Part shown: one piece after another, positions 1-64,000 of the stretch
Position numbering within the stretch: the stretch's first letter is position 1
How the letters are laid out: every line of letters starts with the position of its first letter
Assembly (NCBI GenBank): GCA_963836215.1
Contig: CAWIIU010000005.1
Span: 690,334-754,333, forward strand
Reading direction: 5' to 3'
Source of the DNA: an uncultured Actinomycetota bacterium
Lineage (GTDB): Bacteria; Actinomycetota; Actinomycetes; Streptomycetales; Streptomycetaceae
Length of the DNA: 64,000 nucleotides
Notes under the pieces: generated by a model
Told to the model about the DNA's origin: nothing
Database searches by the model: none
Seen by the model: only the letters and a program-made list of their open reading frames with translations
Translations under genes and position numbers: made by a program

Positions 1-930
1 GGCTGTCATCCCCCGGGTCCAGGACGGCAGGGGCGGCTCCTGGGTGTCCGGACCGGGCAGGGCCGGGTGCGCAGCACGGCGGCCCGCGGCGGTCCCGATC
101 CGGCGGCGGAGGTCGTTGGCGTCGGTGGGCCGCTCGTCCGGGGTCTTCGCGAGCAGGTCCAGCACGATCTGTTGGAAGGCGTCGGGGATCTCGGACCGGT
201 GGGTGCGCAGCGGTTCCGGCACGGTGTCGCGGTGTCCGACGAGTACGGCCCAGGAGTCCTCGTCGTCGAACGGCGGGACGCCCGTGGCTATTTCGTAGAG
301 CACGCAGCCCAGGGAGTACAGATCGCTGCGGTGGTCGACCTCGCCGCCGCCGATCTGTTCGGGCGACATGTAGTGCGGCGTGCCCATGGCGATGCCGGTG
401 CCGGTGAGCCGGGAGGTGAAGCCGATGTCCTCGCCGAGCCGGGCGATGCCGAAGTCGCAGATCTTCACCGCGCCGTCGCCGAGCCGCATGATGTTGGCGG
501 GCTTCAGGTCCCGGTGGACGATGCCCCGTTCATGCGTGTAGGCGAGGGCGTCCGCGACCTGCTCCGCGATGTCGAGGACATCGCGCACGGGCAGCGGGCG
601 CTGCCTGTTCTCCTCCAGAAGCTGGCTGAGATTGCGTCCCTCCAGCAGCTCCATCACCAGGTAGAGGACGCCCTCGTACTCACCGAAGTCGTGGACGACG
701 GTGACCCCGCGGTGCTGGAGGGCGGCCGCGACCCGGGCCTCGCGGCGGAAGCGCTCGCGCAGCACGGTGGCGAAGGAGCCGTCGCGTTCCCGGCCCATCG
801 GCTTCAGGCACTTGACCGCGACGCGCCGTCCGAGCGCTTCGTCCACGGCTCGCCACACCTCGCCCATGCCACCGCGCCCGATGACATCGAGCAGCCGGTA
901 GCGGCCTTGGATCAGCCTGGATTCCGCCAT
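1..930 (-). CDS. Ser/Thr protein kinase (Hanks-type), 3' end runs off the window
   Basis: Hand translation from ATG 930: MAESRLIQGRYRLLDVIGRGGMGEVW...VAVK...IVHRDLKPAN...VKICDFGIAR...GTPHYMSPEQ. Absent from the ORF track because it is truncated at the edge. Confidence 0.95.
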   Translation of the reverse strand, partial: MAESRLIQGRYRLLDVIGRGGMGEVWRAVDEALGRRVAVKCLKPMGRERDGSFATVLRERFRREARVAAALQHRGVTVVHDFGEYEGVLYLVMELLEGRNLSQLLEENRQRPLPVRDVLDIAEQVADALAYTHERGIVHRDLKPANIMRLGDGAVKICDFGIARLGEDIGFTSRLTGTGIAMGTPHYMSPEQIGGGEVDHRSDLYSLGCVLYEIATGVPPFDDEDSWAVLVGHRDTVPEPLRTHRSEIPDAFQQIVLDLLAKTPDERPTDANDLRRRIGTAAGRRAAHPALPGPDTQEPPLPSWTRGMTA

Positions 931-1862
931 TGCCCGCTGTCGCCCCCGTCGCTGTGCTGCGCCCTCCCCGGCCCGTTCAGTATGGCCTCCTGTCTGCGGA
1001 GTTTGTACGGGGAGGGGCGGGCGGCGGGGCCGAGGCGGGCCATTGCCTTGAGGATGTGGCCCGGCGGGAGTTGCCAGCGGACCCGGGAGGGGATGCAGCG
1101 CAGCACCGTGCCTGCGGTGGCGAGCTGCCGCGTGACGCGTTCCGGGCCGGGCGCCCGTCGGCCGTACAACTCATGGGCGTAGCGCGGAAGGGCGTTGTAC
1201 GCGAGAGCGGCGACGCGCCGCCACAGCAGTTCGCGTGCCGGGACGAGAAGGGCCGGGATCGGGGGGCGCTGCAGGAAGTCGTCCACGTCGTGGGCCTCGG
1301 GCCCGGCGGCGAGCCGGGGGCGCACCCGGTCGAAGTAGGCGGCCAGTTCCCTGGTGGAGGCGGGCACATCGGCGGGGTCGAGTCCGACGAGGCGGGCGCT
1401 TTCCCGCTGTTCGTCGAGATAGCGGTCGGCCAGGGTGTCGCCGAGCGGGAGGCCGGAGCGGCGTGCGACGTCGAGGTACGAGCCGACCTCGGCGCAGTGC
1501 ACCCACAGCAGAAGCTCCGGTTCGTCGACCCCGTAGCGCTCGCCCGTCTCGGGGTCGGTGGCCCCCAGCCGGGTGTGGATACGGCGGACCCTGGCTCCTG
1601 CATTCTCGGCCGCCTCGGTGGTGCCGTAGGTGATGGTGCCGACGAAGTCCGCCGTCCGCATGAGGCGTCCCCAGGCGTCCCTGCGGAAGTCGCTGTTCTG
1701 CATGACTCCGCGTACGGCGCGGGGGTGCAGCGCCTGGAGGTACAGGGCGCGCACCCCGGCGACCCACATCATCGGGTCGCCGTGCATCTGCCAGGTGACG
1801 GAGTCGGGTCCGAACAGGCCGGGGTCGGCTTCGGTCATGTGCCTCACAGCTCCCATGGTCAC
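912..1862 (-). CDS. Oxygenase MpaB / DUF2236 family protein
   Basis: GLFGPDSVTWQMHGDP...ALYLQALHP...RLMRTADFVGTITYG...LLWVH signature; the stop overlaps the kinase start; true start may be 1856 or 1838. Confidence 0.85.
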   Translation of the reverse strand: MTMGAVRHMTEADPGLFGPDSVTWQMHGDPMMWVAGVRALYLQALHPRAVRGVMQNSDFRRDAWGRLMRTADFVGTITYGTTEAAENAGARVRRIHTRLGATDPETGERYGVDEPELLLWVHCAEVGSYLDVARRSGLPLGDTLADRYLDEQRESARLVGLDPADVPASTRELAAYFDRVRPRLAAGPEAHDVDDFLQRPPIPALLVPARELLWRRVAALAYNALPRYAHELYGRRAPGPERVTRQLATAGTVLRCIPSRVRWQLPPGHILKAMARLGPAARPSPYKLRRQEAILNGPGRAQHSDGGDSGQWRNPG

Positions 1863-1980
1863 CTGTGGCGCGCCCTTACCTCATGCCCATGGGGCGCGAC
1901 GGGGACCCGGCAGGGGCCGGAAACACGTCCCCCGGACCGGTGGGGCCCGACGGGCGCCGGTCAGGAAATCGCGTCACCTG

Positions 1981-3171
1981 TCATCGTCGCACCCGCGGCA
2001 TTCCCAGTCCGATCCAGGAGATGATCTCGCGCTGGATCTCGTTGTTGCCGCCGCCGAAGGTGAAGATCACCGCGGAGCGGTAGCCGCGCTCCAGCTCGCC
2101 GTGGAGCACGGCGCCGGCCGAGCCCTCCTTGAGCGGTCCGGCGGCGCCGACGATCTCCATCAGCCAGGCGTAGGCGTCGCGGCGGGCCTCGGAGCCGTAG
2201 ACCTTGACGGCCGAGGCGTCCTGCGGCGTGAGCGTGCCCTCCTGGACCGCGTTCACCATCTGCCAGTTGAGCAGTTTCATGGCGTCGAGCCGGGTGTGGG
2301 TCCTGGCGAGGCGGCCACGCACCCAGCCGAGGTCGATGACACGACGGCCGTCGGCGAGTTTGGTGTCGGCGGCCCAGCGCTGGACGTTGTGCAGGGCACG
2401 GATCGCCATGGTGCCGTGCGCGGCGAGCGTGACGCGCTCATGGTTGAGCTGGTTGGTGATCAGCCGCCAGCCCTTGTTCTCGTCGCCGACCCGGCGGGTG
2501 GCGGGCACGGTGATGTTCTCGTACCAGCTCGCCGTGGTGTCGTGCGAGGCGAGCGTGTTGATGAGGGTGCAGGAGTAGCCGGGGTCGGACGTCGGCACGA
2601 GGAGCATGGTGATGCCCTTGTGGGGCGGTGCGTCCGGATCGGTGCGCACGGCGAGCCAGACCCAGTCGGCGGTGTCGCCGTTGGTGGTCCAGATCTTCTG
2701 CCCGTTGACGATGTAGTGACCGCTCTCCTCGTCGCCCTCGCGCACGGCACGGGTCTTGAGGGCGGCGAGGTCGGTGCCGGCGTCGGGTTCGCTGTAGCCG
2801 ATGGCGAAGTCGATCTCGCCCGAGAGGATCTTCGGCAGGAAGTACGCCTTCTGCTCCTCCGTGCCGAACTGCATGATCGTCGGCCCGACGGTGTTCAGGG
2901 CCATCAGCGGCAGCGGCACGCCCGCCTGGGCCGCCTCGTCGAAGAAGATGAACTGCTCCATGGGGCTCAGTCCGCGCCCGCCGTACTCCTCGGGCCAGCC
3001 GACGCCGAGCCACCTGTCGGTGCCGAGGCGTCGGACGGTCTCGCGGTAGAAGCGCTTCTGTTCGCCGGGGTCGCCGTAGCGTGCGTAGACGTTGTCCGGC
3101 ACGAGCCGGGCGAAGTAGGTGCGCAGTTCGGCGCGCAACTGCTGCTGTTCAGGCGTGTATTCGAGGTGCAC
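1981..3171 (-). CDS. Acyl-CoA dehydrogenase, FadE26/FadE29 (ChsE)-like
   Basis: GTG start at 3171 with GGAGGGG RBS; motifs IGYSEPDAGTDLA, NGQKIWT, NQLNHERV, FTFGGGNNEIQR. The ORF-track extension to 3696 is not credible. Confidence 0.9.
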   Translation of the reverse strand: MHLEYTPEQQQLRAELRTYFARLVPDNVYARYGDPGEQKRFYRETVRRLGTDRWLGVGWPEEYGGRGLSPMEQFIFFDEAAQAGVPLPLMALNTVGPTIMQFGTEEQKAYFLPKILSGEIDFAIGYSEPDAGTDLAALKTRAVREGDEESGHYIVNGQKIWTTNGDTADWVWLAVRTDPDAPPHKGITMLLVPTSDPGYSCTLINTLASHDTTASWYENITVPATRRVGDENKGWRLITNQLNHERVTLAAHGTMAIRALHNVQRWAADTKLADGRRVIDLGWVRGRLARTHTRLDAMKLLNWQMVNAVQEGTLTPQDASAVKVYGSEARRDAYAWLMEIVGAAGPLKEGSAGAVLHGELERGYRSAVIFTFGGGNNEIQREIISWIGLGMPRVRR

Positions 3172-3217
3172 GGCCCCTCCGGAGTCTCGCTGTCCGTCCG
3201 ATGCGCGGCGCACACGG

Positions 3218-3231
3218 TAGAACGTGTTGCA
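3218..3231. promoter_or_regulatory. KstR-type operator (TnnAACnnGTTnnA)
   Basis: TAGAACGTGTTGCA matches the consensus exactly, 47-60 bp upstream of the ChsE-like gene, overlapping a minus-strand TACCGT -10-like hexamer (3214-3219). Confidence 0.65.
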
Positions 3232-3245
3232 AGAATCCGGAAGGG

Positions 3246-4454
3246 TCATGGCCTCGGCGTGCGGCCGGCCGGGCCCCGGCCCGTCGCCTGCACGGACGCG
3301 TAGACCGCGTCCACCAGCGCCATCTTCCGCGGGTCGTCGGCGATGTGCGGGCCCATCCGGTTCATCACATAGCCCATGCCGAGTCCCGCGTCCGGGTCGG
3401 CCAGGCCGCAGGAGCCGCCGAAGCCGTCGTGGCCGTAGGCGCGGGCGTTCGGGCCGTACGATCCGTTCTCGCCGCTGAGCCAGAGACCGAGGGCCACCTC
3501 GGTGTCGTTCTTGAAGCCCGCACCGAGCACCAGGTCGCGGCAGCTGCCCTGCCCCTCGCGGACCCGCTCGGCAGCCTCGGGCGACAGGATGCGCCGCTCG
3601 GCGAACTCGCCGCCGCCGGCGAGGATTCCGTACAGCGCGGCGACTCCGCGGGCCGTGCCGTGGCCGTTCGCGGCAGGGATCTCGGCGGCCCGCCACGCTG
3701 GGGTGTTGGCGTGCACCGCGCCGACGACGGGGTTGATCAGGGCCGCCAGGGCCACCGGCTCCATCTGGGCGAAGACCGCGGCCTGTTCACTCGTCGAAGC
3801 GGCCCGCGGATGCACCACCTCGGCGGCCCGCCCGGCTTCCTCCTCCGGCAGGCCGATCGTGAAGTCGATGCCGAGCGGGCCGGTGACCTCCTGCCGCAGG
3901 AACGCGCCCGGGAGTTGCCCGGTGATGCGCCGTACGACCTCGCCGACGAGGAAGCCGTACGTCATCGCGTGGTACCCGGACCGGGTGCCGGGCTCCCACC
4001 ACGGTTCCATGGCCGCGAGGCGGGCGCAGGTGAGGTCCCAGTCGTAGAGGTCCTCGATGGTGTGCGGCTCGCGCAGCCCGGCGAGACCCGCGCGGTGCGA
4101 GAGGAGATGGCGTACGAGAACGCCGCCCTTGCCCGCGGCGGCGAATTCCGGCCAGTAGCCGGCGACCGGGGCATCCAGGTCCAGCAGCCCGCGGTCGGCG
4201 AGCACGTGGGCGCACAGGGCGGTGGCACCCTTGGTCGTCGACCACACATTGACGAGCGTCTCGCGCTCCCAGCGGCGTGTGCGTGCCTCGTCGGCCCAGC
4301 CGCCCCACAGGTCGACGACGGTCTCCCCGCCGAGGAGCACGGTCACGGCGGCGCCCAGCTCGTCCCGTGCGCCGAAGTTCTCCTCGAAGGCCTCGCGCAC
4401 CGCCCCGAAGCGGTCGTCGCAGTGGCCTTCGATCGTGGGTGCGGTCTCTGACAT
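3246..4454 (-). CDS. Serine hydrolase, beta-lactamase/esterase family VIII
   Basis: MSETAPTIEGHCDDRF start; SxxK (WSTTKG), LLSHRAGL, YHA, GHDGFGGS. Confidence 0.9.
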   Translation of the reverse strand: MSETAPTIEGHCDDRFGAVREAFEENFGARDELGAAVTVLLGGETVVDLWGGWADEARTRRWERETLVNVWSTTKGATALCAHVLADRGLLDLDAPVAGYWPEFAAAGKGGVLVRHLLSHRAGLAGLREPHTIEDLYDWDLTCARLAAMEPWWEPGTRSGYHAMTYGFLVGEVVRRITGQLPGAFLRQEVTGPLGIDFTIGLPEEEAGRAAEVVHPRAASTSEQAAVFAQMEPVALAALINPVVGAVHANTPAWRAAEIPAANGHGTARGVAALYGILAGGGEFAERRILSPEAAERVREGQGSCRDLVLGAGFKNDTEVALGLWLSGENGSYGPNARAYGHDGFGGSCGLADPDAGLGMGYVMNRMGPHIADDPRKMALVDAVYASVQATGRGPAGRTPRP

Positions 4455-4516
4455 GGGAGCCTCCATCGCCTCGGCCTGTGGGTCCGCCCTGCCGGTGTCC
4501 GGCCGATCCGAACGTA

Positions 4517-4528
4517 CCGACTGGTCGG
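4517..4528. promoter_or_regulatory. Possible TetR-type operator palindrome
   Basis: CCGAC-TG-GTCGG in the divergent intergenic region 4455-4606; short, and no regulator gene nearby. Confidence 0.3.
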
Positions 4529-4606
4529 ACTGTCGGGAAGCCTTTCGCGCTTTTCGTATGCGCGAGGATGGGAAACGGAAGATCCGCACCCGGGAAGGAA
4601 CCACCG

Positions 4607-5653
4607 ATGGCCCTCGCCGACTCCGTACTCCTGCGTACCGAGGGCCACGCGGCCTGCATCACGCTCAACCGTCCCCGGGCGCTCAACGCGCTGACGCATC
4701 CCATGGTCCGCGCCGTCGACGCGGCGCTCGCCGCATGGGAGAAGGACGATGCCGTACGGGTCGTGGTGATCTCCGGAGCCGGTGAGCGCGGTCTGTGCGC
4801 CGGCGGAGACATCCGGGCCATCCGCTCGGCCGCGCTCGCGGGCGACCGCAGCGCCACGGAGTTCTGGCGCGACGAGTACCTGCTCAACGCCCGTATCGCG
4901 CGCTACACCAAGCCGTACGTCGCCGTCATGGACGGCATTGTGATGGGCGGCGGGGTCGGCGTCTCGGCCCACGGTGACGTGCGCGTCGTCACCGAGAGGT
5001 CCACCGTCGCGATGCCCGAGACCGGCATCGGCTTCGTGCCGGACGTCGGGGGAACACACCTGCTGGCCCGGGCCCCTGGCGAGTTCGGCACGCATCTCGC
5101 GCTCACCGGGACAGCGGTCGGACCGGCCGACGCGATGCTGTGCGGGCTCGCCGACCACTTCGTGCCCTCCGGCCGGCTGGCCGAGTTCACCGCCTCGCTC
5201 GCCCGGCTCGATGTGCCCGAGGCTCTGACGAACTGCGCGGAGCGGGCTCCCGAGGGCGAACTGGCCGCGCACCGCCCATGGATCGACGCGTGCTACGCGC
5301 AGGACTCGGTGGAGGCCATCGTGGACCGGCTGTTCGCGCACGGCGACCCGGCAGCGAAGGAGGCCGCCGAGACGATCCTCACCAAGTCGCCGACCGCGCT
5401 GAAGGTGACGCTCGCAGCGCTGCGCAGGGCGCGGGTCCTCGGCGAGCTGGAGCCGGTTCTGGACCAGGAGTTCCGCGTTTCGTGCGCGGCGTTCTCCCGC
5501 CCCGATCTGGCGGAGGGGGTCCGGGCGCAGGTCGTCGACAAGGACCGCAGGCCGCGCTGGTCGCCGGCCGAACTGGCCCTGGTGACGGACGAGGACGTGG
5601 AGCGGTTCTTCGCACCGCTGGGCGACGACGAACTCGGACTCGCCGAGGGCTGA
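4607..5653 (+). CDS. Enoyl-CoA hydratase/isomerase family, 3-hydroxyisobutyryl-CoA hydrolase-like
   Basis: ITLNRPRALNALT, LCAGGDIR, GIVMGGGVG, AMPETGIGFVPDVG; RBS GGAAGGA. Confidence 0.9.
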   Translation: MALADSVLLRTEGHAACITLNRPRALNALTHPMVRAVDAALAAWEKDDAVRVVVISGAGERGLCAGGDIRAIRSAALAGDRSATEFWRDEYLLNARIARYTKPYVAVMDGIVMGGGVGVSAHGDVRVVTERSTVAMPETGIGFVPDVGGTHLLARAPGEFGTHLALTGTAVGPADAMLCGLADHFVPSGRLAEFTASLARLDVPEALTNCAERAPEGELAAHRPWIDACYAQDSVEAIVDRLFAHGDPAAKEAAETILTKSPTALKVTLAALRRARVLGELEPVLDQEFRVSCAAFSRPDLAEGVRAQVVDKDRRPRWSPAELALVTDEDVERFFAPLGDDELGLAEG

Positions 5654-5666
5654 ACGGCGCGCCGGG

Positions 5667-7913
5667 TCAGTACACCGGCCGGAGCAGCAGCAGGGCGGTG
5701 TCGTCGCCGCGTGGACCCATGCACTCGGCGTGGTCGACCAGCCGGTCCGCCACGTCCTCGAGCGACATCCCCCTGGCGCCGGTCAGTTCCACCGCGAGGC
5801 CCGCGAGGGCATCGTCCATGTCGATGCCCGGTGCCTCGATCAGTCCGTCCGTGTACAGCAGCAGCACGGATCCGGGGGGCATCGGCACTGCCGTGGTGGG
5901 GTACTCCGCCGCCGGGTCGACCCCGAGCAGCGGTCCGCCGGCCAGATCCAGCACATGGACCTGGCCGTCCGGGTCGCGGAGCAGCGGCTGGGGATGTCCG
6001 GCGCGGCTGAGGAGCGCCCGGTGGGCGGGGAGGTCGAGGTGCAGATAGATACAGCTGGCCAGCAGATCCGCCTCCAGGTCGAAGAGCAGCCGGTTGGTGC
6101 TCTCGATGACCTTCCCGGGCGCCTGGCTGACAGCGGTGTAGGCGCGGACGGCCGTGCGGACCTGACCCATCAGTCCGGCGGCGCGGGCGTTGTGTCCCTG
6201 CACGTCGCCGATGACGGCGGCGGCCATGCGCCCGGAGCGGATCACGTCGTAGAAGTCGCCGCCGATGTCCATGCCCTGGGTGCCCGGCAGATAGCGGGCG
6301 GCGACCTCGAGGCCGTGCAGGGCGGGAAGGGTGTGCGGCAGCAGTGCCGACTGCAGACCGTGGGCGAGGGCGTGCTTGGCGTCGTACAGCCTCGCCCGCT
6401 CCAGCGCCTGGGCGATGAGTCCGCCGAGGCTGGTGAGAACCGCTCGCGCGTCCGGGGAGAAGCGGTGTTCGCTCTCGTAGGAGAGCACACAGGTGCCGAC
6501 CGGGCGGCCCGAGGCGATCAGCGGGAGGTAGGCCCAGGCGGCGAAGGGGGTGTCGAGGTTCTCCCCGGCGGCGAACAGTGCGGGGTAGGCGTTCTCGAGC
6601 TCCGCGCGCGACTCGAAGAACGCGGGTACCCCGGTCGCCAGGGTGCGGGTGCCCGGTGTCGCCGCGGTCAGCGGTGTGCCGTCGAAGCGGTCCAGGATGC
6701 TCGGGTCCGCGTAGCCGCGCTGGCCCAGCACCCTCATCCGGCCGTTCTCGGAAACGAGCATGACCAGGGCACTGCTCCCGACGGCCGGCATGATCTCGGC
6801 CGCGACGAGTTCGATCACGTCGGACACACCCACGGCCTCGGTCAGTGCGCTGGAGAGATTGAGGATGTGGGAGATGGCGATCAGGCTCGCGGGCCGATCG
6901 GCGGGCGTCTCGGGCGGTACCGCCCGGACGGTGCCGCTCGCGGGCGTGATGTGCACGCTGATCCCGCTCCTGCTGGGGTGAAGCCGGAACAGCAGCCATG
7001 TCTGCGGCGGGCACATGACGACGAACGAGGTGGTGTCCTGGCTGACCAGCGCCGCACGGTAGCGGTCCTCGTACACGGGATCGTTCATCCAGGGCAGGGC
7101 CGTCCACAGGTGCTTGCCCACCAGCTGCGCGGCCGGCACACCGACGAGACTCGCCGCGGCGGCGTTCGCGTAGGTCACCCGTCCGTTCATGTCGAGGGCG
7201 CAGAACCCGTCCGGCAGCCGGGCGAGCATCTGCACCGCCTCGGCCGCGCCGGTGGTGCCCGCCTTGGCGGAAGGGCCGAGGAAGTCCGCCTCGGGAGCGA
7301 CCGGGCGCCCTTGGGCGGCGGCCCGCTCCAGCCTGAGGGCGAGCCGTTCGCAGGCGGCGGTGAGCTGGTCGCGCTCGACGTCGGTGATCTCGGGCGGATG
7401 GGAGGCGGGCCAGGTGACGAAGACGGCGCCGTACACGGTGTCCCCGGTCGCGACGGGGAGGGCCGCCAGACAGAACGGATACGGCAGGACGACGGCGATC
7501 CGTGGGTAGCGACCGGCCATCTCCTCTTCGCCGGAGACCCAGATCAGCTTCCGTTCGCGCACGGCATCGGCGACGGGGACGGGTGAGGTGAGCGCGACGC
7601 GCTCCCACGGCGCGGCGAACGCGCGGGGAAGCCCGGCCATGACGGCCATGTCGAGCACCTGACCGTCCTGCGGGAGCAGGTACACGGCCCCGGAGTGCGC
7701 CTGGACGTCGTCCATCATCTCGGCCAGGGCGAGTGACAGGAGGGGGTGGGAACCGTTGCCCCCTCCCTCCGGCGCTGCCGTGCTCGGGGCCCGCCGACCG
7801 GTCAAGGCGAACCACCTCCTCCGCAGCGCTATCCACAAGGCTGCCCGCTGCGGGTGTATCCCGCACGGCGAGCGGGGGCATGGATTCCGGTTTCCCGCTC
7901 GCCGTGCGATCAC
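5667..7913 (-). CDS. GAF-PAS-GAF-SpoIIE (PP2C-like) regulatory phosphatase
   Basis: IGGDFYDV, IGDVQGHN, YTDGL, GDDTALL; PAS-like GFCALDMNGRVTYANAAA. Start uncertain between 7913 and about 7718. Confidence 0.9.
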   Translation of the reverse strand: MIARRAGNRNPCPRSPCGIHPQRAALWIALRRRWFALTGRRAPSTAAPEGGGNGSHPLLSLALAEMMDDVQAHSGAVYLLPQDGQVLDMAVMAGLPRAFAAPWERVALTSPVPVADAVRERKLIWVSGEEEMAGRYPRIAVVLPYPFCLAALPVATGDTVYGAVFVTWPASHPPEITDVERDQLTAACERLALRLERAAAQGRPVAPEADFLGPSAKAGTTGAAEAVQMLARLPDGFCALDMNGRVTYANAAAASLVGVPAAQLVGKHLWTALPWMNDPVYEDRYRAALVSQDTTSFVVMCPPQTWLLFRLHPSRSGISVHITPASGTVRAVPPETPADRPASLIAISHILNLSSALTEAVGVSDVIELVAAEIMPAVGSSALVMLVSENGRMRVLGQRGYADPSILDRFDGTPLTAATPGTRTLATGVPAFFESRAELENAYPALFAAGENLDTPFAAWAYLPLIASGRPVGTCVLSYESEHRFSPDARAVLTSLGGLIAQALERARLYDAKHALAHGLQSALLPHTLPALHGLEVAARYLPGTQGMDIGGDFYDVIRSGRMAAAVIGDVQGHNARAAGLMGQVRTAVRAYTAVSQAPGKVIESTNRLLFDLEADLLASCIYLHLDLPAHRALLSRAGHPQPLLRDPDGQVHVLDLAGGPLLGVDPAAEYPTTAVPMPPGSVLLLYTDGLIEAPGIDMDDALAGLAVELTGARGMSLEDVADRLVDHAECMGPRGDDTALLLLRPVY

Positions 7914-10900
7914 TCACGGTCCGTGCCGCTGGTGCGGTTGTGCGGCGGGTTCCGCCGCCGAGACCTGTGCGGCCACGCGGATCTCGGCGGTCCGGGTGAC
8001 CCCGCCGACCGTCACCGCGAGCGTGACCTCCCCCGGCCTGAGCGCCGTGAGCCGTCCCGTCGCCGGGTCGTAGGCGGCCGCATGGCGGGGGCGGGCGTCG
8101 CCGGGATCGCCGACGTACAGATTCAGGGATCCCGTCCAGTCAGCGCTCAGCGGGAATGCCACGGGGACAGTGCGGGTCCCCTGGAGGACGGTCGCGCGGA
8201 CGTCCGCGCTCTGCCCGGGGGCCAGCCGGTCGGGCGCCTCGAGTGTGAGGGCGTCGAGGTGGGCGCGCGTCTGGACGGACAGCCAGTCCGGCCGTCCCTT
8301 CCAGGGCGCGAGCCGGGCGGCGAGCTGTTCGCCTCGGCTCACGTTGTCGACGCCGACGAGCGACCAGCCGGTGAACCCGCCGGCGTTCGCCGGGCCGGCC
8401 GGGGCCTTCCCGGAGTTGCCGTTGATCAGATACGGCACACCGTCGACATGCTCGGCGTGGAAGACACCGACATGGCTGCCGATGAGCGCGGCACCTTTAC
8501 CGGTCGCACGGCGGAACCCGGCGAGCCACTGCTCGATCAGGGCCGCCTCCTTGCGGTCGGTCAGCCGGCTGGCCTGCTGGACGGTGGGATCGCGCGGCGG
8601 TACGTGCTCGATCAGCAGCACCGAACCGACGGCCGGATCCTTCGCGGCCGCGTCCAGCTGGGCCCGCACGGCCTTGATCTGCTCGAAGCCGCCGCTCCGC
8701 AACGTCAGGCCGGAGGTGTCCAGGGTCAGAACGCGGGTGCCCCGGTGGTCGAAAACCCGGTGGGCGGGGCCGAATTCGGCGATGAAGTTGTCGATCTTCC
8801 CGCCCATCACCTCGTGGTTGCCCGGCACGTAGTACCAGGGCAGCTCGCTGCCCAGTTCCTCGGTCAGCACCCGGCGGGCGAACGCCAGGTCCGCGGGTGT
8901 GCCTTCGTCCACCAGGTCGCCGTTGACGACAAGGAAGTCGGGCCGAGCGGCCTTGATCTCGCGCAGTGTCCGCCTGGCCTGCCGGACGATCGCGCTGTCG
9001 GGGTCGCGGGCGACGAACTGCGCGTCGGACATGACGGCGAACCGCCAGTCCCTGCGTTCGGTGCGGGCCGCAGGGGCGATCAACGGGTCGGCGGCGCGCG
9101 GCTGTTCGGGCAGGTCGACGGCCGGCGGGACCTGGGCGCCAAGTCCGTCGATCACGATCCTCCCGGTGTACTGCCTGGCCGCCGCCGTCTCCGCGAGGTA
9201 GAAGCGGTGCACCGAGAGCGGCATCGCGGCTCCCGGCGGCACCTCGAAGGTGACCTGCCGCCAGCCGGCCCAGGTGACATACGGTCCGCGCAGCAACTGG
9301 TCGGAGCCTGCCGCGTCCTTGAGATGCAGGGTCGGCCAGGCGCCCTTGCTGTCACCGTTGATCCACAGCGTGAACGACTGGGGCTGTCCGGACACCGGAA
9401 TCGCCTGCGGTGGGTTCGCATAGGCGGCGCGGGTGGCCGTCGACTGGGTGAAGTCGTACGTCAGCTCCAGTCCGGTGCCGCTGTGGCCGTCAGGCGTCGC
9501 CGCGACCGAACCGCTCGCGCGCGCCTGGCTGAAGGTCCAGGACGCCGCGTCGCCGAGTTCGGTCACCTGCTGTTCGGTGAGGCCGACACCGACGGCCAGC
9601 GTGGTGGTGACCCCCGCGACCTCCGCCGTGATCCGGCCGGCGCCCCTGCCGGTGCGGGAGGTGACGGTGAACGAGCCGGCGCTGTTGTCGCGGATGTCGA
9701 ACAGCGCCCGGTCGTAGGTGAGTTCCACATCGGCCGGTTCGACGGGCGCACTGTTGCCCTGCGCGTCGCGCCCGAGAATGCCGAAAGTTCCGGTGGCCCC
9801 GGCGTCCGCCAGCCCGACGCGACGGGTGGTGGGCTCGATCCGCGCCAGGTCGTCGAGGACGGTCAGCTCGGTGCTGCCCTGGGCGCCCGCGCGTTCGGCG
9901 CGTATCAGGGTCCGGCCGCCGGCGCCGGCGCGGAAGAGCCCGTGTTCGTCGACCCGGCCCACCGAAGGCCGCAGGGAGTGCCAGCGCGGGGTGCCGGCGG
10001 CGGGGCCGTACGTCTCGTCGTACCCGGCCGCGGTCAGCCGGCGCGTCAGCCCGGGGAACACCCGCTCGGGGTGACCGCCCTTGACCGGGTCTGCCGTCGG
10101 GGCGGCAGCGGCGGGGGTGCGGGTCTCGATCCAGAAGCCGCGGAGCTGTCCGCTGCCGTCCGGGGCGGTGAGCGCGAGGCCGTTGGGCACGGTGCGTTCG
10201 CTGCCGTCGGACGGGCTGTTCTCCACCTGAAGCGCGTCACTGCCGGGTTCACGGGCGACGAGGGTGGACGAGCCACCCCCGTCGAGGTTGAGGGCGCTGT
10301 GTGCTCCGGCCCGCTTCATCATCAGGCCGAGTTCGGTGAGGGTGACGCCGCCGCTGTCGGCCTGGCGCCCGTCGACGGTGACGACCTGCATGGCGCGGCC
10401 GTCCTGGGAGAAGCCCACGGCAGTGCGGGGGGCCGCGGTGTTGTTGCCCTCGCCCTCGTGGCTGAGCGGCACACCGTCGACGACGAGGAGTTCACGGCCG
10501 CCGACCGCGGTGCGCGGCACGGGGCCGCTGTCGGTGCGTGGCCGGTACTCCAGCGAAACGGGGTCGCCGGGGTGCAGGGCGGTGAGCAGACCCGCGCCGG
10601 CCTCCCGGCCGACGAGCACGGTGGTGCCCTCGGCTATCGGGCCGGTGCCTGGCCGGTCGCTGACCGAGACGACACGGCCGTCCCGTACGAGCGCTTCGGC
10701 GACGGGAGTTGCCGCGTCCACGGTCAGCGCACGGTCGGCGCTCCCCCATGACGGCGTGTAGGCGCCGATGCCGCCGAGGGGGACATTGGCGGCGTTGTAC
10801 GCGGTGAGCGGGTGCTGCCCGGACGGCAGGGTCAGGGTGCCGTCGAACCAGAGCTGCAGCACGCGTCCCGCGCCCTGGGGCCCGATGCCGACGGCGCGAT

Positions 10901-11426
10901 TGGCTCCGGGAGCCGGCGAGTGGGTCGGTCTGCCGTCCTTGATCCCGGGTCCCTGCGGCGCCCCGGTCTGGTTGATGTCGAAGAAGTCCGCGTTGACGGC
11001 GGCCACGGTGCGCCGGCCGCGGCCGGGGTCGTGCCGTGCCGCGAGCTCGGACACCGTCGCGCGTTCGGCGACCTTGCCCGACGAGAGGTAGTCGGCCCGG
11101 ACACGGCTGCCGTCGAGGTCGACGGAGAGGGTGTCGACGCGCAGCCACTTGTCCGACTCGAGGCGGTCGTACGACGCGAGCCGGACGCCGGGCGCGATCG
11201 GGCGGGAGCTCCGCGCCGTCTCGATGCCGTCACCGTCCACAACGGCTTTCGGGCTGCCGGACGGCCCGCTCGCGGGTGGTGGCGCGACGGGGCGCAGTAC
11301 TTCGGCGGCGTCGCGCGGGCGGGGGTCGGGGGTGGAATCGGCGGCGGCCGGGGAGATTCCTCCGGCTGCCAGGGCGGAGACCGCCGCGATCAGAACGACG
11401 GTCCGCTGTGCTCTGCCTTGGCCCAC
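7914..11426 (-). CDS. Secreted phosphodiester glycosidase (NAGPA-like) fused to a C-terminal metallophosphoesterase
   Basis: GTG 11426 after AGGAG; signal peptide; AAVNADFFD, APRTAVG, VDGRQ, ALNLDGGGSS; then SDAQ, NGDLVD, PGNHE, GSHVG. Confidence 0.88.
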   Translation of the reverse strand: MGQGRAQRTVVLIAAVSALAAGGISPAAADSTPDPRPRDAAEVLRPVAPPPASGPSGSPKAVVDGDGIETARSSRPIAPGVRLASYDRLESDKWLRVDTLSVDLDGSRVRADYLSSGKVAERATVSELAARHDPGRGRRTVAAVNADFFDINQTGAPQGPGIKDGRPTHSPAPGANRAVGIGPQGAGRVLQLWFDGTLTLPSGQHPLTAYNAANVPLGGIGAYTPSWGSADRALTVDAATPVAEALVRDGRVVSVSDRPGTGPIAEGTTVLVGREAGAGLLTALHPGDPVSLEYRPRTDSGPVPRTAVGGRELLVVDGVPLSHEGEGNNTAAPRTAVGFSQDGRAMQVVTVDGRQADSGGVTLTELGLMMKRAGAHSALNLDGGGSSTLVAREPGSDALQVENSPSDGSERTVPNGLALTAPDGSGQLRGFWIETRTPAAAAPTADPVKGGHPERVFPGLTRRLTAAGYDETYGPAAGTPRWHSLRPSVGRVDEHGLFRAGAGGRTLIRAERAGAQGSTELTVLDDLARIEPTTRRVGLADAGATGTFGILGRDAQGNSAPVEPADVELTYDRALFDIRDNSAGSFTVTSRTGRGAGRITAEVAGVTTTLAVGVGLTEQQVTELGDAASWTFSQARASGSVAATPDGHSGTGLELTYDFTQSTATRAAYANPPQAIPVSGQPQSFTLWINGDSKGAWPTLHLKDAAGSDQLLRGPYVTWAGWRQVTFEVPPGAAMPLSVHRFYLAETAAARQYTGRIVIDGLGAQVPPAVDLPEQPRAADPLIAPAARTERRDWRFAVMSDAQFVARDPDSAIVRQARRTLREIKAARPDFLVVNGDLVDEGTPADLAFARRVLTEELGSELPWYYVPGNHEVMGGKIDNFIAEFGPAHRVFDHRGTRVLTLDTSGLTLRSGGFEQIKAVRAQLDAAAKDPAVGSVLLIEHVPPRDPTVQQASRLTDRKEAALIEQWLAGFRRATGKGAALIGSHVGVFHAEHVDGVPYLINGNSGKAPAGPANAGGFTGWSLVGVDNVSRGEQLAARLAPWKGRPDWLSVQTRAHLDALTLEAPDRLAPGQSADVRATVLQGTRTVPVAFPLSADWTGSLNLYVGDPGDARPRHAAAYDPATGRLTALRPGEVTLAVTVGGVTRTAEIRVAAQVSAAEPAAQPHQRHGP

Positions 11427-11644
11427 AACTACTCCTGGATACCTACTGGTTGGGCAGGGAGTAAGCGCTGTCGGCGGACAGCATCGCGGTGCGCGGGCCG
11501 AGGCACCAGAGGGCTTCGGGAACACGAGGGAGAAGGCGGGCCGTCAGGGTGGTGGACGTCGTGCGTTCCTGACGCCCGACGCCAGGCCACATTCGTGAAA
11601 GAAAGGCGTAACAATTCACCATGCGAGACGATTCCCACGGCACA

Positions 11645-11673
11645 TTGACGTGACCGGAAATCGCTGCCATTCT
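11645..11673 (+). promoter_or_regulatory. Housekeeping-type promoter, probably giving a leaderless transcript for the leader peptide
   Basis: TTGACG (11645-50), 17-bp spacer, CATTCT (11668-73); GTG of the small ORF lies 7 nt downstream. Confidence 0.55.
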
Positions 11674-11680
11674 CACCGAT

Positions 11681-11764
11681 GTGAGTCAAGCTGACATTCT
11701 CGTATCGCGCCTGCACGTCGACCTTCGACGGCACGCCAGCGCACTCTGTGCCGCCGGCCGCTGA
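11681..11764 (+). CDS. Putative Cys-responsive leader (attenuator) peptide, 27 aa
   Basis: Hand translation (V/M)SQADILVSRLHVDLRRHASALCAAGR*; carries the RxHVDLxRxxSAxC motif of actinobacterial leader peptides found upstream of sulfur genes. Confidence 0.8.
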   Translation: MSQADILVSRLHVDLRRHASALCAAGR

Positions 11765-11862
11765 AACACGCGCAGCTGACCTCCCCCTTCCCGCGCACGA
11801 CCCTGCACACAGGGCTTCCGACGGGCTGAACGACACCGCCCCCGTCGCGCGGTAATTCCACC

Positions 11863-11897
11863 GGCAGGACCTCCGACGGATTTCCCCTGCCCTTTTT
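11863..11897 (+). terminator. Candidate attenuator/terminator hairpin in the leader region
   Basis: GGCAGG (11863-68) pairs with CCTGCC (11886-91), inner TCC-gac-GGA, followed by TTTTT (11893-97). Confidence 0.4.
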
Positions 11898-11977
11898 CAC
11901 TCCAACACTCACCTGAATTCATTGCGCCCTTTCCCCGCAATGTTCAGGCACCCTCGCGTACCCCGAAACGGAATGAC

Positions 11978-12997
11978 ATGACCTTCTCCAGGCGCACCTT
12001 TCTCGCGGTCTCCGGCCTCTCCGCCCTGGCGGTCGCCGGCTGCGGCACCGCGAGCGGCAGCGGCACACGCAACACAAGAACGCTCCGCTACCAGGGGTCG
12101 GTCGACGCGGTCTCCCCACCCGAACTCGCTGCCGCCCTCGGCTATCTGGAAGATCTGAAGCTCGACTGGGTGGGCAACACCATCAGCGGCCCTCAGGACA
12201 TCCAGTCCGCCGCGTCGGGTCAGACCGACTTCGGTGGCGCGTTCAACGGGGCGGTGGTCAAACTCGCCTCCCGCAAGGCGCCCATCAAGGCCGTCATCAG
12301 CTACTACGGCTCCGACAAGGACGCGTACAACGGCTTCTACGTCACCCAGAACAGCCCCATCCGCTCGGCGCGGGACCTGATCGGCAAGAAGATCGGGATG
12401 AACACGCTCGGGGCGCACTACGAGGCGATTCTCGACATCTACCTCAAGAAGAACGGGCTGAGCCGCTCGGAGGCCGAGCAGGTCGAGCGCATCGTCATTC
12501 CGCCCGTGAACACCGAGCAGTCGCTGCGCCGGCGCCAGATAGACGTGGCCGGTCTCGGCGGCATCCTGCGCGACAAGGCGCTGGAGGGCGGCGGCATACG
12601 CAAGCTCTTCAGCGACGTCGAGCTGCGCGGCCCGTTCAGCGCCGGCTCGTACGTGTTCACCGAACGCTTCATCAAGCAGAACCCCGAGACGGTGAGGATC
12701 TTCGTCACCGGCGTGGGCAAGGCGCTCGACTGGTCCCGTACCACCCCGCACGACGAGGTGGTGGCGAAGATGACCGAGATCGTCGCCGAGCGCAAGCGGA
12801 ACGAGACCGCCGACGCGCTCAAGTACTGGCGTTCCTACGGGATTTCGGCGCCCGGCGGCCGTATCGCCGAGAAGGAGATCTCCGACTGGTCGGACTGGCT
12901 GGCCGAGCGGGGCGACATCAAGTCGGGCCAGGTGAAGGTCACCGACCTGTACACCAATGAATTCAACAGCGGAAAGAAGCCGGGAGCTGGCGCATGA
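11978..12997 (+). CDS. Sulfonate/nitrate/taurine-type ABC transporter substrate-binding lipoprotein (SsuA/TauA-like)
   Basis: SRRTFL twin-arginine plus VAGC lipobox; NMT1/SsuA-like sequence; first gene of an overlapping operon. Confidence 0.85.
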   Translation: MTFSRRTFLAVSGLSALAVAGCGTASGSGTRNTRTLRYQGSVDAVSPPELAAALGYLEDLKLDWVGNTISGPQDIQSAASGQTDFGGAFNGAVVKLASRKAPIKAVISYYGSDKDAYNGFYVTQNSPIRSARDLIGKKIGMNTLGAHYEAILDIYLKKNGLSRSEAEQVERIVIPPVNTEQSLRRRQIDVAGLGGILRDKALEGGGIRKLFSDVELRGPFSAGSYVFTERFIKQNPETVRIFVTGVGKALDWSRTTPHDEVVAKMTEIVAERKRNETADALKYWRSYGISAPGGRIAEKEISDWSDWLAERGDIKSGQVKVTDLYTNEFNSGKKPGAGA

Positions 12998-13803
12998 CCG
13001 CGAAAATCAGTGTCCAGAACGTCGGGAAGACCTTTCCCGTACGCGGGAGGCGGCAGCCCGTGACGGCGCTGGACGGTATCGACTTCGATGTCGCGCCAGG
13101 TGAGTTCCTGGTCGTCGTGGGTCCGAACGGCTGCGGCAAGTCGACCCTCCTCGACCTCCTCGGCGGGCTCGCCGAGCCGACGTCGGGCCGGATCCTTCTC
13201 GACGGCGAGCCCGTCTCCGGACCGGGTCTCGACCGGGGGATCGTCTTCCAGCAGTACGCCCTGCTGCCCTGGCGCACCGCCCAGGGCAATGTGGAGTTCG
13301 GTCTGGAGGCCACCCGGGTGCCGCGCCGCGAACGGGCGGATCGGGCCCGGGAGTATCTGGCCCTCGTCGGTCTCACCGGTTTCGAGGACCGGCACCCGCA
13401 CGAGCTCTCCGGCGGGATGCGCCAGCGCGTCGCCATTGCCCGGAGCCTGGCCTACGACCCCGATGTGCTGCTGATGGACGAGCCGTTCGCGGCTCTCGAC
13501 GCCCAGACCCGCGAGTCGCTCCAGGACGAACTGGTGCGGATCTGGCAGCGCACCGGCAGGACGATCGTGTTCATCACGCACGGCGTCGACGAGGCGGTCC
13601 ACCTCGGGCAGCGGGTCGCGGTGCTCACCTCGCGCCCCGGCCGGATCAAGGAAGTCGTACCGATCGAGCTCGGCGACCGCAGCGCCGACGCGGACCCGCG
13701 CTCCACACCGGCGTTCGCGCACCACCGTCATCTGATCTGGAGCCTGCTGCGCGACGAGGTCAGCCGTGCTCAGCAAGAGGAGAGGGAGGCCGTGACGCCA
13801 TGA
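12994..13803 (+). CDS. ABC transporter ATP-binding subunit (SsuB/TauB-like)
   Basis: GPNGCGKST, LSGGMRQR, LLMDEPFAALD, FITH. Confidence 0.95.
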   Translation: MTAKISVQNVGKTFPVRGRRQPVTALDGIDFDVAPGEFLVVVGPNGCGKSTLLDLLGGLAEPTSGRILLDGEPVSGPGLDRGIVFQQYALLPWRTAQGNVEFGLEATRVPRRERADRAREYLALVGLTGFEDRHPHELSGGMRQRVAIARSLAYDPDVLLMDEPFAALDAQTRESLQDELVRIWQRTGRTIVFITHGVDEAVHLGQRVAVLTSRPGRIKEVVPIELGDRSADADPRSTPAFAHHRHLIWSLLRDEVSRAQQEEREAVTP

Positions 13804-14711
13804 GCATCACCACCGAACACGTCACCGAGGAAACAACGGCGACCGGTACATCGCTCGCGAAGGCACCCGAGGCGCCGCCGATCAGCGAAGCGGCCGGCCC
13901 GGTTTCCGTACGCAAGAGCCGGTCGGCCCGCGTGGCCCGCCGCACGGGCCGCGCCGTGCTGACCGTCGTCACCAAGTCCGTCGCCATCGCGGTGCTGTTG
14001 GCGGTCTGGGAGATCGCACCCAGGATCGGCGCGGTCGACAGGACGTTCCTCCCGCCGGTCTCCGAGGTCGCGGTCGCCTGGTGGCAGCTGCTGGCCGACG
14101 GGCAGCTCGCCGAGCACGCGCAGGCAAGTCTCGGTCGCTCGCTGGCCGGCTTCGGGCTCGCCGTGGTCGTCGCCGTTCCGCTCGGCCTGCTGATCGGCTG
14201 GTACCGGCCGCTCGCGGATCTGCTCGGGCCGCTGCTCGAGGTCTTCCGCAACACCGCGGCGCTCGCGCTGCTGCCGGTCTTCGTTCTGCTGCTCGGCATC
14301 GGCGAGACCTCGAAGGTCTCCATCGTGCTGTACGCGTGCACCTGGCCGATCCTGCTCAACACGATCAGCGCTGTGCGCACCGTCGATCCGACGCTGCTCA
14401 GGCTCGCCAAGTCCATGGATCTGCCCGCACCGAGGATCTTCCAGAAGGTGATCCTGCCGGCCTCCGTGCCCACGGTCTTCACCGGCATCCGGCTCGCCGG
14501 AGCGGTCGCGATCCTCGTCCTGGTGGCCGCCGAGATGGTCGGAGCCAAGGCCGGTCTCGGCTATCTGGTCAACGCCTCGCAGTTCAACTTCGCGATCCCC
14601 GAGATGTACGCCGGGATCATCACCATCTCCGCCATCGGCGTGACCTTCAACCAGCTGCTCGTGGCCCTGGAACGCCGCTTCACCTCCTGGCGCACCCCCA
14701 CCGGAAACTAG
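13800..14711 (+). CDS. ABC transporter permease (SsuC/TauC-like)
   Basis: Multiple TM segments; VFTGIRLA, AAEMVGAKAGLGYL. Confidence 0.92.
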   Translation: MSITTEHVTEETTATGTSLAKAPEAPPISEAAGPVSVRKSRSARVARRTGRAVLTVVTKSVAIAVLLAVWEIAPRIGAVDRTFLPPVSEVAVAWWQLLADGQLAEHAQASLGRSLAGFGLAVVVAVPLGLLIGWYRPLADLLGPLLEVFRNTAALALLPVFVLLLGIGETSKVSIVLYACTWPILLNTISAVRTVDPTLLRLAKSMDLPAPRIFQKVILPASVPTVFTGIRLAGAVAILVLVAAEMVGAKAGLGYLVNASQFNFAIPEMYAGIITISAIGVTFNQLLVALERRFTSWRTPTGN

Positions 14712-14723
14712 AGGAATCAGTCG

Positions 14724-16061
14724 ATGTCAGCCGAGACCCCACGCCGGTTCCACCTCAACGCGTTCCTGATGAACGTCGGCCACCACGACGCGGCCTGGCG
14801 CCATCCGCGCACCCAGCCCGAGCGGATCACCGATCTCTCCTACTTCCAGGAGGTGGCCCGCACCGCCGAGCGCGGCAAGCTCGACTCGCTCTTCCTCGCG
14901 GACGGCGTCGCCCTGTGGGGCAACGCCCGCTTCAACGCGGTCGGCGGGTTCGAGCCGCTGACCCTGCTGTCCGCGCTGGCCGTCGCCACCGAGCACATCG
15001 GCCTGATCGCCACCGTCTCCACGACGTTCAACGAACCCTTCCATGTGGCGCGCAAGTTCGCCTCGCTGGACCATCTGAGCGGCGGACGCGCCGGCTGGAA
15101 CATCGTGACCTCCGGGAATGTCGCCGAGGCCAGGAACTTCGGCCGTGAGGAGCATCTGGAGCACGCGCTGCGCTACGAGCGCGCCTCCGAGTTCCTGGAC
15201 GTGACCAAGAAGCTCTGGGACAGCTGGCGGGACGACGCGCCCGTCATCGACAGGGAGAGCGGGGCCTACACCGAGGAGGGCGCGGTCGCCCCGATCAACC
15301 ACCGCGGAACCCACTTCCGGGTCGACGGCCCGCTCAACGTCCAGCGCTCGCCGCAGGGATATCCGCTGCTCGTGCAGGCCGGATCGTCCGAGGACGGCAA
15401 GGAGTTCGCGGCCCGGTACGCGGAGGCGGTGTTCACCGCGCAGCAGACCCTCGCCGACGGCCAGACCTTCTACAAGGACCTCAAGTCCCGGCTCGCGAAG
15501 TACGGCCGCCGGCCCGAGGAACTGAGGATCCTGCCCGGCATCTGCCCCATCATCGGTGCGACCGAGGCCGAGGCCCTGGCGCTGGAGGACGAACTGACCG
15601 GGCTCCAGGTGCCGGAGTACGGTCTGCAGCAGCTGTCCGGGATGCTCGGCACGGATCTGAGCGGACTGCCGCTGGACGGCCCGCTGCCCGAGCTCCCCGA
15701 GGAGCAGGACATCAACGGCAACAAGTCCCGCTTCACACTGGTCGCCGAGCTCGCCCGGCGCGAGGAACTCACCATCCGTCAGCTGATCGCCCGCCTCGGT
15801 GGCGGTCGCGGCCACCGGGTCTTCGCCGGGACGCCCGAGCAGATCGCCGACCAGCTGGAGATCTGGTTCACCGAGGGCGCCGCCGACGGCTTCAACATCA
15901 TGCCGCCGTATCTGCCGGGCGGGCTCGAGGACTTCGTCGACCAGGTCATCCCGCTCCTGCAGGAACGCGGCCTGTTCCGTACCGAGTACACCGGGCGCAC
16001 CCTGCGCGACCACTACGGCCTGGAGCGTCCCGCGGGCCGTACCGCCGTCGCAGCCCCGTGA
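14724..16061 (+). CDS. LLM-class flavin-dependent monooxygenase (NtaA/DszA/SnaA family)
   Basis: AERGKLDSLFLAD, FEPLTLLSALA, LDHLSGGRAGWNIVTS, QAGSSEDG, ADGFNIMP. Confidence 0.93.
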   Translation: MSAETPRRFHLNAFLMNVGHHDAAWRHPRTQPERITDLSYFQEVARTAERGKLDSLFLADGVALWGNARFNAVGGFEPLTLLSALAVATEHIGLIATVSTTFNEPFHVARKFASLDHLSGGRAGWNIVTSGNVAEARNFGREEHLEHALRYERASEFLDVTKKLWDSWRDDAPVIDRESGAYTEEGAVAPINHRGTHFRVDGPLNVQRSPQGYPLLVQAGSSEDGKEFAARYAEAVFTAQQTLADGQTFYKDLKSRLAKYGRRPEELRILPGICPIIGATEAEALALEDELTGLQVPEYGLQQLSGMLGTDLSGLPLDGPLPELPEEQDINGNKSRFTLVAELARREELTIRQLIARLGGGRGHRVFAGTPEQIADQLEIWFTEGAADGFNIMPPYLPGGLEDFVDQVIPLLQERGLFRTEYTGRTLRDHYGLERPAGRTAVAAP

Positions 16062-16113
16062 CCCCTTCCACCTCCCGTCCGCATCGCTCACCTCACCGAA
16101 AGGCAGCACCCGC

Positions 16114-17010
16114 ATGACCACAACCGGTTTCGACATCCGCCGGATCGGCGGCCGCATCGGCGCGGAGATCCTCGGCGTCGACATCTCCCGCGAGCTCGAG
16201 CCCGCGATCGTCGCCGAGATCAACGCGGCGCTCCTGGAGCACAAGGCGCTCTTCTTCCGCGATCAGGAGCTCGACGACGCGGCGCAGATACGCTTCGCCT
16301 CGCTCTTCGGCGAACTCACCACCGCCCACCCCACGGTGCCGTCCGTCGAGGGTCAGCCCAACATCCTGCCCGTCGACGGCGACGAGGGCATCCGCGCCAA
16401 CCAGTGGCACACCGATGTCACGTTCGTCCGCACCCCGCCCAAGGCGTCCACGCTGCGCAGCCTGGTCGTTCCGCCCTACGGCGGCAACACGCTGATCGCC
16501 AACTCCGCGGCGGCCTACCAGGATCTGCCCGAGCCGCTGCGCGAGCTGGCCGACCGGCTGTGGGCCGTGCACACCAATGCCTACGACTATGCCGAGCCGA
16601 AGTCCGAGAAGGCCGCCGAGCACCGCCGGCGGTTCGTGTCCACCAGGTACCGCACCGCGCACCCGGTGGTCCGGGTGCACCCCGAGTCGGGCGAACGCGG
16701 TCTGTTCATCGGCGGGTTCGCCCAGAGCCTGGTGGGCCTCTCGCCCTCCGAGTCGCGTGACCTGCTGCGGATCTTCCAGGCGTATGTGACCCGCCCGGAG
16801 AACGTCGTCCGCTGGACGTGGGCACCCGGTGACCTGGTCCTGTTCGACAACCGGATCACCCAGCACTACGCCCCCGACGACTACGGCGACCTGCCGCGCC
16901 TGCTGCACCGCGTGACGGTGGCGGGCGATGTCCCGGTCGGAGTCGACGGCACACCCAGCCGGGTCGTGGAGGGGGACGAGGCGAGCCACTACACGCCGGC
17001 CGTCGCCTGA
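16114..17010 (+). CDS. TauD/TfdA Fe(II)/2-oxoglutarate dioxygenase (alkylsulfatase-like)
   Basis: WHTDVTF, GGNTL, AHPVVRVHPESGER, DNRITQH. Confidence 0.93.
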   Translation: MTTTGFDIRRIGGRIGAEILGVDISRELEPAIVAEINAALLEHKALFFRDQELDDAAQIRFASLFGELTTAHPTVPSVEGQPNILPVDGDEGIRANQWHTDVTFVRTPPKASTLRSLVVPPYGGNTLIANSAAAYQDLPEPLRELADRLWAVHTNAYDYAEPKSEKAAEHRRRFVSTRYRTAHPVVRVHPESGERGLFIGGFAQSLVGLSPSESRDLLRIFQAYVTRPENVVRWTWAPGDLVLFDNRITQHYAPDDYGDLPRLLHRVTVAGDVPVGVDGTPSRVVEGDEASHYTPAVA

Positions 17011-17042
17011 CACCGGACACCGGACACCTGCGACCACGCACA

Positions 17043-17078
17043 AGGCGGGCCGGACGTCTTCCGACGTCCGGCCCGCCT
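17043..17078. terminator. Bidirectional intrinsic terminator
   Basis: Perfect 16-bp inverted repeat AGGCGGGCCGGACGTC-ttcc-GACGTCCGGCCCGCCT between convergent genes. Confidence 0.85.
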
Positions 17079-17129
17079 CTCGTTCAACTTCGTCGGCGCG
17101 CACCCGCGGGCGCGCGCCCAAGTCCGGTA

Positions 17130-17729
17130 TCAGGCAGCGTTGCGACGCTTGCGCGCGGCCCACATGATGCCGCCACCCGCGACGATGACCACGGCGGCAG
17201 CGCCGGCGATCAGCGGCGTGGAGCTGGACGAGCCGGTCTCGGCCAGGTCATCCGTGTTGGTGCTGGGGGCCGGGGCCGCCGGGGTGCTGGGCGCCTCCGA
17301 CGGGGTCGGCGCGGACGTGCTGGGCGTGTCCGACGGGGTCGGCGTGGGCGTCGGGGTCGGGGTGCTGTTGTCCTCGCACACCGGCGCCTTCTTGGTCTCG
17401 TCGCGCGAGAACTTGTCGCCGTCGCTCGCCTTCACGATGAGGCGGAGCGTGAGTTCCTTGTCGTGCTTGGGGAGCTCGATCTTCTTGTGGAAGTCGTTCT
17501 GGAACTTCTCGGTGGGCAGCAGGTCCTTGCCGTCCACGGTGATCGTCACGGTGTTCTCGGACCTGGAACCGTAGTTGGTGAGGTCGACACTCACGTCGGT
17601 GCAGGTCGCCTCCCACACCGGAGTGTGCGCCTGCGCGGGACCGGCAGCCAGGCCGACGCCGAAGACGCCGGCGGTCGCCACCGCTATGAGTGCCCCGGAA
17701 CGCCGCCACGATCTGTTGCTGGTTGTCAC
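17130..17729 (-). CDS. LAETG-anchored cell-surface protein (sortase substrate) with Pro/Thr linker
   Basis: GTG 17729 after GGAGG; signal peptide ending AQA; TPTPTP linker; LAETG + TM + RKRR tail. Confidence 0.88.
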   Translation of the reverse strand: MTTSNRSWRRSGALIAVATAGVFGVGLAAGPAQAHTPVWEATCTDVSVDLTNYGSRSENTVTITVDGKDLLPTEKFQNDFHKKIELPKHDKELTLRLIVKASDGDKFSRDETKKAPVCEDNSTPTPTPTPTPSDTPSTSAPTPSEAPSTPAAPAPSTNTDDLAETGSSSSTPLIAGAAAVVIVAGGGIMWAARKRRNAA

Positions 17730-17922
17730 TGATTCCTCCACTGTTGCCGCGCCACCCTTCTGGCGGTGCGCGCACAGTACCGCCAGACCCCCAGGGATGT
17801 GCACCCACCCCACCTATCTCTTGCAGCACTCACGTATCCCCACGGCGTGGGCGTGTCGGCGCAGTTGGCGTGAACCCTGCCGGCGGCGGAATCGTTCGCG
17901 GAGATTGTCCCGGGATACCCCG

Positions 17923-18480
17923 TCAGAACCCGTCCGACGGTGGCGCGGAACCGGACTTCGGGGCGGGATCGGGCTCAGGCTCCGGTTCGGCCTCGTTTGC
18001 GTAACGGGCCCGCGTCCAGGCCGGCAGGACGAACCAGCAGATGACGAACCAGAGGACCATGGCGGCCACGAGCCAGATGGCGAGCGTGTTGTGCAGGGCG
18101 ACGCGCAGGATGAGCAGCAGGGCGGAGGCCATCGTGCAGAGCAGCAGGCCGAGTCCGACGAGAGTGAGGCGGGAGGCCCACACGACGGTCTGCGGCTTCA
18201 GCCGCTGGCCGGTCACCAGCCGGTGGAACGACACCGGTCCTATGAGCGCGCCGGTCGTCGCCGCGCCCAGCATCACGGTGGCCAGATAGATGTCCTGATC
18301 CGTCTGGGAGAGCCCGGTGAACCGTGGCTGGAAGACGACCGTGAGCAGAAAGCCGAACAGAATCTGGACGCCGGTCTGGGCCACACGCAGTTCCTGCAGC
18401 AGTTCACCCCACCGCCGGTCGGCCCTTTCCTCCTCCGTCTCCTCCCGCCCGCGCTTGCGGCCGGCCTCCTCCTGCGCCAT
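17923..18480 (-). CDS. DUF6328-family membrane protein
   Basis: ERADRRWGELLQELRVAQTGVQILFGFLL, recognised from memory. Confidence 0.8.
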   Translation of the reverse strand: MAQEEAGRKRGREETEEERADRRWGELLQELRVAQTGVQILFGFLLTVVFQPRFTGLSQTDQDIYLATVMLGAATTGALIGPVSFHRLVTGQRLKPQTVVWASRLTLVGLGLLLCTMASALLLILRVALHNTLAIWLVAAMVLWFVICWFVLPAWTRARYANEAEPEPEPDPAPKSGSAPPSDGF

Positions 18481-18540
18481 CGACAACCTCCTGCTGTGTC
18501 CGGTGTGAATGCGTGCACGTCCGAATTCCGGCGCGGCAGA

Positions 18541-19335
18541 CTATGCGGCGTCCTGCATGATTTCGCGGCGCAGCCGGTCGCATGAATTGCTGATCAGCCT
18601 CGACACATGCATCTGGGAGATACCGAGGTCCTCGGCGATGCTGCTCTGGGTCATGTCGCGGAAGAAGCGCATGTAGAGGATGCGGCGTTCCCGCTCGGGC
18701 AGTTGACGCAGTCGCGGCTTGACGGCCTCGCGGTCGACGACGACATCGAGCGAGGGGTCGGGGCCGCCCATGGCGTCCACCATCGTGTACCCGCGGTCGC
18801 TGCCGGGGATCTCGGCGTCCAGGGAGAGCGTGGTGAACGAACCGATGGCCTCGAGGCCCGCTTTGGTCTCCTCCAGCGTCAGACCGGCCTCGGCCGCGAT
18901 CTCCGCCTCCGTCGGCGTATGGCCGGACGCGGTCTGGGCGAGTTCGTGCTGTGCGGCCCGGACCCGGTTGCGCTGGTCCTGGACGCGCCGCGGCACATGG
19001 AGGGTCCACATGTGGTCGCGGAAGTGGCGCTTCACCTCGCCGGTGATGGTGGGCACGGCGAAGCTGACGAAGACGGTGCCGCGGTCGGGGTCGTAGCGGT
19101 CGACGGCCTTGACCAGACCGAGTGCCGCAACCTGGCACAGGTCTTCCAGGTTCTCACCGCGGTTCCTGAACCGGCCGGCGAGCCGCCGCGCCATGGGCAG
19201 CCAGGCGTTCACCAGCTCCTGCCGCAGTTCGTCGCGCTCGGGACCGTCCGGCAGGGTGGCCAGCCTCGCGAAGGCGGCCTGGGTGTCGGGTGCGTCGTCG
19301 TGCGGATGCCTCGTGCTCGCGTGTGTGCGCATCAT
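18541..19335 (-). CDS. RNA polymerase sigma factor, SigB/SigF/SigG family
   Basis: EDLCQVAALGLVKAVDRYDP, FAVPTITGEVKRHFRD, MTQSSIAEDLGISQMHVSRL; start MMRTH with GAGGGAG RBS. Confidence 0.95.
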   Translation of the reverse strand: MMRTHASTRHPHDDAPDTQAAFARLATLPDGPERDELRQELVNAWLPMARRLAGRFRNRGENLEDLCQVAALGLVKAVDRYDPDRGTVFVSFAVPTITGEVKRHFRDHMWTLHVPRRVQDQRNRVRAAQHELAQTASGHTPTEAEIAAEAGLTLEETKAGLEAIGSFTTLSLDAEIPGSDRGYTMVDAMGGPDPSLDVVVDREAVKPRLRQLPERERRILYMRFFRDMTQSSIAEDLGISQMHVSRLISNSCDRLRREIMQDAA

Positions 19336-19458
19336 CTGCGCCACTCCCTCACGGTGCCAACGGGGATGGTTGCGACCGCGGATATACGGATTCATTGTCG
19401 CGCCAGGGGCGTGATACCGCTCCGCGAGCGTGCCTCCGGTCCGAAGCACAAAATGCGC

Positions 19459-19483
19459 CTGCCCCCGGAATGCGGCACCAAAC
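19459..19483 (-). promoter_or_regulatory. SigB-like promoter upstream of the sigma gene
   Basis: Minus strand GTTT-N15-GGGCAG. Confidence 0.55.
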
Positions 19484-19537
19484 AACCACTCAGGTTGACC
19501 GTTCAAGCAGCGAGCACTGATGCACGGGCGATGGTAT

Positions 19538-20440
19538 TCAGCTCAGGGAATCGAGCCGCTTACGGGCGGGACCGAGTGCCCGGCCGTGCGACAGCAGCCC
19601 TTCCCACGGCTTCGTGCGGGCCTGTTCGAGCACATCGGCCACGGTCCAGCGCCGGGCGGTGAGCTCGGGGTCCTTCAATTGGTCCCAGGTGATCGGAGTA
19701 GCGACCGGCGCCCCCCGCTTGGCGCGGATCGAATAGGGCGCGACGGCGGTCTGTGCGTAGGCGTTGCGCCCTGTGTCCAGAAACAGCCGGCCCTCCCTGG
19801 CCGCCTTGCGTACGGCGGTGGTCAGCCGGTCCGGATCCCGCTCGGCCAGTTTCGCGGCGACGTCCTGCGCGAAGGCACGTACCTCCTCGAAGTCCGCGTC
19901 GCCCGACAGCGGCACGATGATGTGCAGGCCACGGGACCCGGTCGTCATCAGTGCGGAGGGCAGACGTAGTTCACCGAGGAGTTCACCGAGCTGTTCCGCG
20001 GCCCGGCGCACGGTCTCGAAGTCGTCGTCACCGGGGTCGAGGTCGAAGACCATCCGGTCCGGACGGTGCAGGGTCGCCGCCTTCGACTGCCAGCGGTGGA
20101 AGGTGATGCAGGCCTGGTCGGCCAGGTGGAGCAGGGTCGCCGTGGAGTCGCAGACCGTGTGGACCACGGTCCCGCCCTCCTTGGCGACCTCCACACGGCG
20201 GACCCAGTCCGGGTAGCTGTCCGGCGTCTGCTTCTGCATGAAGCGCAGGCCGCCGATGCCGTCGGGGTGCCGCTCCAGCATCAGCGGCCTGTCCTTGAGG
20301 TGCGGCAACATGAAGGGAGCGACACGGCGGTAGTAGCCGACGATGTCTTCCTTGGTGAGCCCGTCCTCGGGGAACAGCAACTTGTCGGGCCGGTGGATGT
20401 CCACCGTGTGCCGTCCTGCCCGCACGCTGTGCGTGCTCAT
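19538..20440 (-). CDS. Stand-alone LigD polymerase (AEP primase-polymerase) domain protein
   Basis: RPDRMVFDLDP (DxD), TTGSRGLH, LFLDTGRN, APYSIRA; no ligase or phosphoesterase domain. Confidence 0.92.
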   Translation of the reverse strand: MSTHSVRAGRHTVDIHRPDKLLFPEDGLTKEDIVGYYRRVAPFMLPHLKDRPLMLERHPDGIGGLRFMQKQTPDSYPDWVRRVEVAKEGGTVVHTVCDSTATLLHLADQACITFHRWQSKAATLHRPDRMVFDLDPGDDDFETVRRAAEQLGELLGELRLPSALMTTGSRGLHIIVPLSGDADFEEVRAFAQDVAAKLAERDPDRLTTAVRKAAREGRLFLDTGRNAYAQTAVAPYSIRAKRGAPVATPITWDQLKDPELTARRWTVADVLEQARTKPWEGLLSHGRALGPARKRLDSLS

Positions 20441-20469
20441 CCTGCCTCCCTGGGTGGTGGCGCGCCGGC

Positions 20470-22314
20470 TCAGCGCACCATGGCCTCCCCCACCAGCAGC
20501 CGTACCGCGGCCGCGATCGATTCGGCGTCTATTCCGGACATGTGCAGCTGCTCCTCGGGGGTCGCCGACGCGGGCATGTTCCGCACGGCGAGCCGGACGA
20601 GGCGCGGCAGCGGACGGCCGTCCGCCAGGGCATCTGCCACGGCGTCGCCGATGCCGCCCTCCGGACGGTGGTCCTCCACCGTCATCAGGCAGCCGGTGAC
20701 GTCGGCCGCCTCCTGCAGTGTGGCGGCGTCGACCGGCTTGACCGAGTAGAGGTCGACGACGCGCAGGCCGATCCCCTCGGCCTCCAGCTGGTCGGCCGCC
20801 CGGAGCGCCTCGTGGACGGTCGCTCCGGCGGCGACGACCGTGACCCGGTCGTTCCCGCCCGAGCGGAGCACCTTGGAGCCGCCGACGGGGAACTCCTCGT
20901 CGGGGCCGTAGACGACCGGCAGGTCGCCCCTGGTGGTGCGCAGATAGCTGATGCCCGGCAGGTCGGCCATGGCGGCCACCAGGTGTCCGGTCTGGTTGGC
21001 GTCACAGGGGTAGAGCACCGTGCTGCCGTGCACGGCCCGGAACATCGCCAGATCCTCGAGTCCCATCTGGGACGGCCCGTCCTGCCCGATGGTGACGCCC
21101 GCGTGCGAGCCGATCAGGTTGATCGAGGCCTCGCTCACGGCTGCCATCCGCACGAAGTCGTGGGCGCGTGTCAGAAAAGCGGCGAAGGAACAGGCGTACG
21201 GAATGTAGCCGCGGGTCTGCATCCCCACCGCCGCGGCCACGAGCTGCTGTTCGGCGATGTAGCACTCGAAGAAGCGGTCGGGGTGCGCCTTGGCGAAGGC
21301 CTCCGTGCGCGTCGAGTCGCTGACCTCGCCGTCCAGGACCACGACCTGCGGCCGTACGGATCCGAGAGCGGCAAGCGCTTCGCCGAAGGCGTCGCGGGGA
21401 GCGGCCGACGACCCGATGTCGTACCTCGGCAACTCCGGCCGTCCCGTGCTGGATCCGTACAGGACCTGCGCCGCCGGCGGAGGTGTCACCCTGACGTCGA
21501 TGAAGCGCGGGCCGCCCAGTTCGGCGATGGCCTGCTCGGCGTCCGGCAGGGGCTTGCCGTGCTTGCCCTCGCGGTCCTCGACCTCCCCGACGCCGCGGCC
21601 CTTGTGGGTCCGGGCGATGATCGCGGTGGGCCGGCGGACCGTGGCCGTCGCCTCGTCCAACGCCGAGTCGATGGCGCCCACATCGTGTCCGTCGATCTCG
21701 ACGGTGTGCCAGCCGAAGGCGTCCAGCCTGCGGGCGTAGGCGTCGAGGTCCCACTCGTGGCGGGTGGGCCCGCGCTGCCCGAGCCGGTTGACGTCGATGA
21801 TCAGCGTCAGGTTGTCCAACTGCTCGTACGCCGCCTGCTCGACGGCCTCCCACACCGAGCCCTCGGCCATCTCGCTGTCGCCGGACACCACCCACACCCG
21901 GTAGGGGATCCGGTCGAGCCGCTTGCCGGCCAGGGCCGTGCCGACGCCGACGGGCAGCCCCTGCCCGAGCGATCCCGTCGCCACGTCCACCCAGGGCAGC
22001 CGGGGGGTGGGATGGCCCTCGAGACGGCTGTCGAGCCGTCGGAACGTGAGCAGTTCCTCGTCGTCGATCACGCCGGCCGCGCGGTAGAGGGCGTAGAGAA
22101 GCGGCGAGGCATGTCCCTTGGAGAGGATCAGCCGGTCGTTGCCCGGATGGTCGGGGTGGTCGAAGTCGTAGCGCAGATGGTTGGCGAGCAGCACCGCACC
22201 CAGATCGGCGGCCGACATGGAGGACGTCGGATGCCCGGACCCGGCGGCGTCGGCGGCGCGGACGGCGTCCACCCGCAACTGCTGCCCCAGCTCTGCCAGT
22301 TGTTCGTTACGCAT
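20470..22314 (-). CDS. tkt: Transketolase, single-chain short type (614 aa)
   Basis: GSGHPTSSMS, SKGHASPLLY, ATGSLGQG, GDSEMAEGSVWEA...DVN, SHAGVTIGQDGPSQM. Confidence 0.93.
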   Translation of the reverse strand: MRNEQLAELGQQLRVDAVRAADAAGSGHPTSSMSAADLGAVLLANHLRYDFDHPDHPGNDRLILSKGHASPLLYALYRAAGVIDDEELLTFRRLDSRLEGHPTPRLPWVDVATGSLGQGLPVGVGTALAGKRLDRIPYRVWVVSGDSEMAEGSVWEAVEQAAYEQLDNLTLIIDVNRLGQRGPTRHEWDLDAYARRLDAFGWHTVEIDGHDVGAIDSALDEATATVRRPTAIIARTHKGRGVGEVEDREGKHGKPLPDAEQAIAELGGPRFIDVRVTPPPAAQVLYGSSTGRPELPRYDIGSSAAPRDAFGEALAALGSVRPQVVVLDGEVSDSTRTEAFAKAHPDRFFECYIAEQQLVAAAVGMQTRGYIPYACSFAAFLTRAHDFVRMAAVSEASINLIGSHAGVTIGQDGPSQMGLEDLAMFRAVHGSTVLYPCDANQTGHLVAAMADLPGISYLRTTRGDLPVVYGPDEEFPVGGSKVLRSGGNDRVTVVAAGATVHEALRAADQLEAEGIGLRVVDLYSVKPVDAATLQEAADVTGCLMTVEDHRPEGGIGDAVADALADGRPLPRLVRLAVRNMPASATPEEQLHMSGIDAESIAAAVRLLVGEAMVR

Positions 22315-22315
22315 C

Positions 22316-23638
22316 TCAGTGCTCCTTGGAAGAACCGCCCGGCATCCTGGCCGGCTCCGGCGACGCGCTGTCCAGCGGCACCGATCCGGAGCGCACGAGG
22401 CCCAGCTGGACGGACTGACGCGGCAGTGCGGCGTCGAGCAGCCAGTCGGCCGCGACGCGCACCCGGTTGCCCGGCATGGCGGCGAGGTGGTAGCCGCGGG
22501 TGACCGCTCCGGCGAGCGGCCCGGACAGCGGTACGCCCAGGGGGTTCGCCGCTGCCTGGACGCCACCGAGGTCGACGGCGAACCCGAGGTCGTGGTGGTC
22601 GTACGGCTGCTTCTCACCGTGGCCGACGGACGCGGCGACATTGCGGCCGGCCAGCCTCCCCTGGCGCGAGGCGTGCTGGGCCGTCATCGGGGTGTACTCC
22701 CCCGGTCTGGTCGGATCCGGCACGGCGGCGGCGTCGCCGCAGGCGAAGAGCTCGGGGTGACCCGGCACGTTCAGTGTGGCGTCCACGAGCAGCCGGCCGC
22801 GCTCGGCGGGCAGTCCGACAGCGGTGACCAGCGGGTCGGGGCGGACGCCGACGCACCAGATGAGGGTGCGCGTATCGACGAACTCACCGTCGTCCAGCCG
22901 CACTCCGGAGCCGGTGGCCTCTTCGACCGAGGTTCCGGTCCGCACCTCGACACCCCGGCTGCGCAGCACGCGGTCAGCGGTCGTGGAGAGCCGGCGGTCC
23001 AGCTCCGGCAGCACGCGTTCGGCGATGTCGAGCAGGACCCAGCGCGGCGGGCGGGCATCACCCCCGGAGGGCTGCCTGCGCGCCAGGGCGTCGGTGAACA
23101 GCTTGCCCTGGGCGGCCACTTCCGTGCCCGTGTAGCCCGCGCCGACGACGACGAAGGTCCGCCGGGCAGCGCTCTGGCGCGCGGGACCCGAGGCGGCCAG
23201 CTCGATCTGCCGGGTGATGTGGTCGCGCAGGTACAGCGCTTCGGGCAGCCCGCGGAAACCGTGCGCGTGCTCGGCGATGCCCGGTACCGGCAGCAGCTTG
23301 TTGACACTGCCGACGGCGAGAACCAACCGGTCGTACCGCAGCTCCCCCTGTCCGTTCTCCGGATCGGTGTAGCGGACCGTTCGGGCCGGCAGATCGACAC
23401 CGTCGGCCTCCCCCAGCACGAGACGCACCCCCGGCAGCGCATCCGGGATCGAGACCGTCACCCGACGGGGTTCCAGGATGCCCACGGCCACCTGCGGCAG
23501 CAGCGGCAGATACAGGAAGTAGTCGGTCGGGTTCAGCAGGACGATCTCGGCTCTGTCCCGCAGGGTCCGGGAGAGCGTGCGGGCGGCCTGGAAACCGGCG
23601 AACCCGGCCCCTACGACGACGACGCGGGTGCGATTCAC
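22316..23638 (-). CDS. NAD(P)/FAD-dependent oxidoreductase, type II NADH dehydrogenase-like
   Basis: VVGAGFAG, YDRLVLAVGS, VVGAGYTGTEVAA, FACGDAAAVP, PMTAQHA; stop lies 1 nt before the tkt ATG. Confidence 0.9.
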   Translation of the reverse strand: MNRTRVVVVGAGFAGFQAARTLSRTLRDRAEIVLLNPTDYFLYLPLLPQVAVGILEPRRVTVSIPDALPGVRLVLGEADGVDLPARTVRYTDPENGQGELRYDRLVLAVGSVNKLLPVPGIAEHAHGFRGLPEALYLRDHITRQIELAASGPARQSAARRTFVVVGAGYTGTEVAAQGKLFTDALARRQPSGGDARPPRWVLLDIAERVLPELDRRLSTTADRVLRSRGVEVRTGTSVEEATGSGVRLDDGEFVDTRTLIWCVGVRPDPLVTAVGLPAERGRLLVDATLNVPGHPELFACGDAAAVPDPTRPGEYTPMTAQHASRQGRLAGRNVAASVGHGEKQPYDHHDLGFAVDLGGVQAAANPLGVPLSGPLAGAVTRGYHLAAMPGNRVRVAADWLLDAALPRQSVQLGLVRSGSVPLDSASPEPARMPGGSSKEH

Positions 23639-23697
23639 GATCGACTCCGGCTCACGGTCGGCTCCGGCGTGGACGGGATGGTGCTCGGGCCTGGCGA

Positions 23698-23722
23698 GTG
23701 CCCATGGGCCCTCCCGCCAAAC
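23698..23722 (-). promoter_or_regulatory. SigB-like promoter upstream of ndh-tkt-LigD-Pol
   Basis: Minus strand GTTT-N15-GGGCAC, 59 nt before the start. Confidence 0.6.
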
Positions 23723-23740
23723 CGCCGGACGGGCGCCCCC

Positions 23741-23965
23741 TCACTCGTACCGACGGTCGCGCCCCTCGTCGACCACGGGCGTCGTGGGCGGGACGACGAC
23801 GCGCCGGCGTTTGGCGATGCTGCTGAACGTGACGACGCCGATGATGCCCACGGCCATGAGGATCAGGCCGATCACATCGAGATTGGCGCCCTTCATCTCC
23901 CAGTCGGTCGCGAACGTGAGGATCGCGCCGACGGCGATGAGGATGATGCAGCCACCCAGACCCAT
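23741..23965 (-). CDS. DUF6458-family small membrane protein (74 aa)
   Basis: MGLGGCIILIAVGAILTFATDW..., two TM helices; AGGTGAG RBS. Confidence 0.8.
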   Translation of the reverse strand: MGLGGCIILIAVGAILTFATDWEMKGANLDVIGLILMAVGIIGVVTFSSIAKRRRVVVPPTTPVVDEGRDRRYE

Positions 23966-24005
23966 CTGACTCACCTTTCCTGTACGGACGGTTGGTCTCT
24001 CGCGG

Positions 24006-24030
24006 GTACCCGCGCCCGACCCCGATATCC
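24006..24030 (-). promoter_or_regulatory. SigB-like promoter for the DUF6458 gene
   Basis: Minus strand GGAT-N15-GGGTAC, 40 nt before the start. Confidence 0.5.
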
Positions 24031-24079
24031 CCCGCAACCCGCTGTGGCTGCCGGGTGCGCAGCGATCTCCCCGCACCTC

Positions 24080-24104
24080 GCATGGGACCGCCGACGGCGG
24101 GTAC
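24080..24104 (+). promoter_or_regulatory. SigB-like promoter for CBS-pfpI
   Basis: GCAT-N15-GGGTAC, 56 nt before ATG 24161. Confidence 0.5.
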
Positions 24105-24160
24105 TGCGAGCGACGTCGGAGACCGTCCGACTCCCCCGCGACGAAGAGGGCGAGGAGCCA

Positions 24161-24579
24161 ATGGCACAGCTGGTGAGGGAAGTGATGACGGCCGGGGTCA
24201 CGGCGGTCCGTCCGGATGCCTCACTCGTCGAGGCGGCGCGCCTGATGCGTTCGCTGGACGTCGGAGACGTGCTGGTCGCCACGGCGACCGGATCGTGGGA
24301 GTCGTCACCGACCGCGACATCGTTCTGCGGGCGGTCGCGGACGGCATCGACCCGGCGACCGTGAGCGCCGAATCGGTGTGCAGCGCGGACCCCGTCTGCA
24401 TCGATCCCGACGCGGAGGTCTCGACCGCGATCCGGCTCATGCGGACCCACGCGGTGCGCCGGCTGCCGGTCGTCGAGGCCGGGCGCCCGTTCGGCATGGT
24501 GAGCATCGGGGACCTCGCCGTCGCGCAGGATCCGCAGTCGGCGCTCGCCGACATCAGCATGGCGGACAGGAACAACTGA
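24161..24579 (+). pseudogene. CBS-domain protein with an apparent 1-nt deletion (or a sequence error)
   Basis: MAQLVREVMT...GDVLVA continues in another frame as GDRIVGVVTDRDIV...ADRNN*; adding one base at 24280/24281 gives a 139-aa CBS pair. Confidence 0.85.
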
Positions 24580-24610
24580 ACGACCGATCAAGGAGCGAAG
24601 GGAGCGACCC

Positions 24611-25156
24611 ATGAAGATCGCGTTTCTGGTGGCGCCCGAGGGCACCGAACAGATCGAACTGACCGACCCGTGGCAGGCGGTCACGGACTCCGGCGACATC
24701 CCGTCGCTGGTCTCCACGGAGCCGGGCCGCATCCAGGCCTTCCATCACCTCGACAAGGCGGACACCTTCCCGGTGGACCAGGTCGTCGGCGACGCGACGG
24801 TGGACGACTTCGGTGCCCTGGTGCTGCCGGGCGGGGTGGCCAACCCCGATCTCCTGCGGACCGACGAGCAGGCCGTCGCGTTCGTACGCGCCTTCTTCGA
24901 GGCGGGCAAGCCGGTCGCGGCGATCTGTCACGCGTCCTGGACGCTGGTCGAGGCGGATGTGCTGTCCGGGCGCACGCTCACGTCCTGGCCGAGCCTGCGG
25001 ACGGACATCCGCAACGCGGGCGGCATCTGGGTGGACGAGCAGGTCAAGATCTGCGACAGCGGCCCGAACACGCTGATCACCAGCCGGAAGCCGGACGACC
25101 TCAAGGCGTTCGAGGCGGCGTTCACCGAGGTGTTCGCCCGTCACTCCGGCAGCTGA
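24611..25156 (+). CDS. PfpI/DJ-1 family (type 1 glutamine amidotransferase-like) protein
   Basis: GTEQIE, LVLPGGVANPD, AAICH, TSRKPDDL. Confidence 0.93.
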   Translation: MKIAFLVAPEGTEQIELTDPWQAVTDSGDIPSLVSTEPGRIQAFHHLDKADTFPVDQVVGDATVDDFGALVLPGGVANPDLLRTDEQAVAFVRAFFEAGKPVAAICHASWTLVEADVLSGRTLTSWPSLRTDIRNAGGIWVDEQVKICDSGPNTLITSRKPDDLKAFEAAFTEVFARHSGS

Positions 25157-25186
25157 GGTCCGGCATCCGTGCGGCCTGAACACCGC

Positions 25187-25216
25187 GGCCCGCGCTCACC
25201 CCCGGGAGCGCGGGCC
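25187..25216. terminator. Intrinsic terminator between convergent genes
   Basis: GGCCCGCGCTC-N8-GAGCGCGGGCC 11-bp inverted repeat. Confidence 0.7.
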
Positions 25217-25221
25217 GGCCC

Positions 25222-25494
25222 TCACTCGGCTCCCTTGGCCTCCGGGTCCTCTCCCGACCGTGCCCGGGCGCCCGCCCGGGTCCTGCCGGGGGATACGGGG
25301 CGGTCGGGGTGACGGCGTACGTACTCCGCCTCCAGCTGCGCCATCCGGGTGGTGTGGGCGGCGAGCGCGGCAGGCGAGCCGTGCAGCAAGGTGTCGTGCC
25401 GGCTCCGGTGGATGTTCTCCAGCTCCCGGAGAAGCTCCTGCTCCCCCAGGCGCTCCGCGTCGATGCCTCTGGACTGGTTGTCGGACTGCGTCAT
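25222..25494 (-). CDS. DUF6158-family protein
   Basis: LLRELENIHRSRHDTLLHGS...MAQLEAEYVRRHP, recognised from memory; GGAAGGAG RBS. Confidence 0.8.
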   Translation of the reverse strand: MTQSDNQSRGIDAERLGEQELLRELENIHRSRHDTLLHGSPAALAAHTTRMAQLEAEYVRRHPDRPVSPGRTRAGARARSGEDPEAKGAE

Positions 25495-25546
25495 GGCAGC
25501 CGTCTCCTTCCGTGCGCGGGCTCCGTGTGTGCTCCTGAGCCTGCGG

Positions 25547-25569
25547 GTACCCGCCTCACCGCACTATCC
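25547..25569 (-). promoter_or_regulatory. SigB-like promoter for the DUF6158 gene
   Basis: Minus strand GGAT-N13-GGGTAC, 52 nt before the start. Confidence 0.4.
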
Positions 25570-25769
25570 GGCCCTCTCGCGGGAGGCAATGCAACTCGGA
25601 ACCTCCGCGCGCCTCGGTCCTCCCGCGCGCCTCGGTGCGACTCGCGGGGACGCCTGCCTGAGGGGAGGATGAGGTGCGGCCCGATCCCGGTCGCACCCGG
25701 CCCCCAGGTTCGCGGCCTCATGTCCCGGGCATGCCGAGGGCGCCGCGCACACCTCAGGACACGAGAGCG

Positions 25770-26576
25770 ATGGACGAGAAGAAGCGACCCGCCCGGCCCC
25801 CCGGCACGATCTCGAGTGCGGACATGTTCGGCGCGCCGTGCTGGGTCAGCCTCATGGCCCGGAACCTGAAGGCCTCCCAGGACTTCTACGGCTCCGTTCT
25901 GGGGTGGCAGTTCCGCCGCGGCGGCCTCGGGGACGAATTCAGCGTCGCCTTCCACGAGGGCAGACCCGTCGCCGGTATCGGAGCTCTGGCCCCCAGGCTT
26001 CAGGTCGCCGTCACCTGGACCCCGTACTTCGCCATCGGCGACGCGGACCTGGCGGCCGCGCGCATCCGCGAGCGGAGCGGGACGGTCGCCGTCGGCCCGC
26101 TCGCCTTCTCGCTGGGACGCGGCGCGCTGGCCGCCGACCGTGACGGCGCCGTCTTCGGCATCTGGGAGGGGGCGCTCATCCCCAACTGGCAGTCCGGGCA
26201 CAAGGACGCACCCGCCTGGCTCCTGCTGCGGACCCGTAACGCCTTCGACGCCGCGATCTTCTACGGAGAGGTCCTGGACTGGGCGGGCGACCGTCCCGGC
26301 GGCTGCGACGTGAGCTACGAGAACGACGAGGTCGTCCTGCACAGCAACGGCCATGTGCTGGCCCGCCTGAGCTCCGGTGCGACGGGAGCGGCGCCCGATC
26401 CGCTGCTCCGCCCCCGGTGGGATGTGCATTTCCCGGTCTCCGATCTCGATGCCACGGTTGCGGCCGTGCGGGAGCACGGCGGCACCGTCATGGCGCAGCG
26501 GGTGACCCGGGAAGGCCGGGAGGCCGCGGTCCGTGACCCCGACGGAGCCCTGTTCACTCTCACCGGCCGCGACTGA
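25770..26576 (+). CDS. VOC/glyoxalase family protein (two VOC domains)
   Basis: GAPCWVSL...FYGSVLGW, WTPYFA, AAIFYGEVLDW, DPDGALFTL. Start could be 25770 or 25824. Confidence 0.88.
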   Translation: MDEKKRPARPPGTISSADMFGAPCWVSLMARNLKASQDFYGSVLGWQFRRGGLGDEFSVAFHEGRPVAGIGALAPRLQVAVTWTPYFAIGDADLAAARIRERSGTVAVGPLAFSLGRGALAADRDGAVFGIWEGALIPNWQSGHKDAPAWLLLRTRNAFDAAIFYGEVLDWAGDRPGGCDVSYENDEVVLHSNGHVLARLSSGATGAAPDPLLRPRWDVHFPVSDLDATVAAVREHGGTVMAQRVTREGREAAVRDPDGALFTLTGRD

Positions 26577-26594
26577 GCGCCGCCCGGGCGGCGC
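26577..26594 (+). terminator. Palindrome directly after the VOC stop, possible terminator
   Basis: GCGCCGCCCGGGCGGCGC perfect 18-bp palindrome. Confidence 0.4.
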
Positions 26595-26836
26595 CGGGGG
26601 CTGATGGGCCCAACCGTCCGGCGCCTGGTTTCCTCGCGCGAAGGGAACGTGCTGTCGGGGTACCTCGATCATCCCGGGCGAAACACCCGGGACCTGGCCG
26701 GTCGGGGACGTTCACGCAATCGGGCGGCGCCCTCCGCAGGCCGTGCCGTACCGGGCTCGCGCCCGTAGAATCCGGAGCGGAGGATGCGATCACGCGGTGT
26801 CGTGGCCACCTGCCCGGGATGGGAGACCTTCTGATC

Positions 26837-29110
26837 ATGCCTGCGCAGGATTCTTCCGTTCCGTACGACGAGCAGGAAGATCTGTCCGCGGCCGTCGCCT
26901 CCCTTTCCGCCGAGAACGCGGAGCTGCGGGCCGAGCTCGTACGCCGGCATCTGCTCGATCTGGCGACCGGGATCCTGGCGACACAACTGGAGTCCTCGCC
27001 TCCCGAGGCCGAGGAGCATCTGGTCCGTCTGGCCGGGGAGACGGGGCTGAGCCCGGAGGACTTCGCCGCCGACATCGTCAACGGCGTGGCGGGCACCATC
27101 GCGGTGACAGCGCCTGCGGCTCCGGACGACGGGCGGGACACGGCGGACGCCCAAGCCCGCCGCACGCGCCGGACCGCAACCACCGCGGAGGCCCGGCGCA
27201 GTGTCGACGAGGCCGCGGCGACCCTCCTGGACGGCGGTCTCGTCCCGCTCGGCGTCGAGAGCTTCTGGCTGTGGCGGCTGACGGAGTCCGGCTGCCTTCA
27301 GCTTGCCGGGCACGCCGGTGTCAGCGCCACGGAGGCCACCCAGTGGCAGTGGATTCCGCCGTCGCTCCCCGCGCCGTTCCGGGTGCCGTTGCTCGAGGAC
27401 TCGCCCCTCTGGCTGCCCACCGGTCTGCCGCCCGATGCCGTACTCCCCGGCCCCGGCCCGCAGGCGACGCGTGCCCTGCTGCCCCTGCGGCTGCGCGGGC
27501 AGACCGTCGGGGTGGCGCTGGCGGTGTGGCCGGACCGCGGCGAGCTGGACGAGCCCGTACGCCGTGCGCTGTCGGACCTGATGGACGTGGCCGCGCGGGT
27601 GCTGACGGCCGCCGACTGGGAGGTCTCGCCCTCCCCGGTTCTCGACGATCTGCTGGACGCGATGGCCCATCCGGCGCTCTCCCTGCTCCGGGACCGTGAG
27701 ACCGGCGCACTGACGGTGGAGCATGCCAACGAGGCCGCCGTCGAAACGCTGAGGACGTCCGCACGACCGGCCGGACTGTCCCTTGCCCGGGTGCTCCCCC
27801 GGCTGCACGCCGACGTCGGGCGTCTCGCCGGGCAGGCGTGGGCGAGCACCTCGGTGCAGCGCGTGCCCCGGCTGCCGGCCCTGCGCGATGCCGGCACGGC
27901 CGATCCCCTCCTCGACGTGCGGATCCTGCCGGTCGGGACCGAGCGGGCCGTCGTGCTGTGGCACACCAGCAGCGACCGGGGGATCTCGGCCGCCCTGGCC
28001 GTCGCCAGGCTCCCGGGGATCGCGCCCTTCGAGGACCGCCTGGTGACGGGCACGTCGACCTGGGGCGAGCAGGCGTACGGAATCTTCGGGATGTCCAGGG
28101 ACGCGTCACCGGTCCCGGTCACCGAGCTGCACCGGCGGATCCACCCCGAGGACGAGGCGGAACTGACCGAGCTGCTCATGAATCTGACGGCCCGGCACAA
28201 GGGTGCTGCCGCGGTTCTGCGCATCGTCGGGGACGACAACCGGCTGCGGCATGTGCGGATCACCGCCGAACCTCTGCTCGACCGGAGTGTGCTGACCGGG
28301 ATCACCGGCGTCTACCAGGACGTCTCGGCCGAGTACCACACCGAGGTCGCTCTGTCGGCGACCTTCGACCAGCTGACGGCCGTGCAGGCGCAAGCAGCCC
28401 TGCGGCACCGGCTGGCGCTCCAGCTGCAGCAGGCGATCGTCCCCGAGATGCCCACCCTGCAGATGCTGCCGGGGCTCGAGGCGACGGCACGCTACCGGCC
28501 CGCGGTCCAGGAGTACCGGGTGGGCGGTGACTGGTACGACGTGCTTCCGCTGCCCAGCGGCAAGGTGCTGGTGGCGGTCGGCGACATCGCCGGGCACGGC
28601 ATCGACTCCGCCACGGGCATGGTCGCCCTGCGCAACGCGCTGCGGGGTCTGGCCTTCACCGGGCACACGCCCGCCCGTCTCATGGCCTGGCTGAACGAGG
28701 TCACCCTGCATGCGCAGGGGCATCCGACGGCCACCGCTGTGTGCGCGCTCTTCGACCCCGCGGACCGCACGCTGCGCTGGGCCAGCGCCGGGCATCTGCC
28801 GCTGCTGCTGCTCCGCGGGGGACGCGGCCGGCTGCTCGAGCCGCCGCGGAACATTCTGCTCGGCGCCTCACCGGGCGCCACGTACCGGGAGACGGTCACC
28901 CGGCTCGAGCCGGGCGACACCCTGCTGCTCTTCACCGATGGGCTCATCGAGCGGCGTCACGACGCGCTGGACGAGGGACTGGAGGCGCTGTTGCGGCTGG
29001 CGGAGACGTTCAGCGACTGCGGGGTCGACGAGCAGGTCGACCGCCTCCTGAGGGGGGCCACCGGCGACACCGACGACGACACGAGCCTCATCGGCGTACG
29101 CGTCCATTGA
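26837..29110 (+). CDS. ANTAR-GAF-PAS-SpoIIE (PP2C) phosphatase
   Basis: N-terminal RHLLDLATGILATQL ANTAR-like helices; TSTWGEQAYGIFG...IHPED PAS; VGGDWYD, GDIAGHG, FTDGL, DDDTS. Confidence 0.9.
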   Translation: MPAQDSSVPYDEQEDLSAAVASLSAENAELRAELVRRHLLDLATGILATQLESSPPEAEEHLVRLAGETGLSPEDFAADIVNGVAGTIAVTAPAAPDDGRDTADAQARRTRRTATTAEARRSVDEAAATLLDGGLVPLGVESFWLWRLTESGCLQLAGHAGVSATEATQWQWIPPSLPAPFRVPLLEDSPLWLPTGLPPDAVLPGPGPQATRALLPLRLRGQTVGVALAVWPDRGELDEPVRRALSDLMDVAARVLTAADWEVSPSPVLDDLLDAMAHPALSLLRDRETGALTVEHANEAAVETLRTSARPAGLSLARVLPRLHADVGRLAGQAWASTSVQRVPRLPALRDAGTADPLLDVRILPVGTERAVVLWHTSSDRGISAALAVARLPGIAPFEDRLVTGTSTWGEQAYGIFGMSRDASPVPVTELHRRIHPEDEAELTELLMNLTARHKGAAAVLRIVGDDNRLRHVRITAEPLLDRSVLTGITGVYQDVSAEYHTEVALSATFDQLTAVQAQAALRHRLALQLQQAIVPEMPTLQMLPGLEATARYRPAVQEYRVGGDWYDVLPLPSGKVLVAVGDIAGHGIDSATGMVALRNALRGLAFTGHTPARLMAWLNEVTLHAQGHPTATAVCALFDPADRTLRWASAGHLPLLLLRGGRGRLLEPPRNILLGASPGATYRETVTRLEPGDTLLLFTDGLIERRHDALDEGLEALLRLAETFSDCGVDEQVDRLLRGATGDTDDDTSLIGVRVH

Positions 29111-29131
29111 CGGCGGCACGCGGGGCTCCGG

Positions 29132-32080
29132 TCAGCGGTCGCCCTCCAGCCAGACCCGGATGCGCGCCGTCAGGTGGTCCGTGTCCACCGGCTTGGACAC
29201 ATAGTCGTTGGCGCCGGCGGCCAGCACCTCGGCGCGGTCGCCGGGCATCGCCTTCGCCGTGACGGCGATGATCGGCACCTCGGCGAACCGCGGGATCCGC
29301 CGGATGGCCGCCATGGTGGCGACGCCGTCCATGCCGGCCATCATCACGTCCATGACGATCAGGTCGACCTCGCCGTGCGCTTCGAGCAGGTCGATGCCGG
29401 CCTGTCCGCTGCCTGCCTGGAGCACGGTCATTCCCTCGTGCTCCAGAACCTCGGTCAGCGCGAACACGTTGCGGGTGTCGTCGTCGACGACCAGGACGGT
29501 GGGCCCGCCCGCCGTCTCGCCCGGGTGGCGCCGGCTCTCGGCCCTGCCGTGCGCCGGCTCGTCACCGGCGGGCACCCGCGGTGCGGCCAGGGCGTGGACC
29601 GGCAGGTACAGCGTGAACCGGCTGCCCTCCCCCGGTGTGCTCTCGGCGGTGATGGTGCCCCCGAGGAGCTGGGCGACCTCCCGGCTGATGGACAGGCCGA
29701 GGCCGGTGCCCCCGTACCGCCGCGAGGTGGTGCCGTCGCCCTGCTGGAACGCTCCGAAGACGCTCTGCAGGCGGCCCGCGGGAATGCCGATGCCCGTGTC
29801 GAGGACACGGAAGGCGAGGGTCGGGCCGCTGTCCCGCAGGGCGGGCGGCAGTTCGTCCTCGGTGGCGCTCTCCACGCGGAGTTCGACGCTGCCCCGCTCG
29901 GTGAACTTCAGCGCGTTGGAGAGCAGATTGCGCAGCACCTGCCGCAACCGGGACTCGTCGGTGGTCAGTTCGGCCGGGATGTCCGCCGCGGCGACCACCT
30001 GGAAGTCCAGCTCGCGCTCGCCCGCCACGGGCCGGAAGGTCGCCTCGACGTAGTCCAGCAGCTGACGCAGGGCGAACTGTTCCGGATGGACGTCCATCTT
30101 GCCCGCTTCGACCTTCGACAGATCGAGGATGTCGTTGATCAGCTGGAGCAGGTCCGAACCGGCGGAGTGGATGACCTCGGCGTAGTCGACCTGCTTCTCG
30201 GTGAGGTTGCCCTCGAGGTTCTGGGCGAGCAACTGGGCCAGGATCAGGAGGCTGTTCAGCGGCGTCCGCAGCTCATGGCTCATGTTGGCCAGGAACTCGG
30301 TCTTGTACATGGAGGTACGGGACAGCTGCTGCGCGCGGTCCTCCAGCTCCTGGCGGGCCTGTTCGATCTCCAGGTTCTTCTGCTCGATGTCCCGGTTGCG
30401 GTCGGCGAGGAGCGCGGCCTTCTCGCGGAACGCCGCGTTGGAGCGCTGCAGTTCCTCCTGACGGGCCTGCAACTCCTTCGAACGGGCGCTGAGTTCGGCC
30501 GTGAGCCGCTGCGACTGCCCCAGAAGTTCATCGGTGCGCAGATTGGCCATCAGCGAGCTGACATTCACACCGACCGTCTCGATGAACTGCTCGAGGAAGT
30601 CGCGGTGGATGGGGGTGAAGGGCCGCAGGGCGGCCAGTTCGATGACTCCCAGCACCTGGTCCTCGACGACGATCGGAAGGACGACCAGGCTGCTCGGGTC
30701 CATGCTGCCCGCGCCGGACATGACGGTCGCATAGCCGGGCGGCAGTTCCTCGACCGCGATCGTCCGGCGGCTCCTCGCGGCCTGCCCGACCAGCGACTGG
30801 CCGAACAGGAACGTGCGGGGGCCGCCCGACGGGTCGTCGGGGGAACCGTACGCGGCGGTCATGACCAGCTCGGGGCCGCGGGTGCTGTCGCGCGTGAGGA
30901 AGAACCCGCCGTACTGGGCCGACACCAGCGGCGGCACCTCGTCCATGATCAGCTCGGCGATCGCGGGCAGGCTGCGGGTGCCCTGCATCAGGCCCGAGAC
31001 GCGCGCGAGGTTGGTCTTGAGCCAGTCCTGTTCCTCGTTGGCCTTGATCGTCTCGCGCAGCGACTCGACCATCGCGTTGATGTTGTCCTTGAGGTCCCCG
31101 ACCTCGCCCGGCGCCTCGACCGTGATGGACCGGGTGAGGTCGCCCTCGGCGACGGCGCTGGTCACCTCGGCGATGGCCCGCACCTGGCGGGTCAGGTTCT
31201 CGGCAAGCTCGTTGACGTTCTGGGTGAGCCGCTTCCAGGTGCCGGACACGCCCTCGACCTCGGCCTGTCCGCCGAGCCGCCCCTCCCTGCCGACCTCCCT
31301 TGCCACGCGGGTGACCTCCGCCGCGAACGAGGAGAGCTGGTCGACCATGGTGTTGATGGTGGTCTTGAGCTCCAGGATCTCCCCGCGCGCGTCGACGTCG
31401 ATCTTGCGGGTGAGATCGCCCCGGGCGACGGCGGTCGTCACCTGGGCGATGTTGCGAACCTGGTTGGTCAGGTTGTTCGCCATGAAGTTGACGTTGTCGG
31501 TCAGGTCCTTCCAGGTGCCGGAGACTCCGCGGACCGTGGCCTGGCCGCCCAGGTTTCCCTCGGTGCCCACCTCGCGGGCGACCCGGGTGACCTCTTCGGC
31601 GAACGACGACAGCCGGTCGACCATCGTGTTGATGGTCTCCTTCAGCTCCAGGATCTCCCCGCGCGCGTCCACCCTGATCTTCTGTGTGAGATCTCCGCGT
31701 GCCACGGCGGTGGCGACCTGGGCGATGCTGCGGACCTGCGAGGTGAGGTTGTCCGCCATGGTGTTGACGCCGGTGGTGAGCTCACGCCACACACCGCTCA
31801 CCCGGGGTTCGCGCGCATGACCGCCGAGCAGTCCCTGCCCGCCGACCTCGTTGGCGACCCGGGTGACCTCCGATGTGACCAGCGACAGTTGCTCCACCAT
31901 GCCGTTGTAGACGGTCGCGATCTCGCCGAGCAGCCCTTCGGCGTCGTCGGGCAGCCTCGCGGACAGATCACCGTCGCGTACGGCGGTGAGCCCGGCGAGG
32001 AGCTTGCGCAGTCCCTCCTCGCTGAGCCGGTCCGGAGGGGGCCCTCGGCGCGGATCGGGCGCGGGCTCGGGCACATCCAT
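29132..32080 (-). CDS. Hybrid histidine kinase: poly-HAMP, GAF, HisKA, HATPase, REC (OsaA-like)
   Basis: 92-aa HAMP repeats; [30 protein letters not shown]; REC VLVVDD...VMDVMM...TAKA. Confidence 0.95.
31064..31900 (-). repeat. About three tandem 276-bp poly-HAMP units within the kinase
   Basis: Segments starting at 31340 and 31616 are near-identical at a 276-nt offset; boundaries approximate. Confidence 0.85.
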
Positions 32081-32210
32081 CGCTGACCTCGCCTGTCATG
32101 ACTCACGGCACCCGCGGTGCGAAAGGGGGTGCTGACCGTGTGAACAGCGGCTTTCGACACCACTGTGGCATGCCCCCATCCCGGCGACACCCGGAACGGC
32201 GCAGCCATGT

Positions 32211-32660
32211 TCACTGCGGAACGACGACCACGAACCAGACCGTCTTGCCGTTGCCGTGCGGCAGCCAGCCCCAGCCGGCGGAGAGCCGTTCGAGCAGGTA
32301 GAGGCCATGGCCGGACGCCTGCGCCGGGTGATGGTGTCCATGCGGCCTCGGACGTACGGGGCTCGTGTCGCCGACCTGCACCCACAGCCGCCCGGGACTG
32401 CGATCGAACCCCAGTTCGGATGGGGAGTCGCCGTGCCGGCAGGCGTTGGAGACGACCTCCGAGACGAGCAGCAGAGCGTCCTCCGCGGCGGTCTGTGCGG
32501 CCGGCTGTGACAGGTCGAACCACTCCCGGAGCACCTGGCGGGTCAGATCACGGCATCTGCTCACCTCGCCGGGCCCGCCCTCCAGGGGAACACGGAGGCC
32601 GGTGGGCAGCACATGGACTTCCTGCGGCCTGGTCATGTACTGCGGCTTCCCCACTGCCAT
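32211..32660 (-). CDS. Anti-sigma-factor-like ATP-binding protein (HATPase_c, RsbW-like)
   Basis: LLVSEVVSNACRHG, QVGDTSP, GHGLYLL, GKTVW; start could be 32636. Confidence 0.88.
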   Translation of the reverse strand: MAVGKPQYMTRPQEVHVLPTGLRVPLEGGPGEVSRCRDLTRQVLREWFDLSQPAAQTAAEDALLLVSEVVSNACRHGDSPSELGFDRSPGRLWVQVGDTSPVRPRPHGHHHPAQASGHGLYLLERLSAGWGWLPHGNGKTVWFVVVVPQ

Positions 32661-32761
32661 GCATCAAAGCACTAGAATGGTGCCTTTCCCCCACAAGATG
32701 CTCGAACGACGGTCCCGCTGCAGCCAGCGGCGAAGGCCTCCGCCCCCGTCGAAGGAGCCTC

Positions 32762-33688
32762 ATGTCCTCCCGCATCGCTCCCACCGCCCGCAGAACCCGA
32801 ACGCAGGCGCCGCAGGCGCGCCGCCCGGCACCGGACGCGGCCCCCGCGATCAGCGGGATCCCCGATCCCGCCGCGCTGCCCTCCCTCAGCACGGCGGACG
32901 CCCGAGCCCTGTCGACGACGCTGTTCCAGCGCCTGGCGATGCTGGAGGAGGGCACGCAGGAGTACTCGTACGTGCGCAACACCCTGGTCGAGCTCAACCT
33001 CAGCCTGGTGAGGTTCGCCGCGACGCGGTTCCGCAACCGGGCCGAGCCCATGGAGGACATCATCCAGGTCGGCACGGTCGGTCTGATCAAGGCGATCAAC
33101 CGGTTCGACACCGATCGCGGGGTCGAGTTCGCGTGCTTCGCCCTGCCGACGATCATCGGCGAGATGAAGCGGTTCTTCCGCGACACCAGCTGGGCCGTGC
33201 GCGTACCGCGCCGCCTCCAGGAGCTGCGGATCGATCTGGCCAGGGCCTTCGACCGGCTGGAGCAGGACCTCGGACGCACTCCCACCACCCGGGAGCTGGC
33301 GGACCACCTCCATGTCGCGCAGGAGGACGTCATCGAGGGCGAGCGCGCCGCGAACGGCTATGTGGCCCGCTCCCTCGACGTTCCCGCGAGCGACGACGAA
33401 GGCGCCTTGAACACGCTCACCCGAAGCCTGGGAGCCGAGGACGGGTCGTACGAGATCGTCGAGTGCCTGGAGTCCCTGAAGCCGCTCATCGCCGCGCTGG
33501 ACGACCGGGACCGGCTCGTCCTGTCCCTGCGGTTCTCCGACGAGCTCACGCAGTCCGAGATCGGAGAACGGCTCGGCGTCTCCCAGATGCATGTGTCACG
33601 GATGCTGGCCCGCATTCTGGCCGGGCTCCGGGCGGGGCTGCTCGAGGACGTGCCGTCCGGCGAATGCCCCGTGGCCCGCGCCGGGTGA
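32762..33688 (+). CDS. RNA polymerase sigma factor, SigB/SigF/SigG family
   Basis: EDIIQVGTVGLIKAINRFD, FALPTIIGEMKRFFRD, LTQSEIGERLGVSQMHVSR; GAAGGAG RBS. Confidence 0.95.
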   Translation: MSSRIAPTARRTRTQAPQARRPAPDAAPAISGIPDPAALPSLSTADARALSTTLFQRLAMLEEGTQEYSYVRNTLVELNLSLVRFAATRFRNRAEPMEDIIQVGTVGLIKAINRFDTDRGVEFACFALPTIIGEMKRFFRDTSWAVRVPRRLQELRIDLARAFDRLEQDLGRTPTTRELADHLHVAQEDVIEGERAANGYVARSLDVPASDDEGALNTLTRSLGAEDGSYEIVECLESLKPLIAALDDRDRLVLSLRFSDELTQSEIGERLGVSQMHVSRMLARILAGLRAGLLEDVPSGECPVARAG

Positions 33689-33720
33689 ACCTGCGGCCCG
33701 TCGCAGGGCACGGACGCGGT

Positions 33721-34137
33721 CTACGGTGAGGTGACCTCCACCCAGACGATCTTGCCGTCACCCCGGGGCGCCCAGCCCCAGCTCTGCGACAGCCGCTCCA
33801 GCACGACCAGACCGTGACCGCCCGGCAGGGAGACCTCCCGGCTGCGCGGTCGTGGCGGCTCGGGGCTGGTGTCCGCGACCTCCATCCGCAGCCGTTCACC
33901 GCTGTGGTGCAGCACCAGCTCGGTGGGCCCGCCTGCGTGCAGACAGGCGTTGGTGACCATCTCGGACACCAGGAGCAGGACATCCTCGGAAAGTGCTCTG
34001 CGCTCGCCGTCGGCGGGTGTCCAGCCCCAGTCGGTGAGTGCTTCGGCGGTGAAGTCGCGACAGCGGCTCACCACGCCCTTGGTGCCGAACAGGGCCAGCC
34101 GTCGTGTCTGCCCCTGTCCGCGGAGGCTCGCGCCCAT
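33721..34137 (-). CDS. Anti-sigma-factor-like ATP-binding protein (HATPase_c)
   Basis: LLVSEMVTNACLHA, EVADTSP, GGHGLVVL, GKIVWVE. Confidence 0.88.
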   Translation of the reverse strand: MGASLRGQGQTRRLALFGTKGVVSRCRDFTAEALTDWGWTPADGERRALSEDVLLLVSEMVTNACLHAGGPTELVLHHSGERLRMEVADTSPEPPRPRSREVSLPGGHGLVVLERLSQSWGWAPRGDGKIVWVEVTSP

Positions 34138-34148
34138 CAGCCCCTCCG

Positions 34149-34544
34149 CTAGGTAGGTCGTTCGTCCGCCAGAGCCTCTTCCAGGCCGGCGTGCACACGG
34201 AAAACCTCGTACGCACCGGTGATGTCGAACATGCGCGCCACCGGTGGGCGGAGCGCGGCCAGCTCCAGCCTGCTGCCCGCCTCACGCGCGGCCAGCCGCG
34301 CCCTCAGCAGGACGTTCAGTCCGGTCGAGTCGCAGAACTGCAGGTTCGCGCAGTCGACCAGAATCCTTTTCGGCGCCCGCTCCACGCTCGCCTGCAGTGC
34401 TTCTCGCAACGGCTCGGCCGTGTCGTGGTCGAGCTCACCCGAGATCACAAGGACTTCGGCACCGGGAGCCGGTCTCACCTCCACACCGAAGCGGCCGTCC
34501 ACGGGCCCCTCCCCCGGTGGCTGCCCGGAATCTCCCGACACCAT
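34149..34544 (-). CDS. STAS-domain anti-anti-sigma factor (RsbV-like)
   Basis: ISGELDHDTA, LQFCDSTGLNVLL with the conserved phosphoacceptor Ser; AGGAGAG RBS. Confidence 0.92.
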   Translation of the reverse strand: MVSGDSGQPPGEGPVDGRFGVEVRPAPGAEVLVISGELDHDTAEPLREALQASVERAPKRILVDCANLQFCDSTGLNVLLRARLAAREAGSRLELAALRPPVARMFDITGAYEVFRVHAGLEEALADERPT

Positions 34545-34710
34545 GGGGCTCTCCTGCCTTTCCTGCGTGCGTCCGGTCGCCGCCCCGCACGGGGCGCGTT
34601 CTGTCGAGATTGTCAGGGCCCCACCACCACCGCCAGTGGGCCCGCCCTCCGGGCGTCTGCCCGGATGTACCCCCAGTGCCCGGCATGCCCGCGGCAAAAC
34701 GCCCGCACGG

Positions 34711-36246
34711 TCATACGGCGGGCGCGCCGGGAGGTCCACCGGAAGGCTTCTTCCTCAGGTCATCGGTCTTGCCCCGCGGTTCGGATCCCTTCGCCTTCAC
34801 GGCCGACAGCGGAGTGGCGATGTCCTCCAGGGACCGGCCCTCGGCGGCCACCGCGAAGAACACGGCCACCAGACCCGCGAGCACCATCAGCCCCGCCCCC
34901 ACGCAGAAGGCGAGGACGGCGTCGCCGACGACTCCGCTCTCCGTGAGCTTCGCGAACAGCAGCGGTCCGGAGATACCGCCCGCCGCGGTGCCGATGGCGT
35001 AGAAGAACGCGATCGACATCGCCCGGGTCTCCATCGGGAAGACCTCACTGACCGTGAGATACGCCGAGCTGGCACCGGCCGACGCGAAGAAGAGCACCAC
35101 GGCCCAGCACACGGTCATCGTCGTGGCGTTCAGCCATCCGCTGTTGAAGAACCAGGCGGTGACGAAGAGCAGGAGCCCCGAGAGAATGTAGGTGCCCGCG
35201 ATCATCGGGCGCCGGCCCCAGGTGTCGAACAGTCGGCCGAGCACCAGCGGGCCGAGGAAGTTGCCGAAGGCGATCGCGGCGAAGAAGTAGCCGGTCGAAC
35301 CGCTGGAGACGTCGAAGAACTTCACCAGGATCGAGCCGAAGCCGAAGGTGATCGCGTTGTAGAGGAACGCCTGCCCGATGAAGAGCGCGAAGCCGAGGGT
35401 CGCCCTCTTGGGGTAGTCGCGGAAGACGCTTCGGCCGATCTCGAGGAAGCCGACGCTGCGCCGCTGCTCGATGGTGATCTCGGTCTCCGGCTCGGGCAAC
35501 GGCCGTCCGGTCTCCTCCTCGATCTCGCGTTCCACCCCTTCGACGAGCTTCTCCGCGCCTTCGGACCTGCCGTGGATGAACATCCAGCGCGGGCTCTCCG
35601 GTACATGGCGGCGCACCAGCAGGATGACGAGTCCCAGGACGACGCCGAGGGCGAACGTGAGCCGCCAGCCGAGGTCCTTGGGGAAGATGTCGGTGTTGAG
35701 GGCGACGACCGAGAGCAGCGCACCGCCCATGGCGCCCAGCCAGTAGCTGCCGTTGATGATCAGGTCCACGCGGCCGCGGTACTTGCTGGGGATGAGTTCG
35801 TCGATGGCCGAGTTGATGGCCGCGTACTCACCGCCGATTCCGAAGCCGGTGAGGAAGCGGAACAGGAAGAACCACCAGACCGAGAAGGAGACCGCGGTCA
35901 GCGCGGTGGCGGCGAGATAGACCGCCAGCGTGATGAGGAAGAGCTTCTTGCGGCCGAACCGGTCGGTGAGCCAGCCGAAGAAGAGCGCACCCGAGCAGGC
36001 GCCCGCCACATACAGGGCCGCCGCTGTGCCGGTGACCTGGGCGTCGCTGATGGGCAGTCCGCTGCCGTCCTCGGAGAGGCGGCTGGCGATGTTGCCGACG
36101 ACGGTCACTTCCAGACCGTCGAGGATCCACACCGTGCCGAGCCCGATCACGATCATCCAGTGCCATCGTGACCAGGGCAGTCGGTCGAGTCGTGCGGGAA
36201 CCTTGGTGGTGATGGTCCCGGTGGTCTCATCTGCGGTCCGGCTCAT
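34711..36246 (-). CDS. MFS transporter (sugar porter-like)
   Basis: RLDRLPWSRWH, DRFGRKK, GIGGEYAAIN, EVFPMETR, GRSLEDIA. Confidence 0.92.
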   Translation of the reverse strand: MSRTADETTGTITTKVPARLDRLPWSRWHWMIVIGLGTVWILDGLEVTVVGNIASRLSEDGSGLPISDAQVTGTAAALYVAGACSGALFFGWLTDRFGRKKLFLITLAVYLAATALTAVSFSVWWFFLFRFLTGFGIGGEYAAINSAIDELIPSKYRGRVDLIINGSYWLGAMGGALLSVVALNTDIFPKDLGWRLTFALGVVLGLVILLVRRHVPESPRWMFIHGRSEGAEKLVEGVEREIEEETGRPLPEPETEITIEQRRSVGFLEIGRSVFRDYPKRATLGFALFIGQAFLYNAITFGFGSILVKFFDVSSGSTGYFFAAIAFGNFLGPLVLGRLFDTWGRRPMIAGTYILSGLLLFVTAWFFNSGWLNATTMTVCWAVVLFFASAGASSAYLTVSEVFPMETRAMSIAFFYAIGTAAGGISGPLLFAKLTESGVVGDAVLAFCVGAGLMVLAGLVAVFFAVAAEGRSLEDIATPLSAVKAKGSEPRGKTDDLRKKPSGGPPGAPAV

Positions 36247-36302
36247 GGGCCTTGCCTCCTGAGAGGGCGGCCTTCCGTCACCGCCCGCGGCGCCGCATGC
36301 GG

Positions 36303-36328
36303 GTACCCGATGGTCAAACCCGGTAAAC
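36303..36328 (-). promoter_or_regulatory. SigB-like promoter for the MFS gene
   Basis: Minus strand GTTT-N16-GGGTAC, 56 nt before the start. Confidence 0.5.
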
Positions 36329-36357
36329 GGTCCGGGACGGGCGGCGGCCCGGACCGG

Positions 36358-37593
36358 TCAGCGGGCAGCGCGCTCCCGCCGCTTGTCCACGACCCACTGC
36401 CGCGCCGCGGCCAGCCTCGGGTACTTCTCCCGCTGCTCCCGTGCGCTGCGGTCCAGCTCCTCCATCAGACGCTGGGAGCGGTGTTCCAGGGCGAGTTCGT
36501 CCAGGATGCGGTCGACCTCGGTGAGCAGCGCGCCGTGCAGCTGCCAGTGGCGCGGGTGGCGCTGTACGCCCCGGAGCAGCAGCTGCGCCGCGTTCTCCCT
36601 GCTTGCCGCCGCCGCCTCCAGCTCCCCCGCCAGCCGGCCCTCGGCGGCCTCGGCGGCGTCGCTCGTCTGCGTGGTGACGAGGACGGCGAAGCTGACGAGT
36701 GCGTCGGCGACATGGGACAGCAGTTCCTCGAGGGCCACGCCCACCTCGGGCGGGAAGAGACTCTGCCCGCCGCGTTCCTTGGCAAGGTCGGTCATCGTGC
36801 GGGCCAGGACGCGCAGCACCACCGCGCAGATCTCCAGGGTGTCGAGCCCCGTCCGCAGCACGACCCGGTGCAACATCCCTTCCTTCACGCGCGGATTGAA
36901 CCGGAGGCTGTCCTCGGCCTGCCGCAGCGCCGCGTCCACGTCGGCGATGTCGTGGTCGAGCCGGCGTGCCTCGTGCAGCCGGGCCGCGGCCGCCTCCACG
37001 GGGACGGGGCTGTTGAGCTCCTCTCCCAGACGCAGCATCAGCCGGCGCATCCGTCGCGCCAGATCGGCGATGGACTCCCCCGCCGTGCCGACCCACACCG
37101 GGGGCACGAACACCACGTTGAAAAGCAGCCCCACCACCGCCCCGATGACGGTTTCGAGCACCCGGTCCCAGGCGGTGTCGGCCACCCGGGTGACGCCGAG
37201 TACGAGCATGGCGCTGATCGCGACCTCGGGGACGAATTCGCTGACGCGGACCATGCGGCCGACGACCAGCGAGGCGAGGATGATCAGGCCGAGGCTCCAC
37301 CAGCTGAGCCCGACCAGGACGCTGAAGCCGATGGCGAGCAGCACCCCGGCGACGACGGCGTTCACTCGTCTGATGCCGGTGGTGAGCGTGGAGTAGAGCG
37401 TCACCTGGACCACGAGGAGTGCGGTCAGGGGCGCGGTGAGCGGGGCGGGCTCGCTGCTCAGCCACAGGGCGACGACATAGGCGATGGTGGCCGCGGCGGT
37501 CGAGCGCAGCGTCTGGACGACGACGGGCTCGCGATACCAGCGGCGGGCCAGCTCGGCCACCGGTACTCGCCTCGGCTTGCGCAGTTCTGACAT
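36358..37593 (-). CDS. FUSC / aromatic acid exporter family membrane protein
   Basis: QTLRSTAAATIAY, APLTALLVVQVTLYST, DRVLETVIGAVVGLL, helical C-terminus. Confidence 0.85.
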   Translation of the reverse strand: MSELRKPRRVPVAELARRWYREPVVVQTLRSTAAATIAYVVALWLSSEPAPLTAPLTALLVVQVTLYSTLTTGIRRVNAVVAGVLLAIGFSVLVGLSWWSLGLIILASLVVGRMVRVSEFVPEVAISAMLVLGVTRVADTAWDRVLETVIGAVVGLLFNVVFVPPVWVGTAGESIADLARRMRRLMLRLGEELNSPVPVEAAAARLHEARRLDHDIADVDAALRQAEDSLRFNPRVKEGMLHRVVLRTGLDTLEICAVVLRVLARTMTDLAKERGGQSLFPPEVGVALEELLSHVADALVSFAVLVTTQTSDAAEAAEGRLAGELEAAAASRENAAQLLLRGVQRHPRHWQLHGALLTEVDRILDELALEHRSQRLMEELDRSAREQREKYPRLAAARQWVVDKRRERAAR

Positions 37594-37786
37594 CCCGTTG
37601 ATCGTGCGCGCTCACCGGCCCCGGCGTCGATGGTTGGTGCCCACGATGTTGCGGAGTCGCGGCCCGCTCGGCCTTTCCGTGGTGCTCATGTGTCTGAACT
37701 GCCCGCTGAGATCATGCCGTCACGGTACGCGGCGGTTTTCGGAGAAGCGCACAAGCGCGCGGGCCCACGCGGCGGCCGTCGGGGTG

Positions 37787-38479
37787 TCAGCCGTACAGGC
37801 GCCGCTCCAGCTCCGCGAGAGGGCTGCGCCCGAGCTGCTCCAGGAGGTCCGCCGGGTTCTCGTACACGGCGGTGGCGCCTGCCGCCTCCAGATCCGTCCG
37901 CGGGATCCCGCCGCTCAGCAGCCCGACGGCGACCACCTGGGCCCGGGTCGCGGCCTTCATGTCCCAGACCGCGTCCCCGATGAAGACCGCGCGCTCCGCC
38001 GGGACGCCGGCGAGTTCGAGGGCCTGCTCGACCGGTTCCGGCGACGGCTTGCCCTTCTCGACGTCGTCGGCGCTGGTCGTCGCGGTGATGGCGTCGTCCG
38101 CGTCGATCGCATGGCGCAGTGCTTCCAGCTCGCGGCCCGCGGCGGAGGTGGCGAGGACGATGGTCCACCCGGTGTCGGCCAGCTCCCGCAGCAGTTCGGC
38201 CGCCTTGTCCAGCGGCGCCAGGCGGCCGAAGCAGGTTCCGTACAGCACCTTGTGCGCGGCGATGACCGTGTCGTCCTCGCCGGTGTCCCGGTCGTCGCCG
38301 AGCAGGTGGGCGACCAGTTCCCCGCTCGGCAGGCCGAGCGCCCGGTGGATCTCCCGCATCGGAACCCGGTGGCCGGCCTGCCGGAACGCCTCCCACCAGG
38401 CGGTGACATGGAGATGGTTGGTGTCGGCGAGCGTGCCGTCGACGTCGAAGACCGCCGCGCGACCCTTCGGTGCGTTCAT
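37787..38479 (-). CDS. HAD-superfamily hydrolase
   Basis: FDVDGTL, LATSA, GKPSP, IGDAVWD. Confidence 0.93.
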   Translation of the reverse strand: MNAPKGRAAVFDVDGTLADTNHLHVTAWWEAFRQAGHRVPMREIHRALGLPSGELVAHLLGDDRDTGEDDTVIAAHKVLYGTCFGRLAPLDKAAELLRELADTGWTIVLATSAAGRELEALRHAIDADDAITATTSADDVEKGKPSPEPVEQALELAGVPAERAVFIGDAVWDMKAATRAQVVAVGLLSGGIPRTDLEAAGATAVYENPADLLEQLGRSPLAELERRLYG

Positions 38480-38552
38480 GCAGGGTTCCTTCCCCCGGAC
38501 GTCGGGTCCGTACGGGTGATTCGCCGTCCGGCATCGGAGTCCGGCGGCACCG

Positions 38553-38834
38553 TCAGGACCTCGGCAGCAGTGGCCCGAGCGGCCCCAGGTCGATGTTGAG
38601 GTCGCTGGGTTCGAGTCCGAACTCGTCCCTCAGTACACCCATGCGGTCCTCCAGCAGCATCAGGGTGAGCCCGATGCGCTCCTCCTGCTCCTCCGTCAGG
38701 TCGCCCTGGTCGACCCGGCGCAGAGCCTGGCGTTCCATGAGCTGGCGCAGCAGCTCCACCACGGTCAGGACGAGCTTGGCGAGGTCGCGTTCGACGGTGT
38801 CGGGGTCGAGGTCGAGCTTGCGGGGTTCGCTCAT
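38553..38834 (-). CDS. gvpK: Gas vesicle protein GvpK
   Basis: LAKLVLTVVELLRQLMERQALRR...LNIDLGPLG. Confidence 0.93.
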   Translation of the reverse strand: MSEPRKLDLDPDTVERDLAKLVLTVVELLRQLMERQALRRVDQGDLTEEQEERIGLTLMLLEDRMGVLRDEFGLEPSDLNIDLGPLGPLLPRS

Positions 38835-39034
38835 GGCGCTGCCTCCCAGGGGGACCGCACCTGCTCGGTGACCGAGCTGATGAGGGCGTTCAGGTCGATC
38901 CGTACGAGATCGACGTCGGCGATCCGGAGAGTGACGTCGCCGGTGATCACCACGCCGCCGGCGAGCAGCCGGTCCAGCAGATCGACCAGGGCGACCTGGC
39001 GCTGCGCGAGAACGGTGGAATCGCCGGAGGTCAT
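38831..39034 (-). CDS. gvpS: Gas vesicle protein GvpS (GvpA/J family)
   Basis: LVDLLDRLLAGGVVITGDVTLRIADVDL; 4-nt overlaps with both neighbours. Confidence 0.85.
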   Translation of the reverse strand: MTSGDSTVLAQRQVALVDLLDRLLAGGVVITGDVTLRIADVDLVRIDLNALISSVTEQVRSPWEAAP

Positions 39035-39795
39035 CCGTCGCCCTCCTCCCCCGCGAACGAGTAGGGCGCCCAGGGCCCGGTCAGCTCGGCGCGCAGCCCC
39101 GGCTCGTCGGGCTTGAGGCTGTTCACGGTCTCGACGAAGGCCGCGCTGTCCTCGCGCGGCACGAGATAGGCGGCGTTGAGGATGTTCTGGCCCGGGCACT
39201 CCGCGAGCTGTCCCTGCTGCGGCCGGTGCAGACGCACCGCCTCCGCGTGGCGGGACAGTTCCTCGTGCAGGCGGCGGGCCACCGCGTCGGCGGACTCCCA
39301 GGAGCGCTCGCTGGTACGGCGTTCCTGCAGCCGCCTGCGGAGATAGTCACGGCCGGTGGCGGGGGCGGTGCCGGACGCGTCCGGCACCGCCGGCGCCGTC
39401 GCCTCGGCGTACAGCTTGACGCCCCACTCGACCCTGCCGTCCAGCCGGTCCAGCGTGCGCCGGAACCGTTCACGGTCCGCGTCGAGCATGCGCCGTACGC
39501 CGTCGTCGTCCCGGCACACGGTGGCGAGCCGGAGCGGCAGCGGGCAGGCGACCGAGGCGACGGCGGCCACCACCGTCTCGTGGGCACGAGCGGTGTCGCT
39601 GAGCCAGTCGAGGTTCTCGAGGTTGTCCTTCAGCGGGACCTCGTCGAAGTCGTCGGCGGAGACCGCCGACACGACGGCGGCCAGGTCGCCGTGGCCCAGT
39701 GCGTACGCCGGGGCGCCCGCCACGCCCACGAGGTCCTTGGGGAGCGCGGCCTGGAAGGGCCGGGTCACGGCGTACACATAGCGCAGTTCGTTCAT
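39031..39795 (-). CDS. gvpL: Gas vesicle protein GvpL (GvpL/F family)
   Basis: YVYAV, ARAHETVV, PLRLAT, VEWGVKLY, TGPWAPYSF. Confidence 0.9.
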   Translation of the reverse strand: MNELRYVYAVTRPFQAALPKDLVGVAGAPAYALGHGDLAAVVSAVSADDFDEVPLKDNLENLDWLSDTARAHETVVAAVASVACPLPLRLATVCRDDDGVRRMLDADRERFRRTLDRLDGRVEWGVKLYAEATAPAVPDASGTAPATGRDYLRRRLQERRTSERSWESADAVARRLHEELSRHAEAVRLHRPQQGQLAECPGQNILNAAYLVPREDSAAFVETVNSLKPDEPGLRAELTGPWAPYSFAGEEGDG

Positions 39796-40151
39796 GCGGT
39801 GTCCCTGGTGTCCTTCACTGTCTCGTGGCGGCCCTCGACTGCCGTGGACGACGATTCCAGCTCGGCGATACGCCGCTGCAGGCGCTCGTTCTCGGCGGCG
39901 AGCTCGTCGCGGCGGGCACCCGTGGAGAGCTCCGGGTCCTCCTCCCACCAGTTGATGCCCATCTCCTTCGCCTTGTCGACGGAGGCGACGATGAGCCTCA
40001 GCTTGATGGTGAGCAGCTCGATGTCGAGGAGGTTGATACGGATGTCTCCGGCGATGACGACGCCCTTGTCGAGCACCCTCTCGAGGATGTCGGCGAGGTT
40101 CGCACCGCCACCGGAGCCGTAGGGGTCGGGCAGCCTGCCGGGCGTGGTCAT
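39792..40151 (-). CDS. gvpJ: Gas vesicle protein GvpJ
   Basis: LADILERVLDKGVVIAGDI...ASVDKAKEMGINWW. Confidence 0.9.
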   Translation of the reverse strand: MTTPGRLPDPYGSGGGANLADILERVLDKGVVIAGDIRINLLDIELLTIKLRLIVASVDKAKEMGINWWEEDPELSTGARRDELAAENERLQRRIAELESSSTAVEGRHETVKDTRDTA

Positions 40152-41227
40152 CGGCGACCGCGGCTTCCGGACCCGGCGTACTCATGGGCCGTGTCCTCGT
40201 CCTGCTCGTCGACGTCCTCGTCCGCCTCGTCGAGGGGCTCTTCCTCGGCCGCCTCGTCCTCGTCCTCGTCGACGGGCTCTTCCTCGTCCTCGTAGACGTA
40301 CTCGTCCTCCGGCTCGTCCCCCTCCGACACCTCCCCCTCGGGAAGGTCCTCGTCCTCGTACGCGTCCTCGGGCTGGTTCTCGTCCTGCTCCTGCTCCTCT
40401 TCCGCGACGGCGTCGTCGTGGCTGACGACCACCTCGCCGTCCCGGATCTCGCCGCGCCAGCCCTCGTCGGACTCGCCACGCAGGGAGATGTGGCGGGCAA
40501 AGTGCTTGAGGTCGAGCCGGGCCCGGCGGCCCTGGGCGCGCCAGATGTTGCCGGTCTTCTCGAACAGCCCCTTGGGGTAGTACTCCATGACCAGCAGCAC
40601 CCGGGTGAGGTTCTCGCCGATCTCGTGGAAGGTCACGACGCCCTTGGTGGTGCCCTTGGCGCCCTCGGACGTCCACTGGATACGCGAGTCCGGTACCTGC
40701 TCGGTCGTACGCGCCTTCCAGCTGCGGCTGGACCAGAAGACCTTGACCTTCCAGTCCGACGTGGTCTCGTCGGCGCTGCCGGCGCTCTCGACACCCTTGG
40801 CGAACGTCGAGAAGTCCTGGTATCTCGTCCACTGGTCGTAGGCGTCACGGACCGGGACACCCACATCCACGGACTCGATGATCACCATCGGCTTCTTGCC
40901 GCCGCCGCCCTTGGACTTCCCCTTGCCGCCGAGCTTCTTGAAGGCCTCGGTGACGTTGTCCTTGAGGTGCGAGGCGCCCAGTTCGACGGCGCTGCGCAGC
41001 GGGCCCTTGCCCTCGGCGACCTTCCGGCCGCCCTCCAGCGCGAGTTTGGCGAAGCCGGGGCTCTTGCCGTCCGCGATGTCGTTGAGCTTCACCGTGGTCT
41101 GCCCGAGCTTGCGTCCGGCGGACATCAGCGTCTGCTGCGCCTGTGCCGCCAGGAAACTCTGCAGCTCTTCCTTCAGCCGCTGGATCGCGGGGTTGTCCCC
41201 GCTCAGCACGCTCTGCTTCTCAGCCAC
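40148..41227 (-). CDS. gvpZ: SRPBCC-domain protein (GvpZ) with a very acidic tail
   Basis: VDVGVPVRDAYDQWT, TEQVPDSRIQW, RARLDLKHF; D/E-rich C-terminus; position in the gvp cluster. Confidence 0.82.
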   Translation of the reverse strand: MAEKQSVLSGDNPAIQRLKEELQSFLAAQAQQTLMSAGRKLGQTTVKLNDIADGKSPGFAKLALEGGRKVAEGKGPLRSAVELGASHLKDNVTEAFKKLGGKGKSKGGGGKKPMVIIESVDVGVPVRDAYDQWTRYQDFSTFAKGVESAGSADETTSDWKVKVFWSSRSWKARTTEQVPDSRIQWTSEGAKGTTKGVVTFHEIGENLTRVLLVMEYYPKGLFEKTGNIWRAQGRRARLDLKHFARHISLRGESDEGWRGEIRDGEVVVSHDDAVAEEEQEQDENQPEDAYEDEDLPEGEVSEGDEPEDEYVYEDEEEPVDEDEDEAAEEEPLDEADEDVDEQDEDTAHEYAGSGSRGRR

Positions 41228-41825
41228 GGCTGCGGCCCCCCTTCGAGGCGGCCTTCTTGGCGGTGGTGGTCTTCTTCGCCGCCACCTTCTTCGTGGTGCG
41301 CCGGGCGGTGCCGGACGCCTGTCCGGTCGCGGACCGACGTGCGGATGCCGTCTTCTTGCGCGGCGCCGTCTTCTTGCGGGGCGCGGAGCGATCCGTGTCC
41401 TCCGTGTCCTCGGAGGCCTCCGCGGCCGCGGAGCGGCCCCGGCTCCCGGTGTGCTCCTCGTCGTCGGCGCTCTCGTCCGCTTCCTCGTCACCGCCGCCGG
41501 GGACGACTCCCTGGATCCGGTCCTGCACGTCCAGCGTCCGGCCGTGCAGCCGGTCGGCGAGGCCTTCGAGCTGCCGGTTCAGCAGGGCGCCCGTGGCAGC
41601 CTTGCCGACACCGTTCATGTCTTCGCGCAGCTGGTCGCCGATCTCCTTGAACTGCGGGTTGTTCTGCAGCTGTTGGGTGACGAACTGGCCGATGGCCTTC
41701 GGGCTCAGCTGCAGCCTCTTGCCGGCCACCAGGGTGCCGACGGCGAACGCCAGCTTCGCCTTCTTCGTTCGCCCGAGCAAGTACCCCGCACCAACGGCGA
41801 GGCCCAATGTCAGCCTGTTGTTCAT
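41220..41825 (-). CDS. gvpY: GvpY-like protein with an acidic stretch and a Lys/Ala/Thr-rich basic tail
   Basis: LAVGAGYLLGRTKK N-terminus; RKKTAPRKKT...TTKKVAAKKTTTAKK tail; symbol assigned from gene order. Confidence 0.75.
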   Translation of the reverse strand: MNNRLTLGLAVGAGYLLGRTKKAKLAFAVGTLVAGKRLQLSPKAIGQFVTQQLQNNPQFKEIGDQLREDMNGVGKAATGALLNRQLEGLADRLHGRTLDVQDRIQGVVPGGGDEEADESADDEEHTGSRGRSAAAEASEDTEDTDRSAPRKKTAPRKKTASARRSATGQASGTARRTTKKVAAKKTTTAKKAASKGGRSRG

Positions 41826-42067
41826 CGTCCCTGCTCTCTGTTCTGCACGGCCTCGAGCCGGTCGAGGAGTTCGTCCTCGCGGCGGTCGAATTCGGCATCG
41901 TCGATCTCGCCCGCCTCGAGCTGTTGCTCGAGCCGGGCCAGCTCGGCCTGAATGGCCGACGGGTCGTAGTACTGCCGCTCCGCCTCGTCCACCACCTGCC
42001 CCAGCACCCAGAAGGTGCCGCGCACCGGGGCGGCGGGCAGAAGCAGCAGTTCACGGAGGAGGCCCAT
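41822..42067 (-). CDS. gvpG: Gas vesicle protein GvpG
   Basis: LLLPAAPVRG...EAERQYYDP...GEIDDAEFDRREDELLDRL. Confidence 0.92.
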   Translation of the reverse strand: MGLLRELLLLPAAPVRGTFWVLGQVVDEAERQYYDPSAIQAELARLEQQLEAGEIDDAEFDRREDELLDRLEAVQNREQGR

Positions 42068-42070
42068 GAC

Positions 42071-42787
42071 TCACTCCACGAAGCTGTACGGAGGGAGAGG
42101 GCCGGTCACGGTCAGGACGAGGTGCGGCTGGTCGACGCGGAGCGCGTCGATCGCATTCACGAAGCCGGCACTGCGGTCACGGGTGACGAGGAAGGAGAGG
42201 TTCGTCAGCCAGCCCACGCTCTGCGGGCCCGCGCTGACCTCTTCGCACACGGCTTCCAGCGCCGCCCGGACCAGGTCGGCGTCGCGGACCTCGCGGGCCT
42301 GGACGGCCGCCGCGATCCGCTCGCCGAACTGCACCTTCTGTTCGTGCGAGCCGCCCTGGGCCGCCCGGTTGGCCTCGGCCATCTCCCGCAGTGCGGGGTC
42401 GTCGGCGAGGGCGCGGTGCAGCACCGCCTCCTCGTCGTGCGTGGCCTTGACGTTGTACTCGACCTTGCCGTCGAGAGCGCTCAGCCGCTCGACGTAGTGC
42501 TCCTCCCGCTCCGCGAGTACGGCGGCCAGGGTCTCGTCGTCGGGCGAGACGCCGCCGAACCGCAGCGGCAGTACCGCACCGGCCTCGCCGGCCTGACGCA
42601 GGACGTTCTGATGCGCCAGCAGATCACGCCGCTTGGGCCTCAGGTTCTCGGGCGCGTCGCTGACCAGTGCGGCCAGCTGTCCCTGACGGACGATGCGGAC
42701 GGGCCGCGGCGGCTCCCCGATGCCGTCCGCCTTCTCCGGGAGGCTGGGGTGGGAGCTCTTCGCGATGCCGTAGACGTACGTGCTCAC
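42071..42787 (-). CDS. gvpF: Gas vesicle protein GvpF
   Basis: YVYGI, LLAHQNVL, VLPLRFG, VEYNVKA, GPLPPYSFV. Confidence 0.92.
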   Translation of the reverse strand: MSTYVYGIAKSSHPSLPEKADGIGEPPRPVRIVRQGQLAALVSDAPENLRPKRRDLLAHQNVLRQAGEAGAVLPLRFGGVSPDDETLAAVLAEREEHYVERLSALDGKVEYNVKATHDEEAVLHRALADDPALREMAEANRAAQGGSHEQKVQFGERIAAAVQAREVRDADLVRAALEAVCEEVSAGPQSVGWLTNLSFLVTRDRSAGFVNAIDALRVDQPHLVLTVTGPLPPYSFVE

Positions 42788-43224
42788 TCCGTCTCCTCCT
42801 CCTTCTTACGGGCCGCGGGGCGCCGGGTGCGCGTGCTGCGCGGCTTGGATTCGCTCTTCGCCTCGTCACGCGCCTGCTGGAAGGAGTCCGAGATGGTCTC
42901 GGCGGCTCCCGAGAGCGCGCCCTTGGTCTTGCCGCGGGCGCCGGACTCGGTCATCTCACCGACCAGGTCGGGCAGGCCCGGGTCCTTGCGCGGGCCGGCT
43001 TCCAGGTCGAGGCGGTTGCACGCCTCGGCGAAGCGCAGATACGTGTCGACACTGGCGACGACGACACGGATGTCGATCTTGAGGATCTCGATGCCCACCA
43101 GGGAGACGCGTACGAACGCGTCGATGACGAGACCCCGGTCGAGGATGAGTTCCAGGACGTCGTAGAGACCGCTGGAGCCTCCGCCTCGTCCCTGCTGCTG
43201 CTGTTGTGCCGGTACTACTGTCAT
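42784..43224 (-). CDS. gvpA: Gas vesicle structural protein GvpA with actinobacterial C-terminal extension
   Basis: LYDVLELILDRGLVIDAFVRVSLVGIEILKIDIRVVVASVDTYLRFAEA. Confidence 0.95.
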   Translation of the reverse strand: MTVVPAQQQQQGRGGGSSGLYDVLELILDRGLVIDAFVRVSLVGIEILKIDIRVVVASVDTYLRFAEACNRLDLEAGPRKDPGLPDLVGEMTESGARGKTKGALSGAAETISDSFQQARDEAKSESKPRSTRTRRPAARKKEEETE

Positions 43225-43269
43225 GGATGCCAGCCCTCCTTATGTGATGTCGTGCGTGGCGGCCGGCGA

Positions 43270-43578
43270 CTATCTGGGGTCGGGCCTGCCACGCTCGTAG
43301 CGGCGTATGCGCCGGTATCCGCTGAGCTCGCCCTGCTCGTCGAGGCTCACCTCGTAGGTGGCGAGAAGACTTGTCGTGTCGGGGACGCGGGCCACTTCGA
43401 CCACCTCGACCTCAAGCGACCAGCCCTCGTCCGCCTGCACGAACGACGAGACCGATTCGGTCTCACGGCCGGTCAGTTCCGCCAGCTGTGCGCGCGCCTT
43501 GCGCAGCACCTCCATCGGCCCCGGCTTGGACGTCTCGTTCCGGCTCTTGTTCTGTGTGTTCTCTGCTGAATCAGCCAT
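43270..43578 (-). CDS. gvpO: Gas vesicle protein GvpO
   Basis: EGWSLEVEVVEVARVPDTTSLLATYEV...RRIRRYERG. Confidence 0.92.
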   Translation of the reverse strand: MADSAENTQNKSRNETSKPGPMEVLRKARAQLAELTGRETESVSSFVQADEGWSLEVEVVEVARVPDTTSLLATYEVSLDEQGELSGYRRIRRYERGRPDPR

Positions 43579-43716
43579 GGCTCCTCCCGACTGCGTGTTG
43601 CACGTCTGTTCGCGTCCAAACCCGCAGTCGGTCCCCGAGAGCGTCTTTTCGGCGTGCCGTCGCCGCCGGTGCGGGTGACAGTGGGGGCAGCAGCCGCAGT
43701 TCACGAAGGAGCCGGG

Positions 43717-44724
43717 ATGGATCCGCGGGCAGCACTCGACAGGGTCGCGTTTCTGCTGGAGCGCTCACTCGCGGAGACCTACCGCGTCCGTGCGTTCCGC
43801 ACCGCGTCCGCCGCACTGGCCGGGATGTCGCGGGAGGAGATCGCCGAGCGGGCGGCCGCGGGAACGCTGGAGAAGGTCAAGGGCATCGGCCCGAAGACCG
43901 CGAAGGTCGTACGGGAAGCTCTCGCCGGTGACGTACCCGGCTATCTCCAGCGGCTGGAGGAGGAGGCGTCCGCGCCGCTCACCGACGGCGGATCCGAGTT
44001 GCGAGCGCTGCTGCGGGGCGACTGCCATCTGCACTCGGACTGGTCGGACGGCGGCAGCCCCATCGACGAGATGGGCCGGGCGGCGATCGCTCTCGGGCAC
44101 GAGTGGGCGGTCCTCACCGATCACTCGCCCCGGCTCACCGTCGCCCGGGGGCTGTCCGCCGAGCGGCTGCGCGAGCAGTTGGACATCGTCGCCGAGCTGA
44201 ACCGCGAGTGGGCGCCGTTCCGGCTGCTCACGGGCATCGAGTGCGACATCCTCCTGGACGGCTCGCTCGACCAGGAGCCGGAGCTGCTGGAGCGGCTGGA
44301 CCTCGTGGTCGCGTCGGTCCACTCGGAACTGCGTATGGAGAAGGCGAAGATGACCCGCCGCATGATCAAGGCGGTGGAGAACCCGCTGGTCGACATCCTG
44401 GGTCACTGCACGGGCCGGCTGGTCACGGGCAGGGGTCGGCCGGAGTCGCAGTTCGACGCGGAGAAGGTCTTCGGGGCCTGCGCCGCCCACGGCACGGCCG
44501 TGGAGATCAACAGCAGGCCGGAGCGGCTGGATCCGCCGATGCGACTGCTGCGGGTCGCGCTGGACGCGGGGGTCGACTTCGCGATCGACACCGACGCTCA
44601 CGCCCCGGGGCAGCTCGACTGGCAGATCCTCGGCTGTGCGCGGGCGGAGAAGGCGGGCGTCCCCGCCGAGCGGGTGATCAACACCCTCGGCGCGGCCGAG
44701 CTGTTGGACCGGGTCGCGCGGTGA
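43717..44724 (+). CDS. PHP-domain protein with an N-terminal PolX-type 8-kDa/HhH region and no polymerase core
   Basis: YRVRAFRTA, KVKGIGPKTAK (HhH), GDCHLHSDWSDG, LTDHS, GIECD, GHCTGR, DTDAH; 335 aa. Confidence 0.9.
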   Translation: MDPRAALDRVAFLLERSLAETYRVRAFRTASAALAGMSREEIAERAAAGTLEKVKGIGPKTAKVVREALAGDVPGYLQRLEEEASAPLTDGGSELRALLRGDCHLHSDWSDGGSPIDEMGRAAIALGHEWAVLTDHSPRLTVARGLSAERLREQLDIVAELNREWAPFRLLTGIECDILLDGSLDQEPELLERLDLVVASVHSELRMEKAKMTRRMIKAVENPLVDILGHCTGRLVTGRGRPESQFDAEKVFGACAAHGTAVEINSRPERLDPPMRLLRVALDAGVDFAIDTDAHAPGQLDWQILGCARAEKAGVPAERVINTLGAAELLDRVAR

Positions 44725-44740
44725 TGCCGCTCATGGTCCC

Positions 44741-44765
44741 GTTTTTCACCCAGGACACCGGGCAC
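44741..44765 (+). promoter_or_regulatory. SigB-like promoter for dps
   Basis: GTTT-N15-GGGCAC, 35 nt before the ATG. Confidence 0.65.
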
Positions 44766-44800
44766 CCGTTCACTCCGTAAGCATCGAGGAGAGGAACGGC

Positions 44801-45283
44801 ATGTCTGTGGTGAAGAGCACGCTCACCGACGAAGCGCGTCAGGTGACCGGCGACGCCCTGCAGGGCACTCTGGTGGATCTGCTCGATCTCTCGCTGCTGG
44901 CGAAGCAGGCGCACTGGAACATCGTGGGCCCGCGCTTCCGCAGCATCCACCTTCAGCTCGACGAGGTCGTGGACACGGCCCGCTCGTACGCCGACACGGT
45001 CGCGGAGCGCGCGGCGTCCCTCGGCGTCACCCCTGACGGCCGCGTCGAAACGGTGGCCAAGACCAGCGCGCTGCCCGCCGTGAAGGAGGGCTGGCTGCAG
45101 GACACGGAGGTGGTCCCGCTGCTGGTGGAGGCGTTGAACACGGCGATCGGCCGGCTGCGGGAGCGGATCGAGGCCACCGAGAAGGCCGACCTCGTCACGC
45201 AGGATCTGCTGATCGGCCTGACGGCGGCGCTGGAGCAGCAGAGCTGGATGTTCCAGGCAGAGAACTGGCCGGCGCAGGGGTGA
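44801..45283 (+). CDS. dps: Dps, DNA-protecting mini-ferritin
   Basis: KQAHWNIVGPRFRSIHLQLDE, DTVAER, DLVTQDLL. Confidence 0.95.
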   Translation: MSVVKSTLTDEARQVTGDALQGTLVDLLDLSLLAKQAHWNIVGPRFRSIHLQLDEVVDTARSYADTVAERAASLGVTPDGRVETVAKTSALPAVKEGWLQDTEVVPLLVEALNTAIGRLRERIEATEKADLVTQDLLIGLTAALEQQSWMFQAENWPAQG

Positions 45284-45290
45284 GCGGACC

Positions 45291-45315
45291 GTGTGCTCGC
45301 CGGAACCGCGGGTAG
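45291..45315 (+). promoter_or_regulatory. Weak SigB-like promoter candidate for the VOC gene
   Basis: GTGT-N15-GGGTAG ending 9 nt before the ATG. Confidence 0.3.
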
Positions 45316-45324
45316 GCGGGTTCC

Positions 45325-45783
45325 ATGACGGTCCATAAGACAAGTGTGCTGGTACTGGACTGCGCCGAACCCGCGGAGCTGGCGGAGTTCTACGCCGCTC
45401 TGTTCGGCGCGGAGGTCCACGTCGGGACGGATCCCGACTTCGTGGAGGTCATCGGTCACGACGGCGTACACCTCGCCATCCACCGGGACTTCGGCTACGC
45501 GCCCCCGAGCTGGCCCCGGCCCGAGGACTCGCAGCAGGCCCATCTGCGCATCCTGGTGGAGCGCGGGGACATGGACGAGGCCGAGCGGGAAGCGGTGAGC
45601 CTGGGGGCGAGGCCGGTGGACACCAAGGACAACAGCGGTCCGCGCGATGTCCGCGTGTACTCCGACCCGGCCGGTCACTCCTTCTCGCTGGCCGTGTCCC
45701 CGCAGCCGCGCCGCAGCGAGCGGCAGGCGCGCGAGGACGAAAGGTCGGCGATCAGCGAGGCCGGCCGGGGCGGCCCCGCCTGA
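45325..45783 (+). CDS. VOC/glyoxalase-like family protein
   Basis: VLDCAEPAELAEFYAALFG, QQAHL, DPAGHSF. Confidence 0.88.
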   Translation: MTVHKTSVLVLDCAEPAELAEFYAALFGAEVHVGTDPDFVEVIGHDGVHLAIHRDFGYAPPSWPRPEDSQQAHLRILVERGDMDEAEREAVSLGARPVDTKDNSGPRDVRVYSDPAGHSFSLAVSPQPRRSERQAREDERSAISEAGRGGPA

Positions 45784-45927
45784 GGCCGCACGCCGCACCG
45801 GGGGATGTTCGCCGCGCGTACAGCAGCCCTTCACGCTGCTGATGTCGCGGCGCCCCTTCCCTTCCCTTCTCTCCTCTTGGACACTCCCGCCGGATGTGTT
45901 TTTCCGACTCCAAGAGGTCACACCTTC

Positions 45928-47979
45928 ATGTCTGAACTCAATAGGCGCCGCTTTCTTCAGATCGCAGGCGCCACCGCGGGATATTCCGCGCTGTCGAGCA
46001 GCATCGACCGCGCCGCCGCCATCCCTGCGCGGCGCCGCTCCGGCACCCTCAAGGATGTCGAGCACGTCGTCGTTCTCATGCAGGAGAACCGGTCCTTCGA
46101 CCACTACTTCGGATCGCTGAAGGGAGTTCGCGGGTTCGGCGACCCCCGCCCGGTCACCACGGGCCCGGGGAAGTCGGTGTGGCACCAGTCGGACGGCACC
46201 AAGGACGTGCTGCCCTACCACCCGGACGCCGAAGACCTCGGCATGCAGTTCATCGCCGGCCTGAACCACGACTGGTCCGGTGGCCACAAGGCCTGGAACA
46301 ACGGCAGGTACGACCGGTGGATTCCCGCCAAGTCGGCCGGGGCGATGGCGTATCTGACCCGCCAGGACATTCCGTTCCACTACGCGCTCGCCGACCGGTT
46401 CACGGTGTGCGACGCCTATCACTGCTCGTTCATCGGCGCCACCGACCCCAACCGCTACTACATGTGGTCGGGTCACACGGGCAACGACGGCAAGGGCGGC
46501 GGACCCGTCCTCGGCAACGAGGAGCGCGGCTACGACTGGACGACCTACCCCGAGCGCCTGGAGCAGGCCGGCGTCTCCTGGAAGATCTACCAGGACGTCG
46601 GCGACGGGCTGGACGCGGCCGGTTCCTGGGGCTGGATCGAGGACGCCTACCGCGGCAACTACGGCGACAACTCCCTGCTGTACTTCAACCGGTACCGCAA
46701 CGCCCGGCCCGGCGACCCGCTGTACGACAAGGCCCGCACCGGTACGGACGTCAAGCACGGCGGCGGCTACTTCGACGTTCTCAAGGCCGACGTGAAGGCC
46801 GGGAAGCTGCCGCAGATCTCCTGGATCGCCGCACCCGAGGCGTTCAGCGAGCACCCCAACTGGCCCGCGAACTACGGCGCCTGGTACATCGCACAGGTGC
46901 TGGACGCCCTCACCTCCGACCCCGAGGTGTGGAGCAGGACCGCGCTGTTCATCACCTACGACGAGAACGACGGGTACTTCGACCATGTCCCGCCGCCCTA
47001 TCCGCCGGCATCGGCGGCGCAGGGCCTGTCGACCGTGGACACGGCGCTGGACAGCTTCGCCGGCAACGCCGGCTACGCCGCCGGGCCGTACGGCCTCGGC
47101 CAGCGGGTTCCCATGCTCGTCGTCTCCCCGTGGAGCACCGGCGGTTACGTCTGCTCCGAGACTTTCGACCACACCTCGATCGTGCGCTTCATGGAGGCTC
47201 GGTTCGGTGTCGCGGAGCCGAACATCTCGCCCTGGCGGCGGGCGATCTGCGGCGACCTGACCTCGGCGTTCGACTTCTCCCTGCCCGACACCCGGCCCGT
47301 GGGCCTGCCGGACACCGACGCCTACGAGCCGCCGGACAACCAACGGCACCCGGACTACGTACCGAAGCCTCCGGCCAATCCCGTCCTGCCGAAGCAGGAG
47401 AAGGGCAGCAGGCCCGCGCGGCCGCTGCGGTACGCACCCCTGGTGGACGGTGCGGTGACTCCGGCGACCGGACGCGTCGCGCTCACCTTCAGCGGCGGTG
47501 CGCAGGCCGGTGCCTTCTTCCTGGTGGCGGCTGCCGACCGGACGGACGGACCGTGGACGTACACCACGGCGGCCGGACAGAAGATCTCCGACACCTGGAA
47601 CACCGCGTACTCCAAGGGCGCCTACGACCTCACCGTGTACGGCCCGAACGGCTTCGTCCGTACGCTCAAGGGGTCCGGCTCGGTTGCGGGCCCCGAGGTG
47701 ACGGCACGTCATGTCGCCGGCGGTGTCGAGCTGACCATGACGAACGCGGGCAGCTCCGACCGCCGGCTGACGGTCATCGACGCGTACGGCGGCCGGCGGC
47801 AGACGTTCACCGTGCGGCCGGGCGGGCGTGTGGTGCACACCGTGGACGTGCGGGCCGGCAAGCGCTGGTACGACATCACCGTGGTGTCCGACAAGGACGG
47901 CGGCTTCCTGCGGCGCTTCGCGGGGCATGTCGAGAACGGCCGTCCCGGCGTCAGCGACCCGGCGATCATCACGGTCTGA
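45928..47979 (+). CDS. Tat-secreted phosphocholine-specific (non-haemolytic type) phospholipase C
   Basis: NRRRFLQ Tat motif; VLMQENRSFDHYFG, TDPNRYY, FSEHP, YDENDGYFDHV, GQRVP, FDHTS; DUF756-like C-terminal domains. Confidence 0.95.
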   Translation: MSELNRRRFLQIAGATAGYSALSSSIDRAAAIPARRRSGTLKDVEHVVVLMQENRSFDHYFGSLKGVRGFGDPRPVTTGPGKSVWHQSDGTKDVLPYHPDAEDLGMQFIAGLNHDWSGGHKAWNNGRYDRWIPAKSAGAMAYLTRQDIPFHYALADRFTVCDAYHCSFIGATDPNRYYMWSGHTGNDGKGGGPVLGNEERGYDWTTYPERLEQAGVSWKIYQDVGDGLDAAGSWGWIEDAYRGNYGDNSLLYFNRYRNARPGDPLYDKARTGTDVKHGGGYFDVLKADVKAGKLPQISWIAAPEAFSEHPNWPANYGAWYIAQVLDALTSDPEVWSRTALFITYDENDGYFDHVPPPYPPASAAQGLSTVDTALDSFAGNAGYAAGPYGLGQRVPMLVVSPWSTGGYVCSETFDHTSIVRFMEARFGVAEPNISPWRRAICGDLTSAFDFSLPDTRPVGLPDTDAYEPPDNQRHPDYVPKPPANPVLPKQEKGSRPARPLRYAPLVDGAVTPATGRVALTFSGGAQAGAFFLVAAADRTDGPWTYTTAAGQKISDTWNTAYSKGAYDLTVYGPNGFVRTLKGSGSVAGPEVTARHVAGGVELTMTNAGSSDRRLTVIDAYGGRRQTFTVRPGGRVVHTVDVRAGKRWYDITVVSDKDGGFLRRFAGHVENGRPGVSDPAIITV

Positions 47980-47993
47980 CCGTTCGCAGGGTG

Positions 47994-48025
47994 GGGGCCG
48001 TACCGCCGATCCGGTGGGCGGCCCC
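47994..48025 (+). terminator. Hairpin after the phospholipase C gene
   Basis: GGGGCCG...CGGCCCC outer stem with an inner ACCG/CGGT stem. Confidence 0.5.
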
Positions 48026-48152
48026 TCCACGTGGCGGGGGGACGCGTACGCGTGGCGGGCGAACCTTTGGCGTGCCGACACCCGTTTGCCCTGCCTTCAT
48101 GCTTTCTTCGGTTGATCGGTCGATATCCGGCCGGATGTCGGAGGAGTCATTC

Positions 48153-49454
48153 ATGCGAGGTATCGCTGTCACGGCTGTTCTCGTCACCGCGCTGGCGTCG
48201 GGCGGTTCACTCCTGGCGACCGGGCAGGCGGTCGAAAGCCCGGGTGACCAGGGCACCAATCTGCTGGTGGTGGGGCTCGACCGTCGCACCGGGATGTCGG
48301 CCGCGGACCGCAAGCGTCTGCATGTCGGCGGCAAGGAGTGCAACTGCACGGACGTGATGATGATCGTGCACCTCGCCGAGGACGGCCGGCGGGCCAGCAT
48401 CGTCTCGGTCCCCCGTGACTCGTACGTGGAGTTCGCCGACCATGACCATCCCCGGCACTCGGGGAAGATCAACGCCGCGTTTCAGCACGGCGGGGGCGAT
48501 CTGGCCGTACGGACCGTGGAGAAAGCGACCGGTCTGCGCATCGACCACTATCTGGAGACCGACTTCACCGGATTCGCCGACACCGTCGACCGGCTGGGCG
48601 GGGCCACGGTGTGCACGGCCAAGCCACTGGAGGATCTCGGCTCCGGACTGAAGCTGGCCAAGGGAACCCACGATGTGAACGGCAGCAAGGCCCTGCGCTA
48701 TGTCCGGGCCCGCCATCTCTCCCCTCCGGGCGATCTGGGCCGGGTGCGCCGCCAGCAGCGCCTGCTGATCGAGATGGTGTCCCGGCTTCGCGGCGAGGGA
48801 GCGTTCAGCAACCCGGCCTCCGCGGTGCACACGGCACTCGAGCTGACCAAGTCCGTACGCACCGACGCACACACCGGTCTCGCCGACCTGATGCATCTCG
48901 GGCTGGAGCTCGGGCGGCTGACGTCGCAGCAGACGGAGTTCGCGACCGTGCCCATCGCGGAGTTCGACCACCGCGTACCGCAGTGGGGCTCCACGCTCCT
49001 GTGGGACCCGGCACGCTCCGCCGCCCTGTGGAAGGCCCTGCGCGAGGACCGGCCGATCGTCGGCGACTCCGAGATCCGGCCGAGCCTGGACACCCCGGTG
49101 GAGATGGCGCCCGACACCATCCAAGTCCGCGTCGACGACCCGGCCGTGGCCGCGGCCCTGAAGGCGAACGGTTACGCGGTCGACCCTTCCCCGGCGTCGT
49201 CCCCGCACCCGGCCGGCCCGACGGTCATCACCTACGACCCGGTGTGGGAACGCTACGCACCCTCGCTCGCGGCAGCGATGCCCGGCGCCCGGCTGCGCGC
49301 CGTCCCGGGGCACGGCAGCGTCTTCGACGTACGCGTCGGGACCCGGGCGGCCGAGGTCGTCAGGGTCGTCCACGACCGCAGCAGTGTGGAAGGCGCGCCG
49401 GCTCACGGTGACGAGCTCCGGTGCCCGGGAGCGGCAGCGAAGCAGGTCGGCTGA
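48153..49454 (+). CDS. LCP (LytR-CpsA-Psr) family protein with a LytR_C-like tail
   Basis: NLLVVGLD, TDVMMIVH, SVPRDSYV, KINAAF, ALRYVRAR, GRVRRQQ; GGAGGAG RBS. The ORF-track start at 46179 is spurious. Confidence 0.92.
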   Translation: MRGIAVTAVLVTALASGGSLLATGQAVESPGDQGTNLLVVGLDRRTGMSAADRKRLHVGGKECNCTDVMMIVHLAEDGRRASIVSVPRDSYVEFADHDHPRHSGKINAAFQHGGGDLAVRTVEKATGLRIDHYLETDFTGFADTVDRLGGATVCTAKPLEDLGSGLKLAKGTHDVNGSKALRYVRARHLSPPGDLGRVRRQQRLLIEMVSRLRGEGAFSNPASAVHTALELTKSVRTDAHTGLADLMHLGLELGRLTSQQTEFATVPIAEFDHRVPQWGSTLLWDPARSAALWKALREDRPIVGDSEIRPSLDTPVEMAPDTIQVRVDDPAVAAALKANGYAVDPSPASSPHPAGPTVITYDPVWERYAPSLAAAMPGARLRAVPGHGSVFDVRVGTRAAEVVRVVHDRSSVEGAPAHGDELRCPGAAAKQVG

Positions 49455-49463
49455 GCGCGGCTC

Positions 49464-50765
49464 TCAGCCCTGCCCGGCGACCGGCACGCTCAGCGGCGCC
49501 CGGAACGACAGCAGCCCGAGCATCGGCGGGTCTCCCCCGTCCCGCAGCCGGACACCCGGCAGGGTGCGGGCAGCGATACGCAGGGCCACGGCCGCTTCGG
49601 TACGGGCCAGCTCGGCACCGGGGCAGCGATGGCGCCCGATACCGAAGGAGAGATGGCGGCGGGTGTTCGACCGCACCGGACACAGCTGCTCCGGGTCGGC
49701 GAAGACGTCCGGGTCCGATCCGGTTCCCATCAGCATCAGCAGCAGGTGCGCCCCGGCCGGGACGCGTACGCCGGACAGTTCCGTCTCCCGCACACTCACC
49801 CGGCGCCAGGTGGTGACCGGCGGCTCCCGGCGCAGGATCTCCTCCACCCGGGCCTCGGCGTAGCCGTCCTCGTCGGCCGCCCGCTCCCAGGCCTCCGGGT
49901 CGGCCGCGGTGGTGCGCAGCACGGTGGAGATCAGCTGGCCGGTCGTCGACTGCCCGGCGATCAGGACGAAGAAGCACGCCGCCACAGCGGTCGGCACATC
50001 GAGGGGTTCGCCGTCCGGCAGCCGGTGCTCGCGCAGCGCGCCGATCAGGCCGCCGTCCGGTCCGCCCGCGGATACCTGTGCGGTCAGCCAGCGGTGGAAC
50101 TCGCCCACCAGGCCGGCGAGGACGACCTGGCGTTCGGGGCCGGGTCGCCCGTAGAAGAGTTCCAGCGATGCCTCGCTCCAGCCGATCAGGGTCTCGGCGG
50201 GCACGCCCTCGACGCCGAGCATGCCCATCAGCACCCGGCAGGGCAGCAGGCGTGCGTAACGTGCCGCCAGGTCGTAGGCGGCACCGGTGGCGAGCACCTC
50301 CCGGGCGTCCGCCAGCAGCTCGTGCGCGGTCTTCTCGATCAGCGGGACGGCGCTGTTCACCCGGCGGCGGTCGAAGAAGGTGGTGGCCAGCCGGCGCAGG
50401 CCGGTGTGCGAGGGCCCGCCGTTGTTGGCGAGGGCGGGCGGCAGGCTGAATCCGGCCCGGGCGAGCGCGCGGAGAGCGGGCACGGGCAGCCGGGTGACCG
50501 CGTGCTGGGCGTTGTCCGGGAGAAACGCCCCCGGGTCGAGGAGAACCTGACGTACGTCGTCGTAGCGGCTGACCAGCCACAGGCCCGTGGCTTCGTCGTG
50601 GTGCACGGGTGCAGAGCGCCGCAGCGCCGCGAGGGCCGGGTAGGGGTCGGCGGTGAACTCCGTGCCGAAGAGGTCCAGGGAGTCGAGTGTCCGCTCGTCC
50701 CCGACATGCGCCGCCGTGCCTGCCACTGCTGAGTCCTCCCCCACGCGGCGCACTCGGCCGCTCAC
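49464..50765 (-). CDS. Cytochrome P450
   Basis: FTADPYP, AGQSTT (I-helix), EEILR (ExxR), HLSFGIGRHRCPG (heme Cys); start uncertain. Confidence 0.93.
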   Translation of the reverse strand: MSGRVRRVGEDSAVAGTAAHVGDERTLDSLDLFGTEFTADPYPALAALRRSAPVHHDEATGLWLVSRYDDVRQVLLDPGAFLPDNAQHAVTRLPVPALRALARAGFSLPPALANNGGPSHTGLRRLATTFFDRRRVNSAVPLIEKTAHELLADAREVLATGAAYDLAARYARLLPCRVLMGMLGVEGVPAETLIGWSEASLELFYGRPGPERQVVLAGLVGEFHRWLTAQVSAGGPDGGLIGALREHRLPDGEPLDVPTAVAACFFVLIAGQSTTGQLISTVLRTTAADPEAWERAADEDGYAEARVEEILRREPPVTTWRRVSVRETELSGVRVPAGAHLLLMLMGTGSDPDVFADPEQLCPVRSNTRRHLSFGIGRHRCPGAELARTEAAVALRIAARTLPGVRLRDGGDPPMLGLLSFRAPLSVPVAGQG

Positions 50766-50829
50766 CGATCCGGAGCAGCTTCACTATGCACGGCGTCGGA
50801 CCGCACCGTGCGACCGCCCCCGACCGGTC

Positions 50830-51573
50830 TCAGGAACCGGCATCGCTCGGCGTGCCCCGCAGGACGCCGATCTTGTCGATGCGGTGCTCGGGGTTGCCCC
50901 GGTCGTCGCGCCAGAAGTTCCCGGCGGCATCGTCCTCGGGCGTCGCGCAGGTGGAGATCGTGATCATCGCCTGCGTCGGCTTCTTGCCGGGCTGTCCGGG
51001 AACGGCGGCGCGTTGGTCGGCGAGCGAGCGCTCCGAGCGGAAGGACGTCTGCCGCGTGTCGGTGATCTCGTAGGTGTAGACCTGGCCGCCGGCCTTGACG
51101 ACGACCGTGTCGCCGTTCTGCAGGGACGGAAGATCGCGCAGGGGGCCGCCGGCCGACAGCCGGTGGGCCGTGACCAGGTAGTTCCCGATCTCGCCGGGGC
51201 CCACACCGCCGTGCTCGCCGTAGGGGCTGGCGCCGAGGCCGCGGTTCTGGATCCGGGTGCCCGGCCAGTCGTCGGTGGTGCCTTCGTACGGCTCGACCTT
51301 CAGATCCTCGAGGCCGATCTCCGGGATGGACAGCAGGGCCGTCTCGGTCCGGGGGTCGGGCTTGGAGGGTGTCGGCTCCGGGGACGGGGCGGCGGGCTCG
51401 TTCACCGGCACCTTGGGCGCCTGCGGGGCACTGGCTGCCCCCGCGGCCCGTGCGGTGCTGCTCGCGGGCTTGAGGGTGTCGGATGCGCCCGTGTCCGCTT
51501 CTGCCGAGCAGCCTGCGAGGACAGCGACGAGCGCACCGGCGAGCGCGGCGGGGACGGCGCGGGATATGGCCAT
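50830..51573 (-). CDS. Sortase (class E-like) with a lipoprotein signal peptide
   Basis: LAGC lipobox; PGEIGNYLVTAHR (His), ISTC (Cys), HRIDKIGVL (Arg). Confidence 0.85.
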   Translation of the reverse strand: MAISRAVPAALAGALVAVLAGCSAEADTGASDTLKPASSTARAAGAASAPQAPKVPVNEPAAPSPEPTPSKPDPRTETALLSIPEIGLEDLKVEPYEGTTDDWPGTRIQNRGLGASPYGEHGGVGPGEIGNYLVTAHRLSAGGPLRDLPSLQNGDTVVVKAGGQVYTYEITDTRQTSFRSERSLADQRAAVPGQPGKKPTQAMITISTCATPEDDAAGNFWRDDRGNPEHRIDKIGVLRGTPSDAGS

Positions 51574-51801
51574 GGGGAGTCCGGATGTTCCGGTAGACGT
51601 CGGCCGGCACGAAGCGGCCACTTTGACTCGAAAACGACGGCGGCCGGTCAGATGTTCCCCGGGCGCATCTTTCCCGCACCGCCGGCACCCGTGCGAGCGG
51701 GCTCGGCGACTCCCGCTTCCGCGTCGTCCTTGACGCGGCGGCCCGAGGGTGCTGGCGTTTCTGTGCAGAGCCCCAGCCGCCCGTGTCACCAGGAGGAACC
51801 C

Positions 51802-52794
51802 ATGAGGATGCTCATCAATGTCCCGGAGACCGTCGTCGCCGACGCCCTCCGCGGGATGGCGGCCGCGCACCCCGGGCTGAACGTGGACGTGGAGAACCGG
51901 GTGATCGTACGGCGGGACGCGCCGGTGGCCGGGAAGGTCGCGCTGATCTCCGGCGGCGGGTCCGGGCACGAGCCGCTGCACGGCGGTTTCGTCGGCCCCG
52001 GGATGCTGTCGGCGGCCTGTCCCGGCGAGGTCTTCACCAGCCCGGTGCCCGATCAGATGGCACGGGCCGCCGCGGCCGTGGACAGCGGCGAGGGTGTGCT
52101 GTTCATCGTCAAGAACTACACCGGGGACGTCCTCAACTTCGACATGGCCGCCGAGCTCGCCGAGGACGAGGGCGTCCGGGTGGCCAAGGTCCTCGTCAAC
52201 GACGACGTGGCGGTCGTCGACAGTCTCTACACCGCCGGCCGGCGCGGCACCGGGGCGACCCTGTTCGTCGAGAAGATCGCCGGTGCGGCCGCCGAGGAGG
52301 GCATGCCGCTGGAGCGGGTCGAGTCGATCGCGCACCAGGTGAACGAGAGCTCCCGCAGCTTCGGAGTCGCACTGAGCGCCGTCACCACCCCCGCCAAGGG
52401 CAGCCCGACGTTCGACCTGCCCACCGGTGAGCTGGAGCTGGGCATCGGCATCCACGGCGAACCGGGACGCGAGCGGCGGTCGATGATGACCTCGCGCGAG
52501 ATCGCGGACTTCTCCGTCCACGCCCTGCTGGAGGACCGGCCCCCGACGGGCCCGGTGCTGGTGCTCGTCAACGGCATGGGCGCCACCCCGCTGCTGGAGC
52601 TGTACGGCTTCAATGCCGAGGTCCAGCGCGTACTGGCCGAGCGGGGCGTGGCCGTCGCCCGTACCCTCGTCGGGAACTACGTGACCTCGCTCGACATGGC
52701 GGGCTGCTCGGTGACGCTGTGCCAGGTCGACGAGGAGCTGCTGCGGCTGTGGGACGCGCCGGTGGAGACCCCCGGGCTCCGCTGGGGCCGCTGA
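51802..52794 (+). CDS. dhaK: Dihydroxyacetone kinase subunit K
   Basis: SGGGSGHEP, GEVFTSP, KNYTGD, GRRG, GIGIHGEPG, TSLDM. Confidence 0.96.
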   Translation: MRMLINVPETVVADALRGMAAAHPGLNVDVENRVIVRRDAPVAGKVALISGGGSGHEPLHGGFVGPGMLSAACPGEVFTSPVPDQMARAAAAVDSGEGVLFIVKNYTGDVLNFDMAAELAEDEGVRVAKVLVNDDVAVVDSLYTAGRRGTGATLFVEKIAGAAAEEGMPLERVESIAHQVNESSRSFGVALSAVTTPAKGSPTFDLPTGELELGIGIHGEPGRERRSMMTSREIADFSVHALLEDRPPTGPVLVLVNGMGATPLLELYGFNAEVQRVLAERGVAVARTLVGNYVTSLDMAGCSVTLCQVDEELLRLWDAPVETPGLRWGR

Positions 52795-52827
52795 ACCGAC
52801 CGGACCGACTCACCTCAGGGAGTTCAT

Positions 52828-53433
52828 GTGCTCGACGCCGACTTCTTCCACCGCTGGCTCACGGCCGCAGCGGCCCTGGTCGACCGCGAGGCGGCGCATC
52901 TGACGGAGCTCGACTCGGCGATCGGCGACGCCGACCACGGCAGCAACCTCCAGCGCGGCTTCGCGGCGGTGACGGCCACGCTGGACAAGGAGTCCCCGCA
53001 GACACCCGGGGCCGTACTGACCCTGGCGGGGCGACAGTTGATCTCCACGGTGGGCGGTGCGTCCGGCCCGCTGTACGGCACGCTGCTCCGGCGTATGGGC
53101 AAGGCTCTCGGCGACGACGCCGAGGTAACGCCCGGACAGTTCGCCGAGGCACTGCGCGCCGGTGTGGCCGCGGTGGCGCAGCTGGGCGGCGCCAAGGCCG
53201 GGGACAAGACCATGCTCGACGCGCTCGAACCGGCGGTCGCGGCCCTCGGCGACAGCGAGGAGTCCTTCGCCGCCGCGCGGGACGCCGCCGAGCAGGGCGC
53301 AGAGGCGACGGTGCCCCTGCAGGCCCGCAAGGGCAGGGCCAGCTACCTGGGCGAGCGCAGCATCGGGCACAAGGATCCCGGTGCGGCCTCGTCCGCACTG
53401 CTCCTCGCCGCGCTGGCCGAGGTGGCGGCATGA
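52828..53433 (+). CDS. dhaL: Dihydroxyacetone kinase ADP-binding subunit L
   Basis: LDSAIGDADHG, GGASGPLYG, GDKTMLD, ARKGRASYLGERS, DPGA. Confidence 0.96.
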   Translation: MLDADFFHRWLTAAAALVDREAAHLTELDSAIGDADHGSNLQRGFAAVTATLDKESPQTPGAVLTLAGRQLISTVGGASGPLYGTLLRRMGKALGDDAEVTPGQFAEALRAGVAAVAQLGGAKAGDKTMLDALEPAVAALGDSEESFAAARDAAEQGAEATVPLQARKGRASYLGERSIGHKDPGAASSALLLAALAEVAA

Positions 53434-53840
53434 GCGAGGGCGCGCAGGTCGGGATCGTCCTCGTCTCGCACAGCAAGGAGGTCGCCGAGGCCGTCGCCGA
53501 GCTGGCCCGGGGCCTCGCGGGCGGTGGGACGACCGCGCGCGTCGCTCCGGCCGGCGGTACGCCGGACGGGGGACTCGGCACCAGCTCCGAACTCGTCGCC
53601 CAGGCGGCCGCATCCGTCGACGCGGGCGCCGGTGTGGCCGTCCTGGTCGATCTGGGCAGCGCCGTCCTGACGGTGAAGGCACTGCTCGCCGAGGGCGACG
53701 AACTCCCGGACGGGACACGGCTGGTGGACGCGCCGTTCGTGGAGGGCGCGGTGGCCGCCGTGGTCACCGCGTCGGCGGGCGGCGACCTCGATGCCGTGGA
53801 GGCGGCGGCAGCGGAGGCGTACGACTACCGAAAGGCTTGA
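53430..53840 (+). CDS. dhaM: PTS-dependent DHA kinase phosphotransferase subunit (EIIA-man-like domain only)
   Basis: GIVLVSHS, DLGSAVL, DAPFVEGA; ATGA overlap with dhaL. Confidence 0.92.
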   Translation: MSEGAQVGIVLVSHSKEVAEAVAELARGLAGGGTTARVAPAGGTPDGGLGTSSELVAQAAASVDAGAGVAVLVDLGSAVLTVKALLAEGDELPDGTRLVDAPFVEGAVAAVVTASAGGDLDAVEAAAAEAYDYRKA

Positions 53841-53967
53841 GGAGACAACCGCCCGACAGCGCCCGGAAGCACGGCTGCCGTTCGGCCCCCCATGAGTGGC
53901 AGGGGCCGGACGGCACTCCTAGCGTCGGTCTCATTGTGGTGCAATTCCTACCCGTGGAGATCTGACC

Positions 53968-54522
53968 ATGCGTGCCCTACGCGTCGCGTCCCTCGCCGCC
54001 ATCGGCTCAGCCGCCGCGCTGGCCCTCGGCGCACCCGCCGCCCTCGCCGACGAAGAGGGCGACATCACTCCGTTCGGCTTCACCGTCACTCCCGAGGAGG
54101 TCGCTCCCGGCGAGACGGTGACGCTCAACGCCACCGAATGCGATTCCCCGACCATGACCGCCTCGTCCGGTGTCTTCGAGACCGTGACGCTCCAGGAGGG
54201 GCTGCCCGCCACGGCGACCGTCTTCGAGGACGCCAAGCCCGGCGCCGACTACGACATCACCTTCGACTGCAAGGGCGAGAAGGCCACCACCACCCTCACG
54301 GTCAGCGCGACCGCCACTGCGTCCCTCACCCAGACCGTTCCCGGCACCGCCACGCACACCCCGAGCCCTCTGACCAAGCCCGACGGCGGCGTGAAGGCCG
54401 GATCCGGCGGCAGTCTTCCCGGGCTGAGCCCGACGCAGACCGTCCTGGGTTCCGTGCTGGTCGCGGGCGCGCTCGGCGGCGGTGTCGTACTGCTGCGCCG
54501 CCGTGCCGGGGCCGGCGGCTGA
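53968..54522 (+). CDS. Secreted/surface protein with a C-terminal GGVKAG motif, TM helix and basic tail (candidate class F sortase substrate)
   Basis: Signal peptide ending ALA; Thr-rich linker; PDGGVKAGSGG...hydrophobic...LLRRR. Confidence 0.8.
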   Translation: MRALRVASLAAIGSAAALALGAPAALADEEGDITPFGFTVTPEEVAPGETVTLNATECDSPTMTASSGVFETVTLQEGLPATATVFEDAKPGADYDITFDCKGEKATTTLTVSATATASLTQTVPGTATHTPSPLTKPDGGVKAGSGGSLPGLSPTQTVLGSVLVAGALGGGVVLLRRRAGAGG

Positions 54523-54538
54523 GAAGTCCGGCGCCTCG

Positions 54539-55171
54539 ATGCACACCACAGCCCGGCGTGGCTCCTGGTTCACGCTCCTGTGCGTTCTGCTGCTCGGCGT
54601 GTTCTTTCTGCGCAACGGGACCACCGACGCGGCGGAGGGGCCGCCCCGGCCGGCGAGCGCCGTCGCGGCGCAGCACCGGGCTGCCGTTCCCTTGGCGCCC
54701 GCTCCCGGCCCGCTCCCCCACTCCGCGCCACGGCGGATCACGGTCCCGTCCCTGCGGCTGGACGCCCCGGTCACCAGGGTCGGCCTCGACGGAGACGGCT
54801 GGGTGGAGCCGCCACCGCTCACCGACAGCAACCTGGCCGGCTGGTACGTGGGCGCGGCGGCTCCGGGCGGGCGCGGCACGTCGGTGATCGTCGGTCATGT
54901 CGACAACGCGGCCGGCCCCGCGGTCTTCTATCTGCTGGGCTCGCTGAAGCCGGGCAGCCGGATCGAGATTCTCCGCGGGGACGGGGCCACGGCCGTCTTC
55001 ACCGTCTACGGCGTGGAGATGTACGGCAAGAAGGACTTCCCCGCCGACCGCGTCTACCGGGACGGGCCGGACCCCGAGCTGCGCCTGATCACATGCGGCG
55101 GCGGCTACACGAAGAAGACCGGCTACGACGGCAATGTGGTGGCTTTCGCGCGGCTGACCGAGGTGCGCTGA
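54539..55171 (+). CDS. Class F sortase
   Basis: AGWY, PGGRGTSVIVGHVD, VFYLL, LRLITCGG, YDGNVV. Confidence 0.92.
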   Translation: MHTTARRGSWFTLLCVLLLGVFFLRNGTTDAAEGPPRPASAVAAQHRAAVPLAPAPGPLPHSAPRRITVPSLRLDAPVTRVGLDGDGWVEPPPLTDSNLAGWYVGAAAPGGRGTSVIVGHVDNAAGPAVFYLLGSLKPGSRIEILRGDGATAVFTVYGVEMYGKKDFPADRVYRDGPDPELRLITCGGGYTKKTGYDGNVVAFARLTEVR

Positions 55172-55273
55172 GGGCTTCACACCCTGCGGCGCAGGTCGTG
55201 CGCAGACCCGTACTCCGGGGCGCGCACCCGCCGAGGCCGCCTCGGAGCCGGCCGGGCAGGGCAGACTGGGGGC

Positions 55274-55489
55274 ATGTCCGCACCCCGCCGTCTGTGCCAG
55301 GTCTGCCGACGTGAGATCGCCGTCGTCGCGGGCCGGTTCGCCCGCCATGACCCGCCCGCCTCACGCACCGCCACCGATCTGGTCTCCTGCCCCGGATCGC
55401 TGCGCCATGCGCCGTACGATCCGGCGGTCCAGCCGTCGCTCGACGGGGCCGTCGTGCCCGCCTTCCCGGGCCAGCTGCCGCTGTTCTGA
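55274..55489 (+). CDS. Small hypothetical protein (71 aa) with CxxC...H...C and C-terminal QLPLF
   Basis: CQVC, ARHD, SCPGS; ends CAG CTG CCG CTG TTC TGA; fills the gap between sortase F and nagB. Confidence 0.7.
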   Translation: MSAPRRLCQVCRREIAVVAGRFARHDPPASRTATDLVSCPGSLRHAPYDPAVQPSLDGAVVPAFPGQLPLF

Positions 55490-55569
55490 GCGGCGGCCCG
55501 CTTCGTTCGCCTCACGTTCCCCGGGATGCCACAGGCCACCGCGCGACAAGACCCCCACCCACCGGGTAG

Positions 55570-55585
55570 ATTGGTCTACACCAGT
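55570..55585. promoter_or_regulatory. DasR-responsive element (dre)
   Basis: ATTGGTCTACACCAGT, two mismatches to ACTGGTCTAGACCAGT, 24 nt before nagB. Confidence 0.85.
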
Positions 55586-55609
55586 GGCTCTTCAGAGACA
55601 GGGATCTTC

Positions 55610-56392
55610 GTGGAAGTTGTCATCGTTCCGGATTCCGCCGCGGCCGGCGAGCTCATCGCCGAGGCCATGGCCGAGCTGCTGCGGCACAAGCCCGACGCCC
55701 TCCTCGGCGTCGCCACCGGCTCGACCCCGCTGCCGGTCTACGAGGCTCTCGCCGCCAAGGTGCGCGCGGCCGATGTGGACGCCTCCCGCGCCCGTGTCTG
55801 CCAGCTCGACGAGTACGTGGGCCTGCCCTACGGCCACCCCGAGTCCTACCGCTCGGTCGTACTCCGCCAGGTCGTGGAGCCCCTCGGACTGACCGACAGC
55901 GCCTTCATGGGCCCCGACGGCACCGCCGAGGACGTCGCCGCCGCGTGCGCCGCCTACGACCGCGCGCTGGCCGAGGCCGGCGGTGTCGACCTCCAGCTGC
56001 TGGGCATCGGCACCGACGGTCACATCGGCTTCAACGAGCCGTGCTCCTCGCTCGCCTCCCGTACCCGGATCAAGACCCTCACCGAGCAGACCCGGCAGGA
56101 CAACGCGCGGTTCTTCAGCAGTCCCGACGAGGTCCCGCACCATGTGATCACCCAGGGCATCGGGACCATTCTGGAAGCCCGCCATCTGGTGCTGCTGGCC
56201 ACCGGCGAGGCGAAGGCCGACGCGGTGGCACTCGCCGTCGAGGGGCCGCTGGCCGCCCTGGTGCCCGCGTCCGCCCTGCAACTGCATCCGCACGCGACCG
56301 TCGTCGTCGACGAGGCCGCCGCGTCCCGCCTGAAGCTCGGCGACTACTTCCGCGCCACCTACGCCGCCAAGCCCGCATGGCAGGGAATCTGA
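55610..56392 (+). CDS. nagB: Glucosamine-6-phosphate deaminase
   Basis: LGVATGSTP, QLDEYVGL, LGIGTDGHIGFNEP, ITQGIGTI, LQLHP. Confidence 0.96.
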   Translation: MEVVIVPDSAAAGELIAEAMAELLRHKPDALLGVATGSTPLPVYEALAAKVRAADVDASRARVCQLDEYVGLPYGHPESYRSVVLRQVVEPLGLTDSAFMGPDGTAEDVAAACAAYDRALAEAGGVDLQLLGIGTDGHIGFNEPCSSLASRTRIKTLTEQTRQDNARFFSSPDEVPHHVITQGIGTILEARHLVLLATGEAKADAVALAVEGPLAALVPASALQLHPHATVVVDEAAASRLKLGDYFRATYAAKPAWQGI

Positions 56393-56554
56393 CCCTGCCC
56401 CTTCACGCTCCGGCCGGGTGGGGGGAATTGTCTCGTCCTCAACAAATTCCGCACCGAACGGCTCCTATCCGCTGCCGAGTTGATACGGTGCGCTGGCTCA
56501 GCACTTGACGCGCGTTCAACTGACGCACGTACGTGCAAGCCCCGGGGGATTTCC

Positions 56555-57817
56555 ATGAGCGACGACATCGATGACGACATACATGTGGTCAGAGCGAGTC
56601 TGGAACGTGTCAGGCGGCGTGCCGGACATGTGGTCCGCTACTTCTACGCGCGTCTGTTCCGCCACCATCCGGAGCTGCGCCCGCTGTTCCCCGCGGCGCT
56701 GGACGACCAGTACGAGCGGCTGTTCACCGCCCTCGTCCATGTGGTGGAACACCTCGGACACCCCGGGCTCCCGGGGCACCTGGAGCGACTCGGCCGGGAT
56801 CACCGCAAGTTCGGGATCCTGGAGGAGGACTACACCGCGGTCGGTGAAAGCCTGATCGCCGCGATCCGCCACCACAGCCCGAGTTCGTGGGACGAGACCA
56901 CCGAGCGGGCCTGGCAGCGGGTCTACGACTACGCCGCCGCGACCATGACCGGCGGCGCCCGCCGGTCGTTCGCCGACAACGAGCCCGCCTGGTGGGAGGG
57001 AAAGGTCGTCTCGCACCGGTTGCACGGCGAGCACACGGCCGTGGTCCGGGTCGCCGTCAGCGTCGCGTACCCGTGGGAGCCGGGCCAGTACGCCACGATC
57101 GAGCATCCCGAACTGCCGGGTGTGTGGCGGCCGTACTCGCTCGCCGGACCGCGAGGCGGCGGCGATGTACTGGAATTCCACGTCGGCCGGGTGGCGGGCG
57201 GAGCACTCAGCAACATGCTCTGCGACCGTGTCGAGCCCGGGCAGGTGTTGCGGCTCGGCGCCGCGTCCGGCTCCGCGCTCGCCCCACCGCCGGGCACCCC
57301 GGCCGTCACCCTCGTCGCCGCCGGCACGGGCTGGGCACCGGTCAAGTCGGTCCTCGACGAGTTACTCGCCCGAAGACCCGCTCCCCGCATCCGTATCGAC
57401 GTCGTGGCACGGGGCGAGGCGCACTTCTACGACGGCGCCGCGCTGGACGACATCCTGCGGCGCCACCCCTATCTGAGCGCCTACTGGTGGTATCAGGAGC
57501 GCGGCGAGGGCCAGATGCGCGCCGCGGAGCGGCTGCACACACATCTGCGGGCGCGCCACGACTGGCCCGACGAGAGCGTCTATCTCTGCGGCCCCGTGAT
57601 GTTCGTGCAGGAGACGGCCGAGCTGTTGCACGAGTGCGGACTTCCCGAGCAGTCGCTCATCCGCGACCCGCTGCCCAGCTCCGTCAGACAGCGCGGCCAT
57701 GTCTCCCACGCCGAGGCGTTCCTCGATCCCCCGCCGGTGAACTGGATCGACCCGGACGCCCGCACGCGCCCCCTCGGTCTCACGCTCCCGGCGCCGCAGA
57801 GCGCCATCGGTCACTGA
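56555..57817 (+). CDS. Flavohaemoglobin-like protein (globin + FAD/NAD-binding reductase)
   Basis: FYARLF...RPLFP...Q...GRDHRKFG globin; WRPYSLAG, AAGTGWAP, YLCGP; about 45-aa extra C-terminal tail. Confidence 0.9.
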   Translation: MSDDIDDDIHVVRASLERVRRRAGHVVRYFYARLFRHHPELRPLFPAALDDQYERLFTALVHVVEHLGHPGLPGHLERLGRDHRKFGILEEDYTAVGESLIAAIRHHSPSSWDETTERAWQRVYDYAAATMTGGARRSFADNEPAWWEGKVVSHRLHGEHTAVVRVAVSVAYPWEPGQYATIEHPELPGVWRPYSLAGPRGGGDVLEFHVGRVAGGALSNMLCDRVEPGQVLRLGAASGSALAPPPGTPAVTLVAAGTGWAPVKSVLDELLARRPAPRIRIDVVARGEAHFYDGAALDDILRRHPYLSAYWWYQERGEGQMRAAERLHTHLRARHDWPDESVYLCGPVMFVQETAELLHECGLPEQSLIRDPLPSSVRQRGHVSHAEAFLDPPPVNWIDPDARTRPLGLTLPAPQSAIGH

Positions 57818-59979
57818 CCCGACGCACGCCGCCTCTCGAACTCGTCCGCCCAGTGCTTCGTCCGGTCGAGGTAGGCGGTCTCAGCAGCCGCGCCGGTCTT
57901 TCCGTACGCCCCGGAGTACGTCTGGTAGCCGAACCCGGCGGGCGGGTCGGCGGCCGCGGGTTCGATGGTGCTCCCCTCGTGCCACTCGTTGAACGACGTC
58001 ACGGAGACCCACGTGGGTGAACCCCCGATCGCCGGGTCGAGAGCGTTGTTCCACTCCTTGTCGTAGGTGGCACCGTTCGAACGGCCCAGTGTGGGCGTGG
58101 TGTTGCCCGGTACCGCACGGTCGTCCATGTAACCCGGGGCGACCGAGGGCGCCCAGATGAGGCCGTGCGCCTTCGCGTAGTCGCCGGCCTGCTTCCACCC
58201 GGGAGCGGTGGCGCCGGCGATGCCGTCGTAGGTGTAGAGGCCGGAGAAGTGACCGGTCTTCGTGGTGTCGGTGGTCTGCGCGAGGACGATGCTGTCGCCG
58301 GTGACCTGGTCGAGGGCCGTCCAGTCGGAGATCCGTAGGCTTTCGAAGATGTAGAAGGCCGAGCGGTCGCCGTGCGCGGCGTCCCGGTGGAAGGCGGGAT
58401 GGCTGCCGTACGTCGTGTTCAGGTAGCGGATGTCCTCGACGACGGACTGGGCGGTGCGTCCGCTGTACGGCTCGATGTGCCAGGCCACTTCGACGCCTTG
58501 CCGCGCGGCCGCGTCCAGCACCCGCCGGGCCAGCCCGTCCTCGTATCCGCCGCGCCCCCACCAGCTGTAGACGATGACCCCGGCGCCGGACCGCGCGACC
58601 CACTTCATGTGCTGCTCCACCGCCGCGGCCACGTCTCCGGAGTCGTACGGGCCGAGGGCGGGGTAGAGGTCCGCGCCGATGTCCTGCGGCGGGGTGCGGC
58701 CGCCCTGCTGCCAGTGCCGCCAGCTTCCCTGTCCCGCGGGAGTGCCGTACCAGGGGTAGTAGAAGAGGTGGACGTTCTGCGACAGGGCTTCGGTGGCGGG
58801 TGGTGCCGTGCCGAGTGTGCAGGTGTCGATGTCGAAGAGCGCGCCGGCACCGCCGGTGAAGCGGAGGAACAGTGGCCCGCTCCCGGTGGCGTTGAGGGTG
58901 GTCGACACCGTGGTGAACGTTTCCCAGCCACCGGTCGGCGCCACGTTCACCGTGCCGAGCAGTGGGCCGGTCGCCGAACCGGCGCGGACCTCGACGGTGC
59001 CGCCCGCCCCGTCCGAGGAGACCATTGCAGTGAAGGTCGTGGCGCCTGCCGTGCCGACCGACGCGTAACCGGCCCAGTCACCGTTGTCGATGTAGCCGAG
59101 AGTCCGGCCGCCGCTCGCATTGCCGTGCGCCGCGGGCTGGACGCCCGAACCGGACGTGTACGACTCCCCCTCGACGGTCTTCGGTCCGGTGTCGCCCCTC
59201 GGACTGCAGTCGGCGGGGGCGGTGCCCCCCGCGTAGCGGAGGCCGCCGAGCAGCAGCGAGCGGAACGCGGGATCGCTGTAGGACTCGGCGGTGTGGCCGA
59301 GCCCGGTGTAGAAGGAGCGTCCCGAACCCTGCGGATGGCACCAGGTGATGGGATGGTCCCCGCCCATCTCGCCGCCGCTGTAACTGGATTCGTCCAGAGA
59401 CTGCAGGACGCGCACTCGGGAGCGCGGGTTGGTGCGGTAGTTGTACCACTCGTCCGTCCGGCTCCAGGTGGGCCCGAGGTGAGCGGTCGCCGGATGCGAG
59501 CTGTCCTCGGTGGTGACCCTGGCCTGCTGGATGGCCGGGTGGCTCTGGAAGCGGGCACCGACGAGTTGTTCGTAGTGCGGCCACCCGTACTCCGTGTCGG
59601 CGGCCGCGTGGACTCCGACGAAGCCTCCGCCGGAGTCGACGTACGACTGCAGGGCGCTCTGCTGCGCGTCGTTCAGTACATCGCCGGTGGTGTTGAGGAA
59701 GACGACCGCTTCGTAGCCCGCGAGGCCATCGGGGGTGAAGGCGGCGCTGTCCTCGGTGGCGGTGACGGAGAAGCTGTCGGCGGCGCCGAGGGTGCGCAGG
59801 GCGTCGATGCCCGCCGGGATGGAGTCGTGCCGGAAGCCGGCGGTCCTGGAGAAGACGAGTACGTCGTGGTCGGCGGCGGCAGCGGTGGCGGGTGTCGCCG
59901 GCGTTCCGGCGAAGGCAAGTGCGAGGGTCGCCAGCAGGGCCGCCGAGCGACGGACGAAGGTGCGGTGCGAGTACGTCAC
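57811..59979 (-). CDS. Secreted ThuA-like + CBM6 + GH99 (endo-alpha-mannosidase/mannanase-like) fusion
   Basis: GTG 59979 after GGAAGGGG; VLVFSRTAGFRHDSI (ThuA); CBM6; HLFYYPWY, YPALGPYDS, YSWWG, HIEPY, SFNEWHEGSTIEP (GH99). Confidence 0.88.
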   Translation of the reverse strand: MTYSHRTFVRRSAALLATLALAFAGTPATPATAAAADHDVLVFSRTAGFRHDSIPAGIDALRTLGAADSFSVTATEDSAAFTPDGLAGYEAVVFLNTTGDVLNDAQQSALQSYVDSGGGFVGVHAAADTEYGWPHYEQLVGARFQSHPAIQQARVTTEDSSHPATAHLGPTWSRTDEWYNYRTNPRSRVRVLQSLDESSYSGGEMGGDHPITWCHPQGSGRSFYTGLGHTAESYSDPAFRSLLLGGLRYAGGTAPADCSPRGDTGPKTVEGESYTSGSGVQPAAHGNASGGRTLGYIDNGDWAGYASVGTAGATTFTAMVSSDGAGGTVEVRAGSATGPLLGTVNVAPTGGWETFTTVSTTLNATGSGPLFLRFTGGAGALFDIDTCTLGTAPPATEALSQNVHLFYYPWYGTPAGQGSWRHWQQGGRTPPQDIGADLYPALGPYDSGDVAAAVEQHMKWVARSGAGVIVYSWWGRGGYEDGLARRVLDAAARQGVEVAWHIEPYSGRTAQSVVEDIRYLNTTYGSHPAFHRDAAHGDRSAFYIFESLRISDWTALDQVTGDSIVLAQTTDTTKTGHFSGLYTYDGIAGATAPGWKQAGDYAKAHGLIWAPSVAPGYMDDRAVPGNTTPTLGRSNGATYDKEWNNALDPAIGGSPTWVSVTSFNEWHEGSTIEPAAADPPAGFGYQTYSGAYGKTGAAAETAYLDRTKHWADEFERRRASGQ
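58810..59187 (-). repeat. CBM6 copy B, paralogous to 60001-60378
   Basis: 126-aa module with 108/126 identical residues to copy A by manual alignment. Confidence 0.9.
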
Positions 59980-59997
59980 GATGTCCCCTTCCACCCG

Positions 59998-62817
59998 TCA
60001 GCCGAGGGTGAAGGTGTCGATGTCGAGGAGGGCTCCGGAGCCGCCCGTGAAGCGGAGGAACAGCGGTCCGTCACCGGTGCCGTTGAGCGCGGCCGAGACG
60101 GTGGTGAAGGTCTCCCAGCCGCCGGTGGGCGCGACGGCGACCGCCCCGAGCAGGGGGCCGGTCGCCGACCCCGAACGGATCTCGACGGTGCCGCCCGCGC
60201 CGCCCGATGACACGGTGGCGGCGAAGGTCCGCGCACCGGCCGTGGACACGGACGCGTAGCCGGCCCAGTCGCCGTTGTCGATGTAGCCGAGGGTCCGGCC
60301 GCCGCTCGCGTTGTCGTGCGCCGCGGGCTGGACGCCGGAACCGGAGGTGTACGACTCCCCCTCGACGGTCGTCGGTCCGGTGACGCCCCCGGTGGTGAGC
60401 GTGAAGGCGTCGATGTCGAAGAGGTTGCCCTGGCCCGTGACGCCCTTGAAGACGAGAGACAGCGTCGTCGTGCCGGAGGGGACGTTCGTCAGGCCGGTCG
60501 TCACCTCGGTGAAGTTGTCCCAGCCGCCGGTCGGCGCCACGGTCATGGTGCCCAGCAGTGTGCCGGTCGCCGAACCGGCCCTGACCTCGAGGGTTCCGCC
60601 GGCTCCGCCGGACGAGACGCGTGCCGTGGCGCTCCTGGCACCGGCGAGTGCATAGGGCTGGAAGGAGATCCAGTCGCCGTTGTCGGTGAAGCCGACCGTC
60701 TTCCCGCCCTCGGCGCCGCCGTGCTCCGCGGTCTGGATGCCCGACTGTGCGGTGAAGTGCTCGGCCTGCCGGTGTCTCGGTTGCAGCAGGCGCACGCTGT
60801 GCGAGGTCAGTCCGCCGTTGTCGGTGTACTCGGCGTCGAAGACCCCGTAGAGGTTGGCGGCGCTGTCGTGTTCACCATCGGCGGGGACGGCGATGGAGCC
60901 GGAGCAGCCGTTCTTCGAGGTGATCTGATGGCGGTGGCTGTCGTGTCCCAGGAGGTAGGTGACCTTCACCCTGGCGCAGTCGACCGTCCCGTCGTCGGGG
61001 TCGGTGACCTGCACCTGGAACGGCACGGTGTCGCCGAAGGAGAACAGCGCACCGTCGGCGGGGGTCGTCAGACCCACCGTCGGTGCGGTGTTGCCTGCCG
61101 TGACGACCAGGCTCGCGGTGCCGGTGAGCCCTTCGGGGTCGCGCACGGTCAGCGTCGGCCGGTAGGAGCCCGCGCTCGTATACGTGTGGCTGGGGTTCGC
61201 GGCCGTGGAACCGGTCCCGTCGCCGAAGTCCCAGGAGTAGGTCAGGGGTCTGCCCTCGGGGTCCACGCTGCCCTGCGACGAGAAGGCCACGGTCAGCGGG
61301 GTGGGCCCGGAGGTCTTGTCGGCCGCGGCCTTGGCGACCGGGTTGCGGTTGCTGCCGGCGAGATACTCGACGCGGTACAGCGCCTGGTCACCCGCGCCCG
61401 ATCCGTAGTCGAGGACGTACAGCGCCCCGTCGGGGCCGAAGTCGGTGTCGATGATCTGCGTGCCGGTCCACGGGAAGTCCTCGATCACGCCGCGCGAACC
61501 GTCGCTCCTGACCTCGATGGCCTTGATCCACCGGCGGCCGAGCTCAGCCGCGAAGTAGCGTCCGTCGAGCGACTGGGGGAACTTCACCGGAGAGTCGAGA
61601 TTCGGGTCGTAGCGATAGACCTCGCCGCCCATGGGTGATTCCGAGCCGCCGCCGAACTCGGGCGGGGAACCCGCGTCGCCGTACTTGATCCAGCTCTGCT
61701 GCACGGCGGGGAGCGTGGCGAGACCGGTGTTGCGGAACGAGTTGTTCGCGGGGCCGCCGGTGCAGTTGTACTTGGCTCCGGACGGGCCGCCGGGGAACGT
61801 GTACTCGTTGTACGTCTCCGAAGCGGTGTTGGTGCCGGTGCAGTAGGGCCAGCCGTGGTTGCCCGGAGCGGTGATGCGGTCGAACTCCACCTGGCCGCCG
61901 GGACCCCGGTTCGGGTCGGTCGTGCCCGCGTCGGGGCCGTAGTCGCCCAGGTAGACGGTGCCGGTGGTGCGGTCGACGGACATCCGGAAGGGGTTGCGGA
62001 AGCCCATCGCGTAGATCTCCGGACGGGTCCTGGCGGTGCCGGGGGCGAAGAGGTTGCCGGCGGGGACGGTGTAACTGCCGTCCGCCTGTGGCTTGATGCG
62101 CAGCACCTTGCCGCGCAGGTCGTTGGTGTTGGCGGAGGACCGCTGGGCATCGAACTGCGGGTTGCGGTCGGCGCGTTCGTCGATGGGGCTGTAGCCGACG
62201 GACTCGAACGGGTTGGTGTCGTCGCCGGTGGTCAGATAGAGATTTCCGGCTGCGTCGAAGTCGATGTCTCCGCCGACGTGGCAGCACTGGCCGCGGTCGT
62301 TGGGGACTTCCAGGACGACCTTCTCGGAGGCGGGGTCGAGGGTGCCGTCGGGCTTGAGCGTGAACCGCGAGAGGTTCAGATGGCCTTTCCAGCGCTCGAA
62401 GTCGGCGGCGCCGCCGGTGACAGGGGCGTCTCCGGCCGGCGTGTCCAGCTTCGGGGAGTAGTAGAGGTAGACATGACGGTTGACGGTGAAGGCCGGGTCG
62501 GCCGCCACTCCCTGGAGTCCTTCCTCGTCATGGGTGTAGACATCGAGCCTGCCGGCGACTTTGGTGTTCCCCGCGGGGTCGGTGTAGCGGACCGTCCCGT
62601 CGCGCGCGGTGTGCAGTACGGCCCGGTCGGGCAGCACCGCGAGCGACATGGCCTCACCCATCTCAGCGGGCCCGTAGGCGAGTTGGACCTGCTGGTAGTC
62701 GGCGGGCGGGATGGCACCCGGCGCCCCGGCCGCGGTGCCGGTCACCGCCCCGCCGGACAGCAGCAGCGTGAAGGCGGCGAACGGTGCCGCCCACGCCGGA
62801 AAACGGCGTAAGGGCAT
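59998..62817 (-). CDS. Secreted PQQ-dependent sugar dehydrogenase-like (GSDH beta-propeller) + PKD + two CBM6 domains
   Basis: Signal peptide; EEGLQG, HVGGDIDFD, DLRGKVLRI, YAMGFRNPFR, DFGPDGALY; PKD TYSWDFGDG; two IDNGDW-type CBM6 modules. Confidence 0.88.
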   Translation of the reverse strand: MPLRRFPAWAAPFAAFTLLLSGGAVTGTAAGAPGAIPPADYQQVQLAYGPAEMGEAMSLAVLPDRAVLHTARDGTVRYTDPAGNTKVAGRLDVYTHDEEGLQGVAADPAFTVNRHVYLYYSPKLDTPAGDAPVTGGAADFERWKGHLNLSRFTLKPDGTLDPASEKVVLEVPNDRGQCCHVGGDIDFDAAGNLYLTTGDDTNPFESVGYSPIDERADRNPQFDAQRSSANTNDLRGKVLRIKPQADGSYTVPAGNLFAPGTARTRPEIYAMGFRNPFRMSVDRTTGTVYLGDYGPDAGTTDPNRGPGGQVEFDRITAPGNHGWPYCTGTNTASETYNEYTFPGGPSGAKYNCTGGPANNSFRNTGLATLPAVQQSWIKYGDAGSPPEFGGGSESPMGGEVYRYDPNLDSPVKFPQSLDGRYFAAELGRRWIKAIEVRSDGSRGVIEDFPWTGTQIIDTDFGPDGALYVLDYGSGAGDQALYRVEYLAGSNRNPVAKAAADKTSGPTPLTVAFSSQGSVDPEGRPLTYSWDFGDGTGSTAANPSHTYTSAGSYRPTLTVRDPEGLTGTASLVVTAGNTAPTVGLTTPADGALFSFGDTVPFQVQVTDPDDGTVDCARVKVTYLLGHDSHRHQITSKNGCSGSIAVPADGEHDSAANLYGVFDAEYTDNGGLTSHSVRLLQPRHRQAEHFTAQSGIQTAEHGGAEGGKTVGFTDNGDWISFQPYALAGARSATARVSSGGAGGTLEVRAGSATGTLLGTMTVAPTGGWDNFTEVTTGLTNVPSGTTTLSLVFKGVTGQGNLFDIDAFTLTTGGVTGPTTVEGESYTSGSGVQPAAHDNASGGRTLGYIDNGDWAGYASVSTAGARTFAATVSSGGAGGTVEIRSGSATGPLLGAVAVAPTGGWETFTTVSAALNGTGDGPLFLRFTGGSGALLDIDTFTLG
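60001..60378 (-). repeat. CBM6 copy A
   Basis: See copy B; identical runs such as VEGESYTSGSGVQPAAH and NASGGRTLGYIDNGDWAGYASV. Confidence 0.9.
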
Positions 62818-62911
62818 GGAGAGGTTCCTTCCTGACTCAATGGGGGTGCGTCAGGCAAGGCGCGCGACGGCATGCGTCCACCGTCAAGGGGCATACGGCC
62901 CTGCGGAGTTC

Positions 62912-62998
62912 TTGCATGAATTGCGAAGATACTTGTCCACGTCGTGCGAGTGTTTTGCATGTTCGCAACGCAAGGTCAATTTGTCAAGGCTATGTCAA
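62912..62998. promoter_or_regulatory. AT-rich promoter/operator region of the GSDH-GH99 operon
   Basis: TTGCATG twice (62912, 62955), the second inside TTGC-N6-GCAA; three GTCAA (minus-strand TTGAC) at 62975, 62983, 62994. Confidence 0.5.
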
Positions 62999-63058
62999 AA
63001 TCCCGGGCAACCGCTCTCCCCGCTGCCCGCGATGCCGAGTTGACCGATGACACACGGA

Positions 63059-63088
63059 AGCGGCACCACCGGGGAGGGTGGTGCCGCT
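63059..63088 (-). terminator. Intrinsic terminator downstream of the xdhC-like gene
   Basis: AGCGGCACCACC-N6-GGTGGTGCCGCT perfect 12-bp stem. Confidence 0.7.
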
Positions 63089-63197
63089 GCCGCCCCGATT
63101 CTGCGTGGACGTGTCAACGTCTGCGGTCGCTCCGGGCTCTGCTGCGGCATGGTGCGGCGCCTCACCGAACCGGCCCCGCAGCGCTGCCCGCTCTCTC

Positions 63198-64000
63198 TCA
63201 GACGGACTTGAGGCGCGCGGGATGAATCGCTCCGGCCGTACGGGCCAGTGGCGCACCGCTGCCGCCCCAGCGCAGGGCGACGATCTCCGCCGCGACCGAG
63301 ACGGCCACCTCCTCCGGTGTCCGGGCGCCGAGGTCGAGGCCGATCGGCGAATGCAGCCGCCGCAGAGCCTCCTCGTCGAGCCCCTTCTCCCGAAGCCGCG
63401 CCATGCGGTCCTCGTGCGTACGGCGGCTTCCCATCGCACCGATGTACGCCGCCGGTGTGCGCAGGGCGACTTCCAGCAGCGGGACGTCGAACTTCGGGTC
63501 ATGGGTGAGCACGCACAGCACGGTCCTCCCGTCGACCTCCGTCTCCCGCAGGTACCGGTGCGGCCAGTCGACGACCACCTCGACCCCGCTGGGGAAGCGG
63601 CGCGGATCGGCGAAGACGGGGCGCGCGTCGCACACGGTCACCCGGTAGCCGAGGAACGCACCGATCCCGGCGACCGCGGCCGCGAAGTCGATCGCACCGA
63701 AGACCAGCATCCGCGGCGGCGGGGCGAAGGAGTGCAGGAACACGGTGACGTCGTCCTCCCTCCGCTCGCCCCGCGGGCCGTAGTGGCGCCGGCCCGTCGC
63801 GCCCTGGGCCAGCTCCCCGCGCGCGTCGTCGGTGACCGCTGCGTCCAGTCCCGACGTCCCCAAGGAGCCCGCCACCCGGTCGGGCCAGACGGCGAGGGTG
63901 GCACCGCGCGGGGCGGGGCCGTCCACGACCGTGGCCGCCACGACCGGTTGATGCCCGGCGACCGATGCGGCCACCTCGCCGAAGGACGGGTCGGCCTCGG
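63198..64000 (-). CDS. XdhC/CoxI family molybdoenzyme accessory protein, 5' end outside the window
   Basis: RMLVFGAIDFA, VTVCDAR, LTHDPKFD, YIGAMGSRR, PIGLDLGARTPEE. Confidence 0.92.
   Translation of the reverse strand, partial: EADPSFGEVAASVAGHQPVVAATVVDGPAPRGATLAVWPDRVAGSLGTSGLDAAVTDDARGELAQGATGRRHYGPRGERREDDVTVFLHSFAPPPRMLVFGAIDFAAAVAGIGAFLGYRVTVCDARPVFADPRRFPSGVEVVVDWPHRYLRETEVDGRTVLCVLTHDPKFDVPLLEVALRTPAAYIGAMGSRRTHEDRMARLREKGLDEEALRRLHSPIGLDLGARTPEEVAVSVAAEIVALRWGGSGAPLARTAGAIHPARLKSV

What the first reader, a model, noticed from the sequence alone, without database searches (positions are those of the whole stretch)
55274..55489. 71-aa Zn-ribbon-like microprotein ending in a beta-clamp-binding-like motif (QLPLF)
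Seen: CQVC near the N-terminus, a His and a third Cys (four candidate Zn ligands), and the extreme C-terminal pentapeptide QLPLF. Known: QL[S/D]LF-type pentapeptides, often terminal, dock proteins on the DnaN sliding clamp. Inference: an undescribed small clamp-binding factor (replication or repair modulator, or clamp inhibitor). No LexA box was seen upstream.
Basis: partly seen in the sequence, partly recalled or inferred. Interest (0 to 1): 0.62.

Follow-up and report, generated by a model that had tools for sequence, protein, structure and literature searches.

The report
Small zinc protein with clamp-docking tail
This is a real, strongly conserved 71-residue gene of an undescribed Streptomyces-family protein group: a zinc-binding head plus a floppy tail ending in a peptide (QLPLF) that closely resembles those that dock proteins onto the DNA sliding clamp, and in many relatives it sits behind a DNA-damage-type promoter.

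Summary
ORF 55274..55489 (+) encodes 71 aa with C8-x2-C11, H25, C39 and the C-terminal QLPLF. It is a real gene. There are hundreds of Streptomyces orthologues of about 70 aa, dN/dS is 0.16, and the last six codons are the most constrained (0.057) despite free synonymous change. A profile search found 94 clusters at 50% identity, nearly all 50-120 aa. All named relatives are Streptomycetaceae, all are 'hypothetical', and none matches Pfam, NCBIfam or a solved fold. C11, H25 and C39 are invariant. The tails vary but usually carry a QxxL[F/D] motif after the head and an LF or QxxLF motif at or near the end. QLPL+aromatic matches the validated mycobacterial ImuB clamp motif QLPLWG. This genome's DnaE1, DinB and NucS carry QFDLF, QEDLF and KLRLF-COOH.

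The gene stands alone and looks leaderless, with a conserved -10 (CAGACT) 6 nt before the ATG. All 18 divergent members whose promoters I read, and 14 of 96 orthologues, also carry a PafBC-type tGTC -26 element at the exact spacing. The window's copy does not.

Best reading (about 0.55): a small clamp-docking factor of the DNA-damage and replication sphere.

The parts
55274..55489 (+). Coding sequence of the 71-aa protein (stop TGA at 55487-55489).
   Evidence: Searches give the ORF. One search gives coding-like GC by codon position. One search gives dN/dS 0.16 over 91 orthologues. Searches give the homologues.
55262..55267 (+). -10-like hexamer CAGACT, followed by 6 nt and then the A of ATG. 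This predicts a leaderless mRNA starting at 55274.
   Evidence: GGCA[C/G]ACTG[G/A]NNNC-ATG is conserved in about 25 of 25, and then about 96, orthologue promoters. The same architecture ([TC]AnnnT, then N5-8, then ATG) occurs in 28 PafBC-type leaderless promoters of this genome. The TSS itself was not measured.
55246..55253 (+). Position where relatives carry the PafBC -26 element (TGTCRGTG). Here it reads AGCCGGCC, so the element is degenerate or absent.
   Evidence: One search shows the window versus 14 of 96 orthologues with GTC at this exact offset. The consensus tGTCgg(N10)tA(N3)T is from PMC8635444.
55231..55245 (+). Short GC hairpin CCGAGG-CCG-CCTCGG between the sortase stop and the promoter. 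It may mark the end of the upstream transcript.
   Evidence: Read directly. The consensus scan called no T-tract terminator.
55274..55402 (+). N-terminal zinc-binding head, residues 1-43: PRR-C8xxC11-R-E-I-A-V-V-A-G-R-F-A-R24-H25-D26-P-P ... L-V-S-C39-P-G-S.
   Evidence: C11, H25 and C39 are invariant. C8, R5, R13, A16, R24, D26, L36, S38, G41 and S42 are in at least 90% of 96 family sequences. AF2 block-mean pLDDT is about 72-90 here, with a beta-hairpin at 5-7 and 14-18.
55295..55306 (+). First zinc knuckle, C8-Q-V-C11.
55346..55348 (+). H25, candidate third Zn ligand, inside the near-invariant R-H-D.
55388..55390 (+). C39, candidate fourth Zn ligand, inside the conserved S-C-x-G-S.
55430..55447 (+). 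Tail motif 1, Q53-P-S-L56-D-G. It aligns with QxxLF, QLTLD, QLSF and QLDLL in other subfamilies.
   Evidence: Q53 and L56 are in at least 90% of alignment A1. dN/dS is 0.115. 48 of 115 family tails have the motif against 3.7 in shuffles.
55469..55486 (+). Tail motif 2, G66-Q-L-P-L-F71 at the C-terminus. This is the candidate beta-clamp-binding motif.
   Evidence: dN/dS is 0.057. The tally is GQLPLF 69, GQMPLF 18, and one each of GQQPLF, GQMPLW, GQLSLF and GQMSLF. The matching validated motif is ImuB QLPLWG.

Best explanation
The ORF is a stand-alone, probably leaderless gene. It encodes a member of an undescribed Streptomycetaceae-specific family of small proteins (about 60-110 aa).

The N-terminal 43 residues form a CCHC zinc knuckle or ribbon rich in conserved Arg, and are probably the effector or nucleic-acid-binding part. 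The remaining 28 residues are a disordered tail carrying two short linear motifs: QPSLDG and the C-terminal GQLPLF.

The most likely mechanism is that the C-terminal Q-L-P-L-F peptide inserts into the hydrophobic peptide-binding cleft of the DnaN sliding clamp, as the QLPLWG of ImuB or the C-terminal tail of NucS do. The zinc head would then be tethered to clamps at replication or repair sites, or the protein would compete with polymerases for the cleft, because it is so small and carries two such motifs.

In the wider family the gene sits behind a PafBC-type DNA-damage promoter, which places the function in the DNA-damage or replication-stress response. The window's own copy has kept only the -10 part of that promoter, so it may be expressed constitutively or under different control.

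Shown here: the gene is real, the ligands and motifs are conserved, the promoter architecture holds, and there is no operon partner. Inferred: zinc binding, clamp binding, damage induction, and whether the protein acts as an adaptor or an inhibitor.
For: Real gene under purifying selection:
- Searches show the coding signature, the homologues and the dN/dS values. The tail end is the most constrained segment (dN/dS 0.057).

Family-wide conservation of the tail, with variable linkers:
- 63 of 115 distinct tails end in [LIM][FW], against 1.0 in shuffles.
- 32 have Qxx[LIM][FW] within about 15 residues of the end, against 0.7 in shuffles.
- 48 have the first motif, against 3.7 in shuffles.
- Some subfamilies carry textbook motifs: GQLDLF, AQLSLF, QLDLL.
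- In the large-genome subfamily the second motif is internal (ELFAG..., SLFAG...). This fits a clamp motif, not one that needs a free carboxylate.

Match to validated actinobacterial clamp motifs:
- ImuB 352-QLPLWG-357 (PMC10421592).
- The NucS C-terminal motif is needed for DnaN binding (PMC6159521).
- This genome's NucS ends in KLRLF, its DnaE1 has GQFDLFG and its DinB has TQEDLFA.

Structure:
- The tail is predicted as coil, with block-mean pLDDT 65-70.

Promoter:
- A -10 plus leaderless start is conserved in all orthologues.
- GTC sits at the exact PafBC -26 offset in 14 of 96 orthologues, against a background of about 2 per offset. TGTC[AG] sits there in 7 of 91 in the earlier ATG-anchored count.
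- The element (TGTC, GGTC in one) is present in all 18 divergent members I read: 5 and 13.
- The consensus is from PMC8635444.
- The same promoter type drives recA, radA, uvrB, polA, dinB, ligA and dnaX in this genome (identified by reading their N-termini). The real motif has 73 hits and 28 leaderless ORFs, against 0-3 leaderless ORFs for permuted controls.
Against: - No binding, expression or metal data exist.
- The window's own promoter lacks the -26 GTC, as do about 85% of main-subfamily orthologues. Damage induction of this copy is therefore doubtful.
- Q at -5 is found in only about 28% of the wider family's tails. The universal feature is just a hydrophobic-Phe near the end, which could serve another partner.
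- The fold of the head has no recognisable relative (best Foldseek E 5.5; no PDB sequence match of note).
- Gene neighbours are unrelated and vary between clades, so genomic context gives no support.
Confidence: 0.55

Rival explanations
1. The tail is a real docking motif but its partner is not DnaN. It might bind an SSB-interactome protein (mimicking the SSB C-terminal tip), RNA polymerase or PafBC, or a protease or unfoldase adaptor. The zinc head would then do something unrelated to the clamp.
For: The only tail feature common to nearly all subfamilies is a hydrophobic residue plus Phe at or near the C-terminus, often after acidic residues (ETEDDVLTIF, EESGNDGGATLF). That loosely recalls the acidic tail and terminal Phe of SSB. 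Q at -5 is missing in many subfamilies.
Against: - The window protein has no acidic residue in its last six positions, and its Pro is at -3, not -2.
- Several subfamilies carry the LF motif internally, followed by 8-25 more residues. That does not fit a motif read through its free carboxylate.
- Where Q is present, the motif matches validated clamp motifs exactly (QLPLW, QLDLF, QLSLF).
Confidence: 0.2
2. It is a small zinc-ribbon nucleic-acid-binding or regulatory protein, for example a transcription or translation modulator. The conserved C-terminus would then be structural (folding back on the head, or dimerisation) rather than a partner-docking peptide.
For: Conserved basic residues R5, R6, R13 and R24 lie around the zinc site. 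The top, non-significant Foldseek hits are ribosomal zinc-ribbon proteins. The tail pLDDT of 65-70 is not extremely low.
Against: The linker between head and tail varies widely in length (about 10 to more than 50 residues) and in sequence, while the motifs persist. That is typical of short linear motifs, not of a packed element. AF2 assigns no secondary structure to residues 45-71.
Confidence: 0.15
3. It is a precursor of a ribosomally made peptide or another exported small peptide, or it is not a functional protein at all.
For: It is small, contains Cys and has a conserved C-terminus.
Against: - Neither the window nor relatives have neighbouring maturation or export genes, and the context changes between clades.
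- There is no signal peptide. The N-terminus is basic and immediately followed by CxxC.
- Conservation is highest in the head and the last six residues, not in a leader/core pattern.
- dN/dS of 0.16 excludes a non-coding element, and there is no Rfam match.
Confidence: 0.03

Closest known systems
[quoted passage not shown]
   Same: The peptide is almost identical (QLPL + aromatic). It comes from an actinobacterium, belongs to a DNA-damage-induced system, and is experimentally required for DnaN binding and displaced by griselimycin (PMC10421592). One family member even ends in GQMPLW.
   Different: ImuB is a protein of about 500 aa, a catalytically dead Y-family polymerase, and its motif is internal. 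There is no sequence or fold relation to the 71-aa zinc protein. Only the motif is shared.
NucS/EndoMS C-terminal clamp-binding tail (actinobacteria)
   Same: It has a short hydrophobic peptide at the extreme C-terminus ending in LF. This genome's NucS ends in KLRLF. Deleting the tail in C. glutamicum abolishes DnaN binding and function (PMC6159521).
   Different: NucS is a mismatch endonuclease of about 220-270 aa, its motif has no Gln, and the family is unrelated.
YabA of Bacillus subtilis (small zinc-binding protein that contacts DnaN and DnaA); from memory
   Same: It is a small (about 120 aa) protein with a 3Cys+1His zinc site that binds the sliding clamp and regulates replication.
   Different: YabA has an N-terminal tetramerising coiled coil and a C-terminal zinc domain. 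Here the zinc domain is N-terminal, no helix or coiled coil is predicted, and no sequence similarity was found. It is not a member.
Small clamp-cleft competitors: Caulobacter toxin SocB, the Hda N-terminal QLSLPL, phage-encoded clamp inhibitors, griselimycin; from memory apart from griselimycin (PMC10421592)
   Same: The concept is the same: a small molecule or protein occupies the DnaN peptide cleft and displaces polymerases. A two-motif tail could in principle occupy both clefts of the dimer.
   Different: There is no homology. An inhibitory role here is pure inference.
PafBC (RecA-NDp) regulon genes of actinobacteria
   Same: Relatives have tGTC(R)G at -26, a -10 [TCG]AnnnT exactly 8 nt downstream, no -35 and a leaderless start. 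This genome's recA, radA, uvrB, polA, dinB and ligA have the same layout (consensus from PMC8635444).
   Different: The window's own copy has AGCCGGCC instead of TGTCRGTG. No homologue of this protein has been reported in the mycobacterial regulon, and all named relatives found are Streptomycetaceae.

Membership tests
Beta-clamp clients carrying a clamp-binding motif (QL[SD]LF / QxxL[FW] type) | A penta- or hexapeptide matching the consensus (Q at position 1, aliphatic at 4, aromatic or Leu at 5). | tested here: met
   The protein ends in QLPLF. That equals the validated ImuB QLPLWG in 4 of 5 positions, with an aromatic at position 5. This genome's DnaE1 has QFDLF and its DinB has QEDLF.
Beta-clamp clients carrying a clamp-binding motif (QL[SD]LF / QxxL[FW] type) | The motif lies in a flexible, exposed segment, often terminal. 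| tested here: met
   The motif is at the extreme C-terminus. AF2 assigns no secondary structure to residues 45-71, with block-mean pLDDT 65-70.
Beta-clamp clients carrying a clamp-binding motif (QL[SD]LF / QxxL[FW] type) | The motif is conserved in homologues while flanking linkers diverge. | tested here: met
   dN/dS is 0.057 for the last six codons against 0.30 for the linker. All 91 orthologues end in GQ[LMQ][PS]L[FW]. Family-wide enrichment over shuffles is shown.
Beta-clamp clients carrying a clamp-binding motif (QL[SD]LF / QxxL[FW] type) | Physical binding to the DnaN cleft that depends on the motif. | not testable with these tools
   No complex prediction or experiment was available. 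Only single window or locus proteins could be folded.
PafBC-dependent (RecA-NDp) promoters | A -26 element tGTCgg placed N10 upstream of tA(N3)T. | tested here: not met
   The window has AGCCGGCC at 55246-55253, with no GTC. The feature is met in 14 of 96 orthologues and in all 18 divergent relatives I read.
PafBC-dependent (RecA-NDp) promoters | A canonical -10 with A2 and T6, and no -35. | tested here: met
   CAGACT sits at 55262-55267. There is no conserved -35 in the information profile and no sigma-70 consensus hit.
PafBC-dependent (RecA-NDp) promoters | Induction by DNA damage, dependent on pafBC. | not testable with these tools
Zinc ribbon / zinc knuckle proteins | Four Cys/His ligands arranged in two knuckles. 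| tested here: met
   The ligands are C8-x2-C11, then x13 to H25, then x13 to C39. C11, H25 and C39 are invariant and C8 is in at least 90% of 96 sequences.
Zinc ribbon / zinc knuckle proteins | Fold similarity to a solved zinc ribbon or treble clef. | tested here: inconclusive
   The best Foldseek E-value against the PDB is 5.5. The top hits are ribosomal zinc-ribbon proteins and none is significant.
YabA family | An N-terminal coiled-coil tetramerisation domain plus a C-terminal zinc domain. | tested here: not met
   No helix of that kind is predicted and the zinc site is N-terminal. There is no Pfam match.
SSB C-terminal-tip mimics | An acidic run followed by [IL/P]-P-F with a free carboxylate. 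| tested here: not met
   The last eight residues, FPGQLPLF, contain no acidic residue. Relatives carry the LF motif internally.

The most novel reading that the evidence does not exclude
The family is a previously unrecognised, Streptomycetaceae-specific output of the PafBC DNA-damage response. It would be a two-motif 'clamp plug' whose tandem QxxL[F/D] ... QxxLF peptides occupy the clefts of the DnaN dimer. That would pause or remodel replication, or exclude particular polymerases, after damage. The mechanism would be that of a natural protein counterpart of griselimycin, made by the same group of bacteria that makes that clamp-targeting antibiotic.
Probability: 0.2. Interest if true: 0.8.

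Novelty: new variant of a known kind. Interest (0 to 1): 0.6.

Why it matters
The sliding clamp is the hub of bacterial replication and repair, and a validated antibiotic target in actinobacteria (griselimycin, mycoplanecin). I found no published small clamp-binding regulator for Streptomyces in the text searches I ran.

An abundant, lineage-specific family of about 70 aa would be a compact tool for studying clamp traffic if the reading is right. It combines an invariant zinc head, one or two clamp-type motifs and, in many members, a DNA-damage promoter. It would also be a new component of the poorly charted RecA-independent damage response of Streptomyces.

The family is invisible to Pfam and NCBIfam and is annotated only as 'hypothetical'. 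Even the negative outcome (the motif binds another partner) would define a new short linear motif system.

Tried and rejected
- Pfam, NCBIfam and PHROGs gave no family. The only hits were a sub-threshold Sgf11 match and weak phrog_9420 matches for some relatives.
- The PDB sequence profile search found nothing meaningful.
- The Foldseek PDB search with the better AF2 model found nothing with E below 5. The first AF2 run on a shallow alignment was too poor to use (pLDDT 65.7).
- tblastn of a relative against phages found no match, so there is no evidence for phage origin.
- Synteny does not help. The sortase-ORF-nagB arrangement is shared only with the S. clavuligerus-like clade. Elsewhere the gene lies between a convergent NmrA-family gene and assorted upstream genes (YajQ, an MFS transporter), a few kb from rpmG and murB, or in other contexts.
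- The UniRef names 'Uracil-DNA glycosylase' and 'HNH endonuclease' on some 70-aa members have no support in any domain search, so I treated them as automatic labels.
- There is no LexA box upstream and no Rfam element. The scan called no sigma-70 consensus promoter and no T-tract terminator.
- The antisense 120-aa ORF (55177..55539, -) has a non-coding GC pattern.
- The search for related loci with the broad alignment failed because no stretch was conserved enough.
- Text searches for 'QLPLF' and for small clamp-binding proteins in Streptomyces or mycobacteria found no description of this family.

Full report
**Observation**

The window is Streptomyces DNA at 70.7% GC; the homologues are all named Streptomyces. 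The ORF at 55274..55489 (+) reads MSAPRRLCQVCRREIAVVAGRFARHDPPASRTATDLVSCPGSLRHAPYDPAVQPSLDGAVVPAFPGQLPLF. GC by codon position is 0.76/0.60/0.85, the coding signature for this genome. The overlapping antisense ORF lacks that signature.

**Is it a gene?**

Yes.

- A protein search returned 285 homologues. Almost all are 70-75 aa, all named ones are Streptomyces, and all are labelled 'hypothetical protein'.
- 29 of 37 same-genus genomes (the window's own included) have a hit at E <= 0.01, 25 of them a clear full-length copy. None of 24 genomes from other families of the order has one.
- A pattern scan of one genome per species found at least 589 loci.
- I extracted 91 distinct orthologous coding sequences and computed Nei-Gojobori dN/dS. 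Overall it is 0.16, the zinc head 0.15, the linker 0.30, QPSLDG 0.115 and the last six codons 0.057.
- Those last six codons show abundant synonymous variation, for example four Gly codons, CAG/CAA and four Pro codons. The C-terminal tally is GQLPLF 69, GQMPLF 18, and one each of GQQPLF, GQMPLW, GQLSLF and GQMSLF.
- In this genome only 2 of 77,425 ORFs of 50 aa or more end in Q[LM]xLF.

**The wider family**

A profile of 31 sequences was searched against 1.84 billion cluster representatives. It found 94 clusters at E <= 0.001, nearly all 50-120 aa. A second search that returns names placed all named members in Streptomycetaceae: Streptomyces, Kitasatospora, Embleya, Yinghuangia and Actinacidiphila.

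In a 96-sequence alignment C11, H25 and C39 are invariant. C8, R5, R13, A16, R24, D26, L36, S38, G41 and S42 are present in at least 90%. The head is therefore PR..C-x2-C-xR-x[IV]A...G...R-H-D-P-P...L-[VI]-S-C-x-G-S, a CCHC site.

No Pfam, NCBIfam or PHROG family covers it. AlphaFold2 on the deep alignment gives mean pLDDT 78. The block means over the head (residues 1-50) are 72-90, with a beta-hairpin at 5-7 and 14-18, and the rest is coil at 65-70. Foldseek against the PDB finds nothing better than E = 5.5.

**The tails**

Tail sequences differ greatly in length and composition, but two short motifs recur.

- The first motif lies about 10-15 residues after SCxGS. Examples are EQPLLFE, VQPVLFD, IQPELFE, QLTLD, QLSF and QLDLL. 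In the main Streptomyces group it is QPSLDG.
- The second motif lies at or near the C-terminus. Examples are GQLDLF, AQLSLF, VQPSLF, EQDALF, TLF and TIF. Here it is GQLPLF.

Among 115 distinct tails:

| Feature | Observed | Shuffle mean |
|---|---|---|
| Ends exactly in [LIM][FW] | 63 | 1.0 |
| Has [LIM][FW] within the last 12 residues | 91 | 11 |
| Has Qxx[LIM][FW] within about 15 residues of the end | 32 | 0.7 |
| Has the first motif | 48 | 3.7 |

In one subfamily, from 10-14 Mb genomes, the second motif is internal (…ELFAGSAP…). A free carboxylate is therefore not required.

**Comparison with validated clamp motifs**

The mycobacterial ImuB motif 352-QLPLWG-357 is required for clamp binding and focus formation. 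The clamp-cleft antibiotic griselimycin disrupts that interaction (PMC10421592). QLPLF differs from it only in the aromatic residue, and one family member ends in GQMPLW.

The C-terminal tail of actinobacterial NucS is needed for DnaN binding and for function (PMC6159521). This genome's NucS ends in KLRLF. This genome's DnaE1 carries GQFDLFG and its DinB carries TQEDLFA.

That test is met. Physical binding remains untested.

**Promoter and regulation**

All orthologues share GGCA[C/G]ACTG[G/A]NNNC immediately before the ATG. This gives a -10-like hexamer (here CAGACT, 55262-55267), then 6 nt, then the A of the ATG. It is the layout of a leaderless transcript. No -35 is conserved.

In a subset, TGTC[AG]GTG lies exactly 8 nt upstream of the hexamer. 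That matches the PafBC consensus tGTCgg(N10)tA(N3)T, the '-26 element' of the actinobacterial RecA-independent DNA-damage promoters (PMC8635444).

- GTC occupies that exact offset in 14 of 96 distinct orthologue promoters, against about 2 at neighbouring offsets.
- The element is present in all 18 members of divergent subfamilies whose promoters I read (17 TGTC, 1 GGTC), each followed by a -10 and a start codon 6-7 nt later (5, 13).
- The window's own copy reads AGCCGGCC there (55246-55253), as do its nearest relatives in degenerate forms.

Damage induction is therefore likely for the family but not established for this copy.

As a control, this genome has 73 matches to TGTCRGTG-N8-[TC]AnnnT. 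Of these, 28 are followed at 5-8 nt by a coding-like ORF, against 0-3 for six permuted -26 elements. By reading their N-termini I identified those ORFs as including RecA, RadA, UvrB, PolA, DinB, LigA and DnaX. The promoter class is thus real and repair-linked in this organism.

**Context**

The gene stands alone. Here and in S. clavuligerus it lies between a class F sortase and nagB. In S. chartreusis-type genomes it lies between a convergent NmrA-family gene downstream and different upstream genes (YajQ in one genome, an MFS transporter in another), a few kb from rpmG, the MaoC genes and murB. Divergent members sit in yet other places. No partner gene is conserved, there is no phage match and no mobile-element signature was seen. 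nagB has its own DasR-type site (see the passing notes), so co-transcription is unlikely.

**Interpretation**

The best-supported reading has four parts.

- The protein has a small zinc-binding head that could bind nucleic acid or a partner, given the conserved Arg residues.
- The head is tethered by a disordered tail.
- The tail's terminal QLPLF, and possibly the upstream QPSLDG, dock on the DnaN clamp.
- The family belongs to the DNA-damage and replication-stress sphere.

The data cannot decide whether the protein brings an activity to the clamp or simply competes for the cleft. Two motifs on a 70-aa protein make a competitor plausible.

The rivals, in order of weight, are these. The tail may bind a different partner, because the universal feature is only hydrophobic-Phe. 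The tail may be structural. A peptide-precursor or non-gene reading is effectively excluded.

**Limits**

No complex model and no metal data are available. Model coordinates could not be inspected. The literature searches cover open-access text only and found no description of this family.

Noticed in passing
window 55570-55585 (+): ATTGGTCTACACCAGT lies about 25 nt upstream of the GTG (55611) of the glucosamine-6-phosphate deaminase gene nagB. It closely resembles the DasR-responsive element (consensus recalled from memory: A[CG]TGGTCTAGACCA[CG]T). nagB therefore probably has its own GlcNAc-regulated promoter, separate from the small gene.
   Followed up: no
whole genome G000 (e.g. C6:35496 recA-like, C4:622575 radA-like, C5 minus-strand hits uvrB-, polA-, dinB- and ligA-like): TGTCRGTG-N8-[TC]AnnnT has 73 hits. 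Of these, 28 are followed 5-8 nt later by a coding ORF (leaderless), against 0-3 for permuted controls. I identified the ORFs as RecA, RadA, UvrB, PolA, DinB, LigA, DnaX and several nucleases or helicases by reading their N-termini only. So a PafBC-type RecA-independent damage regulon appears to exist in Streptomyces. A 2022 S. venezuelae study reported that an initial search did not find the motif conserved (PMC9380542).
   Followed up: partly
window 53968-55171 (+): A 184-aa secreted, Thr-rich protein with a C-terminal TM helix is followed by a class F sortase (Pfam Sortase, E 1e-19). The same pair precedes the small gene in S. clavuligerus.
   Followed up: no
L128:743-1288 (+) and about 40 similar weak hits: A separate conserved protein of about 150-210 aa in many Streptomycetaceae carries a related CxxC...RH...C-x-GSG module (LRVKCPECHQAIAVFAQEEKLPRHG...TVCQGSG). 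It is divergently placed next to an AsnC/Lrp-type regulator. It has no LF tail. It may be a distant paralogue of the zinc head.
   Followed up: partly
L026:1468-1677 (-) and L027:1492-1713 (+): Some Streptomyces carry a divergent family member ending in TTLF or ATLF with an internal GQ[TL][AT]LD. I saw no -26 element or conserved -10 upstream of these. One genome (G033) has this type plus a further weak, partial match elsewhere.
   Followed up: partly
window 56480-57817 (+): A 445-aa protein with a globin domain plus FAD- and NAD-binding oxidoreductase domains, i.e. a flavohaemoglobin-like architecture.
   Followed up: no
UniRef names of P0009, P0014 and P0135: Three 70-71-aa members are titled 'Uracil-DNA glycosylase' or 'HNH endonuclease' in UniRef, while NCBI calls them hypothetical. 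No domain search supports either name.
   Followed up: yes

Follow-up and report, generated by a model that had tools for sequence, protein, structure and literature searches.

Among secreted actinobacterial proteins that combine GSDH and ThuA domains, the only one with any biochemical data is M768_06655 of Cellulosimicrobium cellulans F16, for which beta-xylosidase/beta-glucosidase activity was reported (PMC4562250). In addition, one of the most abundant proteins in the lignocellulose-induced secretome of S. scabiei is a GSDH protein (PMC4567563). ThuA itself is known from ThuAB and the catabolism of 3-keto-glycosides, in which sugar oxidation precedes glycoside cleavage (PMC8121099), while in Agd3 a ThuA-like fold serves as a carbohydrate-binding module (PMC7229062). 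GH99, on the other hand, is represented by BtGH99 and BxGH99 (PDB 4ACY, 4AD1), endo-alpha-1,2-mannanases encoded in yeast-mannan loci of Bacteroides. Streptomyces has been reported to attack the walls of yeast and to induce mannosidases (PMC13170338).

The window analysed here, a stretch of 64,000 nucleotides from an uncultured member of the Streptomycetaceae, contains two genes in which all of these domains meet. Our literature search found no paper describing the ThuA-CBM6-GH99/GSDH architecture, in line with the first-pass annotation, which had not recognised a described system; the arrangement is not rare, however, as about 7% of the species in the genus carry it and over 90 protein clusters in databases, variants included, show it. 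The pair is a real, widespread and uncharacterised variant of the GSDH/ThuA modules.

Organisation of the cassette

Both open reading frames lie on the minus strand (62817..59998 and 59979..57811), co-oriented and 18 nt apart as first annotated, and meet in the junction TGA-cgggtGGAAGGGGacatc-GTG, the GTG at 59979 being the start codon of gene 2. The features are:

57811..59979, minus: gene 2, 722 aa; signal peptide with RR motif, ThuA, CBM6 (subtype 2), GH99 (ORF, Pfam)
57835..58785, minus: GH99 catalytic domain (Pfam PF16317, 204.7 bits); NEWHE at 57976-57990, SWWG (-2 subsite Trp) at 58555-58566
58816..59172, minus: CBM6 copy 3 (subtype 2), gene 2 (Pfam; tree)
59230..59862, minus: ThuA domain (Pfam PF06283, 269.6 bits; PDB 4jqs, E 2e-18)
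59980..59997, minus: 18-nt intergenic spacer containing the gene 2 Shine-Dalgarno GGAAGGGG (sequence read)
59998..62817, minus: gene 1, 939 aa; signal peptide, GSDH-type six-bladed propeller, PKD, Ig-like, CBM6 (subtype 1), CBM6 (subtype 2) (ORF, Pfam)
60001..60381, minus: CBM6 copy 2 (subtype 2), gene 1 C-terminus (86% amino acid identity to the gene 2 CBM6; tree)
60394..60768, minus: CBM6 copy 1 (subtype 1), gene 1 (Pfam CBM_6; separate clade, 100/100 support)
60769..61092, minus: Ig-like linker domain, aa 576-683 (weak Big_7 match; 9kvu Ig domain match)
61099..61350, minus: PKD domain, aa 490-573 (Pfam PKD_4, E 1e-21)
61348..62712, minus: GSDH propeller domain, aa 36-490 (Pfam PF07995, 114 bits; AF2 model)
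62827..62860, minus: leader hairpin; anti-SD arm CCTTGCCTGAC (62860-62850) pairs with GTCAGGAAGG (62836-62827), the latter containing the gene 1 SD (arm conservation)
62959..63000, minus: promoter-like conserved block; TTGACA (62987-62982), 17 nt, GAACAT (62964-62959), with a second TTGACA ahead (conservation)

For gene 1, Pfam returned GSDH at 56-335 (E 1e-32) and two CBM6 domains (E 2e-61), so that the annotated order signal-GSDH-PKD-CBM6-CBM6 stands, except that it had left out the Ig-like domain, a block conserved in all homologous loci between PKD and the first CBM6. The reading of gene 2 as signal-ThuA-CBM6-GH99 with an intact NEWHE motif was fully borne out (ThuA 45-255, E 4e-80; CBM6 275-393, E 4e-30; GH99 404-720, E 3e-60).

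A scan of the junction for promoter- or terminator-like sites returned none; its operon-like layout suggests that the pair is co-transcribed. The two-gene order recurs in all 24 module-type GH99 loci inspected in other genomes and is hence far beyond chance. No transporters or other mannan enzymes cluster with the cassette in its own or related neighbourhoods; elsewhere in the same genome, two GH92 and one GH76 represent further alpha-mannan enzymes.

Upstream of gene 1 lies a single conserved leader for the cassette. The promoter-like block is kept in 28 loci of this orthogroup and occurs only once in its own genome. The gene 1 SD, AGGAAGGA, is located 8 nt upstream of the ATG, and folding of the leader gave it an unpaired probability of 0.02 vs 0.32 in shuffles. 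The arms of the hairpin are conserved, while its loop varies in length and sequence; comparison with Rfam matched no family, and a search for covariation between the arms found none. As judged from these elements, the cassette is self-contained, comprising two genes with their own conserved promoter and leader and encoding two predicted secreted proteins.

Identity of the catalytic domains

The C-terminal domain of gene 2 has BtGH99 (4acy, E 6e-54) as its best solved relative, and in the alignment its SWWG Trp falls on the Bacteroides Trp and on Tyr189 of the human enzyme. By these motifs it is a genuine GH99 bearing the Trp that marks endo-alpha-1,2-mannanases; a GH71 identity was dropped, as the domain has no GH71 Pfam match at E<=0.01. 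FNEWHE and SWWG are kept in 93 of 93 fused homologs. The substrate is probably yeast/fungal-type alpha-mannan or high-mannose glycans.

The AF2 model of the gene 1 propeller (pLDDT 83.7, pTM 0.90) retrieved PQQ sugar dehydrogenases as its top Foldseek matches (3A9G, 2ISM, 5MIN and 2G8S, E about 1e-18), and the putative catalytic His180 (CCHVGG, encoded at 62278-62280) is invariant in 31 homologs. According to the model, the propeller thus has the fold of soluble PQQ sugar dehydrogenases together with their catalytic His, which upholds this part of its annotation as a PQQ-type dehydrogenase. The dependence on PQQ that the label implies is less secure. The NCBIfam PQQ dehydrogenase subfamily model scored gene 1 at 36.6 bits against a cut-off of 434 bits. 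The genome of this strain carries pqqBCDE, and pqqC is present in 4 of the 20 module-bearing species (~20%), leaving about 80% without it. Since this rate equals the genus background (65/301), the GSDH protein is no more than a putative PQQ user.

The GSDH-ThuA partnership and its exchangeable tails

The first-pass annotation had treated GSDH and GH99 as the functional pair. The two genes are indeed adjacent and recurrent, but the conserved partnership is that of GSDH with ThuA, fused or adjacent genus-wide. The first-pass statement that ThuA in actinobacteria usually comes as a fusion with GSDH-PKD-CBM6 proved correct: three paralogs of the same genome carry fused GSDH...ThuA, and the Cellulosimicrobium protein combines these domains as well (PMC4562250). 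One paralog (G000 C6:663473-667267) is a single 1264-aa ORF of the order GSDH-PKD-Ig-CBM6-ThuA-DUF1080, whereas in the window GSDH and ThuA are split after a CBM6. Among relatives, GSDH and ThuA are adjacent or fused in 18 loci with variable tails, ThuA being followed by DUF1080, ricin, CBM6 or nothing. DUF1080, a 3-keto-disaccharide hydrolase family, is the usual tail of ThuA. By this comparison, GH99 is one of several interchangeable ThuA tails and stands here where the same-genome paralog and sister loci have DUF1080. One contig (L037) fuses GSDH straight to GH99 without ThuA, and in L033 and L013 the GSDH or GH99 reading frame is shifted, so that none of the parts is essential in every locus.

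Both proteins do share a CBM6 subtype, as had been noticed, yet the three copies are not equivalent. Copies 2 and 3 are 86% identical to each other and only about 55-59% to copy 1, and the tree places them next to one another (97/88). In this genome the two subtype 2 copies have been homogenised by conversion: at the DNA level they share 81% identity across 300 nt, including a 98-nt tract at 94%. Sister modules with a DUF1080 tail and no GH99 (L017, L018) have this subtype too; it is therefore older than the GH99 graft and by itself no pointer to mannan.

Distribution and history of the GH99 graft

GH99 was detected in 33 of the 301 sampled species of the genus. The module, i.e. a tail ending in GH99, is present in 20 of these 33 (about 7% of the 301), with the GSDH gene directly upstream in 20 of 20, which settles the co-occurrence proposed at the outset; its proteins are 74-89% identical across species. 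In public databases, over 90 such protein clusters, variants included, bear only the label "ThuA domain-containing protein". The homologs comprise 61 ThuA-CBM6-GH99, 22 ThuA-GH99, 10 ThuA-DUF1080-CBM6-GH99 and 1 GSDH-...-CBM6-GH99 forms. In the tree, the fused GH99s of Streptomyces group in one clade, near whose base lie the forms that contain DUF1080, and gene 2 has lost its CBM6 on at least four occasions. This topology shows a single origin of the graft followed by spread. GH99 was likely added behind the usual DUF1080-CBM6 tail; loss of DUF1080 would then have yielded the ThuA-CBM6-GH99 form of the window, and some lineages likely lost CBM6 as well.

Functional interpretation

In the explanation that we favour, at a probability of roughly 55%, an exported GSDH/ThuA core with a grafted GH99 is held by CBM6 on one glycan and combines oxidation with mannan cleavage. 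Both proteins would be exported, and the common CBM6 subtype would anchor them on one glycan surface, where GH99 would cut internally, beside alpha-1,3-mannose caps, in alpha-mannan of the yeast/fungal type or in high-mannose glycans, while the GSDH/ThuA pair would oxidise sugars either in the polymer or in the freed oligosaccharides. PQQ for GSDH may be self-made in this strain and scavenged by most other carriers. Catalytic coupling of GSDH/ThuA with GH99 is plausible but putative. The pair hints at sugar oxidation and mannan cleavage acting jointly outside the cell. In sum, the first-pass observation was confirmed, while its interpretation is partly supported.

A less probable view, which nevertheless deserves some weight, holds that GH99 is an independent secreted mannanase joined to the ThuA protein by recombination of CBM6 repeats, sharing export, regulation and anchoring without catalytic cooperation. 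The plasticity of the ThuA tail agrees with this, as do the recombining CBM6 repeats (the conversion tract and the GSDH-CBM6-GH99 deletion/fusion form), the repeated CBM6 losses from gene 2, and the use of another binding domain, discoidin, by the nearest non-fused GH99 relatives in Streptosporangiales. Against this view, the linkage has outlasted divergence to species level (74-89% identity) in 20 of 301 species, the catalytic motifs are intact in 93 of 93 fused homologs, and each variant retains GH99 linked to GSDH, even the one devoid of ThuA.

It is rather unlikely that the GSDH/ThuA core on its own cleaves glycosides non-hydrolytically, by first oxidising them along the lines of the 3-keto-glycoside route, with elimination or hydrolysis to follow, DUF1080 or GH99 providing a second cleavage activity and the endo-mannanase feeding an oxidative exo-acting machine. 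The secreted Cellulosimicrobium protein was purified as the subunit behind the reported activity on a bulky glycoside (PMC4562250), ThuA belongs to the 3-keto-disaccharide-forming ThuAB, the DUF1080 protein BT2157 hydrolyses 3-keto-trehalose (PMC8121099), and DUF1080 shares a chain with this core in the own-genome paralog. Yet the Cellulosimicrobium assignment stems from purification out of a complex rather than from recombinant protein, a Gfo/Idh/MocA dehydrogenase or sugar-phosphate-isomerase-type lyase is absent nearby, the cassette encodes no electron acceptor, and GH99 chemistry, which depends on the 2-OH being intact, has no relation to that of keto-sugars. Least credible of all is a role of GSDH/ThuA as extracellular redox helper, i.e. 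as electron donor for LPMOs or source of reduced quinone or peroxide like fungal AA12, with GH99 only supplying soluble sugar fuel. The fold is related to AA12 and sGDH, the protein is extracellular and CBM-tethered, and a GSDH protein abounds in the lignocellulose-induced secretome (PMC4567563); but the AA12 match is much weaker than that to bacterial sGDH/Asd (E 5e-10 vs 1e-18), neither the cassette nor its neighbouring genes include a cytochrome or LPMO gene, and the DUF1080 and GH99 tails are left unexplained.

Comparison with known systems

With the soluble PQQ sugar dehydrogenases (A. calcoaceticus sGDH, E. coli Asd/YliI, S. coelicolor Adh 3DAS) and fungal AA12, gene 1 shares the six-bladed propeller, the HxGG catalytic His and the R-N-P motif, but it has about 100 extra insertion residues at about 20% identity, bears PKD, Ig and CBM6 domains and pairs with ThuA. 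M768_06655 (ThuA-GSDH-PKD-CBM6-PKD) resembles the pair as a secreted actinobacterial combination of ThuA, GSDH, PKD and CBM6, yet is a single chain with ThuA first and without GH99 (PMC4562250). The ThuAB/BT2157 route has ThuA in common with the cassette and DUF1080 with its sister modules; there, however, the partner is ThuB or BT2158, of periplasmic Gfo/Idh/MocA type, rather than a GSDH propeller, whereas the proteins of the window are secreted with CBMs and without DUF1080 (PMC8121099).

BtGH99 and BxGH99 belong to the same catalytic family (about 40% identity over the whole domain) and agree in the EWHE catalytic pair, the Trp determinant at the -2 subsite and the absence of the eukaryote-type -2 loop. 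Unlike these single-domain enzymes of Sus-type loci, the GH99 of the window sits at the C-terminus of a ThuA-CBM6 protein, encoded in a two-gene Gram-positive cassette together with a GSDH propeller, and the 13-residue insertion of BtGH99 is absent from it. The own-genome paralog and the genus-wide GSDH/ThuA-DUF1080 pairs match the cassette in domain order and at 63-65% identity across GSDH...ThuA, while the paralog differs in being a single polypeptide, in its DUF1080 tail replacing CBM6-GH99 and in lacking the leader that is conserved in the orthogroup of the cassette. The closest non-fused GH99 domains, at 73-76% identity and as sister group in the tree, are those of the secreted discoidin(F5/8C)-GH99 proteins of Streptosporangiales, which carry an N-terminal discoidin (and FN3) instead of ThuA-CBM6.

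Layout and surroundings of the cassette

The cassette lies on contig C5 of a 7.75-Mb assembly, in the window at C5:690334-754333, which has a GC content of ~70% and is assigned to Streptomyces by its database homologs. The cassette's span is filled exactly by two long minus-strand ORFs. ORF calls and Pfam bore out the co-oriented gene pair and the domain order of gene 2 that the first-pass annotation had proposed. For gene 1, Pfam recovered the proposed GSDH, PKD and two CBM6 domains, but an Ig-like domain had been missed.

Features of the cassette
62817..59998, minus strand: gene 1, 939 aa; Pfam domains GSDH 56-335, PKD 490-573, CBM6 684-808 and ~813-939
Gene 1 aa 576-683, minus strand: Ig-like domain between PKD and the first CBM6 (weak Pfam match and structural-relative match)
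59979..57811, minus strand: gene 2, 722 aa; Pfam domains ThuA 45-255, CBM6 275-393, GH99 404-720

The junction of the two genes reads TGA cgggtGGAAGGGGacatc GTG, which confirms the proposed gap of 18 nt and provides a good Shine-Dalgarno (SD) sequence as well as a GTG start of gene 2 at 59979, yielding a product of 722 aa. Gene 2 is convergent with a flavohaemoglobin gene (56480-57817, plus strand), the two overlapping by 7 nt at their stop codons (window 57811-57817), and no terminator-like hairpin was found between them. On the other side, gene 1 is preceded by an intergenic region of 380 nt, an XdhC-family gene and a contractile-injection-system cluster; a NagB-like gene is also among the neighbours. 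The phage-tail-like cluster begins 1.3 kb past the XdhC-family gene and beyond the window end (L001:1614-8682, a fetched locus of the same genome, corresponding to window coordinates ~65614-72682), and comprises sheath, T4-baseplate-like, Pvc16_N and AAA ATPase genes followed by a 2316-aa ORF. The XdhC, flavohaemoglobin and injection-system neighbours look unrelated to the cassette. Since synteny around it is common only to the closest relative (L054), the genomic context gives no functional hint. A true plasmid copy was not found either, the sole full-length match in the search for plasmid carriage being a chromosome-sized Nonomuraea record.

Most ThuA-GH99 orthologs with inspected N-termini feature an RR pair in the n-region of the signal peptide (59979-59872 in gene 2), and 43 of 93 match a strict twin-arginine pattern, which suggests that the protein is exported folded, by the Tat route; signals of the GSDH proteins are mostly of the plain Sec type.

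GSDH and ThuA as the conserved pair, with a tail that varies

The ThuA domain of gene 2 scores 269.6 bits for PF06283, where the cut-off is 33.4, and matches 4jqs at E 2e-18; ThuA homologs occur in 37 of 40 relatives. In all 18 fetched loci, a GSDH-PKD-Ig-CBM6 gene was located directly upstream of ThuA or fused with it, while the segment following ThuA, hereafter the tail, comprised DUF1080 (the 3-keto-disaccharide hydrolase family), DUF1080-CBM6, DUF1080-ricin, ricin, CBM6, CBM6-GH99 or nothing at all. Hence, the GH99 and GSDH genes do adjoin as first described, but the conserved unit is the GSDH/ThuA pair with an exchangeable tail rather than a GH99-GSDH pairing.

Searches by tblastn with each domain as query revealed three further loci in the genome where ThuA and GSDH reside in one reading frame. 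One paralog (contig C6:663473-667267, fetched as L064:974-4768) is a single 1264-aa ORF, GSDH-PKD-Ig-CBM6-ThuA-DUF1080, which shares the domain order of the window genes at 63-65% identity but carries DUF1080 in place of their CBM6-GH99. Some 50 kb separate it from the cluster of pqqBCDE (L067:5704-8670), where a GH28-CBM35 gene (L067:11016-12953) is found ~2.3 kb downstream of pqqE.

The GH99 tail, its subtype and its history

The C-terminal domain of gene 2 scores 204.7 bits for GH99 (endo-alpha-1,2-mannosidase/mannanase; PF16317) against a cut-off of 33, and its closest solved relatives in whole-domain alignment are BtGH99 (4ACY, E 6e-54), human MANEA and BxGH99. GH71, the rejected alternative, gave no match at E<=0.01; enzymes of that family feature DYGE in place of EWHE (PMC13421300), and EWHE is present here, so the original GH99 assignment holds. 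Its glutamates are likewise intact as claimed, given that SFNEWHEG lines up with E329/E332, the catalytic pair in BtGH99. In this family, Trp at the -2 subsite selects mannose in mannanases and Tyr selects glucose in Golgi endomannosidases, the mannanase subtype being recognised by Trp where the human enzyme has Tyr189 and by the lack of the -2 loop (PMC11025385). YSWWG of gene 2 aligns with human LSWYP and Bt VTWWG, which places Trp at the Tyr189 position, and the human -2 loop region is a gap in the alignment; the domain is thus predicted to be of the mannanase subtype on both counts. Endo-cleavage of Man/Glc-a1,3-Man-a1,2-Man linkages is the activity to be expected of the family. FNEWHE and SWWG are kept in 93 of 93 fused homologs.

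Among 301 species representatives across the genus, 33 possess a GH99, and the loci of 26 of these were fetched. The full cassette, in which a GSDH gene precedes ThuA-[DUF1080]-[CBM6]-GH99, is present at 17 fetched loci, in the window and in two relatives, while a different, stand-alone GH99 (59-68% identical) occurs at 10 fetched loci. The architecture further appears in many protein-database clusters, including those of S. microflavus, S. anulatus, S. chartreusis, S. tendae, S. davaonensis and S. niveus; nearly every one bears just the label "ThuA domain-containing protein". With many such clusters and 20 carrier species, the ThuA-GH99 combination is not rare.

Architectures among the 120 best database matches
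ThuA-CBM6-GH99: 61
N-terminal domain of another kind (by Pfam mostly discoidin; Streptosporangiales): 26
ThuA-GH99: 22
ThuA-DUF1080-CBM6-GH99: 10
GSDH-PKD-Ig-CBM6-GH99: 1

In every variant checked by neighbourhood look-up, a GSDH gene precedes at a distance of 2-18 nt, one of these GSDH genes being frameshifted. In a tree of GH99 domains, the fused forms of Streptomyces constitute one clade with the DUF1080-containing forms near its base, and there were at least four losses of CBM6; discoidin forms together with a few fused Actinomadura/Microtetraspora forms are sister to this clade. This topology fits a history in which GH99 was grafted once, behind ThuA-DUF1080-CBM6, and DUF1080 was lost afterwards; both the single origin of the graft and its wide spread can be regarded as secure.

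Three variant loci were also noted: a direct GSDH-PKD-Ig-CBM6-GH99 fusion devoid of ThuA on a Logan contig (L037:3095-6514), which has the appearance of a deletion between repeats of CBM6; a frameshifted GSDH gene beside an intact ThuA-CBM6-GH99 gene (L033:4654-6020); and a GH99 split across two frames (L013:9288-10234). These may reflect real decay or sequencing errors.

The GSDH propeller and its putative cofactor

Between the GSDH domain (PF07995, 114 bits) and solved enzymes, identity is only ~20%. A confident AlphaFold (AF2) model built from 31 homologs (pLDDT 83.7, pTM 0.90) retrieved 3A9G, 2ISM, 5MIN, 2G8S and 3DAS as best Foldseek matches (E 1e-15 to 1e-19, target TM 0.72-0.82), which are PQQ-dependent soluble sugar dehydrogenases, with sGDH, Asd of E. 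coli and Adh of S. coelicolor among them; the domain is hence modelled as a six-bladed beta-propeller of the sGDH/Asd type. CAZy family AA12 was rejected, as its structures (E 5e-10 to 4e-7, TM ~0.5) trail far behind bacterial sGDH/Asd. CCH180VGG aligns with LHSGG of 2ISM and IHNGG of 3A9G and so supplies the HxGG motif with its catalytic His, and His180 is invariant among the 31 homologs. Among the PQQ/Ca2+ ligand motifs, R-N-P and GWP are conserved while HRNP is replaced by FRNP, and the curated PQQ-subfamily model TIGR03606 scores 36.6 bits against a cut-off of 434.

The strain itself encodes pqqB, C, D and E. Within the genus, pqqC is found in 65 of 301 species (22%) and in 4 of 20 carriers of the module, so that no correlation of the module with PQQ biosynthesis was found; because the GSDH/ThuA pair is near-universal, most carriers of the pair are unable to make PQQ and would have to scavenge it if the propeller uses this cofactor. 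PQQ scavenging is known for E. coli Asd and would be plausible for a secreted enzyme in soil.

A cassette-specific leader and promoter-like block

At all 28 loci of the orthogroup, irrespective of tail or genomic context, two upstream elements are common, both of which are lacking from a more distant paralog group. One is a promoter-like block of TTGACA, 17 nt and CAGCAT (GAACAT in the window), which was detected solely through locus comparison; a consensus promoter/terminator scan of 57400-63400, uninformative for high-GC DNA, returned none. The other is a hairpin just before the start of gene 1, formed by CCTTGCCTGAC, a variable C-rich loop and GTCAGGAAGG, the 3' arm of which is the SD of gene 1. 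In the window, block and hairpin lie within 62827-63000 on the minus strand. Thermodynamic folding predicts the SD to be sequestered, with a mean unpaired probability of 0.16 versus 0.35 for shuffled upstream sequence, and of 0.02 versus 0.32 in the window. RNAalifold recovered the hairpin from 24 leaders with no covariation, hence offering no statistical proof of an RNA structure, and an Rfam scan of the leader gave no relevant family. The leader could be a translational control element or be riboswitch-like. A regulon search encountered the motif nowhere in the genome but at the cassette. One conserved control region ahead of gene 1 and none between the genes supports a predicted operon.

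A GC-rich hairpin at 63055-63092 (minus strand; GGCAGCGGCACCACC-ctcccc-GGTGGTGCCGCTTCC, no T-run) follows the XdhC-family gene and is probably its terminator, separating it from the module promoter; it also gave a weak, sub-threshold CcsR1 match.

CBM6 modules and competing functional readings

Pfam identifies three CBM6 copies, the pair in gene 1 at E 2e-61 together and that of gene 2 at E 4e-30. They fall into two subtypes with 100/100 support: the copy directly after the Ig domain represents one, and the C-terminal copy of gene 1 shares the other with that of gene 2. The latter two are mutual nearest relatives in the window (86% amino acid identity, support 97/88), compared with 69-77% for positional orthologs in other genomes, and their DNA is 81% identical overall, rising to 94% within a tract of 98 nt, which points to gene conversion. 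The idea of a shared CBM6 thus stands insofar as both proteins carry the same subtype, but since this subtype also occurs in DUF1080-tailed sister modules devoid of GH99 (L017, L018), it is a feature of the GSDH/ThuA system and, taken alone, no pointer to mannan. Ligand prediction from the PDB relatives 2v4v, 1w9s and 5m77 was judged unreliable because CBM6 is a family with many different ligands.

Domain identities, catalytic motifs, the genus-wide GSDH-ThuA linkage, the CBM6 relationship and the cassette-specific leader are securely established. In the favoured reading, the proteins would act on yeast- or fungal-type alpha-mannan and be co-located by their common CBM6, and the GSDH/ThuA pair would oxidise sugars in the polymer or in what GH99 releases. 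A bolder proposal, with a probability of roughly one in five, is that GSDH/ThuA is an extracellular, CBM-anchored oxidative glycan machine whose exchangeable tail (DUF1080, lectins, GH99) sets the target, and that in its GH99 form an endo-mannanase and a cofactor-scavenging oxidoreductase jointly strip the fungal mannoprotein coat under control of their own RBS-masking leader RNA. Yeast lysis and mannosidase induction are on record for Streptomyces (PMC13170338), and the genome encodes two GH92 and one GH76 elsewhere.

The main rival to the favoured reading regards GH99 as a passenger grafted via CBM6 recombination, with export, regulation and anchoring alone in common; the converted CBM6 copies are compatible with it. 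Less likely, the core itself is an oxidative glycoside-cleaving enzyme: a Cellulosimicrobium ThuA-GSDH-PKD-CBM6-PKD protein, the source of the only biochemical data on this kind, was purified as the subunit to which beta-xylosidase/beta-glucosidase activity on a bulky glycoside was ascribed (PMC4562250). Equally among the less likely readings, the core is a redox helper for other enzymes; in S. scabiei grown on cellulose plus suberin, the second most abundant secreted protein is a GSDH protein (PMC4567563).

If true, the proposed cooperation would mean that Gram-positive soil bacteria degrade alpha-mannan by an oxidative-plus-hydrolytic route not recognised before, and would add an auxiliary activity for this polymer; if not, the cassette is still a clean example of how CBM6 repeats mediate the grafting of domains. 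In either case, GH99 is stably tied in many Streptomyces species to an uncharacterised secreted redox-type pair that nearly all Streptomyces carry. The tail thereby names a probable substrate for a GSDH/ThuA system otherwise devoid of one, and provides a handle on the roles of secreted ThuA/GSDH proteins and on the actinobacterial attack on the fungal mannan coat. That probable substrate is what should interest specialists in carbohydrate-active enzymes; the architecture is not unique to this genome.

Comparison with known systems

To our knowledge, all GH99 enzymes characterised so far are stand-alone proteins, which come from Bacteroides, Shewanella and the Golgi, and no paper joining bacterial GH99 and ThuA was found in the literature. 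All domain families are known, and sequence databases contain the architecture many times over; it has been neither described nor characterised as a system. A ThuA-like fold acts as a carbohydrate-binding module in Agd3 (PMC7229062), while ThuAB makes 3-keto-disaccharides and the DUF1080 protein BT2157 hydrolyses 3-keto-trehalose (PMC8121099). The ThuAB system was rejected as a counterpart, given that the conserved partner is GSDH and not a ThuB (Gfo/Idh/MocA) dehydrogenase plus a disaccharide ABC transporter, and that the neighbours are XdhC, flavohaemoglobin and NagB-like genes. Loci of the BT2156-BT2160 type for 3-keto-glycosides were likewise dismissed, as DUF1080, a Gfo/Idh/MocA dehydrogenase and an isomerase-like lyase are absent from the module and its neighbours; DUF1080, an integral part of such loci, is encountered here only in the paralogs and sister modules.
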